Shown here: positions 1-31,051 of the stretch, piece by piece
Layout of the letters: each line of letters begins with the position of its first letter
How positions within the stretch are numbered: the first letter of the stretch is position 1
Virus record (IMG/VR): IMGVR_UViG_2909309443_000003
Reading direction: 5' to 3' (one strand)
From: a virus
Taxonomy: Duplodnaviria > Heunggongvirae > Uroviricota > Caudoviricetes
Length of the DNA: 31,051 bases
Translations under genes and position numbers: made by a program
Notes under the pieces: generated by a model
Databases searched by the model: none
Seen by the model: the letters and a program-made list of their open reading frames with translations, nothing else
Told to the model about the DNA's origin: nothing

Positions 1-1170
1 TCACTCCTCATTTTCTTCTGAGCTGTACTCCACATCGGAGAGTTTAACCTCAAGCTCTAAGCCCGTCGTGAAACCGTTATTATTGAGGTTGTGGGTCACC
101 TTGCTGATTAACCATGCCTGCTCGTCTATGACGCGCTTAAAGCCTGACACGCGTACAGGCGTCTCAGGAAATAAATCCGCTCGCCCTAGCGCCAGTGTGA
201 TTGAAAACTCCGCAACGCCTCGCTGCAGTTTATCCCACTTAGCCTGAGCGGCGCGCATCGCCTGTGCCTTTGAGGCATAGACCGTCGTCAGCGCCAGCAC
301 GTTATCGGCTTCACCGGCCATGTACTCACCCTCACGTGCTTCCTGTTCTTTTTTGATCTTTGTCTTTTTGCTGACCGGCTTTGCTTTTGGGTGTTCCAGT
401 GCGCGCAGGTGCTTCTCTTTTGGCTTGCGTTTCAGCGTTACTTTCTGCTTTTGTGGCTTCGGGTCTTTGGTGTGCAACCATTTAGCAGTGACGCCGGTAT
501 AAGCCCCACGGTCGGCAATGGCAAACTGATGACGGTCACCATCACTGCGGGTCAGCGTCATTTGCGGGACGGGTTTGCCGCTGGCCGTCATCGCACTACC
601 GGCTTTCAGAAACAACAGTTTCCCTGCCTTCACCGATACCGTTGCCCCGTTGCGGTCAGCCAGTCGACTCAAAAATACCGCGTCGGATTCCTGCGACTGG
701 TCGATATGCGGTACCGGGATTTTTTTCAGCGATTCCGCAATGCTGGCCGTCAGTTTGTTGCGCTTTGCGATGGTACTGACCAGTTCGCCGATGGTGGTGT
801 CGTGCCATGACTCTTCACGCCTGGAATTTAGCGTGCCGCGAAAGTCCGCGCTGCGCGCCCGGATGGTCAGGGTATCAGGAGCCCCCCGGTGCTCAATCTC
901 ATCGACCGTAAAATCCCCCTTATTCAACAGCGCCGAACCCTGCCAGCCAAGCCACAACGTCAGCACTGCCCCGCGCAGGGGTAACTCGACTTTCCCATCG
1001 GTGTCATCGAGCTCAATGTCGAGCTGGTCAGCTTCAAAGCCCCTATTGTCCGTCATGGTAAGAGAAATCAGCCGGTCGCTGAAGTTGCTGGTAATGTCCT
1101 GACTGTTCAGCGTCAGCATAAAAGCCGGTGCAAGGCTGGCACCGGCGTCAATTGCCATCCCCGTTATCAT
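1..1170 (-). CDS. D: tail protein D (P2 gpD family)
   Basis: 389-aa ORF, ATG at 1170-1168, stop at 3-1. Translation (MITGMAIDAGASLAPAFMLTLNSQDITS...) is recognisably P2 gpD. Start overlaps the U stop (ATGA). Confidence 0.9.
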   Translation of the reverse strand: MITGMAIDAGASLAPAFMLTLNSQDITSNFSDRLISLTMTDNRGFEADQLDIELDDTDGKVELPLRGAVLTLWLGWQGSALLNKGDFTVDEIEHRGAPDTLTIRARSADFRGTLNSRREESWHDTTIGELVSTIAKRNKLTASIAESLKKIPVPHIDQSQESDAVFLSRLADRNGATVSVKAGKLLFLKAGSAMTASGKPVPQMTLTRSDGDRHQFAIADRGAYTGVTAKWLHTKDPKPQKQKVTLKRKPKEKHLRALEHPKAKPVSKKTKIKKEQEAREGEYMAGEADNVLALTTVYASKAQAMRAAQAKWDKLQRGVAEFSITLALGRADLFPETPVRVSGFKRVIDEQAWLISKVTHNLNNNGFTTGLELEVKLSDVEYSSEENEE

Positions 1171-1652
1171 TCAGTGAAACCTCCGGGCATACCCTGCAGT
1201 TTATCTGTCAAATTACCGGCAGAGCCGAGAAGCTCACTGGCCTGTTTATTCATGTCACCAAACATCTCTGTCAGCGATTCATCAACCCGTTTTAGCGAAA
1301 GCGTGAAATCAATCTTTCTGGCCGCACCATCACTGAAAAACTCGGTGCGTGTAGTCGATACTTTATCGACGATATACATCCCGAGGATATTTCCGGTTCC
1401 CTCTATCAACGGCCACGCTCTGCCTTCATTGGCCATCACCTCTACAGCCTTTAGTGAGATCCAACCGCCAGTGATAGCGGGGTATAGCGTACCAGCAAGC
1501 TGTATCGAAGTTTCCCCCTCGCCAAGAAACTGATAGGCAGGTGGTTTACCCACCCGGTCATTGGATACCCAGCGATAATCTTTCGAATGCTGCATCGACT
1601 GGTAAGGCAGGGTGCGAAGTTCAAACACAAACATTCCGAGAGCAAGCATCAT
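1167..1652 (-). CDS. U: tail protein U (P2 gpU family)
   Basis: 161-aa ORF between T and D in the conserved order T-U-D; stop overlaps the D start. Confidence 0.85.
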   Translation of the reverse strand: MMLALGMFVFELRTLPYQSMQHSKDYRWVSNDRVGKPPAYQFLGEGETSIQLAGTLYPAITGGWISLKAVEVMANEGRAWPLIEGTGNILGMYIVDKVSTTRTEFFSDGAARKIDFTLSLKRVDESLTEMFGDMNKQASELLGSAGNLTDKLQGMPGGFTE

Positions 1653-1665
1653 CGTTTAATCCCCC

Positions 1666-4110
1666 TCAATAGTCGTGGGTCATGTTGGCACGCTGGCGGG
1701 CGCGTTTATCGCGCTCAATCTGTTCGAGCGTGTCGCGTAGTTGTCTGTCAAGCTGATGCCCCTGCGCAACACCTCCCGGCAGATTGATGTTGTATTCGCT
1801 TTTGCTCTGGTCAATGTAAGAGCGCCCCGCCGGTGCGGTAACTGGCTGATAAGCCTGATAGCCGCCATATGTGCTGGTTGCCGGGATGTAGGAATTACCC
1901 TGTGTGGCGGCATTGGTTTTGGCGGCGGTCTGGTCGAGGCTGTCCGACTCTTTGTTGATGATGCCGAGCTTTTCGAGAAGCCAGTCGACACCGCTGCGCA
2001 GCTTGTTAAAAACATTGAGCGGAGCCATCAAGGCAGAGGCCAGTGCCTGACCAAATATGACGCCGACATTTTTGCAGCTATCAAGCGTTTCCTGCGTGGC
2101 CTTAACCGGTGCTATCAGGTCTTTAAACCACTGCCAGACGCCGCGCAGTTTCTCGCCGAGACCATCAAAAATGGGAGCCAGTGGAGCGAACATTTCCCCG
2201 ACTGGGGCAAAGGCACTCATGATGCCCTCAATCACTCCCGAGAAAAATGCGCTGATGGGCTCCCAATATTTACGGATGAGTAGCGCCCCCGCCACAATCG
2301 CCGCACCGACGGCCACTATCGGCCAGGTAATCGCACCGAGCGCTGTCGCAATGGCACTACCGACGACAGTAAAGACCGTACCCAGCATGCCAGCAGCGGC
2401 GATAATGGCATTAATCCCCATGACAACCGGCCACGCAACGAGACCAATGCCGCCGATGATACCAATCAGCGCCAGCGCACCACCGGCAATAATCCCGATA
2501 GTTGTCGTCAGCCCTTTGTTTTTCTGGATCCAGCCGTCGAGCTTCAACACGTATTGTGTGGCGGTTTGGGTGAGTTTGCGCAGCGAGCCCTCTTGCTGGT
2601 CAAAAAGGTCGGTACCGACAGCCTCATAAGCAGACTGGAACTCTTTAAAATCACCGCCGAGGTTGTCCTGCATAATTTTAACAAGCTCTGCGGTTTTTCC
2701 GTCTGAGGCTTTCAGGGTGGAGGTTAGCTGGTCAAGTTTGCCGGTTGAGGCGGCAGTCATGAGCACCGCCGCCGCCGAACTGGCTTCCTCACCGAATATC
2801 GTTTTCATGTATTCGGCTTGTTGACCGGTGCCGAGATTGTTACGCTCAAAACTGGCCTGCATTTCCTTGAGGATGGTAAAAATCGGGCGCGTGTTGCCTT
2901 TACTGTCGGAAGTTTTGACACCCAGCTCCTTAAGCGCATCCCACGCTTTACCGGTCGGAGCCTGCAGGCGGCTTAAAACCGCACGGCTCCCGGTGCCGGC
3001 CATCGAGCCGGTGATTTTGGCGTCATGCAGGGCGCCCACCATTGCGGCAGTTTCTTCAATGCTGACACCGGCATTTTTCGCCACCGGCGCGGCGTAGGTC
3101 AGCGCATCGCTCAGCCCGTCGAAATCGGCAGCAGTTTTATTCATCACCGTCGACAGAACGTCGCCAATGTGCGCCACCTTGTCATTGGAAAGCTGAAACG
3201 CAGAGCGCATCCCCATCAGTAATGCGGCGTTTTCTTCCATCGTGCGACGGTTGGCAAGCGCCATATTGAGGGTGACCGGTGTCGTCGCCTGAATGGCTGC
3301 CGCATCGCCGCCCCCTTTGGCGATAATAATCTGCGCACTGGCTGCATCATCAGCAGAAGCGGCTGTATTGTCACCGAGCTGGCGCGCCTGTTTGCGTAAC
3401 GACTGCATTTCTGGCGACTGCTTATCGACCCCGAGCACAGCCTGCAGCTCGGAGTTTTTTTGCGCAAAGTCATAACCGGGTATCAGCAATTTAACCCCGG
3501 CCATCGTTCCCGCTGTCGCAATACCGACCCCGGCAGCACCTGCAGCGGCCATGTTACCGGCAAGCTCCTTACCCGATTTATATCGCTCTTTCACTCGGTT
3601 TAGGTGCGCCTGCTGTGCGCTGACCTTCGCCAATGCTTCACGCTGCCGGTTGAGCTGCGCCGTCGTCTCGCTGATGCGTGTTTTAAGCCCCCGCTCATCG
3701 TTTGCCAGATTGCGGGTATTGATACCGGCGGCACCCAGCTCGCGTTGTTGGCGTTTAACCGACTCGGTGAGGCTGTTGTATTTAACCTGCAGCCCCTCGG
3801 CGGCACGTTTTGCGGATTCGAGCACCTGTGCCTGCGCTCGCGTCGGGCGCTCAGTATTTTTGAATTGCGTGGCAAGCGCTTCAGCCTCGCGCTTTGCCTT
3901 CTCCAGCGACTGGCCGGTTACGGCCAGTTGAGCGCTGGTTTTGCGAAAGCCGTCGATTTTCGCGGCCTGCCCGTTCAGGTCACGCAGCCCTTTTTGTGTG
4001 TCGCGAATATCGCCCGACAGGGTTTTACTCGCGGTCTGGATGGATTTAAGCGGTCGGGTCGCCTGGTCGACCGCTTTCAGCAAAACCTCAAGTCTCAGGT
4101 TATTACTCAT
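1666..4110 (-). CDS. T: tail tape measure protein (P2 gpT family)
   Basis: 814-aa ORF with a coiled-coil-like N-terminal part and a Gly/Ala-rich hydrophobic central block typical of tape measure proteins; sits downstream of E/E'. Confidence 0.9.
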   Translation of the reverse strand: MSNNLRLEVLLKAVDQATRPLKSIQTASKTLSGDIRDTQKGLRDLNGQAAKIDGFRKTSAQLAVTGQSLEKAKREAEALATQFKNTERPTRAQAQVLESAKRAAEGLQVKYNSLTESVKRQQRELGAAGINTRNLANDERGLKTRISETTAQLNRQREALAKVSAQQAHLNRVKERYKSGKELAGNMAAAGAAGVGIATAGTMAGVKLLIPGYDFAQKNSELQAVLGVDKQSPEMQSLRKQARQLGDNTAASADDAASAQIIIAKGGGDAAAIQATTPVTLNMALANRRTMEENAALLMGMRSAFQLSNDKVAHIGDVLSTVMNKTAADFDGLSDALTYAAPVAKNAGVSIEETAAMVGALHDAKITGSMAGTGSRAVLSRLQAPTGKAWDALKELGVKTSDSKGNTRPIFTILKEMQASFERNNLGTGQQAEYMKTIFGEEASSAAAVLMTAASTGKLDQLTSTLKASDGKTAELVKIMQDNLGGDFKEFQSAYEAVGTDLFDQQEGSLRKLTQTATQYVLKLDGWIQKNKGLTTTIGIIAGGALALIGIIGGIGLVAWPVVMGINAIIAAAGMLGTVFTVVGSAIATALGAITWPIVAVGAAIVAGALLIRKYWEPISAFFSGVIEGIMSAFAPVGEMFAPLAPIFDGLGEKLRGVWQWFKDLIAPVKATQETLDSCKNVGVIFGQALASALMAPLNVFNKLRSGVDWLLEKLGIINKESDSLDQTAAKTNAATQGNSYIPATSTYGGYQAYQPVTAPAGRSYIDQSKSEYNINLPGGVAQGHQLDRQLRDTLEQIERDKRARQRANMTHDY

Positions 4111-4590
4111 TGTGGTGTCCGCTACGCTGCAGCGCCTTTTCGCGCCATGTGATGAGCTCGGTCAGGCTCAGGGAATAGAGCTCTGATAGCGGCCAGTGGA
4201 ATATCACCGCGATATCCGCCATCAGGTCATCGGTCGACAGGTCGGGCGGGAAATCTACTCCGCCGAAGCCGGTGACAAAAAACCAATCACCTTAGCGGCC
4301 AGCGACAGCATATCGGGCAGGTTCATTGCGGTAAGCTCCTGCGCCGTAAGCGCGGGGTAGGTCATGCGTGGCAATACCTTAATCAGCGCATCGACTTCGG
4401 ACTGCGCCACCGCTGCCAGACTGACACCGCGCAGGGTACCGGCGTTCGGCTCAATCAGTGTGACTTTATCAATCGTCTGACCGGCGCGCTTAATCGGCTT
4501 GTCGAGGGTCACGACGTTCGGGTTTACGGTGTCAGTTTCATTGCCAGCCATATCAACAAATTCAGCGGTTTTACGTGGTGCTTTTGCCAT
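4103..4590 (-). CDS. E+E': E+E' tail chaperone made by programmed -1 frameshift
   Basis: Hand translation: after slipping on GGT TTT TTG the -1 frame reads VTGFGGVDFPPDLSTDDLMADIAVIFHWPLSELYSLSLTELITWREKALQRSGHHNE and stops at 4105-4103, overlapping the T start codon at 4110. Confidence 0.8.
4255..4590 (-). CDS. E: tail assembly chaperone E (P2 gpE family)
   Basis: 111-aa ORF (MAKAPRKTAEFVDMAGNETDTV...) directly upstream of T; ends GFLSPASAE with a slippery heptamer at the 3' end. Confidence 0.9.
   Translation of the reverse strand: MAKAPRKTAEFVDMAGNETDTVNPNVVTLDKPIKRAGQTIDKVTLIEPNAGTLRGVSLAAVAQSEVDALIKVLPRMTYPALTAQELTAMNLPDMLSLAAKVIGFLSPASAE
4276..4282 (-). promoter_or_regulatory. T6G slippery heptamer (TTTTTTG in mRNA) for the E to E+E' frameshift
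   Basis: Plus strand CAAAAAA at 4276-4282 gives T TTT TTG on the minus-strand mRNA in the E frame, the slippery motif I recall for the P2 E/E' frameshift. Confidence 0.75.
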
Positions 4591-4653
4591 GATGTTTTTC
4601 TCTGCTCTGAATGGGGATTAATAACAGGCCAGCAGTGCTGACCGGTCAGGGAA

Positions 4654-5172
4654 TTACAGCCCGATTGCGCGGCGGTGCTGTTCCAGACGGTCGACGCCGT
4701 TCACCTTCTCAACCATGTTGACGGTATCGATTTCGATGACGTCGCTACCATCAATCGTGAGGCGGTAATAGGTGCATACGGTCGACAGTTTGGTCGAGGT
4801 GTTTTCACCCTGCTTATTCTCGCCGCCGTCGATTTCTTTATGACGGCCACGCATGACCACCTCGACCGCCACGATTTCGCCAGTGTCGTCACGTTGGTAA
4901 GAGCCAGCAAAACGCAACGGCACAGCGTCAGCACCCGGCGCGGCGTACTGCGCCCACAGCGCCACATCAGGCAGGCCACCGACAGACCATTCGACGGTGA
5001 GCGCATCATCGTCGAGACCAAGGTCAATCGCCGCCGCGCCATTCATGCCGCCGCCGCGATAGTTTTCGAGCTTGCGGGTCAGCTTCGGCAGCGTCACGGA
5101 TTCAACAACGCCCATGTAGCTAAGGCCGTCATTGAACATGTTCAGATATTTAAGTTTGCGGGGTAGTGCCAT
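4654..5172 (-). CDS. FII: tail tube protein (P2 gpFII family)
   Basis: 172-aa ORF (MALPRKLKYLNMFNDGLSYMGVVESVTLPKL...) immediately downstream of FI; recognisable FII sequence. Confidence 0.9.
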   Translation of the reverse strand: MALPRKLKYLNMFNDGLSYMGVVESVTLPKLTRKLENYRGGGMNGAAAIDLGLDDDALTVEWSVGGLPDVALWAQYAAPGADAVPLRFAGSYQRDDTGEIVAVEVVMRGRHKEIDGGENKQGENTSTKLSTVCTYYRLTIDGSDVIEIDTVNMVEKVNGVDRLEQHRRAIGL

Positions 5173-5187
5173 GTTGTTTCAGGCTCC

Positions 5188-6366
5188 TTAGCTGTTGACC
5201 GATTCGGCCAGATTCACCAGATATTTATCGGTGATACGCTGGCGCAGGGTCAGGCTTTCCAGTGGTGGAACCGGTGTATAGTCGTAGTCGATATACAGTT
5301 TCCCGGCCTTGAGGGTTTCCTTATCGTTCGATTCCTCGTCGAACCAGCATTCACCGTCCACGATGTAGCCGTTTGATTTCAGCTCGCGGAATTTGGCGTT
5401 AATGCCGTCGACAATGTCACGGATAAGTGATGCGGTGATGGGCTTATCGACCGCCCACATGTGCGCCTCGGCCATCGTGTCGGCCAGCACCTGCGCGGTG
5501 CGGGTGTAGTTCTCAAACAGGAAAAGCGGGTCATCAGAGCAGGTGCGGTTACCCCAAAAGCGGAAGCCATCCTTACGCACCAGTGTCGTGACCCCGGCCT
5601 CGTTGAGCAGATCAGCATCGGTGCCGGATGCCTGCAAATCCCAAAACACTGACGCACTGATGCCGGTAACACCCTGCACGCCGACGTTAGACAGGGTTTT
5701 GTGCCAGCCGACGGTCTGGTCGATATAGGCACGCAGGCCGAGTGCGCGCGCAGTTGCGTATGCCGGTGCGGTGGCGTTTGTGGTGGTATCCCATGCAAGG
5801 AAATCAGGCCAGATGACCATCAGCTCGCGCTGGCTGAAATTCTCGCGATAGGCCATCGCCTCGGAAATGGTTTTACAACCCCATGCGCTGATATAGCCAA
5901 AGGCGCGCAGGCTGATACAGACCGAAGCAAGTGCGACTGCGACCTCTTTGGTATCGAGACCCGGCACGCCGAGAATGCGCGGCTTAACGCCGGTGACTGC
6001 TTCGGCAGTCAACAGCGCCTTGATGCCGGTATATTTACCGTTCTCATCCGTGCCGCCGATGATATTGGAAATGGTCTGCGCTTCGGCGTCTTCTCCGGTA
6101 CCTTCGGCAACACGCACGACAACTGTGACAGGTTTTGACTGGTCGGCGATGGCCTGCAGGGACGCGGCCAGCGTGCCTTTTTTACCGGCTTTCGCAATGG
6201 CGCTTTGCACATTGGTAATCAGTACCGGCTCGTTGAGGGGAAAGGTTGCCGCATCCGCATCGCTGGCTGTACAGACCATGCCGACGATTGCGGTTGCAAC
6301 AGTGGAAATGACGCGGGTGCCGTCGTTAATCTCAAGCACCTGCACGCCGTGGTGAAAATCACTCAT
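5188..6366 (-). CDS. FI: contractile tail sheath protein (P2 gpFI family)
   Basis: Track ORF 5188-6393 trimmed to the ATG at 6366 (MSDFHHGVQVLEINDGTRVISTV...), which has GGAG about 10 nt upstream; 392 aa. Confidence 0.9.
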   Translation of the reverse strand: MSDFHHGVQVLEINDGTRVISTVATAIVGMVCTASDADAATFPLNEPVLITNVQSAIAKAGKKGTLAASLQAIADQSKPVTVVVRVAEGTGEDAEAQTISNIIGGTDENGKYTGIKALLTAEAVTGVKPRILGVPGLDTKEVAVALASVCISLRAFGYISAWGCKTISEAMAYRENFSQRELMVIWPDFLAWDTTTNATAPAYATARALGLRAYIDQTVGWHKTLSNVGVQGVTGISASVFWDLQASGTDADLLNEAGVTTLVRKDGFRFWGNRTCSDDPLFLFENYTRTAQVLADTMAEAHMWAVDKPITASLIRDIVDGINAKFRELKSNGYIVDGECWFDEESNDKETLKAGKLYIDYDYTPVPPLESLTLRQRITDKYLVNLAESVNS

Positions 6367-6424
6367 CCGGTTAACTCCGTGGTTAGTGGGCAAGTGTTAT
6401 TGTCCTGGCTGGTCTGTTGAGGGG

Positions 6425-6706
6425 CTATTTGTCAGTGTTGGGCGATGTCTGACACATTGAGACATCAGCAACGGATGCGGGAAATTTTTTGTATAGCGTT
6501 GAGATACCCGAGGCGATCCAGTTTCCAGACCACAAGCGTATCGCCCTCTGACAAGGTTCTGAGTAACCTCTTTAGCCCGGCCAGTCTGATGTTTTGCCGC
6601 TGATTTTATCTTCGAAAATCAGCTCACATCCTGCGCACTCCAGTTCATTTCGCTGTAATGCGGTGTTCTGGTCATTTGTTGATACACGTACATAACCGAT
6701 AAACAT
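6425..6706 (-). pseudogene. Gin/Hin/Pin-type serine DNA invertase remnant (frameshift plus internal deletion)
   Basis: Hand translation of the minus strand: ATG at 6706 gives MFIGYVRVSTNDQNTALQRNELECAGCELIFEDKISGK, then a stop. The GDTLVVWKLDRLG motif continues in another frame, then jumps straight to the C-terminal GISTLYKKFPAS in a third frame. Only about 280 bp remain of an expected 570 bp or so. Confidence 0.8.
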
Positions 6707-6760
6707 GAGAAATAACCCGGTAAAAAGTCGGGATCATGCCAGCTGAACGGAATATCTGCG

Positions 6761-6786
6761 TTTTCTAAAAGGTTGGTTTGGGGGAA
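6761..6786. repeat. hix/gix-like inversion crossover site (right boundary of invertible segment)
   Basis: TTTTCTAAAAGGTTGGTTTGGGGGAA is an inverted copy of 8567-8592 (20/26 identical, 13 of the last 14) and resembles the 26-bp hix/gix sites as I recall them. Confidence 0.7.
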
Positions 6787-7122
6787 TTGGCTCTGGCTGG
6801 CGCAACAACCGGCGCTATGTTGGTGAATGGGTATGTAGCAATTCCATTAATTATTTCTGGCGTTCGGAGACCACTTATTATCCAGTGGGGAGTGGGGCAG
6901 TTTGGGGGAAGTCTGGGGGATGATGCGGGATATTTAAACAATTTCCCTTTCGCTTTTCCGTCGGCGTGCTACGTGATGGTTGCCAGCCACGTGGGGCATA
7001 CACCTTCGGGTGCCGGAATACTATCTGCTTCCGCAATCACAAAAAGCGGCTTTCGTGGTTTTTCCAGCGTAGCGACTGCCGCAAATCCTGTATCGGGCTG
7101 TTATGTTGCTATAGGAGGGTGA
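6769..7122 (+). CDS. alternative tail-fibre C-terminal segment Hv' (silent orientation, no own start)
   Basis: Open frame from 6769 reads KVGLGELALAGATTG..., beginning with the same K-x-L-G-L-G-E junction encoded at the H crossover site; followed by its own assembly gene. Would fuse to the constant part of H after inversion. Confidence 0.65.
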   Translation, partial: KVGLGELALAGATTGAMLVNGYVAIPLIISGVRRPLIIQWGVGQFGGSLGDDAGYLNNFPFAFPSACYVMVASHVGHTPSGAGILSASAITKSGFRGFSSVATAANPVSGCYVAIGG

Positions 7123-7123
7123 T

Positions 7124-7558
7124 GTGTTTTTTAGTCCATCTTTAAATATTTTTGTGAATCCTGCGCTTAAGGATGACTACATCAATGTAAATTCATGGCC
7201 AGATGATGCTGTTGAAGTTGATGAGCAGGTGTATATTGAGTTTTCCGGATTACCGCCGAAAGGAAAAATCCGTATCGCTGGGGAAAATGGTTTTCCTGCA
7301 TGGTCTGAAATTCCACCACCAACGCATGAGGAACAGATTGCCGCAGCCGAATTGAAAAAACAGCAATTGATTAATCAGTCCAACGAATATATGAATACCA
7401 AGCAATGGCCTGGTAAAGCGGCTATTGGTCGTCTGAAAGGTGAGGAACTGGCGCAATATAATTTGTGGCTGGATTATCTGGACGCACTGGAACTGGTTGA
7501 TACCTCCAGTGCTCCAGATATTGAATGGCCTACGCCTCCGGCAGTTCAGGCCAGATGA
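7124..7558 (+). CDS. tail fibre assembly protein, alternative copy (Tfa')
   Basis: 144-aa ORF whose C-terminal motif (LWLDYLDALELVDTSSAPDIEWPTPP) parallels that of the minus-strand gene G; the two converge and overlap at their 3' ends. Confidence 0.75.
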   Translation: MFFSPSLNIFVNPALKDDYINVNSWPDDAVEVDEQVYIEFSGLPPKGKIRIAGENGFPAWSEIPPPTHEEQIAAAELKKQQLINQSNEYMNTKQWPGKAAIGRLKGEELAQYNLWLDYLDALELVDTSSAPDIEWPTPPAVQAR

Positions 7559-8123
7559 CATCCGGCGCGGTGCTCGTATCTGTTGCCGTCACCGCGTCAA
7601 TGTAATCAAGCACGGCGTTAAGCCGGGTGGTTTCTGCCTGCGTCAGCTTCCGCCCGGCCTGTAATTTCAGCTGAATCAGACTGATGGAAGCCATTGCAGC
7701 ATCAATCAGTGACTGGCGCTGTGCTTCTGCCGCTTCTACTGCGGCACCGTGTTGTGCCTCAGTATCTGTCACCCATTTCTCACCATCCCATTTATCATAT
7801 GGCGTTAACGGTGAAAGCGTGACATAACCGTTTTTGATGGCACCGATATAATCCACTGTAACAGCAGCACCATTTTCGATTGAGTAAACAGTCTCATTGC
7901 GATGGTCTTCTTCATGGCTCCATCCCTTACCTGTAAATACTGCCACTCTTCCCGGAATGTTTTCGCCAGGGTCAATACCAGTGGAACAGGCGGGCATACT
8001 TACGCCAGTATTAATATATTCATCAGACCAGCCCGTATACTCAGATGTTTCAGCATCATAATAAAAACAACGCATATCGCCCGGCACTGTAGCCAGCCCA
8101 TTTTCATCAAAAACAGGTTTCAT
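7530..8123 (-). CDS. G: tail fibre assembly protein (P2 gpG family)
   Basis: 197-aa ORF immediately downstream of H; C-terminal AVLDYIDAVTATDTSTAPDVIWPELP motif. Confidence 0.85.
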   Translation of the reverse strand: MKPVFDENGLATVPGDMRCFYYDAETSEYTGWSDEYINTGVSMPACSTGIDPGENIPGRVAVFTGKGWSHEEDHRNETVYSIENGAAVTVDYIGAIKNGYVTLSPLTPYDKWDGEKWVTDTEAQHGAAVEAAEAQRQSLIDAAMASISLIQLKLQAGRKLTQAETTRLNAVLDYIDAVTATDTSTAPDVIWPELPEA

Positions 8124-9187
8124 TATTTAGCCCTCACCAGAAAGTTAAATGCAATATTTCGCGGTCTGACAGCAACAAAATTCACACCATCACCCACAGA
8201 GTTACTGGTGAAATTAAATCGTGAAAATCCTGGCTGATTTCCGGCGATGCCATCATGAAAGTTAATTGCGTGTCCCGCACCTCCGCCTATATTCCCGGCA
8301 AACTGAGAAAAGTTTGTAGCTTCCTGCCAGCTTAATAATTCGCGACCACCATCGGCACCTCGCCCGTCATCCCAGATACGAATGAAATCACCGCGGGCTT
8401 CAGGTAATACCAGTGAAGGAAACACTTTCGCCAGCACAGGGTAATCAGAGGCAGAAAATTTCGCCCCGTTGAACTTCAAAAACACCATACTGGACCAGCT
8501 GTCGATTACAGTATTTGGCATTGCAGCGGACGGCCAGAAGAACGGAACGCCAATAGCTGGAGCACCTTCTCCCAAACCAAGGTTTTTAAGAACGTCGCCG
8601 GCCAGTCCCGCGTCAACCATTTCTTTCAGAGCATTAGCGATTAACGGGTACTGCTTGTGTGGATTGGCGGCCTCAACATGTTTTTTCATCAGGTCATCAG
8701 CATATCCTTTCACCTCGATAATCTTGTCGTCGACATACTGGCGCGTTGCCAGCACGACTGCCGGGTCGATTTTCAGGGTGATTGCCGATGTGCTCGACAC
8801 AATCAGAATCATGCGAATGGTCTGCGTGCGACCGCTTCCCTCCTGCAGTTGTGGCTTGTAGGTCTCCGGACAGTTCGCCACGGCAATCAGAATACCATCA
8901 TCGTCATAGAGACCAATCTCGCGGATCCAGAAACCACCTTCATTCTCGGGAATAATCTGTTCCGCGATAATCTGACTGGTATTGGCCGGGTCAACGGTCA
9001 GCAGGTTCAGCGGCGCGATGCGTTTCTGGTTAATGAGCTTCGTCTGCGCCGGGTCAGGGGTCGGCAACGTACCATTCGCATCACCGACGGCCATCTGCGT
9101 CAGGTTGAGTTTGGTACCGAGTGCCGCCGCGTTCGCCAGCCGCGCCGCGCCCTGATTGGTCAGAATGGCAAAATATTTTGCGGTCAT
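8123..9187 (-). CDS. H: tail fibre protein (P2 gpH family)
   Basis: 354-aa ORF; the N-terminal part (MAVGD..., GGFW.RE.GLYDD.G.LIAVAN, YKP.L.EGSGR, DDKI) matches the conserved P2 H N-terminus; the C-terminal 147 aa lie inside the invertible segment. Confidence 0.85.
   Translation of the reverse strand: MTAKYFAILTNQGAARLANAAALGTKLNLTQMAVGDANGTLPTPDPAQTKLINQKRIAPLNLLTVDPANTSQIIAEQIIPENEGGFWIREIGLYDDDGILIAVANCPETYKPQLQEGSGRTQTIRMILIVSSTSAITLKIDPAVVLATRQYVDDKIIEVKGYADDLMKKHVEAANPHKQYPLIANALKEMVDAGLAGDVLKNLGLGEGAPAIGVPFFWPSAAMPNTVIDSWSSMVFLKFNGAKFSASDYPVLAKVFPSLVLPEARGDFIRIWDDGRGADGGRELLSWQEATNFSQFAGNIGGGAGHAINFHDGIAGNQPGFSRFNFTSNSVGDGVNFVAVRPRNIAFNFLVRAK
8567..8592. repeat. hix/gix-like inversion crossover site inside H (left boundary of invertible segment)
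   Basis: TTCTCCCAAACCAAGGTTTTTAAGAA is close to the hixL consensus as I recall it (TTCTTGAAAACCAAGGTTTTTGATAA). It encodes VLKNLGLGEG of H on the minus strand, at the constant/variable junction. Confidence 0.75.
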
Positions 9188-9792
9188 GCGTTCACTCTCA
9201 GGTTATCAATCAAATGGATGGCCGAGGCCGGGTAATATTCACCGCCGACGACAATCTCCTCGGGGGTGTAGGGGTAAACAGTCAGCGCGTCGCCGTGATA
9301 GCATCCCGCGCCGACATACAGTTCGCCGGTCGAGCTCAGACTGATAGCCAGCCCGGTCAGGTGGCGACTTGCCGGTTTGGCGTCTTCAATCAGGCGCTCA
9401 AGCTCCTGATACATTTCGTCAGTAATGCCGCTATCGAGCACGCCGACAACGAGGCGGAATGTGCCTGGCTCCTCGTTGAGCTGCCACCACTCGCGCACTT
9501 CAATCAGAAAGCCGAGCGGCTCAACCACCCGACGCAATGCGCTAATGGTGCCTTTGTGCTGATGGACGAAAAACGAGGACGCGCAGACGCTACGCTTTGT
9601 CGCCTCCGGCCATTTCTCATCCCACCTGTCGACCGACAGCGCCCACGCCAGATACGGCAGCAGTTTTACCGGGCAGGTGCGCCAGTTCCACAGAGTGCGC
9701 AGCGGTACCGGCACACGCTGAATCTCAGAGAGCGCGGCAGCGGCGGCAACCTCCAGCGGCGACGAGCCAACGGGTAATAGCCGGTCATTCAT
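9184..9792 (-). CDS. I: baseplate assembly protein I (P2 gpI family)
   Basis: 202-aa ORF between J and H, overlapping both neighbours as in P2. Confidence 0.85.
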   Translation of the reverse strand: MNDRLLPVGSSPLEVAAAAALSEIQRVPVPLRTLWNWRTCPVKLLPYLAWALSVDRWDEKWPEATKRSVCASSFFVHQHKGTISALRRVVEPLGFLIEVREWWQLNEEPGTFRLVVGVLDSGITDEMYQELERLIEDAKPASRHLTGLAISLSSTGELYVGAGCYHGDALTVYPYTPEEIVVGGEYYPASAIHLIDNLRVNA

Positions 9793-10693
9793 CCGAGCCC
9801 CCGATAGTTATCTGGTACTCGGTACAGTTCGACGCCTGCGACTTACTCAGCACTATGTCGGCCTGCGGTGATGTCAGCTCGACACGCTGCACCCCCTCAA
9901 CATGCAGCGCCGCATAAATGGCTGACAGACGGATATCACGCCCGAGGCGGTGCTGCGCGCTGATGTAGCTCTGCAACTTCTGCTCTGACGCCTGCCTGAT
10001 GGGTTCAGATTCGGGGCCGGGGTAAACGTAGATCGTCGCGTCAATCTGGTACGGCACAATCTCGGCTGACTGGACGGTCACCCGGTCAGCTACCGGGCGC
10101 ACATCTTCGGCGTTCAGCGCTTTATCAACAATCGCCAGTAGCTCAGGGCTGGCAGTGCCGTCCCCCTCACGCGATAGCACGGTAATCGTCACGCAGGCTG
10201 GCGACGGGCTGGCGACCGAAACGTCAGCGACCCGCCCGTCGGCGCTGCGGCCGTGATACTCATATGCACCGACCGGACCCGCCACGCTCAATCCCTCAAA
10301 CGCCTGTTGCGTGCGCAGTCGCAGGTCGGTATCAGATTCCATAACGGCAGGTGTCGGCGGGATGGTGGTATCATCCGCCGGGGTGATGGTCAGGCGTTCG
10401 GTATTATTGTTCCCGGCTACGACGTCGAGGTCGTTACCGGCGGAGTAGGCCAGCGTCACCGCCTGCGCGGCTTCGTTCACCCGCTGACGCCAGATAACTT
10501 CACGGTAGGCGTTTTCCTGCAGCAGCTTAACAATCGGCTCTGACTCAAGTGTGAGCGTCCGGGCAATGGCCTCCTGCTGGTCTTCGGGATAGAGCGAAAT
10601 CAGCGTCGCAATGCGTTCCGCAAGGATAGTTTCATAGTCCAGTTCCTCAACCACATCGGGAACGGGTAACTGACTCAGGTCAACGGTTGCCAT
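9785..10693 (-). CDS. J: baseplate assembly protein J (P2 gpJ family)
   Basis: 302-aa ORF following W in the order V-W-J-I-H. Confidence 0.85.
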   Translation of the reverse strand: MATVDLSQLPVPDVVEELDYETILAERIATLISLYPEDQQEAIARTLTLESEPIVKLLQENAYREVIWRQRVNEAAQAVTLAYSAGNDLDVVAGNNNTERLTITPADDTTIPPTPAVMESDTDLRLRTQQAFEGLSVAGPVGAYEYHGRSADGRVADVSVASPSPACVTITVLSREGDGTASPELLAIVDKALNAEDVRPVADRVTVQSAEIVPYQIDATIYVYPGPESEPIRQASEQKLQSYISAQHRLGRDIRLSAIYAALHVEGVQRVELTSPQADIVLSKSQASNCTEYQITIGGSDE

Positions 10694-10699
10694 AGTGAT

Positions 10700-11047
10700 T
10701 TAACTCAGTGAAACAGTGGTTGAAACTGACGCACCGGTATCGGTACGCATCCCGGTAATATCGACATACATTTCGCCAGCGTCGCCGGTCTCAAAGTTGA
10801 TGGAGGTAAGCCTGATGCGCGGCTCCCACTTCTGGATAGCCGAATAGCACGCCACCATAATTTGCAGCCTGAGCGCCGGGTTTTGCGGCATATCAATCAG
10901 CGCCGACAGAAGCGAGCCATATTCACGGCGCATCACCCGCGAGCCGACCGGCGTCAGCAGTATGTCGCGCATGCTCTGGCTGATGTGCTCAGTGTCGCTG
11001 ATGCCGAGGCCGGTATTTCGGTTCATACCCTGATAGCGCGCCGTCAT
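10700..11047 (-). CDS. W: baseplate wedge protein W (gp25-like, P2 gpW family)
   Basis: 115-aa ORF (MTARYQGMNRNTGLGISDTEHISQSMRDILLTPVGSRVMRREYGS...) downstream of V. Confidence 0.85.
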   Translation of the reverse strand: MTARYQGMNRNTGLGISDTEHISQSMRDILLTPVGSRVMRREYGSLLSALIDMPQNPALRLQIMVACYSAIQKWEPRIRLTSINFETGDAGEMYVDITGMRTDTGASVSTTVSLS

Positions 11048-11679
11048 AACGGTGCCCCCGTTTGCCCGCCGCTGTCGCCTGGGTGTTTATGGGTGTGGAG
11101 TACCTTGCCATTAGACGACAGTGACCCGCCGGTATGTTCGATATTGCCGCTCATCTTGCCGCCTTTTTGTACCTCAAGCGTCGCTGTCGTCAGCTTATTG
11201 GTGCAAATCACCTCCGGGGTGTCGAGGGTGATACTGGTCGAGGCTTTCACCAGTACCAGCGGTACGGTTGCAGTGATGGACTCCGATGCCGTCACGTCGG
11301 CAGTTTTGATACCGCTGGCCGTCAGCGCGCCGGCCTCGGGCTCGTACTCAATGACCGCACCATCAGGGAAAGCCACATGCCACGCATCCGCCGAGGCAGA
11401 CGGGGCGGGGTTATCGTCGGAGAAAATACCCGGCAGCACGAAAGCGGTATCAAGCTCGCCACCGATTGCCAGCAGCAGAACCTGCTCACCGACCGAGGGA
11501 GCCCACCACGTCCGCGAACGACCGGCTCGGGTGGTCAGCCAGTTCAGCCATGTAGTCTGGATCCCGCCGCTTTGTACACGGCACAGCCCCTGCACGGTAT
11601 CGACCTCAGTCACCACCCCTGTGCGAATGAGGTTGCGTATTGCACGGGCAAGCTCTTGAATGATATTTGATGTATTCAT
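11044..11679 (-). CDS. V: baseplate spike protein V (P2 gpV family)
   Basis: 211-aa ORF, first gene of the V-W-J-I-H-G block; stop overlaps the W start. Confidence 0.85.
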   Translation of the reverse strand: MNTSNIIQELARAIRNLIRTGVVTEVDTVQGLCRVQSGGIQTTWLNWLTTRAGRSRTWWAPSVGEQVLLLAIGGELDTAFVLPGIFSDDNPAPSASADAWHVAFPDGAVIEYEPEAGALTASGIKTADVTASESITATVPLVLVKASTSITLDTPEVICTNKLTTATLEVQKGGKMSGNIEHTGGSLSSNGKVLHTHKHPGDSGGQTGAPL

Positions 11680-11766
11680 TATGTAAGCATGCCGCTTCTT
11701 TTCATTGCAGACAAAACTTCGGGATTGGAAAGGGGCTCACACAGCAAGACACTTTCAAAGATCTGA

Positions 11767-11794
11767 TTGACACGCATCATTGGGCACGTAAAAA
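11767..11794 (+). promoter_or_regulatory. candidate sigma70 promoter of the cargo gene (TTGACA, 16-bp spacer, TAAAAA)
   Basis: Perfect -35 hexamer TTGACA at 11767-11772 and an AT-rich -10 at 11789-11794, about 40 bp upstream of the ATG at 11833. Confidence 0.5.
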
Positions 11795-11832
11795 TCATCA
11801 ATCCCATTTAATCTGAATGCATTAAAAATAGA

Positions 11833-12708
11833 ATGACTTTTAAATCTTTCGCTGCTGCAGCAATGAACAAAATTGATGCCATAAAACCAATAATACAATC
11901 CTTATGCAAAATGAAGCACGTGTTTATTATTTTTATTTTATATGCATTTGGCGTAACACTTGCCTCTATACACTATGGTAATTACAATGATTCATTCCTG
12001 TCTGGGTTCCTAATAAATGCAAATTCATCCATTTTGGATTTTTTTGTATTAGGTGTCATCCTTTATTGCTTTGAATACAGAAGACAAAACAAAGAAACGA
12101 TTAATGAACTTCTTGAGGATTTGGGAAACTTAGCTAAGCACGTTAATGTTGATTTGAAAATACAAAAAATAAAAATAATAAGACAGCTCAACAATAAAGG
12201 TGTCTTCAATATAGACATACCCAGAATGGAGTTGGGTGACCTTTTTACCATTAAATACTTACACTTTAAAACCTCAGAACTATCTGGGTTAAATATGGAA
12301 AAATCTAACATAAGAGACTGTTCTTTCACTGGATGTACAATCCAGGCATTAAATATTAGCAAGAGCAAAATGAAAAACGTAAAATTTATAAAGTGTAAAA
12401 TAAAAAATATTAAAGCTCAGGATTCAAAGTTAAACGGTGTTATTTTTGAAGGCTGCTATTTATATGGTGGGGATTTTTCCAATGCGGAAATGAAAAGTTG
12501 CGTACTCAGAGAGTGTGATTTGGATAAAGTGGAATACACCAATGCAAACCTTAGAAATGCCAACATAATCGATGCAAAAAATATTGACGTGAACAAACTT
12601 ATAGAAGCTAATACACTAGACTATATAGACTGTGATAGTGAAATAGAAAGACAAATCCTATCATCCAGACCAAACACGAAATTTACTAAACGATATTTAC
12701 GAGGCTAG
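11833..12708 (+). CDS. membrane-anchored pentapeptide-repeat protein (AT-rich cargo gene at the S/V junction)
   Basis: 291-aa ORF, opposite strand to the flanking late genes and visibly AT-rich. Two predicted TM helices (about residues 29-48 and 56-80). Residues about 162-255 form roughly 18 consecutive pentads with a hydrophobic residue at position 4 (NANLR, NANII, ECDLD, SCVLR, GGDFS). Confidence 0.7.
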   Translation: MTFKSFAAAAMNKIDAIKPIIQSLCKMKHVFIIFILYAFGVTLASIHYGNYNDSFLSGFLINANSSILDFFVLGVILYCFEYRRQNKETINELLEDLGNLAKHVNVDLKIQKIKIIRQLNNKGVFNIDIPRMELGDLFTIKYLHFKTSELSGLNMEKSNIRDCSFTGCTIQALNISKSKMKNVKFIKCKIKNIKAQDSKLNGVIFEGCYLYGGDFSNAEMKSCVLRECDLDKVEYTNANLRNANIIDAKNIDVNKLIEANTLDYIDCDSEIERQILSSRPNTKFTKRYLRG

Positions 12709-12747
12709 GGAATCGAACCACTAAAGAAAGATTAAAATCTTCCTTGA

Positions 12748-12773
12748 CGCCAGTCGCACTCTATTGACTGGCG
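12748..12773. terminator. hairpin between convergent cargo gene and S (possible bidirectional terminator)
   Basis: CGCCAGTC, a 10-nt loop, then GACTGGCG (8-bp stem, extendable to 9-10). No strong U-tract on either strand, so terminator function is uncertain. Confidence 0.3.
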
Positions 12774-12825
12774 TTAGGGTGCACTCTAGTTGTCAAATTG
12801 TCAAGAGTTAGCATGCTTTTGTTAA

Positions 12826-13281
12826 TTAACCATTTCTAATAGCTCCGATTATTAGCTTCTCAACAAGCAGTTCATCGTCCCGGGTGAAACCGAACAACGG
12901 GCGTGCCTCGTACTGCACATCCCGGCTGTTGCGGTTTGGCCGGTCTTTGAGGCCGTACTGATGCACCCGCGCCATGCGCTGTACCTTGTCGGTAAACTCC
13001 ACCACTGCCGCACTGTCGCTGCCTTTGGCTTTCATAAAGCGGTTAGTGCTGCGCAGTTTGGCGAACATTTCGCGCCTGATACGGCCTCTCTTGCTCCGCA
13101 CCGGCTGGCGCTTTCTGGCGGCATACGGGGTGCCGTCAGGTGCCTGCTGGCGCTTAATGCGCTGTTGCTGACTGGCGCGCAGTTTTTTTGCAATGTCAGC
13201 CGCCATTTGCCGACGCGCCGCCGGTGACAGGCTGGCAATCAGACCGGCAAGACGTTCCTGTAGCGCGGTTAACTCACTCAT
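12826..13281 (-). CDS. S: tail completion protein S (P2 gpS family)
   Basis: 151-aa ORF downstream of R, last gene of the R-S block. Confidence 0.85.
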   Translation of the reverse strand: MSELTALQERLAGLIASLSPAARRQMAADIAKKLRASQQQRIKRQQAPDGTPYAARKRQPVRSKRGRIRREMFAKLRSTNRFMKAKGSDSAAVVEFTDKVQRMARVHQYGLKDRPNRNSRDVQYEARPLFGFTRDDELLVEKLIIGAIRNG

Positions 13282-13750
13282 CCCACTTACTCACCAGTTC
13301 GCCATTAACGTACAGCTCGACCGGGCGCGTCACCGGCTCAGGCAGCGGCGGCTCTGGGGCATAGCTGACATGCAGCGCGCCGTCGACCTCTTTGACGAGC
13401 GTGCGCTCGGTGAGCCTCAGGCTGATACTGATATCGAGCGAATCGTCGTTATTGATATCAATAATCCAGGTGAATCCTTTTTCCCGCCCGTCGTCGGTGG
13501 TCATAATGTCCGGCTGATGTTCACGCAGCCACGCCTGCACTGGCACGAATATCAAATCGAGGTCGCCGGTAAAGTCGGTCACCACCATGTTAAGCACGTA
13601 CACCTTTTCAAACGACAGCGAGCTCGCCAGTCGGGAATCGATATGCCCGTTGTCGGCGAAAAGACGCAGCATATCGGGGTTGTTTCTGAGCTGGGGTACA
13701 GCGTTAATCAGCGCCTTGCGCAGGCTTTTGTGCTTCTGCATCGAGTTCAT
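13274..13750 (-). CDS. R: tail completion protein R (P2 gpR family)
   Basis: 158-aa ORF following the lysis genes; overlaps the S start. Confidence 0.85.
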   Translation of the reverse strand: MNSMQKHKSLRKALINAVPQLRNNPDMLRLFADNGHIDSRLASSLSFEKVYVLNMVVTDFTGDLDLIFVPVQAWLREHQPDIMTTDDGREKGFTWIIDINNDDSLDISISLRLTERTLVKEVDGALHVSYAPEPPLPEPVTRPVELYVNGELVSKWDE

Positions 13751-13994
13751 CCTGACAGTGTTTGACGGTTTTGACCTGCAGCGCGCAGGCAGTCAGCGCG
13801 CCCTCAAGACGGCGGATATCCGCGCTCAGGTCACCATTGGTTTTCGGGTCACTGCCCGGCATCGGGCAAAGGCTCACCCTCGGGCATCCGCTGACCACAA
13901 TCACCGGCGCTGGCGCAGGCGGGTCGGGTGTGCAACCGACGCACAACATCAGGTAAAGCAGCGTTATACCAGCGGCGAAAGGCTTCATTTTCAT
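13704..13994 (-). CDS. lysC: o-spanin (Rz1-like outer-membrane lipoprotein, P2 LysC-like)
   Basis: 96-aa ORF starting inside lysB in another frame and extending beyond it. N-terminal signal with a Cys-containing lipobox-like segment (LMLCVGC) and a Pro-rich stretch. Confidence 0.65.
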   Translation of the reverse strand: MKMKPFAAGITLLYLMLCVGCTPDPPAPAPVIVVSGCPRVSLCPMPGSDPKTNGDLSADIRRLEGALTACALQVKTVKHCQDELDAEAQKPAQGAD

Positions 13995-14262
13995 TAAGTA
14001 ACCTCGTTATTGATTGCTCGCGGCGGCTGGCTTCCTCGCTGGCCTTTGCGAGCTGTTCACGCAGTGCCACCTGCGCAGATTCATTACGTCTGGCAAGCTG
14101 ACCGGCAACACTGAGCTGATTTTTCAGCATGCCAATCGTCGTCTTTTGTTCGCTCGCGACGCGGTTTGCTGTCTCAAAGGAGCGGGATAAATTGCCGTTC
14201 TCATGGCGCAACCACAACATCCCGAGCACAGTCAGCACCAGAAGTGTAATCAGGATTTTCAT
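13849..14262 (-). CDS. lysB: i-spanin (Rz-like, P2 LysB-like)
   Basis: Track ORF trimmed to the ATG at 14262 (MKILITLLVLTVLGMLWL...), which overlaps the K stop as ATGA. N-terminal TM anchor followed by a charged coiled-coil region. Confidence 0.75.
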   Translation of the reverse strand: MKILITLLVLTVLGMLWLRHENGNLSRSFETANRVASEQKTTIGMLKNQLSVAGQLARRNESAQVALREQLAKASEEASRREQSITRLLNENEAFRRWYNAALPDVVRRLHTRPACASAGDCGQRMPEGEPLPDAGQ

Positions 14263-14756
14263 TCCATTACCCCGCCAGCGGTGCGCCATACGGTGACCAG
14301 TTTGTCGAGGCTGTGCTCACGTTGGCCGTAACCGGCACCCGGTAACGACGCCCAGATATTGCGGCACCGTGAAATTGCCCGCTCAATACGCCCCGCCTTA
14401 ATATCCTCAATGGCACCGCGTTCGCGGATTAACTGAATCGCAAGTTTGTCCTGCGACAACGGGCTGAAATCAGGCAATGCGAGTTGTTTCTGATAGTGCG
14501 GCCAGTAGAGATAAAGCTGCTGGTAACGCCCTGATGCCGTGGATTTTTCGCCGCGTCGATTAAACACTTTCGCTGGTCTGCCATGTGCGAAAGGGTGGTC
14601 GGTGTAGTCGGTGAAAATTTCCGGCTTGCCATCAAGGCCAGTGACAATGACGTCGTAACCACGATTTTTCGTCAGCGGATGCGTCGCCGTCCCTTCGGAA
14701 TAGGCCAGCATGTCCAGAAATGCGGCGATATTCTGGTGAGTATTAATGATCGGCAT
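14259..14756 (-). CDS. K: endolysin (P2 gpK family lysozyme)
   Basis: Track ORF 14259-14987 trimmed to the ATG at 14756 (MPIINTHQNIAAFLDMLAYSEGT...), 165 aa; lies between holin and spanins. Confidence 0.85.
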   Translation of the reverse strand: MPIINTHQNIAAFLDMLAYSEGTATHPLTKNRGYDVIVTGLDGKPEIFTDYTDHPFAHGRPAKVFNRRGEKSTASGRYQQLYLYWPHYQKQLALPDFSPLSQDKLAIQLIRERGAIEDIKAGRIERAISRCRNIWASLPGAGYGQREHSLDKLVTVWRTAGGVME

Positions 14757-15039
14757 CGCTATCCCCCTGTTGTGACTTAAAGCGGCGCTGAATGGCGATT
14801 TCCACCACCTGATAACCTGCAATGCCGAGCATGGATCCAATCCCACAAACGGCAGGCAGTGACATATCTGGAAACTGCACCAGAACAACACCGGCGACCA
14901 TTGAAACAAAACCGCCGAGCAGCATGCGGCCGATAAACAGGCGCGGGGTAATGGGCTCACCACCCGCCAGCACTTTTCCGACAACAATCATCACGCCAAT
15001 CACAAACAGTGACAGGACGCCTTTTTCCCCTTCTGTCAT
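14743..15039 (-). CDS. Y: holin (P2 gpY family)
   Basis: 98-aa ORF with hydrophobic TM segments and a charged C-terminus, immediately upstream of the endolysin. Confidence 0.8.
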   Translation of the reverse strand: MTEGEKGVLSLFVIGVMIVVGKVLAGGEPITPRLFIGRMLLGGFVSMVAGVVLVQFPDMSLPAVCGIGSMLGIAGYQVVEIAIQRRFKSQQGDSDADH

Positions 15040-15042
15040 GGT

Positions 15043-15246
15043 TTACTCCCAAAGGTTGATAGTTTCTGTTACGGGTGACGATGCCACGTCGGGCAGGTCA
15101 ATCGCCGTGCCATGCGGCAGAATGACGCCCAGCTCAGACAGACCGGGATTAGCCTGCAGCACCGTCTCGACCACGCCCTCAGTGCGCCCGTAATACCGGG
15201 CGCAAAGCGCGTCGAGGGTGTCGCCCTGCATCGCGTAGACTTTCAT
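15043..15246 (-). CDS. X: tail protein X (P2 gpX family)
   Basis: Track ORF trimmed to the ATG at 15246 (MKVYAMQGDTLDALCARYYG...), 67 aa, overlapping the L stop. Confidence 0.75.
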   Translation of the reverse strand: MKVYAMQGDTLDALCARYYGRTEGVVETVLQANPGLSELGVILPHGTAIDLPDVASSPVTETINLWE

Positions 15247-15755
15247 CAGAGCTGACCCACGATGCAGCGCGGCTTGTCCTGCAGACGCGAGACCGACCAG
15301 CGCATATCCCGCCACAGGTCATCAATGGTGGTTTCGACGCTGTCGGCTTTTTTGTCACCCTTGCCCGTGGCCTCAACCCCGCGATAACGCTCATACAGGG
15401 TGGCGGTCGCCATCGCCGTCACGGCGCTGAGGTAGTGGAAAACGCGCACATTCTCGCCGTCGATTTCCTCGGCGTCAGGCACGTCGGCCAGTGTCTTAAA
15501 CCCTGCGGCAATCTGGCGCAGCCGGTAGTCGTAAAGCTCCGCATTGGTTTCCGCCATGCCGGTCTTGATGGCGTTGCGCAGGCGCGCATCGGAAACCGTC
15601 TGCTCAAGGCGCATCAGTTCGCGCACCCGCTTCGGATCCACATCAGGGAAAAAGAACGTGTTTTTAATCACTGCGTCGCCCGTCTCCGGTGCGGGAATCA
15701 CCACGCCCGGTACGTCCTGCGGTTCGTCGGGCTGATTCAGTATTACTGTCGTCAT
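15246..15755 (-). CDS. L: head completion/stabilisation protein (P2 gpL family)
   Basis: 169-aa ORF following M in the order O-N-M-L. Confidence 0.85.
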   Translation of the reverse strand: MTTVILNQPDEPQDVPGVVIPAPETGDAVIKNTFFFPDVDPKRVRELMRLEQTVSDARLRNAIKTGMAETNAELYDYRLRQIAAGFKTLADVPDAEEIDGENVRVFHYLSAVTAMATATLYERYRGVEATGKGDKKADSVETTIDDLWRDMRWSVSRLQDKPRCIVGQL

Positions 15756-15848
15756 GACAACCTCATTAGGTTGGGCGGTGGACGCCGGTCGCCGTCAGGG
15801 TCAAAACCTGCTTTGACCGGCGTGCCGCCCGGCTCGGGGAGCGTTCAG

Positions 15849-16598
15849 TTAACCGGCGGTTTTTACCGCCTTTGGTGGACGCCCGCGCTTTGCCGCCGGT
15901 TTGTTGGCAGGTTTGCGCGTGCGCGGTTTAGTCGTTTTACGGGGCGCGGCCTCTGGCTTTGGCTTCAATGCCCGTTCCAGTCGCTCAATCTCCTTGCGCA
16001 CACCGGCATTGCGGTCGAGCTGCATCGCGCGCTGAAACTGCGCCAGCGCCTCTGCATTCATACCGGCATCACGCAGGGTCAGGCCTGTCACCTTATGCAG
16101 ACGGGCGCGCACCATATCGGGAACGTCAGCGCCGTCGGTCAGGTCGATAGTGGTCTGCAGCCAGGAAAGGTCGACAGACTCACCGGCATCGCGCAGGCGC
16201 TGCGCAGCAAGCGCCACTTCCTCAACCAGCATGTAAGGTGTTGTGCGGCGGTGGTCAGAGGTGAGGCCGTATTTCAGCGCGTACGGGGCAATTTCCAGCG
16301 CGCCAGCGATATCACCGGCATCGAGACGCCACAGCATGACGGTCATGACAATGTCATCCTGCGCACCACGGCCATCAGCCAGCACACCGGCGACCCACGG
16401 CGCATAGAACGGCAGCAGCTCGCGCTTTTTCTCGGCTTTACGTTCGTTTGAACGGATGTTTTTTAACGTGCGGCGGTCATCGGCCAGCTTAACCAGCATC
16501 TGCTCATAGGCGGTTGCATGGCGCAGCGGGGCTTGCTCCCGCTGCGCGGCTTGAGAGGCCGAGACCCGCATCATGTGACGCTGTGCGGGGCTCGTCAT
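15849..16598 (-). CDS. M: terminase small (endonuclease) subunit (P2 gpM family)
   Basis: 249-aa ORF with a basic Lys/Arg/Pro-rich C-terminus, downstream of the capsid gene N. Confidence 0.85.
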   Translation of the reverse strand: MTSPAQRHMMRVSASQAAQREQAPLRHATAYEQMLVKLADDRRTLKNIRSNERKAEKKRELLPFYAPWVAGVLADGRGAQDDIVMTVMLWRLDAGDIAGALEIAPYALKYGLTSDHRRTTPYMLVEEVALAAQRLRDAGESVDLSWLQTTIDLTDGADVPDMVRARLHKVTGLTLRDAGMNAEALAQFQRAMQLDRNAGVRKEIERLERALKPKPEAAPRKTTKPRTRKPANKPAAKRGRPPKAVKTAG

Positions 16599-16601
16599 GG
16601 T

Positions 16602-17669
16602 TTAGGCTCCGCTTTCCGGTGCTGCAGGTGCGGTGAAATCGCCCAGGGTGATGTTTTCCAGCAGGCACCCGGCGGCATACGCCTCGACCACATAGTCGAT
16701 ATTCATCGACTCGTAGTTTTCAACGCGGTCTTTTTTCGGGTTTTCATCAATGCTGCGGCGGTGACTCTCATCCATGAAATAGATAGATAGGTTTTCCAGC
16801 GTGGTCACTAACACGGCATTCGCCGGGAAGTACGGCACACGCACAGCAGGCAGGTTGCCGATTCGCTTCTGGCTGATGATGATATCTGCCGCAAGCGCCT
16901 CGCTGTTTTCCTGCGGCTTGTTCACCAGCGGGAAATATTTGTCGGCCAGCAGCTTACGGCCAACGATGGCAACGAGTTTCGGGTCATCCTGATAAACCTC
17001 GTCAATCAGGTTGTTGGTGGCGTCCATCACCAGCGCGTCGAGGTTCTCATAGTCGCCGTTTCGACCTACACGAATCACTGCTGAAACGACCTTACCGTCA
17101 GCGTCGGTGATGTTGCTCATCACGCGCGTCGGGGCTTCATTGCGGTATTTCTGCAGCCAGCCGACGGCCACATCCTGCAGCATCGGATTTTTGGTGCGGT
17201 CAGAGGTGGCGGCGCGGGTGGTACCGTTAAAACCGGCCATGATGAAATCCAGTGCCTGACGTTTGACAATGGCGTCGCGGATGCGGCGCTGGAAGTCCTG
17301 AAAACGCGCCCACAGGTCGAGGGTTTTATATTTCAGATGGAAGTCAAAATTAATTTGGTCGCACTCGTACTTGTTGGACTCAAGCGCGGTGAAGTCGGCG
17401 GTCTTACGCTCATCATCGCCCGAGGTGTCGGTCGTGCTGGCGATAGTACCGGTCACACCGACGCCGATTTTCTCACCCTTCATTTCTGCGACCGGCAGAA
17501 TATTAATCGTCTGCAGAAACGCGGATGACTCCTGCACTTTGTTCATCAGTGTTTGCGTGACGGACGGCTCGACGGTGAATTTTTTACTGACGTCATCAGT
17601 GCTGATGCCGTTTAGCTCAGCGACGCGGGTCAGATAGGCATTGAACTTAAAACGGGTATCCGGGCGCAT
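16602..17669 (-). CDS. N: major capsid protein (P2 gpN family)
   Basis: 355-aa ORF (MRPDTRFKFNAYLTRVAELNGIS...) downstream of the scaffold gene. Confidence 0.9.
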   Translation of the reverse strand: MRPDTRFKFNAYLTRVAELNGISTDDVSKKFTVEPSVTQTLMNKVQESSAFLQTINILPVAEMKGEKIGVGVTGTIASTTDTSGDDERKTADFTALESNKYECDQINFDFHLKYKTLDLWARFQDFQRRIRDAIVKRQALDFIMAGFNGTTRAATSDRTKNPMLQDVAVGWLQKYRNEAPTRVMSNITDADGKVVSAVIRVGRNGDYENLDALVMDATNNLIDEVYQDDPKLVAIVGRKLLADKYFPLVNKPQENSEALAADIIISQKRIGNLPAVRVPYFPANAVLVTTLENLSIYFMDESHRRSIDENPKKDRVENYESMNIDYVVEAYAAGCLLENITLGDFTAPAAPESGA

Positions 17670-17745
17670 AGTATTTCCTGTTTGAATTTATCGGTTAGTC
17701 ACTGCATCGGGCGGGGATGCCGCCCGGTTTCTGGTCTGCGGTTTA

Positions 17746-18600
17746 TCAGCAGTCGGTCAGCAGCTCATCGCCACCACCGCCGCTGGCTTTCGTGCGTCGC
17801 GGCTGGCTGAAACTTTCGGTTTTATCGAGGGTGGTTTTCAGGTCGGAAAATGCCTGGCTGGTTTCTTCAACCTTGCCGGTCAGTTCCTGTTTGAAAGTGG
17901 CAAACGCGGTTTCCATAGCGGAAAGGCGCTCGTCCTGTTTTGTCAGGTTGGTTTGCACATGTTCGCTGACGGTGGTCACCGCTTCATGCACATCATTCAG
18001 GCGCGCATCGTCGCTGACCTGCTTACGGCTGAAAATGGCTTTCACCTTATCGGCCAGGCTGTTGAGCACCGTGTCGGGAACGTCTTCAAACTCCAGCTCG
18101 GCCAGAGTGGCAGCGGAAAAGACGTTTTCAGGGTTGGTCTTAAAGCGCTGCAGCGGGTTGTGCTTCGCGTTGCGGCAGAATTCGAGGTATTCAGTGCCGA
18201 GGCTCGCCGGGTCATCGGTGACAGCAAGGCCGACGAGGTAGCATTTGCCGGTATTGGCAAAATTCGGCTGAATTTCCATTGAGGTGTAGACCTTCTGCAA
18301 TTTTTTATTCATCGCAATCAGGTCGTCGGTTGGGGTGATTCTGGCGAACAACGCCCATTTGCCGTTAAGCGCAGAATCGTCGTCAATTATTTCAGCTTTC
18401 AGTTCAACCACATCGCCTAAGCGTTTGAAGTCGCCATCAGGAAAGAGACCGCGAATATGCTCAAGGTTAATGCGGCAACCGTAGACGCGAGGGTCAAACG
18501 ATTCGGCCATTTCCTGAATATCGTTGCCGCTGATAATGCGGCCGTCGCAGGTGTCACCCTCGACGCCGATGCGAAAGAATTTTGAGACTTTTTTTGCCAT
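17746..18600 (-). CDS. O: capsid scaffolding protein (P2 gpO family)
   Basis: 284-aa ORF, first gene of the leftward O-N-M-L operon, divergent from P. Confidence 0.85.
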   Translation of the reverse strand: MAKKVSKFFRIGVEGDTCDGRIISGNDIQEMAESFDPRVYGCRINLEHIRGLFPDGDFKRLGDVVELKAEIIDDDSALNGKWALFARITPTDDLIAMNKKLQKVYTSMEIQPNFANTGKCYLVGLAVTDDPASLGTEYLEFCRNAKHNPLQRFKTNPENVFSAATLAELEFEDVPDTVLNSLADKVKAIFSRKQVSDDARLNDVHEAVTTVSEHVQTNLTKQDERLSAMETAFATFKQELTGKVEETSQAFSDLKTTLDKTESFSQPRRTKASGGGGDELLTDC

Positions 18601-18765
18601 TGTCAGGAGTCCTGAGGTTGAGGTTACTGGTCACCGCCAGTTTCCAGACTCAGGACACGCCAGACCACCAATGACGACTGGACAACCGTCCACACAACAG
18701 CACCTTAGCGAATCACTGACGGCCATTAAGTAGCCTTGCCCTGAATCCACTACGGCGAGGCATCA
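18601..18765. promoter_or_regulatory. divergent late-promoter region between O and P
   Basis: 165-bp gap between divergently transcribed O and P, the position of the activator-dependent late promoters in P2-like phages. I could not place the promoter elements themselves. Confidence 0.4.
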
Positions 18766-20535
18766 ATGACCATTTCCACCGATACAACCTTGTTGCATGA
18801 CCCGCGACGGCAGGCATCGCTGCTTTACTGGCAGGGTTTTTCCGTGCCACAGATTGCCGAAATGCTGCAGGTCAAGCGCCCGACCGTGCAGAGCTGGAAG
18901 CAGCGCGACGGCTGGGACGGCATCGCGCCGATTTCCCGCGTTGAAAGCAGCCTTGAGGCCAGGCTGATTCAGCTCATCGCCAAGCCGCAAAAGACAGGGG
19001 GTGATTTCAAAGAGATTGACCTGCTCGGACGGCAGATTGAACGGTTGGCGCGAGTCAACCGCTACAGCCAGACCGGCAACGAAGCCGACCTTAACCCCAA
19101 CGTCGCCAACCGCAACAAAGGGGAGCGCAAAAAGCCGAAAAAGAATTTTTTCAGCGACGAGGCTATCGATAAACTAGAGGAATTATTTTTCGACCAGTCT
19201 TTCGAGTACCAGTTGCAGTGGTACCGCGCAGGACTGGAGCACCGTATTCGTGACATTCTCAAATCCCGCCAGATTGGCGCGACATTCTATTTCTCCCGCG
19301 AGGCACTGCTGCGCGCACTCAAAACCGGCCATAACCAGATATTTTTATCAGCCAGTAAAACGCAGGCTTACGTGTTCCGCGAATACATCATCCAGTTTGC
19401 GCGACTGGTCGACGTTGACCTGACTGGCGACCCGATTGTCATCGGTAACAACGGCGCAAAACTGATTTTTCTCGGTACCAATTCCAACACCGCGCAGAGC
19501 CATAACGGCGATCTGTATGTCGATGAAATATTCTGGATCCCGAATTTTCAGAAACTGCGCAAAGTCGCCTCGGGCATGGCCTCGCAAAAGCACCTGCGCT
19601 CGACCTATTTTTCGACACCTTCCACGCTGGCGCACGGCGCTTACCCCTTCTGGTCTGGCGAGCTGTTCAACAAGGGGCGCAGCCGGATTGCCGACCGCAT
19701 CGAAATCGACATCAGTCACAGCGCGCTCGCCGGTGGCCAGCTCTGCGACGATGGCCAGTGGCGGCAGATTGTCACCATTGAGGACGCCCTTGCGGGTGGC
19801 TGCACCCTGTTCGACCTCGACCAGCTCAAACGCGAAAACAGTGATGAGGACTTTAAGAACCTGTTTATGTGCGAGTTTGTCGACGATAAAGCGTCGGTAT
19901 TCCCGTTCGAGGAGCTGCAGCGCTGCATGGTCGATGTGATGGAGGAATGGGAGGACTTTGCCCCGTTCGCCGACCATCCGTTCGGCTCTCGTCCTGTCTG
20001 GATTGGCTACGACCCGTCACACACCGGCGACAGTGCCGGGTGCGTCGTGCTCGCGCCGCCGGTGGTCTCTGGTGGCAAGTTCCGCATGCTGGAGCGCCAC
20101 CAGTGGAAGGGCATGGATTTTGCAGCACAGGCAGAGGGCATCCGCAAGCTGACCGAGAAATACAACGTCGAATACATCGGCATTGACGCAACCGGCCTCG
20201 GTCTCGGCGTGTTCCAGCTGGTGCGCTCATTTTACCCGGCGGCACGCGGCATCCGTTACACACCTGAAATGAAAACCGCAATGGTACTCAAGGCGAAAGA
20301 CACCATTCGCCGTGGCTGTCTGGAGTACGACGCCGGAGCAACCGACGTCACGCAGTCGTTTATGTCCATCCGCAAAACCATGACCAGCAGCGGGCGCTGC
20401 GCCACCTATGAGGCCAGCCGCACCGAGGAAGCCAGCCACGCCGATATCGCATGGGCGACCATGCACGCCCTGTTAAACGAACCGCTTTCTGCCGGTAGCG
20501 GCATGCAGCCTAAATCTATTCTGGAGTTCAACTAA
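18766..20535 (+). CDS. P: terminase large (ATPase) subunit (P2 gpP family)
   Basis: 589-aa ORF (MTISTDTTLLHDPRRQASLLYWQGFSVPQIAEMLQVKRPTVQSWKQRDGWD...) followed by Q. Confidence 0.9.
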   Translation: MTISTDTTLLHDPRRQASLLYWQGFSVPQIAEMLQVKRPTVQSWKQRDGWDGIAPISRVESSLEARLIQLIAKPQKTGGDFKEIDLLGRQIERLARVNRYSQTGNEADLNPNVANRNKGERKKPKKNFFSDEAIDKLEELFFDQSFEYQLQWYRAGLEHRIRDILKSRQIGATFYFSREALLRALKTGHNQIFLSASKTQAYVFREYIIQFARLVDVDLTGDPIVIGNNGAKLIFLGTNSNTAQSHNGDLYVDEIFWIPNFQKLRKVASGMASQKHLRSTYFSTPSTLAHGAYPFWSGELFNKGRSRIADRIEIDISHSALAGGQLCDDGQWRQIVTIEDALAGGCTLFDLDQLKRENSDEDFKNLFMCEFVDDKASVFPFEELQRCMVDVMEEWEDFAPFADHPFGSRPVWIGYDPSHTGDSAGCVVLAPPVVSGGKFRMLERHQWKGMDFAAQAEGIRKLTEKYNVEYIGIDATGLGLGVFQLVRSFYPAARGIRYTPEMKTAMVLKAKDTIRRGCLEYDAGATDVTQSFMSIRKTMTSSGRCATYEASRTEEASHADIAWATMHALLNEPLSAGSGMQPKSILEFN

Positions 20536-20536
20536 A

Positions 20537-21583
20537 ATGGGTAAACAAAAATCCCGTAAAGCCAACGCACAAAAGGCCAGCAAACCACAACAACTGACCG
20601 CCAGCGCACCGCCAAAAACGACAGCGTTCACCTTCGGCGAGCCGGTGCCGGTACTCGATAAGCGCGACATTCTGGATTACGTCGAGTGCATCAGTAACGG
20701 CAAATGGTACGAGCCGCCGGTCAGCTTCTCAGGGCTGGCAAAGAGCCTGCGCTCTGCCGTGCATCACAGCTCGCCAATTTATGTTAAGCGTAACGTGCTC
20801 GCGAGCACCTACATTCCGCACCCGTTGTTATCCCGTCAGGATTTCAGCCGCTTTGCGCTCGATTATCTGGTGTTCGGTAACGCCTTTCTTGAGCAGCGCC
20901 ACAGCGTCACCGGCCAGTTAATCAAACTGCTGGCCTCGCCAGCCAAATACACCCGACGCGGAGTCGACGATTCGATTTTCTGGTTTGTGGAAAACTTCAC
21001 CCAGCCGCACGAGTTCGCGCCTGATACCGTGTTTCACCTGCTGGAGCCCGACATTAATCAGGAGATTTACGGTCTGCCGGAATATCTCAGCGCGCTTAAT
21101 TCCGCTTGGCTGAATGAATCCGCGACGCTGTTCCGCCGCAAGTATTATCAGAACGGCGCGCACGCAGGCTACATCATGTATGTGACTGACCCGGCGCAGA
21201 GCGCGACCGACGTCGAATCGCTGCGCGAGGCGATGCGCAACTCAAAAGGGCTCGGCAACTTTAAGAACCTGTTTTTCTACGCTCCCGGCGGAAAACCGGA
21301 CGGCATCAAAATCGTGCCACTGAGCGAGGTCGCCACAAAGGATGACTTTTTCAACATCAAGAAGGCCAGTGCCGCCGATCTGATGGACGCGCACCGCGTA
21401 CCGTTCCAGCTCATGGGCGGCAAGCCCGAGAATATCGGTTCACTCGGTGATGTTGAGAAGGTGGCAAAGGTATTTGTGCGCAACGAGCTGTCGCCGCTAC
21501 AGGACAGGTTCAGGGAGGTAAATGACTGGCTCGGCATGGAGGTCATCAGATTCAAAGAGTACACCCTCGACAACCCAGAATAA
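20537..21583 (+). CDS. Q: portal protein (P2 gpQ family)
   Basis: 348-aa ORF immediately after P, transcribed toward cos. Confidence 0.9.
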   Translation: MGKQKSRKANAQKASKPQQLTASAPPKTTAFTFGEPVPVLDKRDILDYVECISNGKWYEPPVSFSGLAKSLRSAVHHSSPIYVKRNVLASTYIPHPLLSRQDFSRFALDYLVFGNAFLEQRHSVTGQLIKLLASPAKYTRRGVDDSIFWFVENFTQPHEFAPDTVFHLLEPDINQEIYGLPEYLSALNSAWLNESATLFRRKYYQNGAHAGYIMYVTDPAQSATDVESLREAMRNSKGLGNFKNLFFYAPGGKPDGIKIVPLSEVATKDDFFNIKKASAADLMDAHRVPFQLMGGKPENIGSLGDVEKVAKVFVRNELSPLQDRFREVNDWLGMEVIRFKEYTLDNPE

Positions 21584-21613
21584 CTTAGGCCGCCACAATC
21601 TCTGCGCTCATTA

Positions 21614-21642
21614 TTGAAGATGCAATCTGCGAAAGCTATAGT
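21614..21642 (+). promoter_or_regulatory. candidate sigma70 promoter of the Q-proximal cargo gene (TTGAAG, 17-bp spacer, TATAGT)
   Basis: -35 at 21614-21619 and -10 at 21637-21642, about 20 bp upstream of the ATG at 21661. Confidence 0.5.
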
Positions 21643-21660
21643 GCATCGAATATCAAAACA

Positions 21661-22665
21661 ATGGGCGCGGAGATTAATATTTTGGAAACTGATTTTAAAA
21701 TAACCCTCGAAGGTTTCGCTACTGAGCAAGAAGCAAATAATATCGGTAATTTCACACTAGAAGCTATCCGAGCTTTAACAAAGAATCTCAATCTTGATAT
21801 CTCCAAATTAAAATGCGTGATTGTTTCCTATAACTTCAGTGAAGCTCTTCAAAAGGTAACATCCTCTTACCAACACAAATCCCCTAGTTCATTTACCAAT
21901 AGCAAACAGGGCGCAGCCGTCGGGCAGTTAGTAACAAAAATTGGCAATGATGGGCTATATGAAGAATATACCCTTGTGCTATCGATTGATTTTTTTGTTG
22001 AGCTTTTCAATGATGGTAGCTTCTTAAAACTGAAAGAAGAAGGATACCTCGCAGTCATCCATCGCATTCACCATGAATTAGTGCACGTACATGAAAAAAA
22101 CTTACTAACATGCTTAGCCCAAAACTTTACAGTCAACGAGTATGGTAGCGCGCTTCTTATCTCAGCCACGCGTGCATGGTCTGAATATCTCGCTAATTAC
22201 ATGTCTTCGGGGTCTGCCCCTCAAGAAACTGTCGATTTATTTTTAGAGAATCTTGACACTGTTGTAAATGAAGTATCTGACGAGATTGAAAAACTCATCT
22301 GGGGTTATAAGTACGGTAATATTTCTCTGAATGACATGTATCTTGAAGTAAAAAAACGTATCAGGCTAATCATCAACTCTTATGCTTATGCGATGGGTTA
22401 TGTCCATTCTCTAAACATCAATATTAAAGAATACGATCCAAAGCTATCCCTTACACTATCCAACTCAAAGATAAGATATCAATTATCAGAATTAGGCATT
22501 GCTTTTCAGAATCTTTATGGGAAGTTTAATGACCAGCACATTACAGGTTTTGGTGATTTTCGGGAGATAACAATAATCATTGATGAAATATTCAAGCAGT
22601 TTGGGCTTGTTTTAGAGTGTCCCGATTGGTCTGGCGACGGTGAACTCTACATACATGTAAATTAG
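21661..22665 (+). CDS. HExxH-motif protein of unknown function (AT-rich cargo gene between Q and cos)
   Basis: 334-aa ORF, AT-rich relative to its flanks, with no TM segment or signal peptide. His-rich motif HHELVHVHE at residues 137-145 contains HExxH. Occupies the phage-end cargo position next to cos. Confidence 0.7.
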   Translation: MGAEINILETDFKITLEGFATEQEANNIGNFTLEAIRALTKNLNLDISKLKCVIVSYNFSEALQKVTSSYQHKSPSSFTNSKQGAAVGQLVTKIGNDGLYEEYTLVLSIDFFVELFNDGSFLKLKEEGYLAVIHRIHHELVHVHEKNLLTCLAQNFTVNEYGSALLISATRAWSEYLANYMSSGSAPQETVDLFLENLDTVVNEVSDEIEKLIWGYKYGNISLNDMYLEVKKRIRLIINSYAYAMGYVHSLNINIKEYDPKLSLTLSNSKIRYQLSELGIAFQNLYGKFNDQHITGFGDFREITIIIDEIFKQFGLVLECPDWSGDGELYIHVN

Positions 22666-22884
22666 TTTAATCATAGTAGAAACATAATTAGCAGTTTGAA
22701 TCCTGCCACTCCTGTAAAGCCGCTGCTCCTGGTGGCTTTTCCATGCACACCACCATCACGCATCAGATGCGTCTCACGCGCACGAACACACTCGACCACC
22801 AACGAACCAGCAGCGACCACGACAGCGCCATCACGACGCGCTCAGAGGATAATTTTTATTATTACGCATCACTGCTGGCGCGCA

Positions 22885-22903
22885 ATGCTTTCCCCGCCAC
22901 GCC
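22885..22903 (-). other. cos cohesive-end site (186 type)
   Basis: Minus-strand sequence GGCGTGGCGGGGAAAGCAT is, from memory, identical to the phage 186 cohesive end and differs at 2 of 19 positions from the P2 one. Confidence 0.7.
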
Positions 22904-23063
22904 TGCCCGCTTTATGGGGCGGTTTTAATGCAGTTGCATGACAACTCTGGATCCGCGCTAGCTCTGGCGGCGCACGGACAGAACGGGCAAGACTGACGCA
23001 TGCAAAACCATGCACCTGATGCATGCACGACTAAAAAACGGGAAATTCGCGGAAAAATGGCAT

Positions 23064-23094
23064 AAAAAAACCGGCATTCAGGGTGCCGGTTTTA
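23064..23094 (-). terminator. intrinsic terminator (bidirectional; stronger on minus strand)
   Basis: CCGGCA, 7-nt loop, TGCCGG, flanked by A7 upstream and TTTTA downstream on the plus strand. On the minus strand the hairpin is followed by a U7 run, terminating the LexA-box operon before cos. Confidence 0.7.
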
Positions 23095-23112
23095 GTCTGG
23101 TTTTGTCGCGAT

Positions 23113-23214
23113 TAATGGCCGCGCAATGCGCCAATAACACTGTTGAGGCACATGCTGGCAACAATCATCAGAAAAATCGTCGTCCACGGATTTTCATAAA
23201 CGAGAGATAACATA
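23113..23214 (-). CDS. small hydrophobic peptide (33 aa)
   Basis: Hand-translated ORF MLSLVYENPWTTIFLMIVASMCLNSVIGALRGH with GAGGA about 11 nt upstream of the ATG at 23214; one predicted TM helix. Confidence 0.4.
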
Positions 23215-23229
23215 TTTATATAGTTCCTC

Positions 23230-23423
23230 TTATTTGCGCATTCTGATGTGATTTAACAGGTGTTTGATAACGACTGATAGCTCATCTTTACCGGCCTGCC
23301 CGACCATTTTTGCGGTGTAGCTTTCCACCTCGCGAGAGCTCAGGTCGTTATTTAAAGCCATTAAAGTCAGATTCTTTGCCCAATCGGCAAACGGGTCATT
23401 TTTCGATGAAAGGGGATTTTGCA
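23230..23423 (-). CDS. hypothetical protein (64 aa)
   Basis: Internal ATG at 23423 (MQNPLSSKNDPFADWAKNLTLMAL...) with GAGG upstream. The track ORF extends to a TTG at 23514 that lies inside the upstream repeat element. Confidence 0.5.
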
Positions 23424-23486
23424 TGTCCAAAAACCTCGAATTATTTAACCAGCAGACGGTTGAAGTATTTGCGACGCTATGACCGG

Positions 23487-23555
23487 CTAACGCCTCGCGT
23501 AGCTCGTTGTTCAACCCCGCCAGACCTGAAAGCGAGTTTCAGCTCCGGCGGCGTT
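23487..23555 (-). repeat. 69-bp repeat element, copy 1 (hairpin with GNRA-like loop)
   Basis: About 84% identical to 23892-23960. Contains an extended imperfect inverted repeat around CTGAAA-GCGAG-TTTCAG, immediately 3' of the stop of ORF 23558-23767. Confidence 0.6.
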
Positions 23556-23557
23556 AT

Positions 23558-23767
23558 CTATGGTCGACGTGGTGGCGGTGAGTAATGTGTCGGCTTGCTG
23601 ATGCTATCCAGCTTGCCGTAATTATCCCTGACTATTTCGGCACACCCGACCAGCTCGGCGGGTGTCAAATTCTCATTGACCATTATCTGCTGCAGACGAT
23701 GAACGATGGCCATCAGTTTGATGCTTTTAGTTTTGTGCTGCGGAATTTCGCCCGGTAGTCGATGCAT
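23558..23767 (-). CDS. hypothetical protein (69 aa)
   Basis: ATG at 23767 preceded by GAGGG; sits between the two repeat elements. Confidence 0.5.
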   Translation of the reverse strand: MHRLPGEIPQHKTKSIKLMAIVHRLQQIMVNENLTPAELVGCAEIVRDNYGKLDSISKPTHYSPPPRRP

Positions 23768-23891
23768 ATTATCGCCCTCAATGAATTTTATTTAGCGCTG
23801 CCACAGCGCCACTATAAAACCCGCTAAGGTAACGTCCCATTCATCACTGGTGTGTAACCAATAAAACATCGAGAAACTTTGAGAGGAAGAA

Positions 23892-23960
23892 CTAGCGCCT
23901 CGCGGTGCGAGTTGTTCAACCCCGCCAGCACTGAAAGCAAGTTTCAGCACCGGCGGCGTT
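23892..23960 (-). repeat. 69-bp repeat element, copy 2 (hairpin with GNRA-like loop)
   Basis: Direct repeat of 23487-23555, immediately 3' of the DinI-like gene stop. Stem mismatches on the plus strand (A-C, C-A, A-C) become G-U wobble pairs in the minus-strand transcript. Confidence 0.6.
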
Positions 23961-23962
23961 TG

Positions 23963-24196
23963 TTAATGCAGCCAGCTATCGTCCTCCCATACCTGCTGCA
24001 TGATTTCCATTACTCGTTTTTTATCTTCGTCCAGTTTCAAACCGCTTAGTTCAACGCCATTAGCGGAGCCCTTGCGAATTCGGATAGCAGTCTTTGGGTA
24101 AATAGGTTGAAGATTGCGGTACAGTTCAGCCTCAAGTGCATCCAATGTTGCCTGACTAATTTTTTGCTCTTTATCCAACGTGATATTGATTCTCAT
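23963..24196 (-). CDS. DinI-family protein
   Basis: 77-aa ORF MRINITLDKEQKISQATLDALEAELYRNLQ...MEIMQQVWEDDSWLH; size and N- and C-terminal motifs match DinI/MsgA as I recall it. Lies in an operon behind a LexA box. Confidence 0.75.
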   Translation of the reverse strand: MRINITLDKEQKISQATLDALEAELYRNLQPIYPKTAIRIRKGSANGVELSGLKLDEDKKRVMEIMQQVWEDDSWLH

Positions 24197-24199
24197 AAT

Positions 24200-24382
24200 C
24201 TAATCAGCCTTATAAAAATTATCATCTTCGGTTTCGTTATTCTCGCTGTTTGCTAGGTCTGCAATGAGAGTGAGCGCGAGCTTTAAGTCTGATGGCTTGC
24301 AGTTTGCAATCAGAGATACCTCGGCAATAAATTGCACACAAGCCCACTTTTGCTGCGTTCGGCTGAAATGTTCGCCAACCAT
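24200..24382 (-). CDS. hypothetical protein, first gene of the LexA-box operon (possible antirepressor N-terminal part)
   Basis: 60-aa ORF with GGGAGGG 6 nt upstream of its ATG. In the same frame as the DinI-like ORF, separated only by TAG plus one codon. Confidence 0.55.
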   Translation of the reverse strand: MVGEHFSRTQQKWACVQFIAEVSLIANCKPSDLKLALTLIADLANSENNETEDDNFYKAD

Positions 24383-24401
24383 GAAATCCCTCCCACAGGG
24401 T

Positions 24402-24421
24402 TACTGTATATTTATACAGTA
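24402..24421. promoter_or_regulatory. LexA (SOS) box overlapping the operon promoter
   Basis: TACTGTATATTTATACAGTA is a near-perfect palindromic CTGT-N8-ACAG SOS box, about 20 bp upstream of the ATG at 24382 and overlapping a candidate TTGCCA -35 with downstream -10. Confidence 0.8.
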
Positions 24422-24495
24422 GCACGTATTGGCAAAAGATGGGAAGAAAAAAAACGAATAGAGCGATTGCTGTATGTGCATGATATGGATATGAA

Positions 24496-26718
24496 TTACT
24501 CATGTATTGGTTTTGATGCTTCAGCCATCGCCGCAACACGATTAAGGATTTTCCGAGCTTTAGCCTCATGCGATGGTGCTGCGGAAAATATTTCTCCTTT
24601 GGCCGTTCCGCGTAGCCATTTACCATCAAAACAACTTTTACCACCGGCCATCAGGTGCAGGGCTTCGCCCCGGCTGATATTAATGCCGGTTGTCAGATGT
24701 ATCTCATCGATAGTTTTAGCTATAGCTGCGTTTTGCTCATCCGTTCCGTGGATGAATTTTCGCCGTGCTGCTGGCTTTTGCTTCCTGAGTCGGTTGGTCA
24801 ATTCTCGTCTTTCACGCCGACTCAGTGGTTTTGTTAAATCCAGTATCGGTGGATCGCTTTCGCTTCCCGTACAGTTATTGACAGAACTCCGAGGGACGGC
24901 TTTGCCGTCCTGAAGGTCAACGGCCAAATCAACAGCACGCTTCGGAACAATCTTCCACTGAGTGAGCCGGGTTAAAATCGGGCTTCCTGCACCTATGGAG
25001 GAATCGTAGACCCCCTTAATACATACCGTTTCCTCACCGTACTGATTAAGCTCGGTACGCGGTTCATACAGTGTGCGCACCTGTAAATCATCGCGACGGA
25101 CAAACGGCCCACCCTGAGCATTAACATAACCAGCCCAGTCACCAGCGTCGGCGGCATCATGGACGGCGGCAAACTCAACGCTCAGACCGTGCGCGGTTTC
25201 GGTATCAGCGAGGCGACGCAACTCACGGTAAACCGTCACCGGCGCACCACCAATAAACTGAAACTGACGGATGTGCCAGCGCGCAGCCCATGCTGAAACG
25301 GCGGGGGCTGTCTCTTTCAGCAGCTCACCGCTTTCATCATCGGTTTCACCATCGAGAGCATAACCGTCGATATTTTTTGAAATGTATTTAGCAACATAGC
25401 CGGTTGCGCTGCCTTTCTCCGGGTCAATGGACTCCGCGTGGAAACGTGCTTTTTGGGATTTATCGCTTTTCAGTTCGTGGCGGTCTTCTTTCCATGCGTA
25501 TTTACGGACGATGGAGCGAACATATTCAACATCTTCCGGCAGCATGAACATCAGCATGTGCCAGTGTGGAGTGCCGTCGTGATGGGGCTCGGCGACACGA
25601 ATACCGAAAATACGGACATCTTCCCGATGTAGTTTGGCACGGATACGCGCCCAGATACCGGTTAGATAGTTTTGCGTGTCAGCCGGGCTGGCACCGCTCC
25701 ATTTGCTGTTACGGTAACCGGCTTTAGTCGTGGCGTGATATTTTGACGGCGCGGTTAGAGTGTAAAACTCACCGACATAACCGAGCTCATTACAGATGTT
25801 TTCAAACCCACGAATGCGGGTCATGAGCTCACAGCGGCGAATCGCAGGGTTAGCAACTGAGCCATCATATTTTTCAATTAGGCTGATACGGTTGCCGTCT
25901 TCGTCTTCGAGATCCAGACCTTTGAGAAATTCACGAGTGCGGCGCTTTTGTTCACGCCAGTCAGTCACGCAGTTTTTACTCGCGTAAGTGTTTTTTTTCT
26001 TACTGACGTTGCCGACTGCAATTTGCAGGTGTTCGCGCCACGTAGCTGCTACACGGCGCAAACGACCGCGCCACCACCCATCGTTAAACATTTTGGCGAT
26101 AGCCGGTGCGATTTCATCCGCACCGACATATTTTTTTTCAACCCGCTCCCAATGTGGTGGGATAACGTTGAATTGGAGGGAAATAAAGCCAGCACGAATA
26201 TACCAGGTGTACAGCGTTTTAAGCTCGCCGAATCCGTGGTCATTAATGTTGGCAAGTTCACCACGAATGAAATTAGCAATATCAGCGGCCAACAGGTCAA
26301 CATCAGCGCGCGACATGTCCGGGAGACGGTTATATCGGGCGACCATATTAACCATGCGTGACGACAGATATTGCATTTGCTGAGTATCAAAATGACTTCC
26401 AAAAACAGCGGTTGATACCTTGCTGTTGATACCAGCGCATTCGTATTTTTTTGCGACCAGTTCAAGACGCGGCAATGCCTTTTTGCAGAAGCTGATTAAA
26501 AATGCATTGGCTCGTTGACTACCCTGATTTTGTTCCAGCACCGCAGCAGTGCGATAAACATCTAACCGCACGCAGTCGGGCTGGAGAGAAAGCACCTTTT
26601 TTGCATGCAGCAAAGCCGCGAACATACGGTCGCGGCGATGCTGTTGCTCATAAGTAAGGTATGGGCTGGAGATTGCCGACCGTGGGACGTTCCACGGATA
26701 AGCGAATTGAACAGCCAA
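24496..26718 (-). CDS. A: rolling-circle replication initiator (P2/186 A protein family, HUH endonuclease)
   Basis: 740-aa ORF with an HUH-like motif (GTPHWHMLMF) and a Tyr-containing active-site motif (YVAKYISK). Confidence 0.85.
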   Translation of the reverse strand: MAVQFAYPWNVPRSAISSPYLTYEQQHRRDRMFAALLHAKKVLSLQPDCVRLDVYRTAAVLEQNQGSQRANAFLISFCKKALPRLELVAKKYECAGINSKVSTAVFGSHFDTQQMQYLSSRMVNMVARYNRLPDMSRADVDLLAADIANFIRGELANINDHGFGELKTLYTWYIRAGFISLQFNVIPPHWERVEKKYVGADEIAPAIAKMFNDGWWRGRLRRVAATWREHLQIAVGNVSKKKNTYASKNCVTDWREQKRRTREFLKGLDLEDEDGNRISLIEKYDGSVANPAIRRCELMTRIRGFENICNELGYVGEFYTLTAPSKYHATTKAGYRNSKWSGASPADTQNYLTGIWARIRAKLHREDVRIFGIRVAEPHHDGTPHWHMLMFMLPEDVEYVRSIVRKYAWKEDRHELKSDKSQKARFHAESIDPEKGSATGYVAKYISKNIDGYALDGETDDESGELLKETAPAVSAWAARWHIRQFQFIGGAPVTVYRELRRLADTETAHGLSVEFAAVHDAADAGDWAGYVNAQGGPFVRRDDLQVRTLYEPRTELNQYGEETVCIKGVYDSSIGAGSPILTRLTQWKIVPKRAVDLAVDLQDGKAVPRSSVNNCTGSESDPPILDLTKPLSRRERRELTNRLRKQKPAARRKFIHGTDEQNAAIAKTIDEIHLTTGINISRGEALHLMAGGKSCFDGKWLRGTAKGEIFSAAPSHEAKARKILNRVAAMAEASKPIHE

Positions 26719-26719
26719 T

Positions 26720-26941
26720 TTATACCCCCCGATAGTGTTTGTTTTTTAGCTCTGCGATTTGCTGGCAGGTTACGCAAAAAGCCACGCCCGGAATCGCAAT
26801 GCGGCGAGCTTCCGGGATTGGTGCGTCACATTCCTCGCAAAGAAAACGGGAAGGTGCAGCGATACGGGTGCGTGCGTTGCTGATGTGGCGTTCGCGGTCT
26901 TCCTGCTCGCGCAGTTGTGCTAAATCCATTGCGTCGGCCAT
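26720..26941 (-). CDS. DksA/TraR-family C4 zinc-finger protein
   Basis: 73-aa ORF with CEEC-N17-CVTC; small zinc-finger ORFs occur just upstream of A in P2-like phages. Confidence 0.65.
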   Translation of the reverse strand: MADAMDLAQLREQEDRERHISNARTRIAAPSRFLCEECDAPIPEARRIAIPGVAFCVTCQQIAELKNKHYRGV

Positions 26942-27168
26942 TAGTGCAGCTCCTGTGATTCATTCTCAAAGCGGGTTGCTTCACGGCGCAGCAGTTCGGC
27001 AGCTTCGGTGCCGCTCATTCCCTCTCTGGTAATATGGATAGCCAGCGCCTCAAGGCGGATGGAAACAGCGAGCGCGCGGTCTTTACGCTCTTCTTTTTTT
27101 GCATCGGTCAGCAATACGGCCAGCGCATCGCTATCAGTGTTAAAACTACGGATTTCGGTATTACGCAT
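26941..27168 (-). CDS. hypothetical early protein (75 aa)
   Basis: ORF with AGGAGA upstream, in the early operon upstream of the zinc-finger gene. Confidence 0.5.
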   Translation of the reverse strand: MRNTEIRSFNTDSDALAVLLTDAKKEERKDRALAVSIRLEALAIHITREGMSGTEAAELLRREATRFENESQELH

Positions 27169-27235
27169 AATTAACTCTCCTGATTTCGGGCAATAAGATG
27201 CCCGGCGGGTTTACGCCATTAAATTTCTGTTTGGA

Positions 27236-27574
27236 TTAATTCGGCATGGTTAGCCGTTTGGGAAATAAGCTCACTACTGCACGAAAATGATTCATCGCTG
27301 TAATAAGCGCCTTTTTCTCGTCAGTAGTCAGCTCACTTAATTCGAGTTCATGACGAGCCGCCGGTATTTTTGCCAGAAAGAAAATAGCGGCCAGCGCCCG
27401 ATTATTTTCTTCAAATTGTGGGTCACGTTTATCGCGCATATCATCGACAAAACGTTCAACCTCTTTCCAGCTATCGCCCCAATATCTCGCGCGCAATTCG
27501 GCAACATGATTGAGACCGGCCAGACGTTCACCCGCTTTTAGCGGAACAGTCGCGGAAACAGCTTCGATAGCCAT
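27236..27574 (-). CDS. hypothetical early protein (112 aa)
   Basis: ORF in the rightward early operon between the CII-like gene and A; function not recognised. Confidence 0.5.
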   Translation of the reverse strand: MAIEAVSATVPLKAGERLAGLNHVAELRARYWGDSWKEVERFVDDMRDKRDPQFEENNRALAAIFFLAKIPAARHELELSELTTDEKKALITAMNHFRAVVSLFPKRLTMPN

Positions 27575-27744
27575 GAGCCCCCCCGCTTTTGAGTAGAGAG
27601 GCCAGCCAGTAAATCAGCCTGCGAGTGGCTCGGGTGCCAGCGCTTGCCGTCCTTACCTGCGATCCAGCCGTGGCCGTAGTGCATGCCGGGGCTTTGCTTA
27701 ACGAGCAGAGATGCGAATGACGGTTCACTTTTCAGCATACGCAC
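27538..27744 (-). CDS. hypothetical early protein (68 aa)
   Basis: ORF immediately downstream of the CII-like gene; no function recognised; start uncertain. Confidence 0.4.
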   Translation of the reverse strand: MRMLKSEPSFASLLVKQSPGMHYGHGWIAGKDGKRWHPSHSQADLLAGLSTQKRGGSWLSKLFPRLFR

Positions 27745-27745
27745 C

Positions 27746-28255
27746 TCAAATCAGACCAAACGATGCGCCAATACCGCTCATGGTATCGACCACGCTCGAC
27801 ATAGCTGGATTAGTCTGCAGACGTGCATGCAGAGCCAGAGCCGACAATGACAACATGCGAATGCCGGAGTTAACGCTTTCAATCATGTTGTGCTTACGGG
27901 CAATGGTCAGACGTTCATCAGATACCGCGCCGCTCGCCAGTTCGCCGAGTTCACGCATTGCGCGCATGACATAAGACTGCAATTTGTCTTTAGCCAACTC
28001 ATTAACCGGCACGCATGGTAGGCAGTGAATCTGCGCTAAAAAACCATCAATGAGGGTTGAGTCTTCGGTCAGGTCAGTCAGCAGCCACAATTCAGACGGC
28101 GTGAACTGGTGAGGCTGTTCCGGGTTGAGCTTGTTACGTAACGTTTGAACGTTCATACCTGCACGCTCGGCCAGCTTCGCCATATTGTGACGCTGTGCGA
28201 AAATGCGGCATGCTTCGTCATAGTGGGGATGTTTGGAAACCTGAAAATCAAACAT
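27746..28255 (-). CDS. cII: CII-like lysogeny-establishment activator (186 CII family)
   Basis: Track ORF trimmed to MFDFQVSKHPHYDEACRIFAQRHNMAKLAERAGMNVQTLRNKLNP... (169 aa), which I recall as the 186 CII N-terminus; lies directly downstream of the apl-like gene. Confidence 0.65.
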   Translation of the reverse strand: MFDFQVSKHPHYDEACRIFAQRHNMAKLAERAGMNVQTLRNKLNPEQPHQFTPSELWLLTDLTEDSTLIDGFLAQIHCLPCVPVNELAKDKLQSYVMRAMRELGELASGAVSDERLTIARKHNMIESVNSGIRMLSLSALALHARLQTNPAMSSVVDTMSGIGASFGLI

Positions 28256-28287
28256 GGTTAAATTCCCTCTAACTTGCATAATCAAAT

Positions 28288-28659
28288 TCAGTTAAGAGCG
28301 GTGCGCTGGTCGATGTAGCGACAATCAATCGCTTGTTGAGTCAGCTTATCGCGCCATGCTTTTACGTTTACGAGGGTTCGGCTTCGTTTAGCAGCTTCTT
28401 CTTTGTTGGAAAAGTCTTTGGTCGGAGCTTTGAGAAGGACTCCCTCATCGAGCCATTGCCAGACCAGACGCTCGCTAACACCGCGAGTAGCGGCGAAGTC
28501 TTTCACAGTCATCGTGTCTGACATAGCGGAGCGAATCATTGTCTGTAGAGCTGGCAGCATGGCGGTAACGATGGCATCAAACTGTGTTGGATCTAGCAGC
28601 ACAGTTTGATTTTGTGAGTTTTGCGAGTCGTGCGTCGAGATTGATTTTGCATCTGACAT
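28288..28659 (-). CDS. apl: Apl/Cox-like HTH excisionase-regulator, first gene of the lytic operon
   Basis: 123-aa ORF with AGGAGA about 9 nt upstream of the ATG at 28659. HTH-like segment VKDFAATRGVSERLVWQWLDEGV. Longer than the 186 Apl as I recall it (about 87 aa), so the start is uncertain. Confidence 0.6.
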   Translation of the reverse strand: MSDAKSISTHDSQNSQNQTVLLDPTQFDAIVTAMLPALQTMIRSAMSDTMTVKDFAATRGVSERLVWQWLDEGVLLKAPTKDFSNKEEAAKRSRTLVNVKAWRDKLTQQAIDCRYIDQRTALN

Positions 28660-28722
28660 ATCGCATTATCTCCTGTTGTTTGAAATGTAGTGCAGTGGTG
28701 TGCATCTTGGTCGATGAATGCC

Positions 28723-28751
28723 ACTATAGATCGTAAAAAGTTTTCTGTAAA
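28723..28751 (-). promoter_or_regulatory. candidate lytic promoter pR (TTTACA, 17-bp spacer, TATAGT)
   Basis: On the minus strand, -35 TTTACA (28751-28746) and -10 TATAGT (28728-28723) point toward apl from a position next to the cI start. Confidence 0.55.
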
Positions 28752-28780
28752 CACCCATAAAATTATCTGTAGGGGTTTTT

Positions 28781-29641
28781 ATGAGTTCTGAGCTTGATGT
28801 TCAGTGGCGTGTTAGTGCAACGAACGGCGTATTGGAACGCTTAATGTCAGCCTATGGGGTCAAGATGCAAAAGGATTTGGCTGACCTGCTAGGTATCGCT
28901 AAACACAGCGTTAGCGGCTGGGTTCAGCGTGATGCAATACCTGGCAATGTCATAGTTAGGTGTTGTCTTGACACGGGAGCTGATATCAATTGGCTTGTAA
29001 ATGGAGAACTTGCAAATGCAAATCACGAGCGAGCCAGTTGCAAGTTAAAAGGCAAAGAGCTTTATGACGAGATTATGACGAATGGTGGTAAAACCGTTTT
29101 GCGTAGGATTCTTGATGCGTATGGCTTTACCATGCAAAAGGAGCTCGGTGATTTGCTCGGCATTTCCTCTGGCACAATTAGCACATGGGTAAGGCGAGAT
29201 TTTTTCCCTGGTGATGTTGTTGTTACATGCGCTCTTGATACCGATACGTCACTGGAATGGTTAGCAACAGGCAAGGGGCAAATGCGAGCTAACAGGGAAG
29301 ATGTCACATCTGGTTTTTCTATTAAAAAATCTCGTCTTGAATCTGGTGAGCTTAAGGATGCAGGAACGTGGCATCCTGACCCCTCAATGATTCCTTCTAA
29401 CTCAGGGGAATTGATTTTTGTTGACGGTGTAGCTGCCTCTTGGCTTGTCGACTGTTCTGCTTCGAATATAAGTAATGGTCGCTGGTTAATTGATATCGAC
29501 GGCGCTCTTGATGTTTTTGATGTAATTCGCTTGCCCGGTGGAAAAGTCAGGTTGTCAAATAAGTCTGCTGAGTTTGAATGCAACATTACAGACATTACTC
29601 CTGCCGGGGCTGTAGTTTTCACATTGGAAAAACACGTGTAA
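28781..29641 (+). CDS. cI: CI-type immunity repressor with duplicated N-terminal DNA-binding domain
   Basis: 286-aa ORF with AGGGG upstream of the ATG. Residues 106-164 and the C-terminal domain resemble 186 CI as I recall it. Residues 17-75 are a second copy of the HTH domain (about 55% identical). Confidence 0.7.
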   Translation: MSSELDVQWRVSATNGVLERLMSAYGVKMQKDLADLLGIAKHSVSGWVQRDAIPGNVIVRCCLDTGADINWLVNGELANANHERASCKLKGKELYDEIMTNGGKTVLRRILDAYGFTMQKELGDLLGISSGTISTWVRRDFFPGDVVVTCALDTDTSLEWLATGKGQMRANREDVTSGFSIKKSRLESGELKDAGTWHPDPSMIPSNSGELIFVDGVAASWLVDCSASNISNGRWLIDIDGALDVFDVIRLPGGKVRLSNKSAEFECNITDITPAGAVVFTLEKHV

Positions 29642-29649
29642 GGGACATT

Positions 29650-29988
29650 ATGAAATGTAAACTCTTTTTAGCTCTGCTTCTTACCCTTTCTTTTGGAGCC
29701 TCAGCCGCTGAAAAAACACAGGATTTAGATGGCGCTAAGTTTGGTGAGGATTGGCCGTTAACTTTTGAAAAAGCTACGGTGTCTTGTGTCAACGGTAAAT
29801 ATGCCTTTGTGTACGACAAAGCAACAGATGACCGATACCCATTAAATGGTTTTGCGATTGATGGAGTAAAGTCTGGAAAGCTTGAGGGGAGCAATATTGA
29901 TACTGTTTGGAAAGATAGCCCGGAGTATGCAGGCGTAAAAATTCCTTTGGATCCTGTAATGGATGCTGCAACAGCACTTTGGGAATAA
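29650..29988 (+). CDS. small secreted/periplasmic protein of unknown function
   Basis: Track ORF trimmed to the ATG at 29650 with AGGGA upstream. MKCKLFLALLLTLSFGASAAEK is a typical Sec signal peptide; mature part about 90 aa. Confidence 0.6.
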   Translation: MKCKLFLALLLTLSFGASAAEKTQDLDGAKFGEDWPLTFEKATVSCVNGKYAFVYDKATDDRYPLNGFAIDGVKSGKLEGSNIDTVWKDSPEYAGVKIPLDPVMDAATALWE

Positions 29989-30010
29989 TTAGAGTTGCCT
30001 CGGTGACATT

Positions 30011-31051
30011 ATGACTGTAAGTAAGCAAAAAAATGGCAAATGGTTATGCGAGCTCTATCCAAATGGTCGAGAAGGGCGGCGTATACGTCGGCAATTCAAT
30101 ACCAAAGGTGAGGCCGAGGCATTCGAAGCATTTACGAAAAGTGAGAGTGAGGATAAGCCGTGGCTCGGCAAGAAAGAAGACCGCCGACGCTTAAGTGAGA
30201 TTATCCAGCTTTGGCATAATTTACACGGACAGGCACTGGTCGCCAGTAAGTCGCGGTTAGCTAAACTTCAAATCGTGTGTAATGGACTTGGTGACCCTAT
30301 TGCATCCCGCCTTACTGCTAAAGATTGGGCTCATTACCGTGACCGCCGACTTCGGGGGGAGATAGATAATGGCTATCATAAAGACCCGGCAAAATGGATT
30401 GCTAAACCGATAACTGTCAATCGTGAGCAACAATATCTTGAGGCTGTATTTAATGAGCTCAAAAGGCTAGGGGAGTGGAGCTTACCAAATCCACTTGATG
30501 GAGTCCGTGTTTTCAAGGAAGCCGAGAAAGAAATGTCTTGGCTCACTTTGTCTCAAATTCCGAAATTGTTTCAGGCATGCGAGCAATACGGAAAAGAAGA
30601 CCTCACCATGATTGTTAAGATTTGTCTTGCAACAGGTGCTAGATGGGGTGAGGCTGAGAGGTTGACACGTCCCCAGCTCTCGCCACATAAACTGACCTTC
30701 ACCAAAACGAAAGGGAAAAAGAATCGAACCGTTCCGATCCCAAAATGGTTGTATGACGAATTATCTGAAAGGCAGGGAAAGATGTTTAAGCCTTGCTATC
30801 AGGAGTTTAAAAAGATGCTCAAACTAACGGATATCGAACTGACGGAAGGGCAAAAGACACACGTTCTGCGTCATACCTTCGGCGCTCATTTTATGATGAA
30901 TGGCGGGAATATTCTTGTGCTGCAACGTATACTCGGTCATGCGAATATTCGTGAAACTATGAAGTATGCACATTTCTCCCCGGATCATCTTGAGGAGGCT
31001 GTAACATTTAATCCTTTAACATTATGTAATGGTTTTAAATGGAAAGATTAA
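30011..31051 (+). CDS. int: tyrosine integrase
   Basis: 346-aa ORF with a C-terminal catalytic region typical of tyrosine recombinases (LRHTFG, HANIRETMKYAH); last gene before the prophage end; stop at 31049-31051. Confidence 0.85.
   Translation: MTVSKQKNGKWLCELYPNGREGRRIRRQFNTKGEAEAFEAFTKSESEDKPWLGKKEDRRRLSEIIQLWHNLHGQALVASKSRLAKLQIVCNGLGDPIASRLTAKDWAHYRDRRLRGEIDNGYHKDPAKWIAKPITVNREQQYLEAVFNELKRLGEWSLPNPLDGVRVFKEAEKEMSWLTLSQIPKLFQACEQYGKEDLTMIVKICLATGARWGEAERLTRPQLSPHKLTFTKTKGKKNRTVPIPKWLYDELSERQGKMFKPCYQEFKKMLKLTDIELTEGQKTHVLRHTFGAHFMMNGGNILVLQRILGHANIRETMKYAHFSPDHLEEAVTFNPLTLCNGFKWKD

Follow-up and report, generated by a model that had tools for sequence, protein, structure and literature searches.

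A tail-fibre cassette of a P2-like Escherichia coli prophage that has lost its own invertase and is probably still inverted in trans

In the phages Mu and P1, serine invertases (Gin and Cin) act at 26-bp crossover sites flanking the G and C segments, respectively, and swap alternative tail-fibre tips (S/S') together with their chaperones (U/U'). In both systems, the recombinational enhancer is contained in the first 90 nt of the invertase gene; the annotated P1 record, which we used as reference, gives nt 19-90 of cin for the Cin enhancer. For Hin, the proximal Fis site is located about 100 bp from hixL (PMC3798978). The P segment of e14, a lambdoid element with the invertase PinE, is arranged as a constant fibre part, a crossover site, a tip with its tail-fibre-assembly gene (tfa), a convergent tfa' and tip', a second site and an invertase gene reading away from the segment. 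In P2-like prophages, invertible loci next to the fibre genes have been described for EPEC E2348/69 and for Fels-2 with its invertase Fin, and phase variation of such tail-fibre loci was demonstrated by sequencing and PCR (PMC4272514). The invertase of one prophage can also act on another locus, since the e14 P segment is inverted by PinQ, PinR and PinE, and the Salmonella H segment by Fin of Fels-2 (PMC12529663). In these cases, the target locus retains a working invertase of its own. A literature search for a truncated invertase combined with inversion in trans in P2-like prophages returned nothing relevant.

Here, we analysed a cassette of this type in E. coli strain E1535. The window, i.e. 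the whole stretch of 31,051 nucleotides under study (IMG/VR record IMGVR_UViG_2909309443_000003), corresponds to a complete P2-like prophage from int to D. According to the RefSeq annotation of the region, it carries the P2 gene set in P2 order (int, CI, replication gene A, Q P O N M L, lysis genes, R S, V W J I H, FI FII E T U D), and the genes other than that of the invertase are annotated as intact. The top phage matches of the window belong to the Peduoviridae. PADLOC and Pfam searches of two low-GC morons yielded only pentapeptide repeats. The cassette is situated between the H/tfa genes and FI, the same location beside the fibre genes as in EPEC E2348/69 and Fels-2; both of these keep an intact invertase, whereas the window carries a stub. 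Intact versions with the same layout as the window are found in E. coli 2013C-4974 and DE17.

An earlier note, made from the letters of this DNA alone, had proposed a host-range cassette of the Mu G or P1 C type in a P2-like prophage, and our comparison agrees with this assignment and adds the e14 P segment to the type. Compared with Mu G (3 kb) and P1 C (4.2 kb), the cassette is shorter (1.8 kb), carries other tip domains and lies next to a dead invertase gene; its core dinucleotide AA is shared with cix and pix, but not with gix (GA). With the e14 P segment it has in common the layout, the length (1797 bp in e14, about 1.8 kb here), the 29-bp overlap of the two tfa genes at their 3' ends and one inner half-site with its core (TTCTCCCAAACC-AA). 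The host element, in contrast, is a P2-like myovirus prophage and not lambdoid, and similarity to K-12 e14 DNA is limited to a 432-bp stretch of the tfa genes (88%) and to the invertase stub (74%). On this low and partial identity to the K-12 P segment and pinE, we rejected e14 as the source of the cassette; the two are related.

The segment between the two core dinucleotides spans positions 6775..8578. Reading into it on the minus strand, the tail-fibre gene H (8123..9187) currently encodes 354 aa with a Phage_tail_fib domain (Pfam) at residues 1-150. Residues 1-207 form the constant part, which ends in KNLGLGE (residues 201-207) encoded by the crossover site, and residues 208-354 form the variable tip, whose region shows 92% DNA identity to the side-tail-fibre ends of the lambdoid phages mEp213 and mEp043. 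The annotated tail-fibre-assembly gene in current expression orientation follows 3' of H (7530..8123, minus strand; Pfam Caudo_TAP, E = 4.6e-27). Convergent to it, on the plus strand, lie a silent fibre C-terminus, Sv' (6778..7122), with a Gp53-like C-terminal domain (Pfam PF21882), and its silent chaperone gene (7124..7558; Caudo_TAP, E = 2.8e-35). These domain matches fit the tail-fibre cassette with convergent assembly genes named in the earlier note. The K-x-L-G-L-G-E junction which it assigned to both tips holds for H, but the silent junction reads stop-K-V-G-L-G-E. When the window was inverted in silico, Sv' came into frame with H residues 1-207 and gave a 318-aa H that equals the annotated H of strain N21 residue for residue; both silent reading frames, Sv' and tfa', are intact and identical to the copies expressed in N21. 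As in Din-type systems, either of two C-termini, accompanied by its own chaperone, can thus be joined in frame to a constant N-terminus. As the constant part of H ends in the 26-bp site, recombination with the partner site beside the invertase gene would swap the distal tip and chaperone, exchanging a 147-aa tip and a 197-aa chaperone for a 111-aa Gp53-like tip and a 144-aa chaperone.

The two crossover sites are located at 6761..6786 beside the invertase gene (outer half-site 6761-6772, core dinucleotide 6773-6774, inner half-site 6775-6786) and at 8567..8592 within H (inner half-site 8567-8578, core 8579-8580, outer half-site 8581-8592). They are inverted relative to each other around the 1.8-kb segment, within inverted repeat arms at 6759-6798 and 8555-8594. 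The window contains exactly two copies of the core 14-mer TTCYCCCAAACCAA, one at 6773-6786 (-) and one at 8567-8580 (+), compared to a chance expectation of 0.03 per window, and none of 100 dinucleotide shuffles contained two or more copies. Written out, the 26-mers are TTCCCCCAAACC-AA-CCTTTTAGAAAA and TTCTCCCAAACC-AA-GGTTTTTAAGAA, and both are in keeping with the sites pix of e14, cix of P1 and gix of Mu, so that the hix/gix-like nature and inverted arrangement given in the earlier note are well founded; like the sites of Din-type systems, they combine conserved half-sites with an identical 2-bp core. At 8565-8580, the site in H additionally carries CCTTCTCCCAAACCAA, given in PMC12529663 as the repeat of the e14 P segment. 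The 26-bp sequences are conserved as crossover sites in related elements, a point on which the note had made its reading depend. The outer half-site CCTTTTAGAAAA of the proximal site is common to all remnant-bearing relatives, flipped ones included. Next to its core, the proximal site differs from functional pix in reading CC instead of CG, and CC is likewise present in flipped relatives.

The adjacent serine-invertase gene of the Gin/Cin/Pin type (6425..6706, minus strand) is a pseudogene, as the note had recognised and as RefSeq already labels it ('frameshifted; incomplete'). When aligned with its intact counterpart from strain 2013C-4974, the stub lacks 311 nt (nt 200-510 of the intact gene; deletion junction at about 6503-6509) and 1 nt after nt 128, in the C-run 6576-6578. 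The frame opened by the ATG comprises 44 codons and stops at 6572-6574; the frameshift, previously put after about codon 40, is confirmed, but falls at codon 43/44. While the intact homologue contains a Resolvase domain and HTH_7, as is usual for the invertase adjacent to a Din-type segment, Pfam detected the Resolvase N-terminal domain in the stub at residues 3-41 only and gave no match for HTH_7. The Resolvase profile positions that can still be detected, 2-48 and 52-76, lie in different reading frames. The same applies to the described fusion of GDTLVVWKLDRLG to the C-terminal tail: its DNA does abut the DNA coding for ISTLYKKFPA, but in another frame, so that no fusion protein is encoded. 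We accordingly rejected a functional fusion protein, as the ATG frame has only 44 codons and the two conserved motifs do not share a frame. The element's own invertase is certainly non-functional. The stub allele is common to about 36 complete E. coli genomes and the phage record vB_EcoM-613R3 and exists as three sub-alleles, with the 311-nt deletion alone, with the additional 1-nt deletion, or with an additional 4-nt duplication. With the 311-nt deletion, the gene lost most of its catalytic domain as well as its DNA-binding domain; the 1-nt frameshift came later.

Upstream of all lesions, the stub keeps a stretch homologous to the Fis-dependent recombinational enhancer (6617..6688, minus strand; invertase nt 19-90), placed as in Mu and P1. 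These 72 nt align without gaps to cin, gin, pinE and two intact P2-type genes and are identical to cin at 59 of 72 positions, although, being part of a conserved coding region, their conservation is by itself uninformative on their use. As in Mu gin, 67 bp separate the invertase ATG from the centre of the crossover site. Judged by homology and placement, the stretch may still serve as an enhancer in inversion.

But can a cassette with a dead invertase still invert? In strain N21, the same prophage is present with flanks 99.92-99.97% identical to E1535 and a 100% identical stub, while 6767-8580 is reversed at 99.9% identity. The half-sites are reciprocally exchanged between the two strains, and a T/C polymorphism in the inner half moves with the segment, which narrows the exchange to at most 10 bp including the AA core. 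Further pairs of opposite orientation, with other cassettes, are EC12/EC15, CH425/CH423 and EC1/KE40 (flanks 100% identical); a fifth, 222/FDAARGOS_1280, has flanks 99.7-99.8% identical. All five pairs share the 311-nt deletion junction and differ by a precise inversion at the 26-bp sites, i.e. by exchange at the site core as in Din-type systems, in a comparison between assemblies of different strains and not within one culture. Since the deletion is common to the five pairs, it predates the inversions, and hence inversion continued after decay of the invertase. The switch had been called 'probably locked' in the earlier note, a view we do not share; the evidence favours the proviso attached to it, that another Gin/Pin-family invertase might act in trans.

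A cassette frozen in one orientation since the loss of its enzyme, with the silent tip and chaperone as decaying passengers, would be compatible with the certain defect of the cognate invertase and with a host that has neither of the commonest Pin donors of K-12. We regard such a relic as improbable, given near-identical pairs that carry the shared deletion in opposite orientations and a silent tip and chaperone that show no decay relative to the copies expressed in N21. It is harder still to believe that the orientations changed by homologous recombination or gene conversion with other cassettes, or by RecA-independent events at short repeats, without any site-specific invertase. Such cassettes are indeed widespread mosaics (3359 of 5426 genomes contain parts of the segment, at up to eight places per genome), and beside one and the same stub at least five different cassettes are found, the change of sequence falling at the crossover site. 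Within the pairs, however, flanks of 99.7-100% identity enclose the same DNA reversed, with two mismatches that lie in the site overlap. The exchange is reciprocal and has its breakpoints within the 26-bp site. The shared inverted identity amounts to just about 14-16 bp, which we consider too short for efficient RecA recombination.

As the comparison rests on assemblies alone, opposite orientations could in principle reflect choices of the assembler. The repeats (at most 40 nt, 73% complementarity) are, however, far too short to mislead a complete-genome assembly, and five independent pairs from different laboratories have identical precise breakpoints; besides, an assembler forced to choose would mean that the culture contained both orientations, and this amounts to inversion. 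We therefore consider an artefact extremely improbable.

Taken together, we think it probable that strain E1535 harbours a Din-type cassette whose own invertase is dead, whose cis-acting parts survive and which a related serine invertase still inverts in trans. Of the cis-acting parts, the two crossover sites persist, as does the enhancer-homologous 5' stretch, which keeps its native spacing. The trans-acting enzyme would come from elsewhere in the host, either another prophage or a plasmid, and a resident invertase of the Pin family appears to be the likeliest mechanism. This resembles the action of PinQ and PinR on e14 and of Fin on the H segment, where the invertase of one prophage flips another locus; here, in contrast, the trans enzyme would be the sole source. 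Of 5426 complete E. coli genomes, 2521 carry a pinE-like gene with a match covering 80% or more of its length. In E1535 itself, examination of the icd and ttcA regions showed that e14 and Rac are both absent, and no intact invertase was found at icd, at ttcA or in the expected Qin region, which is rearranged compared to K-12. In a megablast search, the stub/site region had no further copy in E1535. As a separate observation, the survey of segment parts reports a second place in this strain.

Why should the 5' part of a dead gene persist? A tentative explanation, which we rate as possible but rather doubtful, is that selection kept it as a cis element, namely the enhancer, and that the lineage represents an invertase-less cassette wholly reliant on co-resident Pin-family enzymes. 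In its support, the 311-nt-deleted stub occurs with at least five cassettes, each known in both orientations. The three stub lesions all miss the enhancer-homologous 72 nt, a count (n = 3) without statistical weight, with a chance of about 0.4 for the two small lesions. A 10-row sample of truncated pin genes hinted at preferential retention of 5' fragments; we rejected this as detection bias because the 5' part is also best conserved at the DNA level.

The cassette is a host-range switch of the textbook type, its pseudogene was already flagged in RefSeq, and the general understanding of such systems is unchanged. Still, a dead invertase beside an invertible cassette should not be taken as a locked switch, as here the cis elements outlive the enzyme and, in several clinical lineages of E. 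coli, the cassette appears to go on flipping. The host range of a prophage or tailocin can therefore depend on co-resident mobile elements, and the clonal pairs that differ in orientation alone constitute a natural experiment on the cross-talk of prophage invertases.

The window is 100% identical to part of the chromosome of E. coli E1535, which was isolated from diarrhoeal stool in Argentina, and comprises exactly one P2-like prophage. This prophage is integrated in the yfiB-to-rplS region and extends from the integrase gene to gene D. According to RefSeq the full P2 set is intact (CI, replication endonuclease, portal, terminase, capsid, lysis, R, S, V, W, J, I, H, FI, FII, E, T, U, D), the sole exception being the serine invertase remnant (6425-6706, minus strand), which is annotated as a 'recombinase family protein' and flagged as 'frameshifted; incomplete'. 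Between the P2 genes S and V, a 31.5% GC island encodes a 291-aa pentapeptide-repeat protein (11833-12708, plus strand; Pfam PF13599 and PF00805), which found no match in a PADLOC search and looks like a moron. This gene is also present in the prophage of strain N21; in phage vB_EcoM-613R3 the spot is occupied by another gene, annotated 'YjcF'. Another island, of 39% GC, holds a 334-aa ORF (21661-22665, plus strand) that adjoins the portal gene on the side toward replication gene A, a position which we take to be the old/tin accessory-gene hotspot of P2. The ORF matched nothing in Pfam and PADLOC searches; it may be a defence or exclusion gene not yet described. Outside the window, IS1 copies lie beside several E1535 pseudogenes.

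The tail-fibre region next to the remnant is bounded by inverted-repeat arms at 6759-6798 and 8555-8594. Within the 31 kb there are just two copies of the 14-mer TTCYCCCAAACCAA, one per strand, compared to a chance expectation of 0.03 occurrences in shuffled sequence. Written as inner half, core and outer half, the two 26-bp sites read TTCCCCCAAACC-AA-CCTTTTAGAAAA (6761-6786, minus strand) and TTCTCCCAAACC-AA-GGTTTTTAAGAA (8567-8592). Both match the known crossover sites of e14 (TTCTCCCAAACC-AA-GGTTTTCGAGAG and TTCTCCCAAACC-AA-CGTTTATGAAAA), P1 (cixL and cixR, TTCTCTTAAACC-AA-GG...) and Mu (gix, TTCCTGTAAACC-GA-GGTTTTGGATAA), and the objection that such elements might not be conserved in related phages therefore fails. 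The e14 repeat CCTTCTCCCAAACCAA (PMC12529663) is found verbatim at 8565-8580.

The tail-fibre gene H (8123-9187, minus strand, 354 aa) carries a Phage_tail_fib N-terminal domain; a Caudo_TAP chaperone gene lies downstream of it (7530-8123, minus strand). Convergent to the H side lies another Caudo_TAP gene (7124-7558, plus strand), with a promoterless Gp53-like C-terminal ORF of 114 codons upstream of it (6778-7122, plus strand). The crossover site within H codes for KNLGLGE, residues 201-207, and the corresponding frame of the silent copy reads stop-K-V-G-L-G-E. The expressed fibre tip with the start of its chaperone gene (7991-8585) shows 92% DNA identity to side-tail-fibre ends of the lambdoid phages mEp213 and mEp043; receptor-binding modules are thus common to P2-like and lambdoid phages. 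The GC content of 6601-8400 (46-50% vs 54-62% in neighbouring tail genes) is consistent with a horizontally exchanged module.

In an alignment with the invertase of strain 2013C-4974, which is intact (197 aa, Resolvase and HTH_7 domains), the remnant has lost 1 nt after nt 128, in the C-run at 6576-6578, and 311 nt (nt 200-510, junction at ~6503-6509), by which codons 67-170 are gone; the reading frame that begins at the ATG ends after 44 codons. The decay described in the earlier note is thus confirmed. The proposed fusion of GDTLVVWKLDRLG to GISTLYKKFPA is found in the DNA, where GDTLVVWKLDRLG abuts the ISTLYKKFPA stretch, but not in the protein, as the frames differ and GDTLVVWKLDRLG is readable only in another frame than that of the ATG. 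Judged by these lesions, the enzyme is certainly dead. Roughly 36 complete E. coli genomes carry the remnant allele with the same deletion junction, as a single aligned piece with 97-99.7% identity, and different cassettes adjoin it at the crossover site. Three sub-alleles carry the deletion alone (EC12, EC15), with the 1-nt deletion (window, N21, CH423, CH425, EC1, KE40) or with a 4-nt ATCA duplication (222, FDAARGOS_1280 and the phage record vB_EcoM-613R3). Since all three share the 311-nt deletion, it came first and the small lesions followed.

But is the switch locked, as the earlier note held probable? Comparison between strains gives the decisive evidence. N21 has the same prophage: it matches the window at 99.97% (3000-6786) and 99.92% (8567-12500) in the flanks and at 100% without gaps in the remnant, and carries the segment 6767-8580 in opposite orientation (99.9% identity). 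Its half-sites are exchanged reciprocally: a C/T difference in the inner half moves with the segment and each outer half remains in its flank, which places the exchange within 10 bp including the AA core. In-silico inversion of 6775-8578 yields a 318-aa H identical to the protein annotated in N21, whose junction recurs at 100% identity in JKHS016 and E1739. Inverted cassettes were also found between EC12 and EC15 (1.87 kb; flanks 100% over 8.5 kb), CH425 and CH423 (1.87 kb; flanks 100%), EC1 and KE40 (1.94 kb; flanks 100%), and 222 and FDAARGOS_1280 (1.55 kb; flanks 99.7-99.8%). All five pairs share the 311-nt deletion, and opposite orientations in such pairs are incompatible with a locked switch. 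As far as assemblies can tell, inversions in every sub-allele branch are later than the large deletion.

Wild-type Din invertases require two sites and a Fis-bound enhancer in cis. The Cin enhancer is annotated at cin nt 19-90 (P1 record). For Mu, Kahmann et al. 1985, as cited by PMC3798978, located the element 'within the invertase gene', and for Hin the proximal Fis site lies ~100 bp from hixL (PMC3798978). In the window, 6617-6688 aligns ungapped to this stretch in cin, gin, pinE and two intact P2-type genes; 59 of 72 positions are identical to cin, in a region of conserved coding sequence. Crossover centre and ATG are 67 bp apart, exactly as in Mu gixR/gin, and all three known lesions are downstream of nt 90. 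We regard 6617-6688 as a putative recombinational enhancer. With sites and enhancer homologue kept at native spacing, the cis machinery thus appears complete, the enzyme alone being missing.

A resident invertase encoded elsewhere in the cell probably flips the cassette in trans. Cross-action among Pin-family invertases is established (PMC12529663): the e14 P segment is a substrate for PinQ, PinR and PinE, the Salmonella H segment for Fin of Fels-2, and Mu G for PinE. Of 5426 complete E. coli genomes, 2521 have a pin-like gene that matches pinE over at least 80% of its length. No such enzyme was found at the E1535 loci inspected: e14 is absent from the icd locus and Rac from the ttcA locus. 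Gene order at 1.56-1.61 Mb is inverted relative to K-12.

The cassette operates in the same way as e14 P/Pin, Mu G/Gin and P1 C/Cin, and intact versions of the same layout exist in 2013C-4974 and DE17. It is not e14 itself, as similarity is limited to 432 bp at 88% and to the remnant at 74%. The invertible cassette proposed in the earlier note is borne out by crossover sites, fusion architecture and, from comparison of assemblies between strains, inversion; of the Din-type features, an intact cognate invertase is absent. Invertible tail-fibre loci are documented in P2-like prophages, and for EPEC E2348/69 phase variation has been demonstrated (PMC4272514). The cassette is a further case of a well-known switch family, and its pseudogene had already been flagged by automatic annotation. 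What makes it mildly notable is the clear evidence, from the compared genomes, for continued flipping of the cassette after loss of its own invertase.

What the first reader, a model, noticed from the sequence alone, without database searches (positions are those of the whole stretch)
11767..12782. AT-rich cargo gene at the S/V junction encodes a membrane-anchored pentapeptide-repeat protein
A 291-aa ORF sits on the opposite strand between tail genes S and V. It is visibly AT-rich against the GC-rich backbone and has its own perfect -35 hexamer (TTGACA). The product has two N-terminal TM helices and then about 18 consecutive pentads with the A(D/N)(L/F)xx periodicity of pentapeptide-repeat proteins. 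Soluble members of that family (Qnr, MfpA) mimic DNA. A membrane-tethered version expressed from a prophage is a plausible superinfection-exclusion or abortive-infection effector, and I know of no described defence system of this architecture. P2 carries an unrelated nonessential ORF (orf30, from memory) at the same position.
Basis: partly seen in the sequence, partly recalled or inferred. Interest (0 to 1): 0.8.

Follow-up and report, generated by a model that had tools for sequence, protein, structure and literature searches.

The report
Prophage membrane pentapeptide protein with tRNA-like partner
An E. coli P2-like prophage carries, between tail genes S and V, an AT-rich insert that encodes an uncharacterised inner-membrane pentapeptide-repeat protein and, on the opposite strand, a conserved tRNA-like element; this is probably a new kind of phage-exclusion module, but nothing about its function has been tested.

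Summary
A 291-aa ORF (11833-12708, +) lies in a 1.08-kb insert of GC 0.33 between gpV and gpS, on the opposite strand. It encodes two N-terminal TM helices, a helical linker and about 23 in-register pentads that model as a confident quadrilateral beta-helix.

- The family keeps this site. All 11 members checked at 31-65% identity, from seven genera of Enterobacterales, sit alone at the S/V junction of P2-like prophages. Most related phages have an empty 66-bp junction, and others carry unrelated AT-rich cargo, including PD-T4-7-like and PDC-S15-like genes.
- TM2 is the most conserved part (85% pairwise identity, against 57% for the repeats). It has a polar N/S/S/D face, so it is more than an anchor. 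The repeat domain is about neutral in charge and so is not an acidic DNA mimic.
- A convergent tRNA-like cloverleaf with its own promoter-like site overlaps the stop codon. It is conserved, with compensatory changes, in every Enterobacterales locus examined.

The closest described system is Hailong HalA (pentapeptide repeats plus an ion channel, gated by DNA), but the HalA membership tests fail. A defence role is inferred from context only.

The parts
11044..11679 (-). Left flank: baseplate spike gene V
   Evidence: Pfam Phage_base_V 5e-19, Phage_spike 3e-29, Apex.
11680..11745 (-). Retained 66-bp S/V junction (region upstream of V)
   Evidence: Aligns end to end with the 66-bp junction of cargo-free relatives. 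The same 66 bp is kept next to V in all cargo-bearing loci compared, so the cargo lies between it and the S stop codon.
11746..12825 (.). AT-rich cargo insert
   Evidence: GC 0.33, against 0.47 for the 66-bp junction and 0.53-0.64 for the backbone. Absent from about 60 of 79 related IMG/VR loci.
11767..11795 (+). Promoter-like site of the pentapeptide-repeat gene (-35 TTGACA, 17 nt, -10 AAAAAT)
   Evidence: Matches 10 of 12. It lies inside the cargo. An exact TTGAC[AT] is at the same place (88-97 nt from the V start) in L002, L003 and L006.
11833..12708 (+). ORF for the membrane pentapeptide-repeat protein (291 aa; alternative conserved start Met27 at 11911)
   Evidence: Exact match to WP_134881175.1 of E. 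coli. Full-length match to phrog_12514, function unknown, 1.6e-158.
11914..11976 (+). TM1 (aa 28-48), variable
   Evidence: Hydropathy; helix 28-47 in the model; 44% mean pairwise identity.
11995..12075 (+). TM2 (aa 55-81) with the near-invariant motif FLxNANSSILDFxxLGVxLYxFE
   Evidence: 85% mean pairwise identity, the highest of any region. N62, N64, S65, S66 and D69 are invariant or nearly so.
12076..12198 (+). Basic juxtamembrane helices (aa 82-122), predicted to be cytoplasmic
   Evidence: Helices 90-100 and 106-121; 73% identity; net charge +1 to +4. A profile of TM1 to linker finds 154 representative proteins, and 103 of the 104 tested carry pentapeptide repeats.
12205..12642 (+). Pentapeptide-repeat beta-helix (aa 125-270)
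12693..12770 (-). tRNA-like cloverleaf, convergent with the ORF and overlapping its last codons and stop codon (invariant GGTTCGATTCC = + strand 12709-12719)
   Evidence: Hit by covariance model R1 at E=1.8e-8 in the window and in all other Enterobacterales family loci searched, and in none of the loci with other cargo. 88% of cells are paired, against 72 +/- 1.7% in shuffles and 41-55% when the partners are slid; 17 of 22 pairs change on both sides. ARAGORN and Rfam do not call it a tRNA; there is a sub-threshold tRNA-Sec layout match in L002.
12776..12825 (-). Promoter-like sites upstream of the tRNA-like element (TTGACA-17-CACCCT at 12804..12776; TTAACA-17-GACAAT at 12825..12797)
   Evidence: By script, TTGACT + 17 nt + an xAxxxT hexamer ends 3-5 nt before the model start in L002, L003, L006, L009, L010, L011 and the non-P2 locus L100. 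By eye in the printed upstream sequences, a TTGAC[AT] lies at a similar distance in the window and the other four loci.
12826..13281 (-). Right flank: tail completion gene S
   Evidence: Pfam Phage_tail_S 9.8e-33.

Best explanation
The insert is a self-contained accessory ('moron') module at the variable orf30 position of a P2/186-like E. coli prophage. It has two convergent transcription units.

1. From its own sigma-70-type promoter it makes an inner-membrane protein. A TM hairpin has both ends in the cytoplasm. A short periplasmic loop is followed by TM2, which carries a conserved polar N62/S65/S66/D69 face. A basic helical linker then leads to a cytoplasmic pentapeptide-repeat beta-helix of about 5.5 coils.

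2. From the other strand it makes a small tRNA-like RNA that overlaps the 3' end of the protein gene.

My best reading is that this is a phage-exclusion or abortive-infection module that follows the logic of Hailong HalA. The variable-surfaced repeat domain would be the cytoplasmic sensor or ligand-binding platform. The highly conserved TM2 hairpin, as an oligomer, would be the effector that perturbs the membrane. The tRNA-like RNA would hold the system in check, either by antisense control of the mRNA or as a bound ligand.

Shown: the anatomy, the fold, the conservation pattern, the site fidelity, the presence/absence polymorphism, the co-occurrence of the tRNA-like element and its covariation.

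Inferred: the topology (positive-inside rule), expression in the lysogen, oligomerisation, membrane perturbation, the role of the RNA, and the anti-phage function itself.
For: Position and mobility:
- The gene sits on the strand opposite the late operon, with its own promoter-like site inside an AT-rich insert.
- The S/V junction is polymorphic. About 60 of 79 related loci have a bare 66-bp junction. The other 19 carry 0.9-1.5 kb of AT-rich cargo, mostly on the opposite strand, from 11 unrelated protein families (the pentapeptide family and ten others). These include a PD-T4-7-like protein (PADLOC 1e-10) and an FRG/PDC-S15 protein (7e-38).
- All 11 homologues checked at 31-65% identity (P0002, P0005, P0009, P0010, P0022, P0026-P0029 and the phage allele in L002) are at this junction.
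- Their identity does not track that of the flanks. In L002 gpV is 97.6% identical but the protein only 52%; in L003 gpV is 81.6% and the protein 65%.
- More distant members lie next to integrases or recombinases.

Protein:
- TM2 is 85% and the linker 73% identical on average, against 57% for the repeats and 44% for TM1.
- Outward-facing pentad positions are the variable ones (entropy 1.4-1.6, against 0.65 for the inward ones).
- The N-terminal module is almost always fused to pentapeptide repeats (103 of 104).
- Hailong systems occur in P4 hotspots, and HalA there is described as pentapeptide repeats plus an IRK channel domain.

RNA partner.
Against: - There is no experiment of any kind.
- PADLOC has no hit, and no paper found describes this family.
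- The TM module has no detectable homology to any channel. Its model confidence is only 56-70 pLDDT.
- HalA needs HalB. No nucleotidyltransferase is seen in the insert or in the portal-gpA hotspot of this prophage.
- Conserved polar TM residues could instead serve in binding a host membrane protein.
- The covariation counts come from an alignment fitted to the model. It holds 4 training sequences, one probably spurious hit and one partial hit.
- The tRNA-like element could be a relic of an integration site (PMC8022706 describes tRNA-like attP genes just downstream of int, which is the arrangement seen in L100).
- The alleles are rare: 4 and 14 of 5426 complete E. coli genomes.
Confidence: 0.38

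Rival explanations
1. Superinfection exclusion without cell death. The inner-membrane protein would block genome entry of incoming phages, for example by binding an ejection or tape-measure protein or a host inner-membrane entry factor. Known examples are HK97 gp15, P22 SieA and T4 Imm (from my own knowledge of those systems).
For: The protein is predicted to sit in the inner membrane with a very short periplasmic loop. It would be expressed from a prophage and lies inside the tail gene cluster, like the HK97 gp15 moron. The conserved TM2 face could be a protein-protein interface.
Against: Most of the conserved mass is cytoplasmic: linker plus beta-helix, about 190 aa. Known entry blockers are small and have no such domain. 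A conserved RNA partner is not expected for this kind of protein.
Confidence: 0.2
2. A lysogenic-conversion or host-physiology gene unrelated to phages, such as a membrane regulator or ion-homeostasis factor. The tRNA-like element would be only a decayed tRNA or att-site footprint carried along with it.
For: The wider family of 2 TM + linker + pentapeptide repeats has 154 representative clusters, mostly from metagenomes, and at least one member lies next to a housekeeping gene. tRNA-like sequences mark integration sites (PMC8022706). In L100 the element lies just downstream of an integrase gene.
Against: A relic would not keep four helices through compensatory changes, nor keep a promoter-like site at a fixed distance, across loci whose proteins are only 31-65% identical. 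The subfamily with the NANSSILDF motif was found only on mobile elements.
Confidence: 0.17
3. A toxin-antitoxin-like addiction module, type I or type III in style. The membrane protein would be a toxin and the convergent tRNA-like RNA its antitoxin, and the pair would stabilise the cargo or the prophage rather than defend the cell.
For: The arrangement is convergent and overlaps at the 3' end, with two separate promoter-like sites. The product is membrane-active in principle. The protein and the RNA always occur together.
Against: Type I toxins are peptides of fewer than about 60 aa (my own knowledge), whereas this protein is 265-291 aa with a large soluble domain. No toxicity data exist. This reading also overlaps with the best explanation, because many such modules act as abortive-infection systems.
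Confidence: 0.12
4. A Qnr/MfpA/AlbG-type DNA mimic that protects gyrase or topoisomerase (the analogy the first reader drew), or a phage anti-defence protein such as the pentapeptide-repeat protein 24_60 of a Vibrio phage that counters the Sucellos system.
Against: The net charge of the repeat domain is -2 to +4, not acidic. It scores 38 bits against the Qnr equivalog cut-off of 240 and 28 against 360 for MfpA. It has an obligate membrane module with a conserved TM2. It is placed on the strand opposite the late genes, as expected for a gene expressed from the prophage.
Confidence: 0.06

Closest known systems
Hailong effector HalA (PDB 9nyi; NCBIfam NF051894; Tan et al., Nature 2025, cited through PMC13276650 and PMC13586616)
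   Different: The score is 41 bits against a cut-off of 250. In HalA the repeats are N-terminal (our aa 96-199 align to profile positions 24-128 of 338; our 160-237 align to chain residues 82-154), whereas here they are C-terminal. There is no IRK or Ion_trans_2 match and no HalB nucleotidyltransferase. The candidate nucleic-acid partner here is a tRNA-like RNA encoded in cis, not enzymatically made oligo-dA.
Variable orf30 locus of P2-like phages (S/V junction)
   Same: Same position. The literature lists it, with the Z/fun and TO regions, as one of three sites where horizontally acquired genes replace P2 genes (PMC3091744). Phage R18C carries a different 741-bp ORF there (PMC6823313).
   Different: P2 orf30 is a 261-bp ORF. 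The large hotspot surveys concentrate on the gpA-portal, Z/fun and int-proximal sites and do not describe this family.
Qnr / MfpA / AlbG / McbG soluble pentapeptide-repeat proteins
   Different: Those proteins are soluble, acidic dimers that mimic DNA. This one is membrane-anchored and about neutral, and it falls far below their family cut-offs.
Prophage morons for superinfection exclusion inside tail gene clusters (e.g. HK97 gp15), and type I toxin-antitoxin pairs with 3'-overlapping antisense RNAs (e.g. B. subtilis txpA/ratA, bsrG/SR4); both from my own knowledge
   Same: A membrane protein expressed from its own promoter within late genes, and a convergent small RNA that overlaps the 3' end of a membrane-protein gene.
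   Different: No sequence relationship was detected. This protein is far larger and has a beta-helix domain, and the RNA is shaped like a tRNA.

Membership tests
Pentapeptide repeat family (Pfam PF00805/PF13599) | Tandem pentads scoring above the curated cut-off | tested here: met
   PF13599 scores 68.9 bits (cut-off 38) and PF00805 47.9 bits (cut-off 20.2). About 23 pentads are in register from aa 136 to 250.
Pentapeptide repeat family (Pfam PF00805/PF13599) | Right-handed quadrilateral beta-helix fold | tested here: met
Hailong HalA | Score at or above the NCBIfam equivalog cut-off (250 bits) | tested here: not met
   41.4 bits, E=1e-10, partial match covering aa 96-199.
Hailong HalA | Ion-channel (IRK / Ion_trans_2-type) transmembrane domain | tested here: not met
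Hailong HalA | Adjacent HalB nucleotidyltransferase gene | tested here: not met
   This is the only conserved ORF in the insert. The neighbours are gpV and gpS in all 11 family loci at this junction. The other hotspot cargo of this prophage has no Pfam or PADLOC hit.
Hailong HalA | Tetrameric channel gated by bound oligonucleotide; membrane depolarisation on release | not testable with these tools
   Needs multimer modelling or biochemistry.
Qnr/MfpA-type DNA mimics | Family score above cut-off; soluble protein with an acidic surface | tested here: not met
   Qnr 38 bits against 240; MfpA 28.5 against 360. Net charge of the repeat domain is -2 to +4. Two TM helices are present.
P2 orf30-locus cargo (moron) | Lies between S and V, has atypical composition, shows presence/absence polymorphism, and has its own promoter | tested here: met
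   The promoter is a consensus match only.
Known anti-phage defence systems (PADLOC-DB v2.0.0) | Match to any model | tested here: not met
   0 families at E<=1.
tRNA / tmRNA genes (for the convergent element) | Called by ARAGORN, or reaches the Rfam tRNA gathering score | tested here: not met
   ARAGORN finds none in the window or in 10 loci. Rfam gives nothing in the window. In L002 tRNA-Sec scores 14 bits against 47, E=2.1.
tRNA-like structured RNA (for the convergent element) | Four-helix cloverleaf kept through compensatory changes, with a T-loop motif | tested here: met
   88.4% of cells paired; 17 of 22 pairs change on both sides; 0 of 500 shuffles reach the observed values; slid controls give 41-55%. 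GGTTC(G/A)ATTCC is invariant in 13 loci. Caveat: the alignment was fitted to the model and the sample is small.

The most novel reading that the evidence does not exclude
The module would be a new class of nucleic-acid-gated membrane effector. The prophage-encoded tRNA-like RNA would bind the cytoplasmic pentapeptide-repeat domain and keep an oligomeric TM2 pore closed. Phage activities that degrade, modify or sequester tRNA-like RNA (or stop its synthesis) would release the effector and abort infection. This would be an RNA counterpart of DNA-gated Hailong, encoded in about 1 kb and exchanged as a cassette at the S/V junction of P2-like phages.
Probability: 0.1. Interest if true: 0.85.

Novelty: new variant of a known kind. 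Interest (0 to 1): 0.64.

Why it matters
If the module is anti-phage, three things follow. It would add a compact system to the defence repertoire that PADLOC v2.0.0 has no model for. It would mark the S/V (orf30) junction as a further defence hotspot of P2-like phages, one the large surveys have not explored. It would also extend the Hailong principle, a repeat-domain sensor coupled to a membrane effector and held by a nucleic acid, to a different architecture with a possible RNA ligand.

Even without a defence role, two features are unusual and easy to test. A protein gene and a tRNA-like element stay associated across proteins only 24-65% identical. And one transmembrane helix is the most conserved part of the protein.

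Tried and rejected
- PADLOC, PHROGs and NCBIfam gave no functional name. phrog_12514 is 'unknown function', and the NCBIfam matches are all far below their cut-offs.
- Sequence search of the N-terminal module against the PDB found nothing.
- Foldseek against the PDB and BFVD returned only generic beta-helix proteins (pentapeptide-repeat proteins, designed solenoids, tailspikes). None suggests a virion or assembly role for this protein.
- The Hailong paper itself is not in the library. HalA's domain order is therefore inferred from alignment coordinates.
- I looked for a HalB-like partner in the insert and in the portal-gpA hotspot and found none.
- I considered the hairpin at 12746-12775 as an intrinsic terminator. 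No T-run follows it, and the terminator scan did not call it. It is better explained as part of the tRNA-like element.
- Plain MAFFT plus RNAalifold on the 13 divergent elements recovered only the T-arm. A covariance model was needed to align them.
- I tried to assign the element to a specific tRNA by eye and failed. Only a sub-threshold tRNA-Sec-like layout emerged.
- The supplements of the 2026 NAR P2/P4 paper are not held.
- Names for distant family members were mostly unavailable because they are metagenome singletons.
Full report
**1. What is there**

The window is an E. coli P2/186-like prophage. It is 99.9% identical over the finding to four complete E. coli genomes, and in strain JKHS016 the prophage lies next to rplS.

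Between baseplate gene V (11044-11679, -) and tail-completion gene S (12826-13281, -) lies a 291-aa ORF on the + strand at 11833-12708. GC falls from 0.55-0.64 to 0.30-0.32 across it.

The first 66 bp next to V (11680-11745) align end to end with the complete 66-bp S/V junction of related phages that have no insert. The acquired DNA is therefore 11746-12825 (GC 0.33), placed between that junction and the S stop codon.

A -35 TTGACA / 17 nt / AAAAAT site at 11767-11795 lies inside the insert. The promoter scan as a whole is not above chance. An exact TTGAC[AT] recurs at the same distance from V in L002, L003 and L006; L010 has TTAACT there.

**2. The protein**

Pfam gives Pentapeptide_4 (3.9e-19) and Pentapeptide (9e-13), both above their cut-offs. 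Hydropathy shows two hydrophobic segments, aa 30-48 and 55-81. From aa 136 to 250 there are about 23 pentads in one register.

An AlphaFold2 model built on 24 homologues (mean pLDDT 79) has:
- helices at 28-47 and 55-87;
- two further helices at 90-100 and 106-121;
- a beta-helix at 125-270 with pLDDT 90-96 over most of its length.

Topology is inferred from charge. K/R residues lie before TM1 and straight after TM2 (R83, R84, K87), and none lie in the loop at aa 48-54. Both ends, and so the repeat domain, should be cytoplasmic. Seven conserved cysteines in the domain fit that.

The repeat domain has net charge -2 to +4 across the family. It does not look like the acidic DNA mimics.

The start codon is uncertain. 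Met27 is invariant and is the annotated start of several homologues.

**3. The family and where it lives**

A search of 5.8 billion proteins found 23 clusters at 47-96% identity, all from Enterobacterales. A profile of the N-terminal module alone (TM1 to linker) was then searched against 1.84 billion representatives. It found 154 proteins of about 250-330 aa, and 103 of the 104 tested carry pentapeptide repeats. The membrane module and the repeats are therefore an obligate pair.

I looked up the genomic context of eleven members at 31-65% identity. They come from Escherichia, Enterobacter, Klebsiella, Edwardsiella, Yersinia, Citrobacter and Serratia. Every one sits alone, on the opposite strand, between gpV and gpS of a P2-like prophage.

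Identity of the protein does not track identity of the flanks:

| Locus | gpV | gpS | Protein |
|---|---|---|---|
| L002 | 97.6% | 85.8% | 52% |
| L003 | 81.6% | 61.6% | 65% |

This fits exchange of the insert as a cassette between phages.

More distant members lie elsewhere:
- between yebY and an integrase gene (Serratia, about 31% identity in the alignment);
- beside a trio of tyrosine recombinases (Vibrio, 24%);
- once next to pyruvate kinase, on a short contig.

The two E. coli alleles are rare, in 4 and 14 of 5426 complete genomes.

**4. The S/V junction as a variable site**

I took 79 IMG/VR loci with gpS 85-92% identical to the window's. About 60 have the bare 66-bp junction. The other 19 carry 0.9-1.5 kb of cargo at GC 0.32-0.39 (backbone 0.52-0.56), nearly always on the opposite strand.

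Besides the pentapeptide family (4 loci), the cargo falls into ten unrelated protein families:
- a HIT-like protein;
- a UPF0489 protein;
- several predicted membrane or lipoproteins;
- a relative of PD-T4-7 (PADLOC 1e-10);
- an FRG-domain relative of PDC-S15 (7e-38).

PD-T4-7 is an experimentally validated abortive-infection system (PMC9519451).

The literature already lists the orf30 position as one of three sites of horizontal acquisition in P2-like phages (PMC3091744, PMC6823313). The large hotspot studies deal with other sites and do not mention this family.

**5. Conservation pattern**

Mean pairwise identity by region:

| Region | Identity |
|---|---|
| N-terminal extension | 30% |
| TM1 | 44% |
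| TM2 | 85% |
| Juxtamembrane helices | 73% |
| Repeats | 57% |
| C-terminal tail | 34% |

TM2 carries the near-invariant motif FLxNANSSILDFxxLGVxLYxFE. At 100 degrees per residue, N62, S65, S66 and D69 fall within one arc of about 100 degrees in the half of the helix nearer the periplasm. This is read directly from the sequence.

Within the repeats, the inward-facing positions are conserved (entropy about 0.65) and the outward-facing ones are variable (1.4-1.6).

A simple anchor would not be the best-conserved part of a protein. The pattern fits a conserved membrane effector, or interaction helix, joined to a diversifying cytoplasmic surface.

**6. A second component: the tRNA-like element**

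Immediately at the stop codon, every Enterobacterales family locus has the sequence (T/C)AGGGAATCGAACC on the + strand. On the - strand this reads GGTTCGATTCCC, a T-loop and stem.
- The 31-40% homologues L104 and L106 have GGTTCAATTCC, with matching changes in the stem.
- In the Vibrio homologue the motif lies inside the coding region, where the protein reads ...RGIEPP....
- The motif is absent from all other cargo types at the junction.

I built a covariance model from four loci with a four-helix cloverleaf: an acceptor-like stem, a GAC-UGGU-GUC arm, a hairpin of variable sequence, and the T-arm. Its hits were:

| Locus | E-value |
|---|---|
| window 12693-12770 (-) | 1.8e-8 |
| L003 | 7e-8 |
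| L011 | 2e-6 |
| L100 (not a P2 locus) | 1e-5 |
| L106 | 1e-3 |
| L093 | 3e-3 |
| L096 | 0.03 |
| L104 | 0.35 |

Each hit lies at the 3' end of the protein gene. None of the 12 loci with other cargo or an empty junction was hit.

On the resulting alignment, 88.4% of cells pair, against 71.6 +/- 1.7% in shuffles and 41-55% when the partners are slid. Seventeen of the 22 pairs show changes on both sides. Several pairs are G-U on the - strand, which would be A-C mismatches on the + strand. The - strand is therefore the folded one.

Caveats: the alignment is fitted to the model, four rows are training sequences, one hit (L093 635-719) is probably spurious, and one (L102) is partial.

Existing tools do not recognise the element as a tRNA.
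- ARAGORN and Rfam do not call it.
- In L002 the tRNA-Sec model aligns over its full length at a sub-threshold score (14 bits, E=2.1). That alignment includes the 4-nt UGGU D-loop.

There is also a promoter-like site. A script found TTGACT, 17 nt and an xAxxxT hexamer ending 3-5 nt before the model's first position in L002, L003, L006, L009, L010, L011 and L100. By eye, a TTGAC[AT] lies at a similar distance in the window and the other four loci. In the window the site is TTGACA-17-CACCCT at 12804-12776, with a second candidate TTAACA-17-GACAAT at 12825-12797.

The insert therefore looks like two convergent units whose 3' ends overlap.

**7. Mechanism**

None of this has been tested. The best-supported reading is a prophage-expressed exclusion or abortive-infection module. 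Its cytoplasmic repeat domain would sense or bind something, its conserved TM2 hairpin would act on the membrane, and the tRNA-like RNA would restrain it, either by antisense control or by direct binding.

The nearest described system is Hailong. HalA joins pentapeptide repeats to an ion channel and is held closed by oligo-dA made by HalB. It depolarises the cell when phage nucleases remove the DNA (PMC13276650). Hailong also occurs in P4 hotspots.

Membership in HalA fails on every feature I could test:
- 41 bits against a cut-off of 250;
- repeats at the opposite end of the protein;
- no channel-domain homology;
- no HalB.

The claim is therefore 'may work like', not 'is'.

The rivals are:
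- an entry-blocking exclusion protein;
- a function unrelated to phages, with the RNA as an att-site relic (the arrangement in L100 resembles the tRNA-like attP genes just downstream of int; PMC8022706);
- a toxin-antitoxin-like addiction module;
- a Qnr-like or anti-defence role, which is much less likely.

**8. Novelty and verdict**

The family is uncharacterised. It is phrog_12514, 'unknown function', has no PADLOC model, and no paper was found on it. Its components are known kinds: a moron at a known variable locus, and pentapeptide repeats joined to a membrane module as in HalA. I therefore rate it a new variant of a known kind.

The conserved tRNA-like partner and the highly conserved TM2 make it a good experimental target.

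Noticed in passing
window 12693-12825 (- strand); also L002 6798-6873, L100 3954-4033 and nine other loci: A conserved tRNA-like cloverleaf with an invariant GGTTCGATTCC T-loop overlaps the stop codon of the pentapeptide-repeat gene on the opposite strand. A TTGAC[AT] promoter-like site precedes it. It accompanies the gene even outside P2 prophages and is absent from other S/V cargo. ARAGORN and Rfam do not call it a tRNA.
   Followed up: yes
window 21661-22665 (+), plus small ORFs up to about 23770: The canonical P2 defence hotspot, between the portal gene and the replication gene A, holds a 334-aa ORF and several small ORFs with no Pfam or PADLOC match. RefSeq annotates them as hypothetical proteins. 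This is a second piece of uncharacterised cargo in the same prophage.
   Followed up: partly
IMG/VR loci L044, L059, L060, L062, L067, L069, L072, L074, L089, L091 (S/V junctions): Ten other unrelated AT-rich cargo families occupy the same S/V junction in related phages. They include a PD-T4-7-like protein (L069, L071), an FRG/PDC-S15-like protein (L074), a HIT-like protein with a second ORF (L044), UPF0489 (L062-L064) and several predicted membrane proteins. The junction behaves as a small hotspot that the surveys have not explored.
   Followed up: partly
window about 6500-8230 (from L001 9828-11550, offset 3321): RefSeq annotates a frameshifted partial recombinase (invertase) gene, a partial tail-fibre gene and two oppositely oriented tail-fibre assembly genes next to gene H. 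This looks like the remnant of an invertible tail-fibre switch at the Z/fun position.
   Followed up: no
L009 5008-5060 (Enterobacter cloacae CP009756): The 14-nt unit GGAATCGAGGTTAG is repeated three times in tandem, and a fourth partial copy runs into the T-loop motif GGAATCGAACCC at the 3' end of the homologue's ORF. This is a local duplication of the ORF end and the 3' strand of the tRNA-like element.
   Followed up: no
L100 3121-5051 (Serratia-like metagenome contig): A 31%-identical family member with its tRNA-like element lies between chromosomal yebY and an integrase gene. The element is just downstream of int, which is the arrangement of tRNA-like attP genes. The element may therefore serve as, or derive from, an attachment site.
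   Followed up: partly
window 11833-11913: The start codon is ambiguous. Met27 is invariant in the family and is the annotated start of several homologues. Database entries of 281 and 262 aa exist for the same E. coli protein, and no clear Shine-Dalgarno sequence precedes any of the three ATGs.
   Followed up: partly

Follow-up and report, generated by a model that had tools for sequence, protein, structure and literature searches.

Protease-based abortive infection, as in the cleavage of EF-Tu by Lit, is among the oldest known phage-exclusion mechanisms, and to our knowledge very few protease-based exclusion systems have been characterised so far. Two groups of metalloproteases are relevant here. 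The gluzincins (MEROPS clan MA(E)) include the M1 aminopeptidases, thermolysin (M4), collagenase (M9), BoNT (M27), hyicolysin and lugdulysin (M30), and lethal factor (M34). The ImmA/IrrE proteases (Peptidase_M78, PF06114) include CapP of CBASS and RmrA of Rosmer.

Lit, an HExxH protease encoded by a prophage, stays latent until it encounters the Gol region of T4 gp23, upon which it cleaves EF-Tu and aborts infection (PMC3014915). The A-Q region of P2-like prophages is a published defence hotspot, which also holds non-defence cargo such as partition systems and a cytolethal distending toxin (PMC9122126). In Table S5B of that study, system #76 is the protein described here with two substitutions; its Pfam column is empty, it was found in 51 of 18,150 loci, and its sequence is absent from the systems tested, which are given in Table S2 (PMC9122126).

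Here, we analysed a window of 31,051 nucleotides (the whole stretch of viral DNA under study), which represents a 186-like prophage (Peduoviridae) joined at cos. The gene of interest lies between homologs of gpA and gpQ, is adjacent to cos and varies in its presence, as does cargo of the A-Q hotspot.

A cargo cassette between the portal gene and cos

The genes framing the locus are those of a 186-like phage: the terminase ATPase gene (18766-20535, rightward), the portal gene and a gpA-type replication gene (24496-26718, leftward) share 83-95% DNA identity with phage 186, and the portal annotation is also found in matching phage and E. coli records. A preliminary description, made from the letters of the DNA alone, had reported a 334-aa ORF between Q and cos. 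The ORF is indeed present on the + strand at 21661-22665, and the portal gene (20537-21583) and cos (22885-22903) lie on either side of it. The features of the locus are as follows.

20537-21583, + strand: portal gene (homolog of 186 W and P2 Q), the upstream core gene bounding the slot, with 93% DNA identity to 186 W
21584-22729, no strand: AT-rich inserted cargo cassette of 1,146 bp, delimited by BLAST against cos-joined 186, junction alignments and the GC profile
21584-21596, + strand: left-arm remnant (CTTAGGCCGCCAC) of tW, the terminator of the late operon, at the left junction, from alignment with 186 tW
21614-21642, + strand: predicted sigma-70-type promoter from a consensus scan, with -35 TTGAAG (21614-21619), a 17-bp spacer and -10 TATAGT (21637-21642)
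21661-22665, + strand: candidate zincin-like coding sequence, 334 aa from ATG 21661 or 327 aa from TTG 21682
21668-21684, + strand: Shine-Dalgarno GGAG (21668-21671) and probable start codon TTG (21682-21684), kept in six aligned loci
22072-22086, + strand: codons for H138-E139-L-V-H142, the predicted HExxH catalytic motif on helix 126-148, from conservation in alignments A1 and A2
22177-22188, + strand: codons for W173-S-E175-Y176, with E175 as the putative third zinc ligand, from conservation in A2 and the modelled helix order
22716-22740, + strand: tW-like intrinsic terminator hairpin with a T-run, AAAGCCGCTGCTCCTGGTGGCTTTT, downstream of the cargo gene, from a terminator scan and alignment with 186 tW
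22885-22903, no strand: cos, a 19-nt cohesive-end sequence identical to that of phage 186, read directly and aligned to the left end of 186

Homology to phage 186 ends at the stop codon of the portal gene (21583) and restarts at 22730, and the equivalent of the 1,146-bp insert in 186 measures 20 bp. The sequence at 22885-22903 is the reverse complement of GGCGTGGCGGGGAAAGCAT. In phage 186, the terminator tW, AAGCCGCCAGCATGGCGGCTTTTT, directly follows the portal gene. In the window, the left arm of tW is found at the left junction and a full hairpin after the cargo gene, indicating that the cassette was spliced into the late-operon terminator. A terminator scan detected no complete hairpin between the portal stop codon and the cargo gene, so that read-through from the P-Q late operon is expected, and the transcript of the cargo gene should, by its sequence context, end at the late operon's own terminator. 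The cassette of promoter, single gene and terminator was acquired horizontally by a 186-like prophage.

The gene had been described as AT-rich, in agreement with its GC fraction of 0.376 compared to 0.523 for the whole window. It had also been assigned its own promoter, and its range had been given as starting at 21614. This coordinate is the first base of the -35 hexamer, rather than of the ORF, which begins at 21661. The promoter scan taken by itself is not above chance, as it returned 5 sites where 4.0 were expected. Conservation between loci, however, does support the assignment. Both hexamers and their 17-bp spacing are kept at five loci from three types of genomic setting, including Salmonella and Citrobacter prophages, where the spacer has diverged, and chromosomal islands of Enterobacter and Serratia, where the protein is 59-63% identical and spacer and flanks have both diverged. 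Conservation of the hexamers and spacing despite this divergence suggests that the promoter travels with the gene.

The coding start is probably not the ATG at 21661. A GGAG followed by TTG-GAA is common to all six aligned loci, two of which lack the ATG, and distant homologs in alignment A1 (described below) begin at the position of TTG 21682. Residues 1-7 have a pLDDT below 50 in the AlphaFold2 model, and some database entries are 327 aa long. Together, these observations make TTG 21682 the likelier start, and the real product is probably the protein of 327 aa. Residue numbers follow the 334-aa version throughout. The highest mean Kyte-Doolittle score over 19 residues was 1.19, in line with the earlier statement that transmembrane segments and a signal peptide are missing; the predicted protein is most likely soluble, cytoplasmic and stand-alone. 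Compared to orthologs at three loci, the cargo gene showed a dN/dS of 0.24-0.47, against 0.02-0.055 for the adjoining portal gene over three loci. The cargo gene is thus under purifying selection, which is relaxed relative to that on the portal gene.

Active site, modelled fold and family

The stretch HHELVHVHE had been reported at residues 137-145 and was recovered there (22069-22095) in the sequence and in alignment A1. This alignment contains 28 homologs with identities down to 41%, among which H137, H138, E139, H142, E145 and W173-S174-E175-Y176 are invariant. In a second, more diverse alignment (A2; 68 members, 17-25% identity), E139 forms the sole invariant column, and H138, H142, W173, E175, Y176, A178, G246 and G315 are at least 90% conserved. 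The HExxH motif itself was found in 139 of the 149 listed representatives (P0079-P0227), and the exceptions are mostly fragments. The preliminary description had named a lack of conservation among homologs as evidence against its reading; instead, the catalytic residues are the most conserved positions of the family.

We modelled the protein with AlphaFold2 using the 28-sequence alignment, which gave a mean pLDDT of 90.3 and a pTM of 0.89. The N-terminal part of the model consists of a helix and a beta-sheet (strands 13-17, 50-56, 88-94 and 100-108), which are followed by helix 126-148 carrying HExxH, helix 160-185 carrying E175, a helical bundle (188-313) and a C-terminal hairpin. The catalytic core is thus predicted to be followed by a helical bundle of about 125 residues. 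Two histidines and a glutamate on one helix, with a conserved glutamate on the next, form the pattern expected of a gluzincin; E175, at least 90% conserved in A2, is located on the helix directly after that of HExxH in the model. On the basis of conservation and model, we consider the HExxH motif to be a genuine, conserved zincin active site in a predicted gluzincin-like fold. Zinc would be bound by H138, H142 and E175, with E139 acting as the general base, and the cargo protein would have peptidase activity.

The modelled order of elements agrees with the zincin core topology described in PMC5512222, and the modelled fold resembles that of solved zincins remotely. Foldseek searches of the PDB returned nothing below an E-value of 0.1, and those of BFVD yielded one marginal match, labelled "Peptidase" (E 7.6e-3). 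We regard the predicted structural relationship to zincins as real but remote.

At the level of sequence, Pfam, NCBIfam and PADLOC gave zero matches for the window protein, and PHROGs gave a single match, phrog_11743, which is labelled as function unknown. No Pfam peptidase family scored above noise among the 68 diverse members, none of which was matched in PADLOC-DB v2.0.0 (databases to 2023) through its zincin-like domain. Searching PDB sequences with profiles of A1 and A2 gave coiled-coil noise only, and every source labels the protein "hypothetical". These Foldseek and defence-HMM searches are those that had been suggested with the preliminary description, and its statement that the protein falls in no named defence family holds for PADLOC. 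An exhaustive profile search retrieved 350 cluster representatives (50% identity) at E <=1e-3, nearly all of which are single-domain proteins of 305-340 aa, from a range of hosts that includes Gammaproteobacteria, Campylobacterota, Acidobacteria and Bacillus. By sequence and model, these proteins form a new, unannotated family within a known superfamily, the gluzincins. A search of the literature found no experiment on any family member, and the main texts of PMC12366544, 10.64898/2025.12.08.692795 and PMC13586616 contained no metalloprotease, peptidase or zincin system.

Distribution and genomic neighbourhoods

Among 94 matching phage records, one, vB_EcoM-613R3, carries the gene. It is absent from 186, P2 and PSP3, in which the interval between portal gene and cos is about 180 bp and contains the terminator only. 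In complete E. coli genomes, the gene was found in 26 of 5,426, in all cases on the chromosome. A natural lysogen, strain JKHS016 (NZ_CP147059), matches the window without a difference across the 1,117 bp compared (21584-22700). The preliminary description had proposed comparing the Q-cos interval across related prophages for signs of variability, and the slot does prove to be polymorphic. Of 253 E. coli genomes that matched a composite empty-site query, 127 have portal gene and cos directly joined, and elsewhere the slot is occupied by a small DUF2188 gene, a Ser/Thr-kinase module or an IS21 element. The gene is common in the same portal-cos slot in Salmonella, with about 2,000 collection blocks for a single allele, and it is also found in the same slot in a divergent P2-like prophage of Yersinia, downstream of ogr/delta.

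Synonymous divergence of the cargo gene was far below that of the adjoining portal gene, with a dS of 0.019 compared to 0.31 at an Escherichia sp. locus, and of 0.22 compared to 0.42 at a Salmonella locus, which points to exchange of the cassette between prophages that have diverged. The gene is accessory cargo, and cargo can also insert on the portal side of cos, within the terminator of the late operon.

Outside of P2-like prophages, recognised defence genes were found within approximately 7 kb of the gene in 8 of 13 annotated loci, a small sample for which the raw tally is given. These loci and the relevant neighbours are as follows.

Psychromonas (L005/L014): type I HsdR, non-specific endonuclease, VspR and a helicase
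Alteromonadaceae MAG (L010): DpdF-like gene (2e-93) and a helicase
Colwellia (L015): TIR protein, adjacent
Shewanella marisflavi (L016): mad3/AriA-like ATPase, adjacent
Bacillus (L020): AbiO/Nhi (7e-185)
Tn7-like cargo (L033): AAA+Peptidase_S8, SMODS+SLATT and type I R-M
Metagenomic contig (L035): complete Wadjet operon, adjacent
Metagenomic contig (L037): Mrr and two TIR proteins

Two more of these loci are suggestive, with a pPIWI-associated nuclease and PDC-S32, respectively, and in the remaining three nothing recognisable as defence was found near the gene. Such residence in defence islands suggests a role in defence through guilt by association, not as a statistic. Matches to SduA and DRT were also present among the neighbours when these were pooled, where they are tied to no particular locus. 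Family members are mobile as single genes and pass between hotspots of prophages, cargo of transposons and defence islands of chromosomes.

An all-against-all comparison of neighbours across the 13 loci revealed no conserved partner gene. A serine resolvase is encoded divergently upstream in three loci. We rejected it as a functional partner, since P2 contexts and the majority of the other loci lack it; rather, it is probably a mobility companion.

Two representatives among the approximately 150 listed are C-terminal fusions of about 595 aa, in which the zincin-like domain is joined to a complete DUF2971/PDC-S31 module. The DUF2971 halves of these two fusions accounted for the only PADLOC matches (PDC-S31) among the 68 members. 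In one of them, P0139, the motifs have degenerated to RExxH and WDAY. The same DUF2971 domain is that of Aristaios, whose role in abortive infection has been validated (PMC11381338).

Proposed function and relation to known systems

We propose that the gene by itself provides phage exclusion (abortive infection) in the manner of Lit of prophage e14, a reading to which we assign a probability of roughly 0.55. The lysogen would express the protease from its own promoter, and the protease would remain latent until an infecting phage supplies a trigger. Once triggered, it would cleave an essential host or phage protein, causing the infection to fail. Anti-phage function, latency, trigger and substrate are all parts of this proposal, and the helical bundle of 125 residues would be the most obvious element of the model to serve as sensor or lid. 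As best explanation, this reading draws support from the anatomy of the insertion, the promoter and ribosome-binding site that accompany the gene, the conserved catalytic set, the lack of membrane and signal-like stretches, the pattern of selection and exchange, the absence of a conserved partner gene, the defence genes at 8 of the 13 loci, the DUF2971 fusions, the position in the hotspot and the precedent of Lit. Against it count the lack of a PADLOC model matching the domain, the three loci in which defence genes were not recognised and the expected transcription with the late packaging operon.

A more specific form of the proposal is more tentative, and we would give it slightly less than an even chance. 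Here, the protein would be the founding prophage-borne member of a new single-gene anti-phage system, a stand-alone, gluzincin-like sensor-effector protease that is unrelated to Lit in sequence. On sensing a phage component, its helical bundle would unleash proteolysis of an essential target in host or phage, and the family would extend from Proteobacteria to Firmicutes, outside of the defence catalogues (PADLOC-DB v2.0.0, to 2023).

The gene could instead encode a lysogenic-conversion or host-fitness protease unrelated to phage, active in stress proteolysis or in the cleavage of an antitoxin or regulator. Three of the non-P2 loci show no defence neighbours, the A-Q hotspot houses non-defence cargo too (PMC9122126), and a protease of a cryptic prophage is reported to cleave the antitoxin MqsA (PMC10846083). 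We consider such a role unlikely, however, given the defence genes near 8 of 13 loci and the fusion of two members to a validated abortive-infection domain; a secreted virulence factor in particular is unlikely, as the protein has no signal peptide.

Transcription provides an argument for a protease that serves the phage itself, in a pro-phage or counter-defence role. It would be made late along with terminase and portal proteins, its substrate would be a defence or stress protein of the host, or else a protein of a competitor or satellite, and the cleavage would let the prophage complete its own lytic cycle. The gene shares its strand with the P-Q late operon and is located upstream of the only intact terminator, and because only half of the tW hairpin separates it from the portal gene, late read-through is expected. 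This expected co-transcription suits a role in the phage's own lytic cycle equally well. Moreover, zincin-like domains are common in the "polyvalent" proteins used in counter-defence by phages and plasmids (PMC5512222), and reportedly in ArdC as well (PMC7213743). Nevertheless, the gene has a conserved promoter of its own, and its slot is empty in half of the related E. coli prophages. In addition, most members reside outside of phages, in chromosomal islands and Tn7 cargo beside Wadjet, R-M, CBASS-like and TIR genes, a placement typical of defence genes and not of anti-defence genes. On balance, service to the phage seems a little less probable to us than a role in host fitness.

A regulatory protease of the ImmA/IrrE type, which would control induction by cleaving the repressor of the prophage or some other regulator, we regard as very improbable. 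ImmA/IrrE proteins are HExxH zincins of mobile elements, the BFVD search contained a weak match to an IrrE-N-like phage protein (E 0.3), and HTH genes occur near a few members. However, Peptidase_M78 matched none of the 68 members, and no conserved adjacent HTH partner was found in the 13 loci. The prophage already has a 186-type Tum/DinI SOS module (23963-24382), its immunity region is far from the gene, and the gene is missing from most 186-like prophages, in which induction is regulated nonetheless.

Finally, we give hardly any credence to a packaging or structural accessory, as which the terminase and portal genes and cos next to the gene might cast it, or to a non-catalytic pseudo-enzyme with an incidental HExxH, of which the degenerate fusion member P0139 could be taken as an example: the former, which had been named at the outset as an outcome that would contradict a defence role, is effectively refuted by the absence of the gene from 186, P2, PSP3 and 93 of the 94 matching phage records and by its presence in non-phage loci, and the latter is at odds with catalytic residues that are the most conserved positions of the family.

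Should this family prove to be defensive, a compact gene of some 1 kb would join the known protease systems, and its four catalytic residues would offer a clear handle. E. coli and Salmonella lysogens of the 186 and P2 type, in which the gene is common, provide a natural test bed, and new phage triggers and proteolytic targets could be reached through it. An entry that has stood unannotated in the P2-hotspot catalogue since 2022 gains a predicted fold and a testable hypothesis. The observations of the preliminary description hold, and its cautious reading as a candidate anti-phage or lysogenic-conversion gene is supported. As the hotspot is known to be full of uncharacterised defence genes, we view the gene as a good, concrete candidate rather than as a surprise.

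In its location, the gene resembles old and tin of P2 and orf97 of 186, all of which belong to the cos-proximal variable A-Q region. The preliminary description had placed it at the site of old and tin. This is correct for the wider A-Q hotspot, in the circular or prophage form, but not in detail: P2 old and tin are located across cos, between A and cosR. The three known genes are thus on the A side, whereas the cargo gene interrupts the late-operon terminator on the side of the portal gene. It is otherwise like A-Q hotspot cargo in being AT-rich, having its own promoter and being exchanged between prophages. Aristaios and PDC-S31 are stand-alone, single-gene systems, as is the cargo protein, but the window protein has no DUF2971, and its link to Aristaios consists of the fusions in two of about 150 listed representatives.

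Among metalloproteases, the family differs from the gluzincins in its signature, with HExxH-x32-E spacing, HExxHxH[D/E] and WSEY; identity is approximately 10%, and there is no HMM-level match to Pfam peptidases or PDB sequences. Unlike those gluzincins, the cargo protein is small, stand-alone, predicted to be cytoplasmic and equipped with its own C-terminal helical bundle, and it has no GxMEN motif of exopeptidases. ImmA/IrrE proteins are likewise HExxH zincins tied to mobile elements and defence systems, but they differ in size and C-terminal domain, and the cargo gene has no paired HTH substrate gene.

The closest parallel is Lit of the cryptic prophage e14, which, like the cargo gene, is a single prophage gene for an HExxH protein of about 300 aa. 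Homology to Lit was rejected, as hhalign of the A2 profile against Lit gave a probability of 10.8% over 16 columns. Lit matches PF10463 (Peptidase_U49) at 1.7e-112, as opposed to none of the 68 family members, and the cargo family is much more widely distributed. By these sequence comparisons, the cargo protein is not a member of the Lit family, and the likeness would be one of mechanism only. Both its niche, as P2-hotspot cargo, and its precedent, Lit, are of a known kind.

Probable cargo and repeats elsewhere in the window

The exclusion gene of phage 186, orf97, is missing from the A side of cos in the window (23100-24400), where two small ORFs are found in its place, followed by a DinI-like and a Tum-like gene:

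23230-23514, small ORF of 94 aa
23558-23767, - strand, small ORF of 69 aa
23963-24196, DinI-like gene
24200-24382, Tum-like gene
23487-23555 and 23892-23960, two copies of a 69-nt direct repeat (87% identity)

The repeats bracket the 69-aa ORF, to the right of cos, and both copies match one and the same segment of phage 186, located just downstream of orf97. The repeat pair resembles a scar that a further cassette exchange left on the A side of cos. In Salmonella, prophages sharing the zincin gene of the window retain a gene encoding 243 aa, the length of orf97.

A second AT-rich island (GC approximately 0.31) was found among the structural genes, flanked by tail and baseplate genes:

11833-12708, + strand, gene for a 291-aa protein

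Its product has hydrophobic N-terminal segments and evident pentapeptide repeats at the carboxyl terminus, and shares 52% identity with an ORF of phage vB_EcoM-613R3 annotated as "YjcF", which lies at a comparable position in that phage. This gene is probably an independent cargo gene.

Other occupants of the portal-cos slot

In other 186-like prophages of E. coli (H49 and H53, matches to the empty-slot query), the slot between the portal gene and cos is filled by a small DUF2188 gene. The Enterobacter island L026 likewise has a DUF2188 gene (3711-3938), at a distance of two genes from the zincin-like gene; this may be coincidence or may reflect a common cassette pool. In E. coli ETEC1716, the portal-proximal position holds a larger cargo set:

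L031 4831-9185, two hypothetical genes (approximately 240 aa), a Ser/Thr protein kinase gene (535 aa) and one further hypothetical gene

Occupying the same slot, this kinase-containing set represents a candidate system that is still uncharacterised.

Neighbors and fusion partners of the zincin-like family

At three loci, the zincin-like gene is preceded by a divergently oriented gene for a serine resolvase/invertase:

L026 4116-4685, Enterobacter
L030 4042-4614, Serratia
L016 9043-9597, Shewanella

The Enterobacter and Serratia resolvases share 72% identity, versus 36% for that of Shewanella. The two genes may form a mobile module, and no resolvase accompanies the zincin-like gene in its P2 context. 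A distant family member was found in Tn7-like cargo:

L033 5515-8026, SMODS and SLATT_4 gene pair, then the zincin-like gene on the same strand

Here, the zincin-like gene starts 37 bp past the CBASS-like pair, with which it might be co-transcribed; this arrangement was seen once.

Finally, two cluster representatives of approximately 595 aa each, P0139 and P0206, are fusions with a carboxyl-terminal zincin-like domain. In P0139, the motifs read RExxH and WDAY, so that the first histidine and the distal glutamate are gone, which suggests that the domain is used non-catalytically in this fusion, perhaps as a sensor. The N-terminal DUF2971/PDC-S31 module of both proteins is similar to that of the abortive-infection protein Aristaios.

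Follow-up and report, generated by a model that had tools for sequence, protein, structure and literature searches.

Phage 186 carries the best-understood SOS-inducible switch of the P2 family, the tum gene, which is preceded at a distance of 18 nt by a LexA box and lies on the p95 transcript, annotated as reaching the terminator t95b. The slot downstream of tum and upstream of t95b and cos is occupied in 186 by orf97, whose 243-aa product is an accessory membrane protein with an N-terminal hydrophobic segment, is encoded on the same LexA-controlled transcript and bears the record annotation 'expression from plasmid blocks 186 infection'. In E. coli, the peptides of the TisB/IstR-1 and DinQ/AgrB pairs are about 27–33 aa long, form a single helix in the inner membrane and have LexA-tied expression; both sit on the chromosome as monocistronic units with long structured leaders and dedicated RNA antitoxins. 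SidA of Caulobacter crescentus, a 29-aa SOS-induced single-pass peptide, blocks division via FtsW/FtsN by binding, without forming a pore, and AcrZ, MgtS, PmrR, MgrB and KdpF are peptides of similar size whose single transmembrane (TM) helix packs against a transporter, an enzyme or a kinase. Annotation pipelines systematically miss small membrane proteins, and few from phages have been assigned a role. Within P2-like phages, the gpA–gpQ interval is a cos-proximal accessory and defence hotspot that houses old, tin and many defence systems (PMC9122126).

The window, by which we mean the whole stretch of 31,051 nt analysed here, is a 186-like (Eganvirus) prophage encoding a 186-type CI, a CII/CP76 protein, an integrase, gpA and P2-type terminase and portal genes. 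After gpA, its minus strand carries in succession a LexA box, tumA, tumB/DinI, a gp37-like ORF, a 64-aa ORF, a 33-aa ORF, a terminator and cos (Table 1). We read the 33-aa ORF as an accessory, moron-like gene for a membrane peptide, placed as the last cistron of the LexA-repressed tum operon in a subgroup of 186/P2-like Enterobacteriaceae prophages, and we put the probability of this overall reading at roughly 70%. The first-pass annotation, made from the sequence of the window, had located the ORF at the end of an SOS operon adjoining cos; this was correct, as a LexA box, a TumA homologue, a DinI protein and the cos 19-mer were all found.

Table 1. Features of the window around the 33-aa ORF and in the lysis cassette, with positions counted from the first nucleotide of the window.
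Feature	Position	Strand	Remarks
gpA	24496-26718	minus	Phage_GPA match
LexA box TACTGTATAAATATACAGTA	24402-24421	minus	perfect; 19 nt upstream of the tumA ATG
tumA, 60 aa	24200..24382	minus	98% identical to PSP3 TumA
tumB, DinI-family, 77 aa	23963..24196	minus	Pfam DinI at 7e-24
69-nt intercistronic repeat, copy 2	23892..23960	minus	87% identical to copy 1
69-aa ORF	23558..23767	minus	PSP3 gp37 homologue, phrog_11386
69-nt intercistronic repeat, copy 1	23487..23555	minus	hairpin, roughly 15-bp stem, no U tract
64-aa ORF, penultimate cistron	23230..23424	minus	phrog_2454
Shine-Dalgarno (SD) AGAGGA	23225..23230	minus	11 nt before the ATG of the 33-aa ORF
33-codon ORF plus TAA stop	23112..23213	minus	encodes MLSLVYENPWTTIFLMIVASMCLNSVIGALRGH; ATG start (ORF listing)
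Intrinsic terminator	23064..23093	minus	arms 23093-23084 / 23076-23067, loop CCCTGAA
cos 19-mer GGCGTGGCGGGGAAAGCAT (presumed), 186 type	22885..22903	minus	about 210 nt downstream of the 33-aa ORF stop
Holin	14743-15039		lysis cassette, late operon
Endolysin ORF	14259-14987		match over its residues 64-241
Spanins	13849-14289 and 13704-13994		lysis cassette

The regulatory layout upstream follows that of known phages closely. The LexA box is the sole CTGT-N8-ACAG within the whole window, and its arrangement relative to tumA matches that of p95/LexA in 186. The split into tumA and tumB follows PSP3, whereas 186 has a fused gene: tumB is 47% identical to residues 71–145 of 186 Tum, that is, to its C-terminal half, and BLASTP yields no alignment between tumA and 186 Tum. 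The PSP3 record annotates TumA as needed for UV induction of the prophage. A 26-nt similarity (D2, 77%) between the region upstream of the 33-aa ORF and the LexA-box region was also considered as a second LexA site and discarded, the sequence reading CTAT-N8-GTTA.

Downstream, the hairpin followed by a U7 run that the first-pass annotation had described on the same strand was confirmed both by folding and by a scan for terminator-like sites. The left arm is AAAACCGGCA and the right arm TGCCGGTTTT (also given as TGCCGGUUUU), the hairpin reaches up to 10 bp, and the structure begins ~18–20 nt after the stop of the 33-aa ORF. The U7 run occupies 23070–23064, its first four bases being paired with AAAA in the left arm. 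Owing to the A-run on the opposite side, the terminator is bidirectional, so that it would also stop plus-strand late-operon transcripts crossing cos. The same element is found at the same position in 186, where it is annotated as t95b, and the window terminator is its counterpart. The 19-mer beyond it we take to be the cos cohesive end, by comparison with the cos sequences of 186 and P2; the 186 record ends just ahead of the homologous position, and those of SI22 and Midge extend 9 nt into the 19-mer before they stop. A same-strand scan predicted no strong intrinsic terminator between the LexA box and the 33-aa ORF. From the operon layout, together with the p95 and t95b annotation of 186, the 33-aa ORF is probably co-transcribed with the tum operon from the LexA promoter. 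As the last cistron of a LexA-repressed operon, it should then yield its peptide together with the antirepressor after DNA damage.

The first-pass annotation had correctly recognized the ORF itself, although its coordinates (23113–23214) lie one base off: the ATG occupies 23213–23211 and the TAA 23114–23112. The ribosome-binding site that it had called good is present as AGAGGA, at a spacing that is usable but rather long. This hexamer shares a base with the TAA (23232–23230) of the preceding 64-aa ORF, an overlap compatible with translational coupling of the two cistrons. The 11-nt spacing is sub-optimal. In a single-sequence fold the SD pairs with codons 2–4, a pairing that we dropped as a regulatory element as other lineages do not share it. 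A terminator-like hairpin inside the ORF (23203–23180, same strand) has three G–C pairs and is not conserved; it is attributed to chance because V5I and third-position changes at T11 break the stem without compensation.

The product was described in the first-pass annotation as a hydrophobic peptide of 33 aa with a single TM helix, a description borne out by hydropathy and structure prediction. The Kyte–Doolittle maximum over 19 residues is 2.09, at residues 12–30, and AlphaFold, run on the single sequence, returned a helix at 2–7, a break at N8–P9 and a second helix at 9–32 with a mean pLDDT of 87.5; one TM helix spanning residues about 10–30 is thus predicted. It is preceded by a YENPWTT head in which Y6, E7, N8, W10, T11 and T12 are invariant, and followed by a basic tip that reads RGH, RGQ or RNK. 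Charged residues are confined to the two ends, with E7 close to the N-terminus and R31 (together with H, K or Q at position 33) at the C-terminus; none lies from W10 to L30, and the helix bears conserved small or polar residues at S20, C22, N24, S25 and G28. Given the basic tip and the well-established positive-inside rule, the peptide is predicted to lie N-out, C-in, with the tip in the cytoplasm.

Since the surrounding 2.5 kb contains 50 ORFs of at least 20 aa (ORF listing), the presence of 33 open codons is in itself no more than chance would give, and it is the conservation data that lift this ORF above that background. The main sample of homologous loci was fetched through the neighbouring 64-aa ORF and is therefore unbiased toward intact copies of the 33-aa ORF; further loci were recovered with a degenerate DNA pattern for YENPWTT, of whose 48 matches two (L048 and L075) were chance hits inside large ORFs and were set aside, and tblastn was also used on phages. 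An intact ATG followed by exactly 33 codons was found in 34 of 40 distinct sequences of the main sample, and in 44 of 52 after the pattern-found loci had been added. The six disrupted copies in the main sample comprise two in which a T run has lost one nucleotide (L012, L022) and four that have lost the ATG (L019, L027, L042, L043); all of the latter also contain stops or frameshifts, L019 and L027 additionally lack the SD, and the L042/43 copies are strongly diverged. Disruption at six of 40 loci indicates that the gene is dispensable. Most intact homologues keep AGGA or GGA as an SD, which is absent in L037 despite an intact frame.

Substitution patterns point to selection on the protein. 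Pairwise pN/pS (NG86) was 0.345 in the frame of the 33-aa ORF against 0.58–2.07 in the other five frames, and 0.266 for the 64-aa ORF. Counting on a minimum-spanning tree of 37 intact haplotypes gave 69 synonymous and 59 non-synonymous changes, distributed 41/20/67 over the three codon positions, and an omega of about 0.26 (binomial P 3.8e-14) compared with 0.40–1.5 in the other five frames; these counts are approximate, the sequences being closely related and recombining. Fifteen positions of the peptide do not vary at all, and the replacements seen elsewhere are mostly conservative (I/V, L/M, A/T). Mean pairwise identity is 0.911 within the ORF versus 0.677, with indels, in the 18-nt spacer between stop and terminator, and the length of the ORF is fixed, without indels, beside a spacer rich in them. 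The conservation and codon-level selection checks put forward in the first-pass annotation hence left the gene standing, with a conserved frame and a low omega. Together with the variable contexts described below, these comparisons place the ORF under protein-level purifying selection and identify it as modular and dispensable, and we regard it with high confidence as a genuine accessory micro-protein gene.

Two other readings of this stretch of DNA bear on that conclusion. According to the first, there is no gene: the ORF would be a chance product of cos-proximal DNA conserved for packaging and termination. ORFs of this size are abundant, as noted, the segment always accompanies the terminator and cosR, PGAP omits it, and its first 12 codons show few synonymous changes, which hints at some constraint at the nucleotide level. 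The excess of third-position and synonymous changes is nevertheless specific to the 33-aa frame, and pN/pS and omega already largely refute a chance origin; the fixed 33-codon length stands beside an indel-rich spacer, an SD has been re-created in L082, and ATG, SD and frame are lost jointly in decayed copies. Moreover, 186 has a functional cos and t95b without the segment, which is consequently dispensable for cos function and packaging. We consider a chance ORF very improbable. The second reading assigns the true gene to an overlapping antisense ORF on the plus strand (23010–23210, 66 aa). This frame is open in the window, the Midge record lists it as a 90-aa hypothetical protein (CPTMidge_047), and its first 32 residues match phrog_17882 and phrog_6595. 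No more than 13 of the 40 distinct homologues have its ATG, and its length is 0, 66 or 90 aa, on which grounds it was rejected; in addition, omega over the overlap is 0.60 versus 0.26 in the sense frame, translation would read straight through the terminator hairpin and cosR, and the PHROG matches fall only outside the 33-aa ORF, in DNA that other constraints keep conserved. That the antisense ORF is the real gene is scarcely credible.

The genomic surroundings of the gene combine a constant downstream side with a variable upstream side: the 33-aa ORF, the terminator and cosR always occur together, and five upstream contexts retain an intact ORF. The window represents context A, in which the ORF follows the 64-aa ORF, an upstream neighbour that is frequent but not universal and of which contexts B–E keep a remnant at most. 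In context B (L082), some 130 nt separate the ORF from the hairpin repeat downstream of tumB; it sits behind unrelated upstream sequence and has a new strong SD, AAGAGGA, 5 nt from its ATG. In context C (L092/93), the 64-aa ORF is precisely deleted and the 33-aa ORF follows the gp37-like ORF. Context D comprises eight loci of P2-like phages that have neither a tum operon nor a LexA box; here the ORF is divergent from a reverse 334-aa gene, the 64-aa ORF is reduced to a 3' remnant, and omega within the group is about 0.30. These loci share a derived, perfect TATAAT about 26 nt upstream of the ORF, with a poor -35 element at 19-nt spacing, and the consensus scan was negative; the motif is a hint, and only that, of an own promoter in the tum-less context. 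Because phages without tum and LexA box keep the ORF, SOS control is not intrinsic to the gene. In context E (L060/67/90), the helix carries the polar substitutions L15Q and I17T and the stop is either lost or premature, a picture suggestive of decay. At L098, an IS1-corA-IS1 insertion ends just upstream of an intact 33-aa ORF.

Both 186 and PSP3 lack the ORF, and in 186 a 69-nt hairpin element directly precedes t95b. From this absence, the 33-aa ORF, with or without the 64-aa ORF, can be described as an insertion module between the 69-nt element and the terminator. That it stands in for orf97 is contradicted by some relatives, such as L092, whose operon contains both genes; the two share the slot, the LexA-controlled transcript and the accessory membrane character of their products, but differ in size and show no sequence similarity. 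The 64-aa ORF was considered as an obligatory antidote or partner and rejected, because the 33-aa ORF is intact without it in L082, L092/93 and context D, and because it also occurs beside decayed 33-aa ORFs (L019, L027, L042/43). More generally, an intact ORF without any fixed neighbour makes a fixed neighbouring protein antidote unlikely. A PDB search gave no informative relatives for the 64-aa and 69-aa neighbour ORFs.

The first-pass annotation had pointed out that small membrane peptides induced by SOS are often toxic, in the manner of type I toxins. On this reading, an SOS-induced TisB/DinQ-like peptide would depolarize or permeabilize the inner membrane on induction and would normally be silenced by an antisense or nearby small RNA. 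The peptide, at about 30 aa with one hydrophobic helix and a position within a LexA-controlled unit, shares its size class with TisB and DinQ, and its regulon too. By a published definition, a type I system pairs a small toxic protein with an antitoxin that is an antisense RNA (PMC8309996). The 33-aa product is, as these toxins are, a small (<60 aa) hydrophobic membrane peptide; a promoter of its own and a leader folded so as to mask the ribosome-binding site, which also characterize type I loci, were not found for it, nor were the chromosomal, monocistronic organization and RNA antitoxins of TisB and DinQ. Because its ATG lies 16 nt after the preceding stop, the ORF has no 5' leader in the window, and no own promoter was predicted for it there: a consensus scan of 22600–24600, which a weak or atypical promoter could escape, gave no promoter-like site on either strand. 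Rfam yielded no sRNA, the only match being Thr_leader at E 0.21 (22.8 bits against a cutoff of 55), which is caused by the terminator; the antisense RNA or plus-strand promoter that the first-pass annotation had suggested looking for was accordingly found neither by the scan nor by Rfam. RNAalifold on 25 distinct sequences gave only -5.4 kcal/mol, with no conserved helix hiding the SD. On the plus strand the bidirectional terminator precedes the ORF, so that late transcripts crossing cos would stop short of it. Homology to toxin families (Hok, Ldr, TisB, Ibs and others) is lacking, and the helix of the peptide is uncharged from W10 to L30 whereas TisB-type helices are charged. Finally, an upstream flank that has been exchanged in five contexts while the ORF stayed intact is hard to square with a co-evolving cis-antisense antidote. 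The toxin proposal was thus not borne out, and we judge it unlikely.

A role in lysis timing, the other function put forward in the first-pass annotation, fared no better. An antiholin-like or holin-interacting peptide made early on induction would suit a small single-pass product with a charged C-terminal tip, encoded by a phage about to enter lytic growth. The lysis cassette, though, lies at 13704–15039 in the late operon, 8 kb from the 33-aa ORF, the peptide resembles none of the PHROG or Pfam families of holins and antiholins, and 186 and PSP3 do without it. We regard a lysis modulator as highly unlikely.

Within our preferred reading of an accessory membrane-peptide gene in the tum operon, the product would be a 33-residue single-pass inner-membrane protein with an interfacial YENPW head, a 20-residue helix and a basic tip, and its production after DNA damage would precede the switching-on of the lytic genes. 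An uncharged helix with a stripe of small and polar residues fits regulatory single-pass peptides that bind a partner better than it fits pore-forming toxins. By analogy, the peptide may act through helix–helix contact with a larger host or phage membrane protein rather than as a pore, a mode of action to which we give an even chance. Partner binding of the SidA type is our preferred working model; SidA, too, is LexA-induced and about 30 aa long, but it is a host gene product from another phylum, whereas the 33-aa gene is phage-borne, and no relation in sequence is expected. AcrZ, MgtS, PmrR, MgrB and KdpF likewise differ from the 33-aa gene in being chromosomal and in belonging to other regulons. 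A resemblance to PmrR (VYE..TT.F) was tried and dropped, as BLASTP gave no alignment to the 33-aa peptide. A filamentation function is already present in these phages, L100 carrying a Fil homologue (Pfam Phage_186_Fil).

The effect on the induced cell might be one of protection or conditioning, with exclusion of incoming phage DNA as one candidate. An exclusion or envelope-conditioning role is our leading guess, and a tentative one; it was chosen because 186 Orf97, in the same slot, is annotated as blocking infection and because the locus belongs to an exclusion and defence hotspot. The ORF and the cargo of that hotspot share their location, but the ORF has no PADLOC match and is far more fixed in position: on the A-gene side of cos no other ORF ever comes between it and the terminator. 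Otherwise identical prophages, with the very same 33-aa peptide, differ in the cargo that they carry across cos, which may be a 334-aa ORF, an nSTAND1 ATPase or a DUF2188 protein. Speculatively, the gene could represent a new phage-borne, LexA-triggered membrane effector without an RNA antidote. Produced alongside the antirepressor within the first minutes of the SOS response, it would alter DNA entry, division, proton-motive force or a similar membrane function of the host, and so either commit the induced cell or protect it; in tum-less P2-like phages the peptide would have its own promoter and serve in lysogenic conversion or exclusion.

The distribution of the family is restricted. A profile search of 1.84 billion protein representatives recovered two clusters at 50% identity and matched no other family, and the gene is present in 35 of 5426 complete E. 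coli genomes as well as in Salmonella, Klebsiella and Citrobacter; on this distribution the family is narrow and young. E. coli TW10598 and CX21 have a locus identical to that of the window, and the exact protein is encoded in roughly 1,470 blocks of the sequence collection. The peptide has no match in Pfam, NCBIfam or PHROG at E up to 1 apart from DUF883_C noise, neither it nor the locus matched an entry in PADLOC, PDB or Rfam, and the peptide string occurs in none of the papers searched. The first-pass annotation had called the gene unannotated, which holds for RefSeq, where the PGAP call is missing in every genome inspected, and for most phage records. It does not hold for Klebsiella phage ST147-VIM1phi7.1, where the ORF is annotated as gp06, or for GenBank and UniRef, where the identical protein is deposited as a hypothetical protein and occurs on 964 contigs. 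The sequence is therefore not new; it is only uncharacterized and skipped by PGAP.

The 33-aa ORF offers a clean, well-delimited candidate at the meeting point of an SOS switch and a cos-proximal hotspot. If its product alters host membrane physiology at the onset of induction, a membrane arm would be added to the Tum/DinI induction module and a tractable model gained for the use of micro-proteins by prophages; even without a phenotype, annotations would be corrected, including that of the antisense ORF in Midge.

The 69-nt repeat is itself a recurrent element of these operons: 186 carries it too, immediately before t95b, and the end-points of the L092/L093 deletion fall at it. The two hairpin repeats between tumB and the 33-aa ORF in the window could attenuate read-through.

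The 33-aa membrane-peptide ORF persists in loci where the SOS operon is absent or disrupted. In eight viral contigs of P2-like phages (L046, L064, L070, L071, L073, L078, L086 and L089), the tum operon and its LexA box are both absent, while the small ORF is still intact and adjoins an unrelated 334-aa gene in divergent orientation. A derived perfect TATAAT lies ~26 nt upstream of its ATG in these contigs, and the opposite strand carries an extended -10 promoter-like site, TTGATA-16-TACATT, directed at the 334-aa gene. A different arrangement was found in L098, an E. coli locus (GCA_900449305.1) in which an IS1-flanked segment has been inserted into the SOS operon, with tumA on one side and the 33-aa ORF on the other; tumB, the gp37-like ORF and the 64-aa ORF were lost to this insertion, and the 33-aa ORF remains intact.

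Coordinates of features in the prophage window and in homologous loci
Feature	Location	Coordinates	Strand	Remark
CPTMidge_047	L003 (phage Midge)	44-316	+	public phage record annotation
'aI protein' ORF	L001 (phage SW9)	241-411	+	public phage record annotation
291-aa pentapeptide-repeat protein gene	window	11833-12708	+	
334-aa ORF	window	21661-22665	+	phrog_11743
69-nt direct repeat, two copies	window	23487-23555 and 23892-23960		87% identity between copies
Counterpart of 69-nt repeat	L044 (phage 186)	about 2842-2905		
tumA	window	24200-24382		60-aa product
186 Tum	L044 (phage 186)	1583-2023		compared with TumA
IS1-flanked segment with corA (magnesium-transporter gene) and ysgD small ORF	L098	758-3948		

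Within the operon of the window, one copy of a 69-nt repeat follows tumB and the other follows the gp37-like ORF, both containing a hairpin with a stem of roughly 15 bp and no U tract. The element sits ahead of the terminator t95b in phage 186 and upstream of the small ORF in locus L082, and the end-points of module deletions fall at the repeat in loci L092/93. The repeat may mark a recombination boundary, may act in processing or attenuation of the SOS transcript at the RNA level, or may do both.

BLASTP returned no alignment between TumA and 186 Tum, although the annotation in the PSP3 record notes a similarity of TumA to the tum 5' end. The antirepressor part has diverged past pairwise detection, unlike the DinI part, which retains 47% identity to 186 Tum.

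In the public records of Midge and SW9, plus-strand ORFs are annotated across cosR and the terminator, and the conserved 33-aa ORF carries no annotation. CPTMidge_047, which is antisense to the small ORF, lacks conservation in related loci and looks like a mis-call.

The window also has a 334-aa ORF, located between cos and the portal gene in the published P2 cos-proximal defence hotspot (PMC9122126), for which Pfam and PADLOC searches gave no match. In prophages with an identical SOS operon its place is taken either by an nSTAND1/AAA ATPase of 405 aa or by a DUF2188 protein, and we regard the ORF as a candidate anti-phage gene. The pentapeptide-repeat gene, encoded on the strand opposite to the neighbouring tail and late genes, is likely a moron, marking another accessory locus in this prophage.

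What the first reader, a model, noticed from the sequence alone, without database searches (positions are those of the whole stretch)
23487..23960. Two 69-bp repeats with covarying hairpins placed directly after consecutive ORFs in the SOS operon
Copies at 23487-23555 and 23892-23960 are about 84% identical, and each begins within 2 nt of the stop codon of the upstream ORF. Each folds into a stem of about 15 bp around CTGAAA-GC(G/A)AG-TTTCAG. The stem mismatches seen on the plus strand (A-C, C-A) become G-U wobble pairs in the minus-strand RNA, and one position covaries between copies (A-U versus G-U). This points to a conserved RNA structure in the operon transcript. They are not intrinsic terminators (no U-tract) and not a CRISPR array. 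Possible roles are RNase processing sites, mRNA stabilisers or a protein-binding element.
Basis: seen in the sequence. Interest (0 to 1): 0.6.

Follow-up and report, generated by a model that had tools for sequence, protein, structure and literature searches.

The report
Conserved two-hairpin element in P2/186 phages
The two 69-base repeats are real copies of an undescribed, widespread structured element of P2/186-type phages, which sits right after the stop codons of SOS-operon genes at the edge of the phage's variable cargo region; what it does is still unknown.

Summary
The two 69-nt repeats (87% identical, 405 nt apart) each start 2 nt after a stop codon in the LexA-controlled tumA-dinI operon of a 186-like E. 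coli prophage. They belong to a large family that I call E. It has about 1,190 copies in 1,073 of 5,426 complete E. coli genomes, roughly a third of P2-family prophages, and also occurs in other Enterobacterales. It has no Rfam match, and none of four signature strings appears in the searchable literature. E always lies on the gpA-sense strand, between the replication gene A and cos/portal.

E has three parts:
- An 18-bp hairpin whose sequence is free but whose pairing is kept: 94% of cells paired, 276 compensatory cells in 90 distinct sequences, and G·U outnumbering A·C 152 to 29.
- A short second hairpin that appears to be closed by tandem G·A pairs.
- Nearly invariant flanks (AAC…GGUUGAACAA…GGCGUUAG).

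Homology between phages stops exactly at UUAG.

The mechanism is inferred, not shown. My best guess is a 3'UTR/intercistronic module that stabilises and insulates the mRNA and supplies the ribosome-binding site of the next gene in about a third of contexts. A single-stranded-DNA role on the strand displaced by gpA is not excluded.

The parts
23892..23960 (-). It starts 2 nt after the DinI/TumB-like stop codon.
   Evidence: CM hit of 97 bits
23918..23960 (-). P1 hairpin of the proximal copy: AAC, a 1x1 G/G mismatch, a 15-bp stem, loop CUUGC, then GGUU.
23899..23911 (-). P2 of the proximal copy, 'type B' form CUCGC-ACC-GCGAG (all Watson-Crick). The 3' flank is altered to GCGCUAG.
23487..23555 (-). 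It starts 2 nt after the stop codon of the 69-aa ORF. Its tail matches the consensus exactly.
23513..23555 (-). P1 hairpin of the distal copy.
23494..23506 (-). P2 of the distal copy: CGAGC-UAC-GCGAG, inferred to be closed by C-G, tandem G.A/A.G, G-C and C-G pairs.
   Evidence: and the type-B conversions
23487..23512 (-). Invariant tail GAACAACGAGCnnnGCGAGGCGUUAG. Homology between phages ends at its last base.
23963..24196 (-). DinI-family gene (TumB-like), the commonest gene upstream of E.
   Evidence: Pfam PF06183, E 7e-24; upstream of 89 of 148 E copies
24200..24382 (-). TumA-like ORF, the first gene of the SOS operon.
   Evidence: PSP3 tumA annotation; PHROG 1993
24404..24419 (.). LexA box CTGTATATTTATACAG upstream of the operon.
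   Evidence: compare the 186 p95/LexA annotation
23558..23767 (-). 69-aa ORF (PSP3 gp37 family, PHROG 11386, function unknown), flanked by the two E copies.
23066..23095 (.). Bidirectional intrinsic terminator, equivalent to 186 t95b. It ends the operon.
22885..22903 (.). cos cohesive-end sequence (GGCGTGGCGGGGAAAGCAT on the minus strand), 583 nt beyond the distal E.
24496..26718 (-). gpA rolling-circle replication endonuclease. E is always downstream of it on the same strand.
24874..24890 (-). Conserved part of the gpA nick region (ori) inside gene A.

Best explanation
E is a cis-acting structured RNA module in the mRNA of the SOS/early operon of P2/186-family phages.

P1 is a long hairpin that begins 1-8 nt after the stop codon of the preceding cistron. 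I infer that it caps that cistron and protects it from 3'-to-5' exonucleases. Because a terminating ribosome must open its base, it may also make the state of the element depend on translation of the upstream gene.

The invariant tail consists of the linker GAACAA, the small tandem-G.A hairpin P2 and GGCGUUAG. I infer that it is a recognition surface for a host factor and that it ends the functional RNA domain exactly at UUAG. Whatever cargo lies downstream would then not affect the conserved operon. In about a third of contexts the GAGG inside the tail is also the Shine-Dalgarno sequence of the next gene, whose AUG follows UUAG by 2-3 nt.

Shown: the family, the two helices, the strand, the position relative to stop codons and genes, and the sharp boundaries. 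Inferred: that the active form is RNA, and the stabiliser/insulator/coupling mechanism.
For: - Structure and strand: P1 has 93.9% paired cells, 276 double-change cells and a covariation score of 0.525 against 0.250 for shuffles. G.U outnumbers A.C by 152 to 29.
- P2: the closing pair is C-G 30, U.G 9, U-A 3. The next pair is G-C 37, G.U 7. The tandem G.A pairs are replaced by U-A and C-G together in three sets of copies with unrelated P1 stems and contexts.
- Transcription: E lies on the same strand as the upstream ORFs with no terminator in between. In 186 it lies inside the annotated p95 transcript, upstream of t95b.
- Coupling to translation: the hairpin starts 0-8 nt after a stop codon in 118 of 148 copies and exactly 2 nt after it in 75. 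The upstream ORFs belong to four unrelated families: DinI 89, gp37-like 20, orf97-like 13, TumA 3.
- Constraint: mean pairwise identity is about 0.84 for the tail, 0.71 for the last 90 nt of dinI, 0.53 for the stem arm and 0.33 for the next 60 nt.
- Use as a ribosome-binding site: 55 of 164 distinct downstream contexts have ATG at +2 or +3 after UUAG.
- Host rather than phage partner: no phage protein family is present in all E-positive loci and absent from all E-negative loci.
- One full copy per operon: in two-copy loci the distal tail is always perfect, while proximal tails carry 2-5 different substitutions and the hairpins stay intact.
Against: - There are no expression or RNA-end data. 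RNA and same-sense single-stranded DNA cannot be separated by G.U/G.T asymmetry or by sheared G.A pairs.
- A plain stabiliser hairpin does not need a 26-nt invariant tail.
- The tail is equally perfect where no ORF follows (186-type: E, about 22 nt, then the terminator). Use as a ribosome-binding site therefore cannot be its general role.
- In 186 the annotated 3' end is at t95b, not at E. This argues against efficient cleavage at UUAG.
- E is missing from about 60% of P2-family prophages, including P2 itself, so it is dispensable.
- Insertion and deletion breakpoints fall exactly on both edges of E. That could also indicate activity at the DNA level.
Confidence: 0.45

Rival explanations
1. 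E works as single-stranded DNA. gpA nicks ori inside its own gene and displaces the sense strand. About 1 kb downstream, E folds on that strand. It then acts either as a lagging-strand initiation signal (ssi/sso-like) or as a hairpin site where breaks and joins occur, which would make it the left junction for cargo exchange.
For: - E is always on the gpA-sense strand, 0.3-4.8 kb downstream of gpA.
- The hairpin is strand-specific. G.T and tandem sheared G.A pairs are also stable in DNA (my own knowledge).
- The gpA ori has the same architecture, a small hairpin whose arms differ between phages yet stay complementary, followed by a conserved 3' tail (by inspection).
- Breakpoints between related phages fall exactly at the 5' and 3' edges of E, and homology ends at TTAG in all contexts.
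- The mechanism of gene exchange at this hotspot is stated to be unknown (PMC9122126).
Against: - The E tail and ori share no significant sequence in either orientation (p >= 0.15).
- E is absent from about 60% of P2-family phages, including P2, so it is not needed for replication.
- The constant 2-nt distance to a stop codon and the use of GAGG as a ribosome-binding site have no explanation at the DNA level.
- There are never more than two copies per locus, and the 405-nt spacing is identical in all but one two-copy locus (397 nt in L014). This suggests one ancestral duplication rather than repeated cassette capture.
- I could not verify from held literature which strand gpA nicks.
Confidence: 0.2
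2. E is the body of a trans-acting RNA, either a 3'UTR-derived small RNA or a protein sponge, released from the operon transcript. The invariant single-stranded parts are the seed or the binding site.
For: - In 186-type phages the 3' end of the transcript reads P1, conserved tail, about 22 nt, then an intrinsic terminator with a U-run. This is the usual layout of a 3'UTR-derived small RNA.
- Extreme conservation of a 26-nt stretch across phages whose gpA is only 36% identical fits pairing with, or binding to, a conserved host molecule.
Against: - In about 39% of contexts an ORF follows directly, so no terminator is near.
- No complementary site occurs in the window.
- Duplex energies with 16S, 23S and 5S rRNA, tmRNA and three tRNAs lie within the shuffle range.
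- There is no match to any Rfam small-RNA family.
Confidence: 0.12
3. E modifies transcription elongation. It would act as a put-like RNA that makes RNA polymerase resistant to termination, or as an ops-like site that recruits RfaH, so that transcription reaches the foreign cargo.
For: - It is a two-hairpin RNA of about 70 nt placed just before the cargo or the terminator.
- The tail end GGCGUUAG resembles ops (GGCGGTAG). Two copies read GGCGGTAG exactly.
Against: - In ops, G5A abolishes RfaH recruitment, and T11/G12 are needed for the pause (PMC5995543). E has T at position 5 in nearly all copies and no conservation beyond UUAG.
- The Rfam JUMPstart model does not match.
- A put-like role does not explain the proximity to stop codons, nor why only the distal tail is kept.
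- In 186 the transcript is annotated as ending at t95b, just after E.
Confidence: 0.08
4. E has no function for the phage. It is a REP-like selfish or relic repeat, or a by-product of one duplication.
For: - It is accessory, present in about 36-40% of P2-family prophages.
- It has sharp edges and occurs in several contexts.
Against: - Compensatory change is pervasive in both helices, and the tail is more conserved than the neighbouring coding sequence.
- E is confined to one genomic interval and one orientation, unlike dispersed REP elements or MITEs (median of one copy per genome).
Confidence: 0.05

Closest known systems
REP/BIME intergenic palindromes of enterobacteria
   Same: - Imperfect palindromes transcribed within operons, directly after stop codons.
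- Known to stabilise upstream mRNA. From my own knowledge, they reduce translation when they lie within about 15 nt of a stop codon.
- Sharp edges.
   Different: - REPs are dispersed in hundreds of copies over the chromosome. E has about one copy per genome, only in P2-family prophages, at one locus and in one orientation.
- E carries an invariant 26-nt tail with a second hairpin.
- E has no GTAG-plus-palindrome signature.
Integron attC sites
   Same: - They follow ORF stop codons directly and all point the same way.
- The stem sequence is free while the structure is kept.
- AAC and GTT are conserved at the base of the hairpin (GTTGAAC fits GTTRRRY).
- Folding is strand-specific.
- They lie at the boundaries of variable genes under an SOS-controlled promoter.
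   Different: - The 5' side does not fit RYYYAAC.
- There are no extrahelical bases, only one G/G mismatch.
- No integron integrase was seen nearby.
- There are never more than two copies per locus.
- A long invariant tail has no attC counterpart.
Intercistronic hairpins that shape polycistronic phage mRNAs (for example the T7 RNase III sites)
   Same: Conserved hairpins between cistrons of a phage operon. They are not terminators and leave a protective 3' hairpin on the upstream message.
   Different: No processing of E has been shown. In 186 the annotated 3' end is at t95b. E has a sequence-invariant tail and a tandem-G.A hairpin. Membership cannot be tested without RNA data.
HK022 put RNAs (cis-acting antiterminator RNAs)
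   Same: About 70 nt, with two stem-loops. They occur in two copies in a phage genome and act in cis on the sense transcript.
   Different: put sites lie just downstream of early promoters, whereas E lies at the 3' end of an operon, abutting stop codons. The sequences could not be compared here, and antitermination is untested.
Origins of HUH rolling-circle initiators and single-strand initiation signals (the gpA ori, RC-plasmid sso, phiX174/G4 ssi)
   Same: A variable hairpin plus a conserved adjacent tail on one strand. E is in cis with, and downstream of, the gpA ori on the same strand.
   Different: E shares no sequence with the ori. It is dispensable in most relatives, and its link to stop codons is unexplained by this comparison.

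Membership tests
Any Rfam 15 family | Covariance-model match at the gathering score, or at least a plausible sub-threshold match | tested here: not met
   No match at gathering score in the whole window. At E <= 10 over 23000-24500 the only hit on E is a chance mir-998 match on the plus strand.
Intrinsic (Rho-independent) terminator | G+C-rich hairpin followed directly by a U-tract | tested here: not met
   The hairpins are followed by GGUUGAACAAC. The terminator scan does not flag them. In 186 the annotated terminator t95b lies 24 nt further downstream.
CRISPR array | Three or more regularly spaced short repeats with unique spacers of similar length | tested here: not met
   Two copies 405 nt apart with a protein-coding gene between them. 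No locus has more than two copies.
Integron attC | Inverse core RYYYAAC and core GTTRRRY pairing at the base of the hairpin | tested here: inconclusive
   AAC and GUU are nearly invariant, and GTTGAAC fits GTTRRRY. The 5' side reads ACAAAC, GATAAC or GCAAAC, and only 3-4 bp form.
Integron attC | Extrahelical bases in the folded strand | tested here: not met
   The only irregularity is a conserved 1x1 G/G mismatch next to AAC/GUU.
Integron attC | Arrays of several cassettes next to an IntI integrase gene | tested here: not met
   At most two copies per locus. No protein family co-occurs with E. Recombinase genes were not searched for specifically.
REP/BIME | Many dispersed chromosomal copies | tested here: not met
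   Median of one place per E. coli genome that has any. All inspected places lie between gpA and the portal gene of P2-like prophages.
ops/JUMPStart (RfaH recruitment site) | GGCGGTAGnnTG on the non-template strand, with G5, T6 and the T11/G12 pause bases | tested here: not met
   E reads GGCGTTAG in nearly all copies and is not conserved after it. G5A abolishes recruitment (PMC5995543). The Rfam JUMPstart model does not match.
gpA (HUH) origin-like site | Sequence of the conserved nick region CTCGGAGTTCTGTCAATAAC | tested here: not met
   Local alignment of the E tail to three ori types, in both orientations, scores no better than shuffles (p 0.15-0.96). Only the architecture is alike.
Kink-turn | Tandem sheared G.A pairs next to a 3-nt bulge and a canonical helix | tested here: inconclusive
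   The tandem G.A pairs are inferred from two CGAG strands and from their joint conversion to Watson-Crick pairs. A canonical helix could form only in the speculative P0 fold, AACGYY with GGCGUU (90% compatible, no covariation).
Structured cis-regulatory RNA motif (generic) | Covariation-supported helices on the transcribed strand, in a fixed position relative to genes | tested here: met
   the 186 transcript annotation.

The most novel reading that the evidence does not exclude
E is the DNA site at which P2-family phages capture and swap cargo genes. It would fold as a hairpin on the strand displaced by the gpA rolling-circle nickase and be cut or joined exactly at TTAG. That would give these phages an integron-like, SOS-linked gene-capture point at the edge of their anti-phage defence hotspot.
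Probability: 0.07. Interest if true: 0.85.

Novelty: new member of a known kind. Interest (0 to 1): 0.55.

Why it matters
P2 and 186 are textbook temperate phages. The interval between gene A and cos is now known as a hotspot packed with anti-phage defence genes, and how its content is exchanged is an open question (PMC9122126).

E is a sharply bounded element under strong constraint and apparently unannotated. It is present in about one fifth of complete E. coli genomes and sits exactly where conserved phage sequence gives way to variable sequence.

- If E is an RNA module, it offers a compact, portable 3'-end and translational-coupling device, and a new handle on how the Tum/DinI induction operon is tuned.
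- If E acts as DNA, it could explain how the hotspot turns over.

Either way it deserves an Rfam-type family and annotation in P2-like prophages. The hypotheses can be tested directly with a 186 or PSP3 lysogen.

Tried and rejected
- **Coding explanation.** The two copies are read in different frames on both strands. The variable positions form one block rather than a codon-like pattern.
- **Loop-tail pseudoknot (loop CUCGC with GCGAG).** It is 93% compatible in the first 31 sequences. About a fifth of the wider set has CUGGN or unrelated loops, and pairing all five loop bases of a pentaloop is sterically unlikely. Dropped.
- **Variable NNN block pairing with the 3' arm of P1.** It fits the 186-type copy only, judged by eye.
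- **ops/RfaH site.** Rejected.
- **Similarity to the gpA ori.** Rejected.
- **Similarity of the tail to cos (GCGAGGCG).** Only 8 nt match. The 186-type cos reads GGCGTGGCG, and the distance from E to cos varies from 165 to 1,937 nt.
- **Chi-like GCTGGCGG in the 3' arm, and the 16/17 match of the antisense arm to the tmRNA 3' end.** Both are confined to one stem subfamily.
- **Promoter in the tail.** No acceptable -10 element; the scan found none.
- **Pairing with rRNA, tmRNA or tRNA.** Duplex energies lie within the shuffle range.
- **Dedicated phage protein partner.** None found.
- **Occurrences outside phages.** The plasmid hits and the hits at 'position 2614' are P2-like prophages in records that start at gpA. 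The one opposite-strand pair (L138) is two phage ends around an ISL3 insertion.
- **Literature.** Nilsson 2004 and Odegrip 2006, which analysed this region, are not held. None of four E signature strings is found in any searchable paper in a phage context; five hits to one string were unrelated papers.

Full report
**Context.** The window is an E. coli prophage of the 186 branch of the P2 family.
- Its portal gene is 100% identical to several E. coli chromosomes.
- The region 23000-24500 is 92% identical to Salmonella phages SI22 and SW9 and matches PSP3 tumA/tumB.
- On the minus strand the order is:
  - gene A (24496-26718), with the ori nick region at 24874-24890;
  - a LexA box (24404-24419);
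  - a TumA-like ORF;
  - a DinI-family ORF (Pfam E 7e-24);
  - repeat copy 2;
  - a 69-aa ORF of unknown function;
  - repeat copy 1;
  - a 64-aa ORF and a 33-aa hydrophobic ORF;
  - a bidirectional terminator (about 23066-23095);
  - cos (22885-22903).

'SOS operon' is therefore the right label.

- The repeats are 69 nt long, 87% identical and 405 nt apart.
- Each starts 2 nt after a stop codon.
- The minus-strand RNA folds into an 18-pair hairpin at -31 and -36 kcal/mol, and no shuffle folds as well. The plus strand is clearly weaker.
- No U-tract follows either hairpin, and Rfam has nothing.

**It is a family, not a local duplication.**
- Phage 186 shares only these 72 nt with the window (93% identity). 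They lie unannotated between orf97 and terminator t95b, inside the annotated p95 transcript.
- A covariance model built from nine copies found 31 sense-strand copies: 22 in 20 of 79 gpA loci from different Enterobacterales species, and nine in the window and five phage records. A second, broader model found no more.
A metagenome scan also hit its limit.
- In complete E. coli genomes the tail occurs at 1,191 places in 1,073 of 5,426 genomes. The P2-family portal gene occurs at 3,291 places in 2,552 genomes. About a third of these prophages therefore carry the element, which I call E.
- P2 itself and the host dinI locus lack E.
- Wherever enough flank is available, E lies downstream of gpA on the same strand and upstream of the opposite-strand portal gene. 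This holds even where gpA is only 36% identical to the window's.
- Plasmid hits and odd chromosomal coordinates turned out to be the same context. One opposite-strand pair is two phage ends around an IS element.

**Anatomy.**
- **P1.**
  - In 90 distinct sequences, 93.9% of cells pair. 14 of 18 pairs show changes on both sides (276 cells). The covariation score is 0.525 against 0.250 for shuffles, and sliding one partner gives 30-54% pairing.
  - Many stems share no sequence at all.
  - G.U outnumbers A.C by 152 to 29, so the helix belongs to the gpA-sense strand.
  - Fixed features are AAC and GUU at the base, usually a G/G mismatch beside them, A-U pairs at the top and a CUNGN loop.
- **The tail.** GAACAACGAG(c)nnnGCGAGGCGUUAG is nearly invariant.
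- **P2.**
  - I propose that the two CGAG strands in the tail pair as C-G, G.A, A.G, G-C, closed by C-G around a 3-4-nt variable loop.
  - With this segment left free in the metagenome scan, the closing pair is C-G 30, U.G 9, U-A 3, and the next pair is G-C 37, G.U 7.
  - In three sets of copies with unrelated P1 stems and contexts, the 5' strand has become CUCGC. This turns both G.A pairs into U-A and C-G together.
  - This evidence is suggestive but weaker than for P1.
- **P0.** An alternative helix, AACGYY with GGCGUU, is 90% compatible but shows no covariation. It stays speculative.

**Position and boundaries.**
- P1 begins 0-8 nt after a stop codon in 118 of 148 copies and exactly 2 nt after it in 75.
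- The upstream ORF is DinI-like in 89 copies, gp37-like in 20, 186-orf97-like in 13 and TumA-like in 3.
- Mean pairwise identity is about 0.84 for the tail including its variable loop, 0.71 for the last 90 nt of dinI, 0.53 for the stem arm and 0.33 (random) for the 60 nt after UUAG. Homology stops exactly at UUAG.
- In 164 distinct contexts, what follows is:
  - an ORF start within 15 nt in 64 contexts. In 55 of these an ATG lies at +2 or +3, so the GAGG in the tail is the ribosome-binding site, and 52 of 57 such ORFs belong to one family of unknown function, PHROG 2100;
  - a T-run within 120 nt, consistent with a terminator (as seen in 186-type copies), in 62 contexts;
  - something else in 38 contexts, including convergent cargo.
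- Where cos could be located (52 loci), the distance from E to cos is 165-1,937 nt.
- Comparing the window with loci L006 and L008, insertion and deletion breakpoints coincide with the 5' start and the 3' end of E. In the window, a 19-codon remnant of a 143-aa convergent gene lies 4 nt from copy 1.
- In all ten two-copy loci examined (nine with 405-nt spacing, L014 with 397), the distal tail is perfect. Proximal tails carry 2-5 different substitutions, and both hairpins stay intact. The loci share one architecture, but the proximal substitutions differ between them.

**Mechanism.**
- The data show a structure under selection on the sense strand, tied to stop codons, transcribed in 186, and without a dedicated phage protein partner.
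- I therefore favour an RNA module, with confidence 0.45. P1 would cap and protect the upstream cistron and be opened by a terminating ribosome. The P2/tail domain would bind a host factor, end the functional RNA at UUAG and, where a gene follows, provide its ribosome-binding site.
- Weak points:
  - the tail is just as conserved where no gene follows;
  - the 186 transcript is annotated as ending at t95b rather than at E;
  - E is dispensable in most relatives.
- The main rival (0.2) is a single-stranded-DNA role on the strand displaced by gpA. The ori has the same hairpin-plus-tail layout, and breakpoints pile up at the edges of E. Against it, the sequences are unrelated, and the stop-codon rule and use as a ribosome-binding site are left unexplained.
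- Small-RNA, antitermination and no-function readings are less likely, for the reasons given under the rival explanations.

**Comparison and novelty.**
- E resembles REP elements (post-stop-codon palindromes in operons), attC sites (free stem, fixed AAC/GTT base, cassette boundaries, SOS context), phage intercistronic hairpins and put RNAs. It fails the defining tests of each family that could be tested.
- It has no Rfam match. It is not annotated in the 186, PSP3, Wphi or P2-EC58 records. None of four E signature strings appears in any searchable paper in a relevant context.
- The older papers on this region are not held, so an earlier mention cannot be excluded.
- I class E as a new member of a known kind, a conserved structured non-coding element of a phage operon, with a small chance of something more unusual at the DNA level.

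Noticed in passing
window 23112-23213 (minus): A 33-aa strongly hydrophobic ORF (MLSLVYENPWTTIFLMIVASMCLNSVIGALRGH) is the last reading frame of the LexA-controlled operon, just before the terminator. It looks like a small membrane peptide or a type I toxin-like product. It has no Pfam or PHROG match.
   Followed up: partly
window 23423-23482 (plus), 4 nt from repeat copy 1: A 19-codon remnant (MSKNLELFNQQTVEVFATL*) of a 143-aa convergent gene that is intact in loci L006 and L008. It is a deletion scar, and one end of the deletion lies exactly at the 3' edge of the element.
   Followed up: partly
window 24874-24890 (minus) and gpA loci L006-L204: The gpA origin inside gene A consists of a small hairpin followed by the conserved tail CTCGGAGTTCTGTCAATAACTG. 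The stem differs between phages but stays complementary (GGCGC/GCGCC, GACGCG/CGCGTC, AGCGGC/GCCGCT and others). This is the same layout as the element studied here, without sequence similarity.
   Followed up: partly
loci L040, L050, L012, L038, L095 and others, directly after the element: A family of 85-110-aa proteins (PHROG 2100, unknown function, motif VYRG...WVFFQRPKE.GGGYWLG) is the commonest gene after the element. In several phages (L089, L090, L097, L145, L161) a LexA box lies between the element and this gene, so it is an SOS gene in its own right.
   Followed up: partly
window 21661-22665 (plus): A 334-aa ORF lies between the portal gene and cos, the cos-proximal cargo position of P2-like phages. 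It has no Pfam domain and matches only the unknown-function PHROG 11743. It is a candidate hotspot cargo or defence gene.
   Followed up: partly
window 23918-23934 and 23513-23529 (plus strand): The antisense of the 3' arm (GTTCAACCCCGCCAGC) matches the 3' end of E. coli tmRNA (GTTCAACTCCCGCCAGC) at 16 of 17 positions. tmRNA is a common phage attachment site. The match is limited to this stem subfamily and is probably chance.
   Followed up: partly
L209 (IncC plasmid NZ_CP104682.1) and L210: P2-like prophages sit on large IncC conjugative plasmids of several genera. There the element is followed by a convergent reverse-transcriptase gene. L210, a chromosomal prophage, additionally carries a retron Ec48-type pair. 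Several records are rotated to start at the phage gpA gene.
   Followed up: no
L069 12540-12614 and L138 4477-5697: Insertion sequences (an IS3-family orfA about 100 nt after the element in L069, and an ISL3 transposase in L138) lie next to the element.
   Followed up: no

Follow-up and report, generated by a model that had tools for sequence, protein, structure and literature searches.

The closest studied phage is 186. Its record (U32222) annotates the promoter p95, a LexA site, a 146-aa Tum protein and three shorter in-frame products; the internal GTG start of Tum95.5 is preceded by GGAGG. The p95 SOS operon is traced, in the passages of PMC7708051 and PMC3121763 that cite this literature, to Lamont 1989, Brumby 1996 and Shearwin 1998, and the last of these is cited there for the binding of Tum to the CI repressor, a reversible antirepression in which CI is not cleaved. 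Lemire et al. 2011 (PMC3121763) pointed out that 186 Tum resembles an antirepressor fused to DinI, and that tum of Fels-2 and PSP3 is split by a stop codon. The record of phage PSP3 (AY135486) names the two ORFs tumA (text: "similar to 5' end 186 tum; UV induction of prophage") and tumB (text: "similar to dinI and 3' end of 186 tum"). The assignment of the antirepressor to PSP3 tumA is given in the relevant passage of PMC3121763 as a personal communication that two papers have passed on. GenBank and the literature have contained the split tum of PSP3 and Fels-2 since 2002, and the DNA analysed here carries another copy of this known locus.

Here we describe positions 23,963 to 24,421 of a virus DNA of 31,051 nucleotides (IMG/VR record IMGVR_UViG_2909309443_000003), the whole of which is called the window. 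An earlier note, made from the letters of the window, had described these positions as a tum homologue split by an amber codon and had offered three explanations: a nonsense mutation, stop-codon readthrough or a natural two-protein design. The locus survey and the PSP3 annotation favour the last of these, and we read the locus as an ordinary PSP3-type tumA/tumB SOS operon in its two-gene form, with a probability of about 0.88.

By its sequence matches the window is assigned to Eganvirus, i.e., to the 186/PSP3 group of P2-like phages; the best matches over 25 kb were to Eganvirus phages. PSP3 showed 95.5% nucleotide identity to the window over 601 nt of the tum locus, and the two ORFs found in the window are the ones that its record names. 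The same tumA/tumB pair is present in the isolated phages SEN1, SW9, SI22, Midge and RCIP0057. A prophage copy identical to the window across the tum locus was found in the chromosome of E. coli TW10598, where PGAP annotated two intact CDSs (one labelled hypothetical protein, the other DinI family protein) and set no pseudogene flag. Among 5426 complete E. coli genomes, 81 contained the tum locus. The otherwise closest phage genome, vB_EcoM-613R3 (ON470592.1), matched the 601-nt tum region in two pieces (35594-36601); this match is spread over approximately 1 kb, which implies an insertion of approximately 400 nt inside or beside the tum operon.

The SOS operon follows replication gene A (24496..26718, minus strand) at a distance of about 75 nt, as it does in 186 and PSP3, and int, cI and cII of the window lie at 27.7-31 kb. 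Between cI and int, at 29578-29988 on the plus strand, there is a gene for a DUF2511 protein of 136 aa whose N-terminus resembles a signal peptide. The gene has the appearance of an accessory gene expressed in lysogeny (a moron), and the equivalent position in PSP3 is taken by orf28.

The tumA ORF (24200..24382, minus strand) codes for 60 amino acids that are 98% identical to PSP3 TumA. It is preceded by the Shine-Dalgarno sequence GGGAGGG (24388-24394), and it ends with FYKAD and the stop codon TAG (24200-24202). A single codon, ATT (24197..24199), separates this stop from the ATG (24194-24196) of tumB (23963..24196, minus strand), whose 77-aa product begins with MRINITLDK and is 99% identical to PSP3 TumB. 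Both ORFs are in the same frame, and the anatomy given in the earlier note, an ORF of 60 codons followed by TAG, one codon and an in-frame DinI-like ORF of 77 codons, is thus correct in every element. Since tumB starts 3 nt past the tumA stop and is not preceded by a good Shine-Dalgarno sequence, its translation is likely to be coupled to that of tumA.

The LexA operator, TACTGTATAAATATACAGTA, lies at 24402..24421 on the minus strand and overlaps the -10 hexamer of the operon promoter. The earlier note had placed a LexA box over the promoter of this minus-strand operon, and it is indeed there; the letters quoted in the note were those of the plus-strand complement. The box has perfect arms and occurs once in the window. 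The pattern CTGT-N8-ACAG was found once (0.30 expected), and none of 100 shuffles contained the box with up to three mismatches; being unique in the window and absent from the shuffles, it does not plausibly owe its origin to chance. Aligned with the LexA site annotated in 186, the box corresponds to it position by position. In the locus survey described below, CTGT-N8-ACAG was present 35-40 nt upstream of the start codon in 102 of 104 TumA-type and in 82 of 82 186-type loci, and across the TumA-type loci the arms were invariant and the spacer variable.

The p95-like SOS promoter (24416..24445, minus strand) consists of a -35 hexamer TTCCCA (24440-24445), an 18-nt spacer and a -10 hexamer TACTGT (24416-24421), as compared with TTCACA and TACTGT in the annotated p95 of 186. 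A scan of the tum locus with the generic sigma-70 consensus detected no promoter, so the call rests on homology; in a three-way DNA alignment, promoter and operator are conserved almost base for base between the window and 186. Directly after the tumB stop codon, a 15-bp RNA hairpin without a U tract (23922..23956, minus strand) has a folding energy of -33.7 kcal/mol (z = -3.8 relative to shuffles). It is located where the partial terminator t95a is annotated in 186, and a corresponding function may be assumed for it from this position. A downstream ORF (23558..23767, minus strand; 69 aa) is a homologue of PSP3 orf37 according to the PSP3 annotation and matches phrog_11386 (1.7e-47); by analogy with 186 orf97 it may be a distal gene of the SOS operon.

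TumB matches Pfam DinI (PF06183) with an E-value of 7.4e-24 and 84.3 bits (cut-off 24.2), covering profile positions 2-63 of 63. Its score against the host DinI equivalog NF007893 of NCBIfam is 52.3 bits and thus below the 111-bit cut-off, which makes it a DinI-like protein and not an orthologue of host DinI. In PHROGs it belongs to phrog_189 (RecA filament binding protein DinI). That profile has 151 positions and TumB covers only 71-148 of them, so the profile evidently includes fused Tum-like proteins. TumB is 47% identical (5e-28) to residues 71-145 of 186 Tum, which, together with the 186 record, bears out what the earlier note says of 186 Tum, namely a length of about 146 aa and a DinI-like C-terminal half. 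In RefSeq, all 186 Tum products, the full-length antirepressor included, carry the label 'RecA filament binding protein DinI', and the antirepressor function is hidden by this label.

The N-terminal half is far more diverged. TumA gave no BLASTP alignment with the N-terminus of 186 Tum, yet the similarity is significant by more sensitive comparisons. A Smith-Waterman alignment of VQFIAEVSLIANCKPSDLKLALTLIADLA from TumA with VEMIARLTAEGTCQERDREIALNLIAEIA from 186 Tum scored 60, as against 21.3 +/- 4.1 for shuffled sequences, and 0 of 5000 shuffles reached 60 or more. The alignment of the two protein families with hhalign, over their conserved cores, gave an E-value of 6.7e-6 at a probability of only 85%. 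Identity to residues 13-52 (approximately) of 186 Tum is about 33% over 33-41 residues. By these comparisons, TumA and the N-terminus of 186 Tum are remotely homologous. The conserved part of TumA comprises residues 10-45, which form its core, whereas the acidic tail is variable; the predicted structure is a two-helix hairpin of moderate confidence (pLDDT 68). The protein search yielded 208 TumA homologues; among the 120 matches listed nearly all were 60-61 aa long, and those with names came from more than a dozen enterobacterial genera. The median dN/dS of tumA over 990 allele pairs was 0.086, and the gene is thus under strong purifying selection.

For the survey of the tumA/tumB junction, 22 species-level loci and two sets of 80 IMG/VR loci each were collected and the junction was scored in each locus. 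A protein search with the 186 N-terminus was unsuitable for counting fused and split forms, because the matches listed were mostly short or truncated and included no full-length 146-aa Tum; the IMG/VR DNA loci were used instead. No fused TumA-TumB ORF was found in any of the 104 TumA-type loci, whereas 81 of 82 close 186-type loci were fused. In 101 of the 104 TumA-type loci, the tumA ORF measured 60-61 codons. Its stop was at the same position in all of them, i.e., in at least 15 genera, and TAG, TAA and TGA were all used.

A separate DinI gene was present in 58 of the 104 TumA-type loci, and 46 had none downstream. Regarding the 58 loci with DinI, 54 showed the arrangement of the window, TAG followed by 3 nt and ATG (eight haplotypes of the TAG-NNN-ATG junction among relatives); the other four had gaps of 2, 13, 17 or 94 nt, with tumB in frame 1 or 2. 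Some of the loci without DinI retain a relic 'TAG GTT ATG' or 'TAG ATT ATG' that is followed by unrelated DNA, which suggests that a deletion removed DinI from these lineages. N-modules of the 186 type likewise occur as stand-alone genes for 63-76 aa after gene A, with no DinI gene. The same TumA is also paired with different DinI alleles: two loci, from E. coli APEC E18055 (L187, 1249-1665) and Escherichia sp. E1V33 (L005), have an identical TumA (WP_000232651.1) and the same 3-nt gap and differ in the DinI-like allele, the one in L005 being only about 47% identical to TumB. The junction of tumA and tumB is therefore a recombination boundary between modules. Taken over all loci, the survey gives a clearer view than the notion of a split tum gene: the antirepressor module is autonomous, and DinI is an optional extra that is portable between loci.

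The presumed target of TumA is the immunity repressor encoded by cI (28781..29641, plus strand; 286 aa). It has two tandem CI-type HTH domains (PF07022, matched twice) in front of a 186-type CI C-terminal domain (PF16452), and is 98% identical over 286 aa to PSP3 CI, which shares the duplicated HTH form. Its identity to 186 CI, a protein of 192 aa with one HTH domain, is 32%. The pairing of Tum and CI types was examined in the 131 IMG/VR loci that included enough upstream DNA. CI was closer to PSP3 CI in 62 of 63 TumA-type loci and closer to 186 CI in 67 of 68 186-type loci, so that the type of the Tum N-module and the type of CI agreed in 129/131 cases (Fisher p about 2e-35, the loci not being independent). 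Gene A, which lies between the Tum and CI loci and served as a control, shared about 88-90% identity with either reference A protein in both groups and hence was not partitioned by Tum type. The association with Tum type was weaker for cII, which adjoins cI. The pairing is confounded in part by common descent and by the linkage of genes in the immunity region; it is circumstantial support for a specific relationship between TumA and CI. The two mismatches are a TumA-type gene with a 186-like CI (L258; 66% identical) and a 186-type Tum with a tandem-HTH CI (L321; 45% identical to PSP3 CI). Such loci may represent hybrids of changed inducibility or point to cross-reactivity.

It is conceivable that TumA is not an antirepressor at all and has some other SOS-linked role, induction being brought about by TumB or by a downstream ORF (orf37 or orf38). 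TumA resembles 186 Tum only weakly, as described above, and the databases offer no function: no TumA family exists in Pfam or NCBIfam, and phrog_1993, to which TumA belongs, is labelled function unknown in PHROGs. We nevertheless consider such a role very unlikely. The conserved cores of TumA and of the 186 Tum N-terminus align, the type of TumA tracks the type of CI, and N-modules of both the TumA and the 186 type stand alone under a LexA box in phages without DinI. In Gifsy prophages, non-polar deletions of dinI had no significant effect on induction (PMC3121763), and the personal communication on PSP3, in the passage of PMC3121763 that relays it, agrees with an antirepressor. TumA is very probably what decides SOS inducibility in a widespread group of enterobacterial P2-like prophages. 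It is this gene that annotation pipelines name "hypothetical protein" (PGAP) or "unknown function" (PHROGs).

Readthrough of the TAG, which the earlier note had offered as a second explanation, would mean that the in-frame stop and the single codon after it are kept for a small fraction of a 139-aa TumA-TumB fusion that is important to induction, either by programmed or by leaky readthrough. Such a fused protein is functional in 186, tumA and tumB are in frame, and TAG, 3 nt and ATG are kept in all 54 loci (eight haplotypes) of the lineage. However, being in frame has a prior of one in three, and the 54 in-frame loci are closely related, so that shared ancestry explains the conservation of this spacing. 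TAG is normally the rarest stop codon of E. coli. It is over-represented as the stop of tumA, where it occurs in 48 of 65 distinct alleles; 8 of 20 clusters formed at 10% divergence contain no other stop. TAG is still common in the 46 loci without a downstream DinI gene, though, and its excess may reflect shared ancestry only. Other TumA lineages use TAA and have tumB in frame 1 or 2 at gaps of 2, 13, 17 and 94 nt. A readthrough arrangement thus fails to hold across the relatives, in which all three frames (0, 1, 2), gaps of 2-94 nt, three different stop codons and 46 loci without any downstream ORF are encountered. ARAGORN found no tRNA gene, and hence no suppressor tRNA, in the window, and a passage of PMC3121763 reports antirepressor activity for PSP3 tumA alone. 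The chance that readthrough is what maintains the arrangement is accordingly slim. No better are the prospects of a version confined to the PSP3 sub-lineage, in which selection would keep the rare, RF1-only TAG together with the in-frame one-codon spacer, and in which readthrough, at a low level or complete in supE-type hosts, would give a 139-aa, 186-like Tum that tunes the induction threshold; if it were true, the frequent TAG at the tumA stop would be its trace.

That a once-fused tum was broken by the amber codon, with SOS induction blunted or abolished, was suggested by the single 146-aa ORF of 186 and the fusion of 81 of 82 close 186-type loci, and can be dismissed as having next to no probability, given 0 of 104 TumA-type loci fused, a stop at one position in at least 15 genera, a dN/dS of about 0.09 for the 60-codon ORF, intact CDSs without a pseudogene flag in PGAP, the presence of the stop in the isolated, plaque-forming phages PSP3, SEN1, SW9, SI22 and Midge, and a SEN1 producer strain marked as inducible by mitomycin C (PMC5261728, Table 2), which might carry other prophages. 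The junction and operator of SEN1 are identical to those of the window. Functional PSP3 and SEN1 thus share the two ORFs and the stop between them, and the split is no anomaly but the normal state of this lineage. In speaking of a tum homologue split by an amber codon, the earlier note agrees with what has been published on PSP3 and Fels-2 (PMC3121763) as far as the arrangement is concerned; the gene is neither broken nor recoded.

For the two-gene PSP3-type operon the following course of events can be proposed. In the lysogen, host LexA, bound to its box across the -10 hexamer of the p95-like promoter, would keep the operon off. After DNA damage, activated RecA would promote the self-cleavage of LexA, and the operon would be transcribed. 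TumA, a predicted helical hairpin of 60 aa, would then bind the PSP3-type CI, as is described in the literature for 186 Tum and its own repressor; the lytic promoter would be released with CI uncleaved, and the prophage induced. TumB (77 aa), probably made by translational coupling, would most likely modulate RecA filaments and the SOS response, and would thus be an optional accessory placed outside the switch.

Among the known systems, the operons of the three phages Gifsy-1 to Gifsy-3 (GfoA, GftA, GfhA) also combine a LexA-controlled small antirepressor with a separate DinI homologue and leave the repressor uncleaved (PMC3121763). They differ from the window in having dinI first, in belonging to lambdoid phages and in that their repressors are not of the 186 CI type. 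The split tum of Fels-2 and the stand-alone 186-type genes annotated as 'Tum protein' have the antirepressor module alone downstream of gene A (PMC3121763). Their N-modules, which share about 80-90% identity with residues 1-60 of 186 Tum, belong to the 186 type and not to the TumA type, and the stand-alone examples P0164 and P0230 have no DinI gene downstream.

Phage 186 has its LexA-repressed promoter at the same genome position as the window, with a nearly identical promoter and operator, and it makes a free DinI-like product from an internal start, the GTG of Tum95.5, with which the ATG of tumB aligns exactly. In contrast to the window, 186 has both modules in one polypeptide of 146 aa, joined by a linker (about 18 aa) that the window lacks; in the three-way DNA alignment, about 36 extra nt of linker are found in 186 where the window has the stop. 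The N-modules of 186 and the window are about 33% identical, the cognate CI proteins are of different types, and downstream of the modules 186 has orf97, whereas the phage of the window has orf37 and orf38 there. Because the TAG at 24200-24202 separates the modules and none of the 104 TumA-type loci is fused, the locus is filed as a PSP3-type variant and not as 186 Tum proper. With tumA/tumB of PSP3 the window shares the genes, their order and spacing, the junction GAT TAG ATT ATG, the LexA box and the location after gene A, and it is distinguished from PSP3 by point differences only. The comparative results leave the known mechanism unchanged.

Follow-up and report, generated by a model that had tools for sequence, protein, structure and literature searches.

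A 186-family CI repressor with two helix-turn-helix heads in a PSP3-like prophage: a probable division of DNA reading between a variable and a conserved head

Results

Architecture and identity of the repressor

The cI gene of this prophage encodes a 286-aa immunity repressor in which two tandem helix-turn-helix (HTH) domains, D1 and D2, precede a single C-terminal domain of the phage 186 CI type. Comparison with related loci leads us to propose, at a probability of about 0.6, that it is a two-headed member of the 186 CI family in which DNA reading would be split between D1 and D2. An earlier note on this DNA (the window, meaning the whole stretch analysed, of 31,051 nucleotides) had described the ORF as a CI-type repressor with a tandem duplicated N-terminal HTH domain and one CI-type C-terminal domain; the ATG-started frame at 28781-29641 on the + strand is present, and the architecture was borne out by Pfam, by alignment with the 186 CI structure 2fjr, by AlphaFold2 (AF2) and by Foldseek. 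The gene and its parts are as follows:

28781..29641, + strand: cI, two-headed immunity repressor of 286 aa, stop codon included (ATG start, ORF map)
28771..28775, + strand: Shine-Dalgarno sequence AGGGG, 5 nt upstream of the cI ATG at 28781 (read from the sequence)
28820..29026, + strand: D1, the extra, hypervariable HTH, residues 14-82 (envelope of our own HMM)
28901-28927, + strand: predicted recognition helix of D1, residues 41-49
29087..29293, + strand: D2, the conserved HTH, residues 103-171, orthologue of the single HTH of 186 CI (envelope of our own HMM)
29168-29194, + strand: predicted recognition helix of D2, residues 130-138
29318..29611, + strand: 186-CI-type C-terminal oligomerisation domain, residues 180-277 (PF16452)

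In the Pfam search, PF07022 (Phage_CI_repr) matched the protein twice (E 1.3e-52, best stretch 106-169) and PF16452 (Phage_CI_C) matched residues 180-277 above the cut-off (E 1e-20), while Peptidase_S24 was absent among the matches at E <= 1. The D1 and D2 halves aligned in BLASTP with 50% identity over 74 columns (E 5e-25), and the global identity of the two 69-aa domains was 45%; the earlier note had seen both copies and quoted their peptides exactly, with an identity of about 55% that is slightly high. The HTH repeat is far beyond chance and is kept in hundreds of homologues of 267-290 aa.

The length of 192 aa given in the note for 186 CI agrees with the translated 186 locus (L006, 1465-2043). 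Alignment with 186 CI, suggested there as a check, showed that 2fjr matches residues 105-280 only of the 286-aa repressor (E 6e-22), with D2 lying against 2fjr residues 9-73. As D2 and the C-terminal domain together align with the entire 186 CI, D1 is the extra head, and D2 plus the C-terminal domain is a complete 186-type repressor. In place of the one HTH per subunit of characterised 186 CI, two complete HTH domains are found here, which makes the protein a variant inside the 186-type CI family and no outsider to it. Nor is it a short P2 C-type repressor (about 99 aa), since its length and domain content are of the CI type; the C and CI types cannot be aligned (PMC3448106).

An AF2 monomer model gave a mean pLDDT of 80.6. 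Both heads (about 75-90) form five-helix domains, the D1 helices spanning residues 17-25, 30-37, 41-49, 55-65 and 69-74 with a block pLDDT of 75-86, so that the suspicion that the first repeat might not fold as a DNA-binding domain is not upheld: the model gives it an HTH fold like that of D2. The C-terminal domain had block values of 77-94, and the linkers 77-86 and 171-178 were disordered; with a pTM of 0.40, this monomer model does not allow the arrangement of the heads to be read. The top Foldseek matches were 186 CI itself (2fjr, and 2fkd at TM 0.89 and rmsd 1.6 A), and the C-terminal domain distantly resembled those of LexA and lambda CI (TMq about 0.3).

The product is 97.9% identical to the cI protein of phage PSP3 and 99.7% to that of vB_EcoM-613R3, and the identical protein occurs in 42 complete E. 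coli genomes, where it is annotated phage repressor protein CI. Gene order (cII, apl-position gene, cI, DUF2511, int) is as in PSP3 and 186. We identify the ORF as CI, the repressor that confers immunity in a PSP3-like Eganvirus (P2-family) prophage of E. coli. The gene was known before as cI or CI repressor, and we found no earlier description of its tandem HTH heads: the one published comparison we found gives PsP3 CI "a longer C-terminal domain" and leaves the duplication unmentioned (PMC3448106), and a literature search of incomplete coverage, which does not prove absence, returned no published tandem-HTH CI of the 186 type.

Expression and selection of D1

Across D1, dN/dS was 0.01-0.03 in comparisons with relatives of the same immunity in which 40-43% of the synonymous sites have diverged (pS about 0.4). 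Invariant D1 residues persist in 49 sequences, down to 40% identity, and the signature residues of the HTH family, W47 and R50 of helix 3 among them, are retained in D1. These values bear on a start at the internal Met99, also raised in the earlier note, which would give a 188-aa, 186-like CI and leave the upstream repeat an untranslated relic. Met99 does lie just ahead of D2, at a place equivalent to that where single-HTH relatives begin. The dN/dS of D1 nevertheless makes translation from Met99 untenable; moreover, the frame stays open in hundreds of homologues, which span 267-290 aa and reach down to 40% identity, and a good Shine-Dalgarno sequence stands before the 28781 ATG, with none obvious before Met99. 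We regard this start as scarcely credible and reject it. We conclude that D1 is an extra, paralogous head, made as protein, folded and maintained by purifying selection.

D1, pR and the immunity cassette

The switch region around the start of cI contains the following features:

28723..28751, - strand: pR-like early lytic promoter (promoter scan, 10/12 match), with -35 TTTACA at 28751-28746, a 17-nt spacer and -10 TATAGT at 28728-28723
28737..28771, no strand: candidate immunity-specific operators of D1, a direct repeat of AAAGTTTTCTGTA (28737-28749) and AAAATTATCTGTA (28759-28771)
28641..28669, + strand: possible pL, the lysogenic promoter (TTGATT, 17 nt, CATTAT), face to face with pR
28288..28659, - strand: apl-position gene, 123 aa, first gene of the pR operon, conserved across immunity types
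27746..28255, - strand: cII-like establishment activator (PF06892, E 4e-46; start at 28255 per the PSP3 annotation)

The assignment of pL is inferred and weak: the element scores below the threshold of the promoter scan and was read from the sequence, with the annotated 186 pL as analogue. The apl-position product matched no Pfam family, and its PSP3 counterpart gp30 has been termed a singleton (PMC3448106).

The same pR architecture could be anchored in most of 80 related loci. The AAAGTTTTCTGTA and AAAATTATCTGTA repeats are spaced 22 bp apart and overlap the pR -35 and the DNA just upstream of it. The element TTNTCTGTA occurs in three copies in the window, against 0.46 expected, all within the switch region; the third, at 28539 inside the apl-position gene, was dropped as a flanking operator, being unconserved in PSP3 and tracking the coding similarity to Midge.

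Among 120 homologues, mean identity to the query was 73% for D1 against 92% for D2, and the most variable positions of D1 were those of helix 3; the D2 helix ISSGTISTW was near-invariant in the 80 loci. The candidate operator DNA is replaced in heteroimmune relatives and tracks the D1 helix type. Compared with Midge and SW9, the DNA is 97-100% identical as far as about 28720 and about 30% identical in 28780-28840, with identity restored over D2 and the C-terminal domain. The apl-position gene keeps 93-100% DNA identity to Midge despite the differing 5' part of cI, leaving the D1 of CI as the sole variable DNA-binding domain beside the variable DNA. Loci that share the AKSNVAS D1 helix but differ in their D2 helices share one and the same pR spacer. 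Some of the co-variation of D1 with the pR operators is plain linkage, since the two adjoin.

Palindromes and repeats 20-23 bp apart were enriched near pR across 21 D1 types, significantly but modestly. The window's own pR repeats are direct and poorly palindromic, and because the best palindrome of this type reaches only 4/6 we claim no defined operator grammar. Together, these comparisons suggest that D1 and the DNA between the pR -10 and the cI start may form a swappable immunity cassette. The earlier note's proposal that a second head bears on immunity specificity survives in this narrower form, in which D1 co-varies with the pR operator DNA and D2 stays constant. Stand-alone repressors of the D1 type (D1 plus a C-terminal domain, a possible fusion donor) were also sought in the representative set, where none was full-length; the short D1-like proteins found there look like truncated or frameshifted fragments and were discarded.

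D2 and a conserved palindrome at distal sites

An 18-bp palindrome, AACTTG-N6-CAAGTT, is present at the positions where 186 has FL and FR:

29007..29024, no strand: FL-like operator candidate AACTTGCAAATGCAAATC, in the codons of the D1-D2 linker, residues 76-82 (repeat pairs plus pattern search)
29035-29046: FL-like partner CAGTTGCAAGTT
28271..28288, no strand: FR-like operator candidate AACTTGCATAATCAAATT, between the apl-position gene and cII (pattern search, 1 mismatch)

A third AACTTG-N6-CAAGTT site lies in the late-activator promoter, the position of pB in 186, to which 186 CI binds as well. Matches to CTTG-N6-CAA cluster at -550..-450 and +200..+300 from the cI start, with 39 and 35 matches in the two clusters against about 0.5 expected per 50-bp bin.

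The FL-like site corresponds in position to FL of the 186 record, 270 nt into cI. In 81 unique genes its synonymous positions are frozen (Leu77 as CTT in 35/36, Ala78 as GCA in 60/62, Asn79 as AAT in 54/55), while the flanking codons vary freely. The FR-like site corresponds to 186 FR, the annotated CI site that represses pE, and its centre, CATAAT, is the likely pE -10; it is kept as AAyTyG-N6-CrArTT in diverse loci, with compensatory changes in the arms. The pB-like candidate covers the -35 of the ogr/pag late-activator promoter, just outside the window. In PSP3, SW9, Midge and the E. coli EC1 prophage, one and the same 15-mer, AACTTGCAAATGCAA, lies across the ogr/pag promoter; tail gene D of the EC1 prophage matches window positions 1-886 at about 99.9% identity. 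The FR-like centre and the pB-like site double as promoter elements, which contributes to their conservation.

The arms of the FR-like and FL-like sites change jointly, following the helix of D2 and not that of D1. The SSGT helix pairs with the arm CAAG/A (26 loci), STAT with CGAA (8 loci, in 5 different D1 backgrounds), and xSGTMSA or SSGTISS with TAAG; the exceptions are L011, L015 and L082, in which an SSGT helix goes with a CTTA or CTCG left arm. The division between the heads is not absolute, as D2-type sites occur at or near pR in the Serratia group (over the -35) and in Midge (at +14). The window has no good D2-type palindrome at pR, and the best one nearby, 28603-28620, has 4 mismatches. 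Copies of TTGATTTTG at 28603 and 28638 and inverted in 28244-28285 were considered as D2 sites. The stretch 28233-28256 is much like the CII site of 186, and the pL -35 is likely to be TTGATT or TTGCAT; of these copies only 28603-28620 remains, as a weak D2-like candidate. All head-to-site assignments rest on the comparison of about 80 related, non-independent loci.

An SOS operon at 24.4 kb

The earlier note had proposed looking near 24400 for further operators. The site there proved to be a LexA box ahead of a putative SOS operon:

24402..24421, no strand: LexA box TACTGTATATTTATACAGTA, preceding a - strand operon (from the sequence)
24382..24200, - strand: 60-aa ORF, first behind the LexA box
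24196..23963, - strand: DinI-like 77-aa ORF (DinI Pfam family, E 7e-24)

The DinI-like product shows 47% identity to the C-terminal half of 186 Tum, and the 60-aa ORF shows no similarity to 186 Tum. The operon is probably an SOS-controlled antirepressor module, as its sequence relationships suggest, and induction probably proceeds through this LexA-controlled operon at 24.4 kb, not through self-cleavage of the repressor. The sequence TTGCAGTTTGCAA occurs at 24297, inside the 60-aa ORF.

Discussion

A proposed division of labour

We propose that D1 reads immunity-specific operators that overlap pR and recur with two-turn phasing within some 60 bp, from the pR -10 to the cI start, and that D1 and these operators would be inherited jointly as a small exchangeable immunity cassette. 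D2 would read AACTTG-N6-CAAGTT at the FL-like, FR-like and pB-like sites. By homology with 186 CI, the C-terminal domain may assemble dimers into a wheel, and such a wheel could hold pR by its D1 heads and loop to the distal sites by its D2 heads. The fully specialised version, with D1 and the pR operators as an exchangeable cassette and D2 on a family-wide palindrome at looping and late-activator sites, we hold tentatively, at a little short of an even bet.

Two other accounts keep both heads in the protein and distribute the operators differently. The repressor might act as a single-chain pseudo-dimer, each operator made of a D1 half-site and a D2 half-site, with no division between pR and distal sites. 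The flexible inter-head linker of the AF2 model would permit that geometry, several pR operators are asymmetric (in Midge, ATCGA-N4-GAGT occurs twice), and GATCG, which most immunity types keep beside the pR -10, might serve as a constant half-site. We consider this unlikely: many immunity types have symmetric pR palindromes (ATCGCAAATGCGAT, ATCCATATGGAT, ACACGTAACGTGT) that fit two identical heads, the FL-, FR- and pB-type sites are likewise symmetric with compensatory arm changes, and GATCG neither changes when the D2 helix goes from SSGT to STAT nor resembles the site in single-HTH phages of the D2 type. Alternatively, D2 might bind all operators and D1 serve as a regulatory or decoy domain, for example a docking site for the SOS-induced antirepressor or a self-inhibitory lid. 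In favour of this, 186 CI covers two operator sequences with one HTH (as related in PMC3675496), and the 60-aa ORF, having no relation to the N-terminal half of Tum, might be adapted to a new target. A decoy sits poorly, however, with the lack of a good D2-type palindrome at pR, where the nearest candidate has 4 mismatches, and with immunity-variable DNA lying exactly at pR and linked to D1 while D2 is unchanged. The HTH signature with W47 and R50 is retained in D1, and diversification focused on the recognition helix is not expected of a decoy; this account strikes us as quite unlikely.

A third account removes CI from the palindrome altogether, assigning it to CII, the apl-position protein or a host factor, or treating it as mere promoter sequence, with D2 conserved for structural reasons. 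The adjacency of cII to the FR-like site, the -10-like CATAAT in that site and the -35-like TTGCAA in the pB-like one all lean this way. The FL-like copy, by contrast, is embedded in the cI reading frame, where its synonymous sites are frozen and a promoter role is not obvious. The DNA resembling a CII site is a different element, close to its 186 counterpart, and the palindrome consensus stays constant over at least three apl-position gene sizes (FR-like offsets -367, -510 and -530), while within one apl-position type the sites follow the D2 helix. FL and FR are annotated CI sites in 186, and single-HTH CIs of the D2 type carry the palindrome in their own pR. We therefore rate recognition by something other than CI as very improbable, and the split between D1 and D2 is the reading that we carry forward.

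Significance

The 186 switch is among the best-studied alternatives to the lambda paradigm, and its wheel must read two unrelated operator sequences through a single HTH and divide seven dimers among pR, pL and the distal sites. A natural relative with two heads offers a direct test of the coupling between operator choice, wrapping and looping: the heads are separately mutable, D1 can be swapped among PSP3, Midge and SW9, and the predicted sites are short and defined. If the split holds, new immunities could evolve by swapping or mutating one head with the long-range architecture undisturbed, and a cassette of about 300 bp suggests a route to new immunity types in P2-family phages. The resident repressor of one immunity type should then also recognise the pE- and pB-type sites of heteroimmune relatives and so partly repress their establishment and late genes. 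This predicted cross-talk through conserved D2 sites bears on polylysogeny in Enterobacterales, where this type of repressor occurs in more than 100 species-level genomes.

Comparison with known systems

186 CI (192 aa; 2fjr, 2fkd) shares with the present repressor both the HTH family PF07022 and the C-terminal PF16452, and in 186, too, cI lies between apl/cII and int with a pR-type promoter directly upstream. Candidate distal sites stand here at the equivalents of FL, within cI, and of FR, over pE where apl meets cII, and the place of 186 tum is taken by the putative LexA-controlled operon with its DinI-like gene; the 186 record annotates FL and FR as CI sites and likewise p95, LexA and tum. 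186 CI assembles its dimers as a 14-mer wheel around which DNA is wrapped, with two-turn operator phasing and FL/FR looping (PMC3675496). The differences are equally clear: 186 CI has one HTH per subunit in 192 aa, against two in 286 aa; D2 shares only about 36% identity with the 186 HTH; FL and FR of 186 read ATTCAC-N5-GTGAAT, in place of AACTTG-N6-CAAGTT; and the separate 60-aa ORF shows no relationship to the N-terminal half of Tum. With its single HTH, 186 CI binds two different operator sequences (Shearwin et al. 2002, as related in PMC3675496), whereas here the two operator classes appear, from the comparison of loci, to be split between two heads.

PSP3 (cI, NP_958086, 286 aa), SEN1, vB_EcoM-613R3, Midge and SW9 carry the same gene, annotated as immunity repressor CI. 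Midge and SW9 combine another D1 and other pR operator DNA with a closely related backbone, and their immunity presumably differs from the PSP3 type. CIs with a single HTH of the D2 type and no D1 include P0133, whose HTH is 75% identical to D2, and the 196-aa proteins L085 (Ewingella) and L086 (Chimaeribacter). They have the recognition helix SSGTISTW and the C-terminal domain seen here, and in L085 and L086 the motif CTTGAyTTTGCAAG lies within the pR spacer itself, not at distal sites.

Tandem heads also occur elsewhere. The CI of Klebsiella phage 4LV2017 (313 aa) has tandem PF07022-type heads before a CI-type C-terminal domain; other multi-HTH members are P0184, P0196, P0199, P0234 and P0228, and P0237 has three copies. 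In these multi-HTH lineages the heads are 51-66% identical within one protein and 22-45% to the heads of other lineages; HTH duplication is independent in at least three CI lineages of the 186 CI family.

Repressors of the lambda CI and LexA type (S24) resemble the 186 type in pairing an N-terminal HTH with C-terminal oligomerisation and in cooperative long-range looping. Their S24 domain, with its Ser-Lys dyad, undergoes RecA-stimulated self-cleavage, whereas 186-type CIs are inactivated by an antirepressor (from the annotation of tum), and lambda CI forms an octamer where 186 CI forms a wheel of dimers (PMC3675496).

The repressor has two HTH domains and one 186-type C-terminal domain

The window comes from a P2-family phage of the genus Eganvirus that resembles PSP3. 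Pfam gave two matches of its repressor CI to the 186-type HTH family PF07022 (E 1.3e-52) and one to the 186-type C-terminal family PF16452 (residues 180-277, E 1e-20), and a small HMM placed the two HTH domains, here called heads D1 and D2, at residues 14-82 and 103-171. By BLASTP, the N-terminal halves matched each other at 50% identity (E 5e-25). 186 CI is 192 aa long, and its crystal-structure sequence, 2fjr, aligned with residues 105-280 only; D2 and the C-terminal domain are therefore the counterpart of the whole of 186 CI, and D1 is an addition. The ORF map, Pfam, BLASTP and the HMM all bear out the 286-aa ORF with a duplicated HTH and a CI-type C terminus that an earlier note had described from the sequence. 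Its reading as a CI-type repressor is likewise supported, the gene being a 186 CI family member with a variant architecture, while the ~55% identity that it gave for the HTH copies has to be lowered to nearer 45-50%.

Features of the switch region (promoters and distal sites in 186 naming)
28271-28288: FR-like palindrome AACTTGCATAATCAAATT, at the apl-position gene/cII junction, 16-33 nt ahead of the cII start
28751-28746 and 28728-28723, - strand: pR-like early lytic promoter from a promoter scan (-35 TTTACA, 17-nt spacer, -10 TATAGT)
28737-28749 and 28759-28771: candidate D1 operators AAAGTTTTCTGTA and AAAATTATCTGTA, a direct repeat, 22 bp apart
5 nt ahead of the cI ATG: Shine-Dalgarno AGGGG, read from the sequence
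28781-29641, + strand: cI ORF, 286 aa
29007-29024: FL-like palindrome AACTTGCAAATGCAAATC, 226 nt into cI, in the D1-D2 linker codons

The earlier note had also raised translation from an internal start at Met99 and a D1 that does not fold. An internal start is ruled out by the constraint on D1: compared with the same-immunity loci L007 and L008, which differ at 40-43% of synonymous sites, dN/dS in D1 was 0.01-0.03, below that of the C-terminal domain, and R20, Y25, W47, R50, C61, T65, W71, L72 and G75 were invariant in 49 sequences, down to 40% identity. The same residues, together with an AlphaFold2 prediction on the 49-sequence alignment (mean pLDDT 80.6), rule out a non-folding D1. In the model, both heads are five-helix domains, linkers 77-86 and 171-178 are disordered, and the C-terminal domain is beta-rich and confident; the model's top Foldseek matches were 186 CI (2fjr; 2fkd at TM 0.89).

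Ahead of D2, residues 87-105 (29039-29095) carry LKGKxLYDEIMxNGGK, almost invariant family-wide, and are predicted by AlphaFold2 to lengthen the first D2 helix (helix 92-114). Because this conservation exceeds the needs of a passive linker, the segment might serve for docking, for instance of the antirepressor.

Distribution and prior description

CI shares 97.9% identity with the annotated cI product of Salmonella phage PSP3; for that of Escherichia phage vB_EcoM-613R3, the figure is 99.7%. An identical copy of the cI DNA occurs in at least 37 of 5426 complete E. coli genomes, and most of it in 42, the copies being annotated as phage repressor protein CI. The neighbouring genes (a cII-like activator, PF06892; the apl-position gene; cI; a DUF2511 gene; int) agree with PSP3 and 186, save that the DUF2511 gene is absent from 186. 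This gene (29651-29988, + strand), also present in PSP3, Midge and SW9, encodes a YebY-like protein with a signal peptide; it is presumably co-transcribed with cI in the lysogen and is a possible lysogenic-conversion gene. Elsewhere, a 334-aa ORF (21661-22665, + strand) between a portal-type gene and the SOS operon region had no match in Pfam or PADLOC and is followed by ~500 bp without a convincing ORF (22670-23230); the ORF may be cargo or a defence gene in a variable locus.

A protein search returned 731 CI homologues, of which the best 120 were all 267-290 aa except one of 208 aa; nearly all of these had both Pfam families, and they span many Enterobacterales. In a species-level genome scan, CIs with two heads turned up in Citrobacter, Enterobacter, Kosakonia, Serratia, Pectobacterium, Dickeya, Rahnella, Pantoea and others. 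Repressors built this way are thus widespread, and databases already show them. The gene was already annotated as cI, and the one paper found to compare these repressors, which credits PsP3 CI with "a longer C-terminal domain" than 186 CI, makes no mention of the duplication (PMC3448106); in the literature searched, no tandem-HTH 186-type CI was described. What is new is the recognition that the extra length of CI is a second head, the recurrence of the HTH duplication and the divergence of the two heads in role, to which, from sequence comparison, we assign a probability of about 0.5-0.6. These points matter mainly to those studying phage genetic switches and how immunity evolves.

D1 belongs to the variable unit of the switch

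The heads have evolved unequally. Averaged over the 120 closest homologues, identity to the window's CI was 92% in D2 and 73% in D1, whose most variable part is the recognition helix (AKHSVSGWVQRD in the window). Across 80 genomic loci, the D2 helix almost always reads I-S-S-G-T-I-S-T-W, and the D1 helix falls into more than 15 types. Compared with Midge and SW9, heteroimmune phages with another D1 and other pR DNA, the window is 97-100% identical in DNA over 28600-28719 (the end of the apl-position gene nearest pL, the lysogenic promoter), drops at ~28720 to 52-60% and then to ~30% in 28780-28840, and rises gradually to 75-93% over D2 and the C-terminal domain. On the left, the break falls at the -10 of the pR-like promoter. 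What varies as a unit is thus the pR spacer and the DNA onward to the cI start, together with the N-terminal tail and D1.

The apl-position gene (28288-28659, - strand, 123 aa) matched no Pfam family and is near-identical in heteroimmune phages (85-100% DNA identity per 60-nt block, window versus Midge); its PSP3 counterpart, gp30, has been called a singleton (PMC3448106). Given this conservation over immunity types, D1 is the only variable DNA-binding domain beside the variable DNA, and the second switch protein is not immunity-specific here.

Candidate D1 operators at pR

When loci were anchored on the conserved -10 and -35, most immunity types had a type-specific element in the 17-nt pR spacer (for example, ATCGCAAATGCGAT, ATCGTAAAAACGAT, ATCCATATGGAT, ACACGTAACGTGT and GGTCAATTGATC) and a related copy 21-23 bp further along, over or just past the -35. 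For 21 D1 types, perfect 6+6 palindromes in the pR region stood at 19% versus 2.4% in shuffles, and, for direct repeats offset by 20-23 bp, the best 12-mer match averaged 8.14 versus 6.74 (sd 1.05). TTNTCTGTA has three copies in the 31-kb window (0.46 expected), all within the switch region; the third, at 28539, is not conserved in PSP3. Two-turn phasing of adjacent dimers is required by the 186 wheel model (PMC3675496). Loci that share the D1 helix AKSNVAS but differ in D2 helix have the same pR spacer. We infer that D1 reads the candidate operators at pR; part of the association between the two is plain linkage.

A Dam site, GATC at 28729-28732, lies directly upstream of the pR -10 (TAGATC). 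It is kept in most of loci L001-L083 and most immunity types, though other spacer DNA varies, and may serve as an invariant half-site of the operator or as a pR element sensitive to methylation.

A conserved palindrome is the candidate target of D2

The FR-like palindrome surrounds a -10-like CATAAT and lies just downstream of DNA closely resembling the 186 CII site; in 186, FR, in the equivalent place, is annotated as a CI site repressing the establishment promoter pE. The 186 record places FL 270 nt into cI. In 85 loci, CTTG-N6-CAA matches clustered at -550..-450 (39) and +200..+300 (35) from the cI start, against an expectation of ~0.5 per 50-bp bin. The FL-like copy is under DNA-level constraint, since across 81 unique genes the codons for Leu77 (CTT in 35/36; 21% of Leu codons family-wide), Ala78 (GCA in 60/62; 26% overall) and Asn79 (AAT in 54/55) are nearly fixed, while Gly and Glu codons to either side are unconstrained. 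A third copy shares the 15-mer AACTTGCAAATGCAA exactly; in PSP3, SW9, Midge and the E. coli EC1 prophage, it overlaps with a TTGCAA-16-TATTAT promoter ahead of the ogr/pag-like late activator. The tail gene D of the EC1 prophage matches window 1-886 at ~99.9% identity, and there the copy is 16-33 nt ahead of the equivalent of window position 1. Its counterpart by position in 186 would be pB, the late-activator promoter, which 186 CI also binds.

At 29035-29046, CAGTTGCAAGTT and the left part of the FL-like site, separated by 16 nt, make up an inverted repeat of 12 nt (92% complementary). The element is conserved in the PSP3 immunity type only and might act as an additional FL site of lesser strength; for 186, a weak extra site, FL', has been noted (PMC3675496).

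Several patterns point to D2 as the probable reader of the palindrome, because the palindrome, like D2, is conserved over immunity types differing in D1, because compensatory arm changes, joint at the FR-like and FL-like sites, follow the D2 helix, and because single-HTH CIs with a D2-like head carry it at their own pR. SSGT D2 helices go with right arms CAAG or CAAA (26 loci), STAT helices with CGAA (8 loci, five different D1 helices), and xSGTMSA or SSGTISS helices with TAAG; D1 type AKSNVAS is combined with SSGT in some loci and STAT in others, the palindrome tracking D2. The single-headed CIs of loci L085 and L086 (196 aa) have CTTGAyTTTGCAAG in their own pR spacer, and the HTH of a related protein, P0133, is 75% identical to D2. 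A weak D2-type candidate site lies at 28603-28620 in the window. Loci L011, L015 and L082 are exceptions to the helix-arm pairing, and D2-type sites lie at or beside pR in some lineages (over the -35 in the Serratia group, at +14 in Midge); the split between the heads thus holds as a tendency only.

Origin of the duplication

In a neighbour-joining tree of individual HTH domains, PSP3-type D1s formed one long-branched clade and PSP3-type D2s a short-branched clade that included single-HTH CIs. In other multi-head CIs, among them those of Klebsiella phage 4LV2017 (313 aa) and proteins P0184, P0196 and P0199, heads are 51-66% identical within a protein and 22-45% to heads of other lineages. Because identity within proteins exceeds that between lineages, we take the HTH to have been duplicated in at least three independent events, with gene conversion within a protein a conceivable alternative. 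Among distant relatives, the representative search also returned P0214 (525 aa) and P0237 (323 aa), in which three to six HTH domains of broadly this type stand in tandem; P0214 has six matched stretches split by acidic linkers and is without the CI C-terminal domain.

A putative SOS-controlled module near 24400

24402-24421: perfect LexA box TACTGTATATTTATACAGTA
24200-24421, - strand: LexA box and 60-aa ORF
23963-24196, - strand: 77-aa DinI-like ORF

The earlier note had suggested looking for operator half-sites near 24400; the sequence there is instead a perfect LexA box. The 60-aa ORF that follows had no Pfam match and no detectable similarity to the 186 antirepressor Tum, including its N-terminal half. 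The DinI-like ORF matches the C-terminal half of Tum at 47% identity. By analogy with 186, the box and its two-gene operon would form an SOS-controlled induction module. In 186, both Tum parts are in one protein, whereas the window has a gene of its own, and a different one, for the putative antirepressor part.

Follow-up and report, generated by a model that had tools for sequence, protein, structure and literature searches.

E. coli YebY is periplasmic by experiment (PMC8689200) and lowers YebZ-dependent copper accumulation (PMC11923076), and MlbQ provides self-resistance to a lipid-II-binding lantibiotic and was proposed to bind NAI-107 (PMC8689200). Additionally, the 2021 paper on E. coli YebY had noted DUF2511 genes between the CI repressor and a recombinase (PMC8689200). 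For phage 186, the sequence record annotates a lysogenic operon consisting of pL/pE, cI, int, orf69, and a terminator, in which cI abuts int. Repressor-linked prophage cargo and envelope exclusion proteins include lambda rexAB, T4 Sp, T5 Llp, and phi80/N15 Cor, and the exclusion proteins known so far belong mostly to the membrane proteins or lipoproteins rather than to the soluble proteins of the periplasm. To our knowledge, no exclusion phenotype has been described for any DUF2511 protein. In the literature that we searched, no transcript, protein, or phenotype data were found for any phage DUF2511 protein, the work on PSP3 and Eganvirus regulatory regions was silent on the DUF2511 gene, and one of the two proteomics mentions of DUF2511 concerned chromosomal YebY.

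In this study, we analyzed a stretch of 31,051 nucleotides (hereafter, the window; IMG/VR record IMGVR_UViG_2909309443_000003), which derives from a PSP3-like prophage of E. coli of the genus Eganvirus (P2/186-type); its megablast matches included PSP3, SEN1, Midge, SW9, and 613R3. The ORF between cI and int encodes a PSP3-gp28-type member of the DUF2511/YebY family. The gene, the family, and the repressor-DUF2511-recombinase context are already known, and the gene itself is ordinary: an annotation exists, a structure has been solved for its family, and its context is in print. The new observations are the layout common to 75/75 related loci, purifying selection, the allele classes, the contexts with other repressors, the variable slot, and the C111W substitution. 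Our main reading, with a probability of roughly 0.55, is that the gene is an accessory cassette of the PSP3 gp28 type that would be expressed in the lysogen and exported as a periplasmic binder or inhibitor, and that the W111 allele of the window is probably destabilized. The features are collected in Table 1.

Table 1. Features of the cI-int region of the window
Feature	Coordinates	Strand	Basis
Candidate pR, promoter-like site TTTACA-17-TATAGT, towards apl/cox-like early lytic operon	28723..28751	-	Consensus scan
cI immunity repressor (286 aa), first operon gene, with CI C-terminal domain and two HTH domains	28781..29641	+	Pfam
Shine-Dalgarno-like TAAGGGA, with the cI stop TAA inside	29639..29645	+	Read from sequence; 4 nt 5' of ATG
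DUF2511/YebY-family gene, PSP3 gp28 orthologue	29650..29988	+	Pfam, PHROG, PDB, and Foldseek matches; dN/dS
Predicted Sec (SPase I) signal peptide, residues 1-19, MKCKLFLALLLTLSFGASA	29650..29706	+	Manual n/h/c reading; cleavage before AEK
Mature domain, predicted YebY-like alpha/beta fold	29707..29985	+	ProtParam; AlphaFold2; Foldseek
Cys46 codon TGT, equivalent of YebY Cys48	29785..29787	+	Invariant in A3 (n = 146); aligns to YebY Cys
Trp111 codon TGG, equivalent of YebY Cys113	29980..29982	+	TGC/TGT in relatives; profile alignment to terminal Cys
Tyrosine integrase int, 346 aa, last operon gene in window	30011..31051	+	Pfam

Family membership and predicted fold

The preliminary description had placed a 112-aa ORF in this interval, and its coordinates proved exact: the gene consists of 112 codons and a stop, from the ATG at 29650 to the TAA at 29986-29988, and the matches to DUF2511 and phrog_2950 as well as the low dN/dS described below support it as a coding sequence. 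For comparison, we assembled a related set of 75 loci, namely the window and 74 fetched loci from IMG/VR, which was used because the GTDB species-representative genomes yielded only two loci. A longer candidate, the 136-aa ORF from the ATG at 29578, was rejected; it overlaps the 3' end of cI in a different frame, and the MK start is used in 75/75 loci. The product is 112-113 aa long in all 75 loci except the frameshifted L005. Antisense ORFs lie at 29619-29894 and 29789-30028, and the Pfam match and the low dN/dS belong to the plus-strand frame.

The protein matches Pfam DUF2511 (PF10709; E = 4.5e-16, 59.5 bits against a cut-off of 21, profile positions 5-86 of 87) and phrog_2950 (E = 1.3e-51), a PHROG family without an assigned function, and it returned no match in NCBIfam. 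Similarly, it matches the PDB entry of YebY, 7N0J (E = 3.4e-6, and E = 1.1e-10 with the phage profile). E. coli S3 carries an identical gene, for which RefSeq lists a DUF2511 protein (WP_001394631.1). In alignment A3, which holds 146 family sequences (the window protein and 145 search representatives), all the residues that are near-invariant in the family, G32, W35, P36, Y63, N66, G67, A69, W87, and P91, are present in the window protein. The AlphaFold2 model has a mean pLDDT of 66 and a pTM of 0.59, with residues 67-83 below 50. With this moderate-quality model, Foldseek matched 7N0J at a probability of 1.0 (E = 1.6e-5, TM 0.62/0.71), and the significant matches were YebY, then MlbQ, and no others. 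The protein is thus modeled with the YebY/MlbQ fold, in which a four-stranded antiparallel sheet packs with helices. We regarded this fold assignment as unambiguous. The preliminary description had spoken of a protein of unknown function, which says too little: the family has a solved structure (7N0J) and two studied relatives, and the protein itself is the orthologue of PSP3 gp28 and has a RefSeq annotation.

On plasmids, the search gave a single close match (74%) in a 5.4-Mb Klebsiella record. The remaining nine matches were weak (31-34% identity); six of them lie in 1-5 Mb records, and three are annotated as YebY family. A recent capture of host yebY was also considered as the origin of the gene and was rejected, as the identity is only ~29% and the top-scoring sampled representatives are other mobile-element copies.

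The Pfam family and fold shared with YebY would suit a copper-uptake modulator that acts like YebY on the host YebZ (CopD)/YobA (CopC) and lowers copper entry and mar induction in lysogens. Co-expression of YebY and YebZ does lower copper, the AZY operon ties copper to mar-dependent resistance (PMC11923076), and this operon is present in E. coli hosts (PMC8689200, PMC11923076). However, we consider this role quite unlikely for a protein only ~29% identical to YebY. The best representatives of the profile search, where sampled, are prophage or mobile-element proteins, and a YebY-like one scores well below them. Moreover, the near-invariant W87 is kept here, whereas E. coli YebY has no Trp at this position (HMMER alignments), and no copper genes adjoin any phage copy examined. 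YebY itself binds copper weakly, and only once its disulfide is reduced (PMC8689200).

Organization of the operon

The claimed position was confirmed, as Pfam matches identify the two same-strand neighbors as the repressor and the integrase. The repressor matches Phage_CI_repr (E = 1.3e-52, two stretches) and Phage_CI_C (E = 1e-20) and is ~98% identical to PSP3 CI, and the integrase matches Int_N (E = 3.9e-31) and Phage_integrase (E = 2.9e-20). In the window, 8 nt separate the cI stop from the DUF2511 ATG, and 22 nt separate the DUF2511 stop from the int start. The order cI-DUF2511-int is present in 75/75 related loci, with a first gap of 8-9 nt in 73/75 and a second gap (to the int ATG) of 21-25 nt in 69/75. 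The good ribosome-binding site described earlier corresponds to TAAGGGA, and the TAAGG(G/A) element is retained in nearly all 75 loci. Its overlap with the cI stop suggests that translation of the DUF2511 gene may be coupled to that of cI.

A strict consensus scan of 28300-31051 found no promoter-like site on the plus strand and did not recover pL. On the opposite strand, the candidate pR site in the cI/apl switch region matches pR of phage 186 in its position. No plus-strand terminator-like site lies upstream of or within the DUF2511 ORF; the only two such sites, at 30520 and 30868, are both inside int. As judged from the sequence, the DUF2511 gene would be part of a 186-type operon, on the strand of cI and int and with no promoter or terminator in between. 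Based on the short gaps, the lack of an intervening promoter- or terminator-like site, and the analogy with the 186 operon, we infer that the gene is co-expressed with cI and int in the lysogen.

Export signal and mature protein

The N-terminus has the layout of a Sec signal peptide, consisting of MKCK, the hydrophobic stretch LFLALLLTLSF (mean Kyte-Doolittle value 2.36), and GASA|AEK, with small residues at -3/-1 by manual reading. The N-terminus has no lipobox (L-x-x-C); its sole Cys, residue 3, belongs to the n-region. Nearly all alleles share the predicted cleavage position and the invariant AEK mature N-terminus, and the signal-peptide features are kept across 49 distinct phage proteins. 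The clear Sec signal peptide claimed earlier is therefore borne out by its n/h/c regions, the -3/-1 rule, and the conserved ASA|AEK site. The predicted mature protein has 93 aa, 10.2 kDa, and a pI of 4.4 (ProtParam). As expected for a member of the DUF2511/YebY family, the window protein is thus predicted to be extracytoplasmic.

A variable cargo slot and its relatives

When loci were chosen by cI similarity, DUF2511 occupied the cI-int slot in 60/80. Four loci had an empty slot, and the others encoded there a membrane+WYL protein, a membrane protein of 279 aa, or a secreted protein of another kind (phrog_3807); at some loci, two cargo genes were present. Furthermore, the DUF2511 alleles behave like cassettes, with deep classes that reassort between near-identical conserved flanks. 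Collectively, these results indicate that the cargo between cI and int varies and that the DUF2511 gene is an accessory cassette in this slot, in agreement with the accessory-cargo nature that had been proposed for the interval. Across 53 distinct nucleotide alleles, the dN/dS is 0.09-0.16 for the mature part and 0.09-0.17 for the gene, indicating purifying selection.

More distant relatives were sampled from the A4-profile matches; the eleven chosen are ~27-100% identical to the Yersinia protein P0020, which is 35% identical to the window protein. Eight of them lie directly after a repressor-type gene and/or directly before int in P2-like or related prophages, and the repressors beside these eight are of at least four types (186-type single-HTH CI, HTH_3, HTH_31, and ORFs with no Pfam match). 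One sampled relative lies in the same type of module, but a transposase-type gene (HTH_Tnp_1) in the opposite orientation stands between it and its upstream genes. Another occupies the end of a P2-like phage contig, one adjoins RecT/YqaJ genes, and one is on a mobilisable element, adjoining a SMODS gene. DUF2511 relatives that are only ~30-40% identical directly follow at least three other repressor types in P2-like prophages.

These data bear on a function in the life cycle of the phage itself, such as establishment or maintenance of lysogeny, tuning of int by translational coupling, or a role in lysis or induction. The location in the regulatory operon, the tight conserved spacing to cI and int, and the retention across very divergent P2-like prophages would all fit such a function. 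However, the gene is missing or replaced by another in 186, in P2, and in roughly one in four cI-related loci, including the empty slots, and a protein exported to the periplasm is unlikely to regulate recombination or transcription in the cytoplasm. We thus consider a life-cycle function very unlikely.

The same data bear on superinfection exclusion or anti-phage defence, in which the periplasmic protein would block DNA entry, for example by acting on the tail lysozyme or the tape-measure/injection machinery. Placement directly after the repressor would ensure expression in the lysogen, and this placement is conserved with several repressor types. The slot elsewhere holds other envelope proteins and the membrane+WYL protein, the neighborhood of one distant relative includes the SMODS gene, and deep allele classes are swapped between near-identical flanks. 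In contrast, no PADLOC-DB family matches the protein at E <= 0.1, diversifying selection is not seen at a dN/dS of ~0.1, and described exclusion proteins are mostly membrane-anchored. In a PHROG scan of the 146 family members, phrog_2950 alone matches the DUF2511 domain; a weak match to phrog_4980 ('superinfection exclusion') occurs in 2/146 and was not located among the ten multi-domain members, and it probably sits in N-terminal extensions. Taken in this specific form, exclusion appears fairly improbable to us.

Substitution of the terminal cysteine

Of the two cysteines that form the disulfide of YebY (Cys48-Cys113), the window protein retains the first as C46, and position 111 is Trp, a substitution that the preliminary description had overlooked. 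Among the 49 distinct phage proteins, W111 is confined to the window lineage, and the other 48 have Cys, encoded by TGC in PSP3 and 613R3 and by TGT in Midge. C111 is conserved in at least 90% of A3, and of 148 search representatives, only P0097 and P0152 lack it (script check and reading). Additionally, the window allele has R3C in the n-region of the signal peptide. From these alignments, the window protein is best described as a family member by descent with an atypical allele. C111W removes the partner of Cys46 in the fold-stabilizing disulfide, so that the allele is probably destabilized and possibly inactive.

Among 44 E. coli genomes, seven fall in the 95-99% identity band, and the six of these that were listed each have a shorter, 329-bp match. 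The one inspected, L005, carries a frameshifting 10-bp deletion in the RYPLN motif, which is invariant, and otherwise has the identical W111 allele; its cI and int proteins are the same as those of the window, and its DUF2511 copy is annotated as a pseudogene.

This pseudogene, the rarity of losing C111, and R3C would be expected of a decaying remnant, in which the protein would be disabled by C111W and the ORF would survive only through its place between two selected genes. The behavior of YebY points in the same direction, as mutation of either C48 or C113 abolished its expression and left no detectable protein (PMC8689200). However, we regard decay as somewhat doubtful. At least 1000 public contigs encode the intact W111 protein, in two variants, so the substitution is tolerated and may not inactivate the protein. 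Moreover, the dN/dS between the window allele and the nearest C111 allele is 0.15 and not elevated, and P0097 and P0152 are likewise without the equivalent Cys. Even a disabled W111 copy would stay compatible with a function of the C111 alleles.

Proposed role in the lysogen

In the binder or inhibitor reading that we prefer, the DUF2511 gene would share its transcription from the lysogenic promoters with cI and int and, given the overlap of its Shine-Dalgarno element with the cI stop, would probably be translated in step with the repressor. After Sec export and cleavage behind Ala19, the product would be a soluble protein of ~10 kDa in the periplasm. In the lysogen, this small protein may act there as a binder or inhibitor and neutralize something active in the cell envelope; we propose this because both studied relatives work that way, MlbQ in lantibiotic self-resistance and YebY by restraining the YebZ/YobA copper importer. 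The most likely benefit would be of an immunity or exclusion type, with a bacteriocin, an effector, or a component of an incoming phage as the target. Selection on the gene is strongly purifying and shows no sign of being positive, which is unlike the usual arms-race exclusion factor and counts against the proposal.

More broadly, and only tentatively, DUF2511 may be a widespread second gene of the lysogeny-maintenance operon in P2-like (Peduoviridae) and related prophages, retained right behind at least four repressor types at a divergence down to ~30% identity, and represent a new soluble periplasmic class, acting either in exclusion or immunity against envelope-acting agents or in reprogramming of host copper uptake and mar. 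A small periplasmic protein would then stand beside the repressor in many P2-like prophages, including those of Escherichia, Salmonella, Klebsiella, Enterobacter, Pantoea, and Yersinia. If DUF2511 does exclude phages, block bacteriocins or effectors, or alter copper import, it would be a common lysogenic-conversion factor that is cheap to assay, and nature has already supplied, in the C111W and frameshift alleles, controls for how much the disulfide matters.

Comparison with known systems

The closest group comprises the phrog_2950 proteins of PSP3 (gp28), SEN1, SW9, SI22, Midge, RCIP0057, and vB_EcoM-613R3. PSP3 gp28 is 92% identical to the window protein over the full length and ~96% over residues 21-112, both are 112 aa long and occupy the cI-int position, and the DNA flanking the gene in this group is 89-93% identical to the window. 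The differences lie in the alleles: the group has Cys111 (TGC/TGT) and R/H3, whereas the window has W111 (TGG) and C3.

Similar to what is predicted for the window protein, E. coli YebY (7N0J) has a Sec signal peptide and is a periplasmic monomer of ~10 kDa, and the two share the YPLN motif and the residues that are W35 and C46 in the window protein. In contrast, yebY is the third gene of the yobA-yebZ-yebY copper-uptake operon, while the window gene lies in a prophage lysogenic operon. A YebY in the strict sense has copC/copD neighbors; here, the neighbors are cI and int in 75/75 loci, and no copper genes lie near the sampled relatives. The window allele also lacks a disulfide of the YebY Cys48-Cys113 type.

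MlbQ (2MVO/6QFP) shares the fold (Foldseek probability 1.0, TM ~0.55) and a WPLT...C motif with the window protein at ~21% identity, and it is a small extracytoplasmic protein that is proposed to act by binding an envelope-acting agent. However, MlbQ is a lipoprotein of the actinomycete Microbispora (NAI-107) with a long linker and adjoining ABC-transporter genes, whereas the window protein has no lipobox and its gene has no transporter genes nearby.

Phage 186 shares the genus-level plan of the window: the switch promoters are convergent, genes like cII, fil, and apl are present, and int lies on the strand of cI. While nothing lies between cI and int in 186, the window has the DUF2511 gene inserted there and a cI with a duplicated HTH domain. 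Finally, rexAB, Sp, Llp, and Cor resemble the DUF2511 protein in their repressor-adjacent genes or envelope location, features to be expected of conversion or exclusion genes active in lysogens, without a relationship in sequence or fold.

ORF and its probable place in the lysogenic operon

The ORF occupies positions 29650–29988 on the + strand as an open frame of 112 codons followed by TAA, in agreement with the preliminary description, which had also placed it correctly between a repressor gene (here CI, upstream) and an integrase gene (tyrosine type, downstream). It was compared with 74 collected loci, comprising phage records, E. coli genomes, two GTDB genomes, and 65 IMG/VR contigs. All 75 loci start at the MK... 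codon, and the product is 112–113 aa long except in the frameshifted locus of E. coli strain Ecol_545 (L005). A longer ORF from ATG 29578, present in a mechanical ORF list, was rejected, as it overlaps the 3′ end of cI in another frame and departs from this common start. The good ribosome-binding site and the Sec signal peptide described earlier were likewise recovered. The former is TAAGGGA, a Shine-Dalgarno-like element spaced 4 nt from the start codon that includes the cI stop codon (GTG-TAA-GGGACATT-ATG), and TAAGG(G/A) is retained in nearly all 75 loci. The N-terminus, MKCK-LFLALLLTLSF-GASA followed by AEK, reads as a predicted SPase I-type signal peptide with n, h, and c regions, a mean hydropathy of 2.36 over residues 5–16, small residues at −3 and −1, and no lipobox. 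Alleles agree in the cleavage position and in the AEK that begins the mature protein. The predicted mature protein, which would be exported to the periplasm, has 93 aa, a mass of 10.2 kDa, and a pI of 4.4.

The region is 89–93% identical to Salmonella phage PSP3, SEN1, and Escherichia phage vB_EcoM-613R3, and its more distant relatives are Midge, SW9, SI22, and Klebsiella phage RCIP0057. Each is a phage of the P2/186 type, assigned to Eganvirus wherever a genus is given. An apl/cox-like gene, cII (Phage_CP76), and, farther off, a P2 A-type replication gene lie on the opposite strand. The E. coli S3 chromosome carries the identical ORF, cI, and int beside yfiB/dgcN, and RefSeq names the product a 'DUF2511 domain-containing protein' (WP_001394631.1); the PSP3 counterpart is orf28/gp28. 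Among 5426 complete E. coli genomes the gene is limited to 44, where it is chromosomal in every case.

The order cI, DUF2511, int on a single strand is found in all 74 collected loci. The gap from the cI stop to the DUF2511 ATG is 8–9 nt in 73 of 75 loci, and that from the DUF2511 stop to the int ATG is 21–25 nt in 69 of 75. A consensus scan of 28300–31051 found no + strand promoter-like site and no terminator-like site upstream of or within the ORF; the only two + strand terminator-like sites are both within int (30520 and 30868). The lysogenic operon of phage 186 consists of pL/pE, then cI, int, orf69, and a predicted terminator. In its annotated record cI directly abuts int, whereas PSP3-type phages have the DUF2511 gene between them and therefore carry an insertion within this operon. 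From this arrangement, it is reasonable to infer that the ORF is co-transcribed with cI, and it is probably translationally coupled to it.

In the window CI, the Phage_CI_repr HTH domain is duplicated in tandem (286 aa vs 192 aa in phage 186); DUF2511 is likewise carried by a Yersinia relative whose CI (194 aa) has a single HTH. Against all relatives, the DNA identity of int is 95–100% at its 5′ end and only ~80% over its 3′ two-thirds; the integrase has 346 aa vs 349 aa in relatives, and E. coli S3 has an additional 810-nt hypothetical gene between int and yfiB. These features (window 30220–31051; L004 5402–6328) suggest a different att/int specificity module.

A variable cargo slot and a wider repressor pairing

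Accessory genes had been expected in the cI–int interval, and a survey of 80 IMG/VR loci, picked by cI similarity and not by DUF2511, bears this out. The interval is a variable slot that holds DUF2511 in 60 loci and mostly other cargo elsewhere. Of the 20 loci without DUF2511, one stops at cI and gives no information, and one lacks a detectable int. Most of the others carry a phrog_3807 secreted protein, a WYL membrane protein, or a 279-aa membrane protein; four slots are empty of genes, and one locus has a 451-nt gap without a clear + strand ORF. Some slots hold two genes, either phrog_3807 and DUF2511 or DUF2511 and a bPH+SHOCT protein. The phrog_3807 proteins (130–137 aa; alone or with DUF2511) have a signal peptide and no Pfam match, and in the WYL proteins (187–201 aa) the N-terminal region is hydrophobic and predicted to span the membrane, with the WYL domain at the C-terminal side. 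A role of the DUF2511 protein within the phage's own cycle is very unlikely, given that 186 and P2 lack the gene, as do a quarter of the cI relatives.

Across 53 distinct nucleotide alleles, dN/dS is 0.12–0.18 for the whole gene and 0.09–0.16 for the mature part, values that clearly indicate purifying selection on the protein. The copies fall into discrete classes, with 45–100% protein identity to that of the window. For some classes, the adjoining 5′ part of int is still 95–100% identical, and identity falls exactly across the ORF. Furthermore, DUF2511 classes reassort with cI classes. Collectively, the gene behaves as a cassette.

Genomic context was also looked up for eleven relatives, retrieved with a profile built from more distant members of the family. 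Their identity to the first sequence in that profile, the Yersinia protein P0020, is ~27–100%; P0020 itself shares 35% identity with the window protein. Eight are located directly 3′ of a repressor-type gene and/or directly 5′ of int in P2-like or related prophages. The repressor types among them number four or more (186-type single-HTH CI, HTH_3, HTH_31, and ORFs without a Pfam match). P0265 belongs to the same module type, directly before int, and an oppositely oriented transposase-type (HTH_Tnp_1) gene parts it from the upstream genes. A Flk_N protein is present in three repressor–int modules, those of P0225, P0238, and the transposon-interrupted P0265. One relative sits beside gpD where a P2-like phage contig ends, one adjoins RecT/YqaJ genes, and one adjoins an SMODS gene in a mobilisable element. 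Since the sampled distant relatives adjoin several repressor types, the pairing of repressor and DUF2511 genes is much broader than the PSP3 group. Among indirect lines of support for the DUF2511 protein being selected for expression in the lysogen, this breadth is the strongest.

Protein family and the W111 allele

The protein matches Pfam DUF2511 (PF10709, E = 4.5e-16) and phrog_2950 (E = 1.3e-51), a PHROG without an assigned function. Its sole PDB sequence match is E. coli YebY (7N0J), with E = 3.4e-6, or 1.1e-10 using a profile of phage homologues. For an AlphaFold2 model of moderate quality (pLDDT 66), Foldseek also returned YebY (probability 1.0, TM 0.62/0.71, 29% identity); the only other meaningful match was MlbQ, a lantibiotic self-resistance lipoprotein. 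Searched with a profile, 1.84 billion representatives yielded 770 family clusters at E ≤ 1e-3. Just one of them reaches a value below 1e-30, which makes the PSP3-type proteins a tight subgroup. YebY is a periplasmic monomer with a Cys48–Cys113 disulfide, is not expressed once either cysteine is mutated, and binds copper weakly and only with the disulfide reduced (PMC8689200).

Residue 111 of the window protein, which aligns with the terminal disulfide cysteine of YebY, is Trp (TGG, 29980–29982). The position is Cys in all other 48 distinct phage proteins (TGC in PSP3 and 613R3, TGT in Midge) and is conserved in 90% or more of the 146 family sequences aligned. Of 148 search representatives, a script marked 7 as having no second Cys; on reading, five proved to have it, in a terminal ...LC or ...EC with no more than 2 residues after it, and two are genuine exceptions. 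The window signal peptide also has R3C, a residue that would go on cleavage. W111, an inherited allele and not a sequencing error, occurs in two variants, on at least 1000 public contigs, and in 12 complete E. coli genomes. Seven more E. coli genomes fall in the 95–99% identity band, and the six listed match over 329 bp, not 339 bp. L005, the one inspected, has the W111 allele and cI and int proteins identical to those of the window, with a 10-bp deletion within the invariant RYPLN motif; RefSeq records a frameshifted pseudogene. Together, W111 and the frameshift suggest relaxed constraint in this prophage lineage. C111W may have abolished the function of the window copy, but the intact W111 allele is abundant, and its dN/dS against the nearest relative (0.15) is unremarkable.

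Other features of the prophage

Segment 6759–8594 is a probable invertible tail-fibre segment; its terminal repeats resemble Gin/Cin/Pin crossover sites, and no invertase-sized ORF lies near it. The pentapeptide-repeat gene looks like a moron and appears to occupy a P2 orf30-type slot; its product has no PADLOC match. The 334-aa ORF has no Pfam or PADLOC match and appears to be at the P2 old/tin-type cargo position.

Coordinates of features in the window and in related loci (L-numbers)
Feature	Coordinates	Strand	Remarks
CI repressor	28781–29641	+	286 aa; two Phage_CI_repr HTH stretches and CI C-terminal domain
Flk_N-domain protein, 213–216 aa	L161 4364–5005; L162 3321–3971; L164 1976–2626		Other prophage type, with DUF2511 in repressor–int module
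phrog_3807 secreted protein	L009 3570–3974; L097 3373–3765; L115 3335–3739; L122 3382–3795		In cI–int slot
WYL membrane protein	L111 3322–3885; L133 3361–3924; L145 3389–3988; L148 3347–3952		In place of DUF2511
bPH_3 + SHOCT protein, 168 aa	L049 4355–4861 (also L050–L052)		Between DUF2511 and int
40-nt inverted repeat arms	6759–6798 and 8555–8594		Core TTCTCCCAAACCAAGG
Alternative fibre C-terminus, Gp53-like_C	6778–7122	+	Between inverted repeats
Tail-fibre assembly gene	7124–7558	+	Between inverted repeats
G-like tail-fibre assembly ORF	7530–8123	−	Opposite to + strand fibre genes
H-like tail-fibre ORF	8123–9187	−	3′ part opposite to + strand fibre genes
Pentapeptide-repeat protein, 291 aa	11833–12708	+	Opposite strand, within late tail/lysis gene block
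334-aa ORF	21661–22665	+	After portal (Q-like) gene

Functional interpretation

Our favoured reading, by analogy with MlbQ, YebY, and the kinds of cargo in the same slot, is that the window protein acts as a small periplasmic binder or inhibitor, which would benefit the lysogen by neutralising an agent that acts on the envelope. MlbQ serves lantibiotic self-resistance (PMC8689200), and YebY restrains the YebZ/YobA importer and is reported to decrease YebZ-dependent copper import (PMC11923076). We hold the identity, location, and operon membership of the ORF with high confidence and the specific mechanism only tentatively; for the explanation as a whole, we estimate a probability of about 0.55. 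Phage exclusion, rather improbable in itself, is the likeliest specific version of the binder or inhibitor reading. A weaker version, a YebY-like effect on copper import, is distinctly unlikely: the window protein shares family and fold with YebY but differs in its low identity and phage-only neighbourhood, and the best-scoring relatives, where sampled, are mobile-element copies, not chromosomal yebY.

The ORF is already annotated, the family structure is solved, and the repressor–recombinase context has been noted in print, in a single-sentence remark (PMC8689200); no paper addressing the phage DUF2511 copies was found in the literature searched. Relative to that remark, the new points are the breadth of the repressor–DUF2511 pairing across P2-like prophages, which exceeds it, the cassette behaviour of the gene in a variable cI–int cargo slot, and the loss of the disulfide cysteine in the window lineage with a frameshift in sister prophages. 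They would not surprise a specialist, but they pose a cheap and well-defined experimental question.
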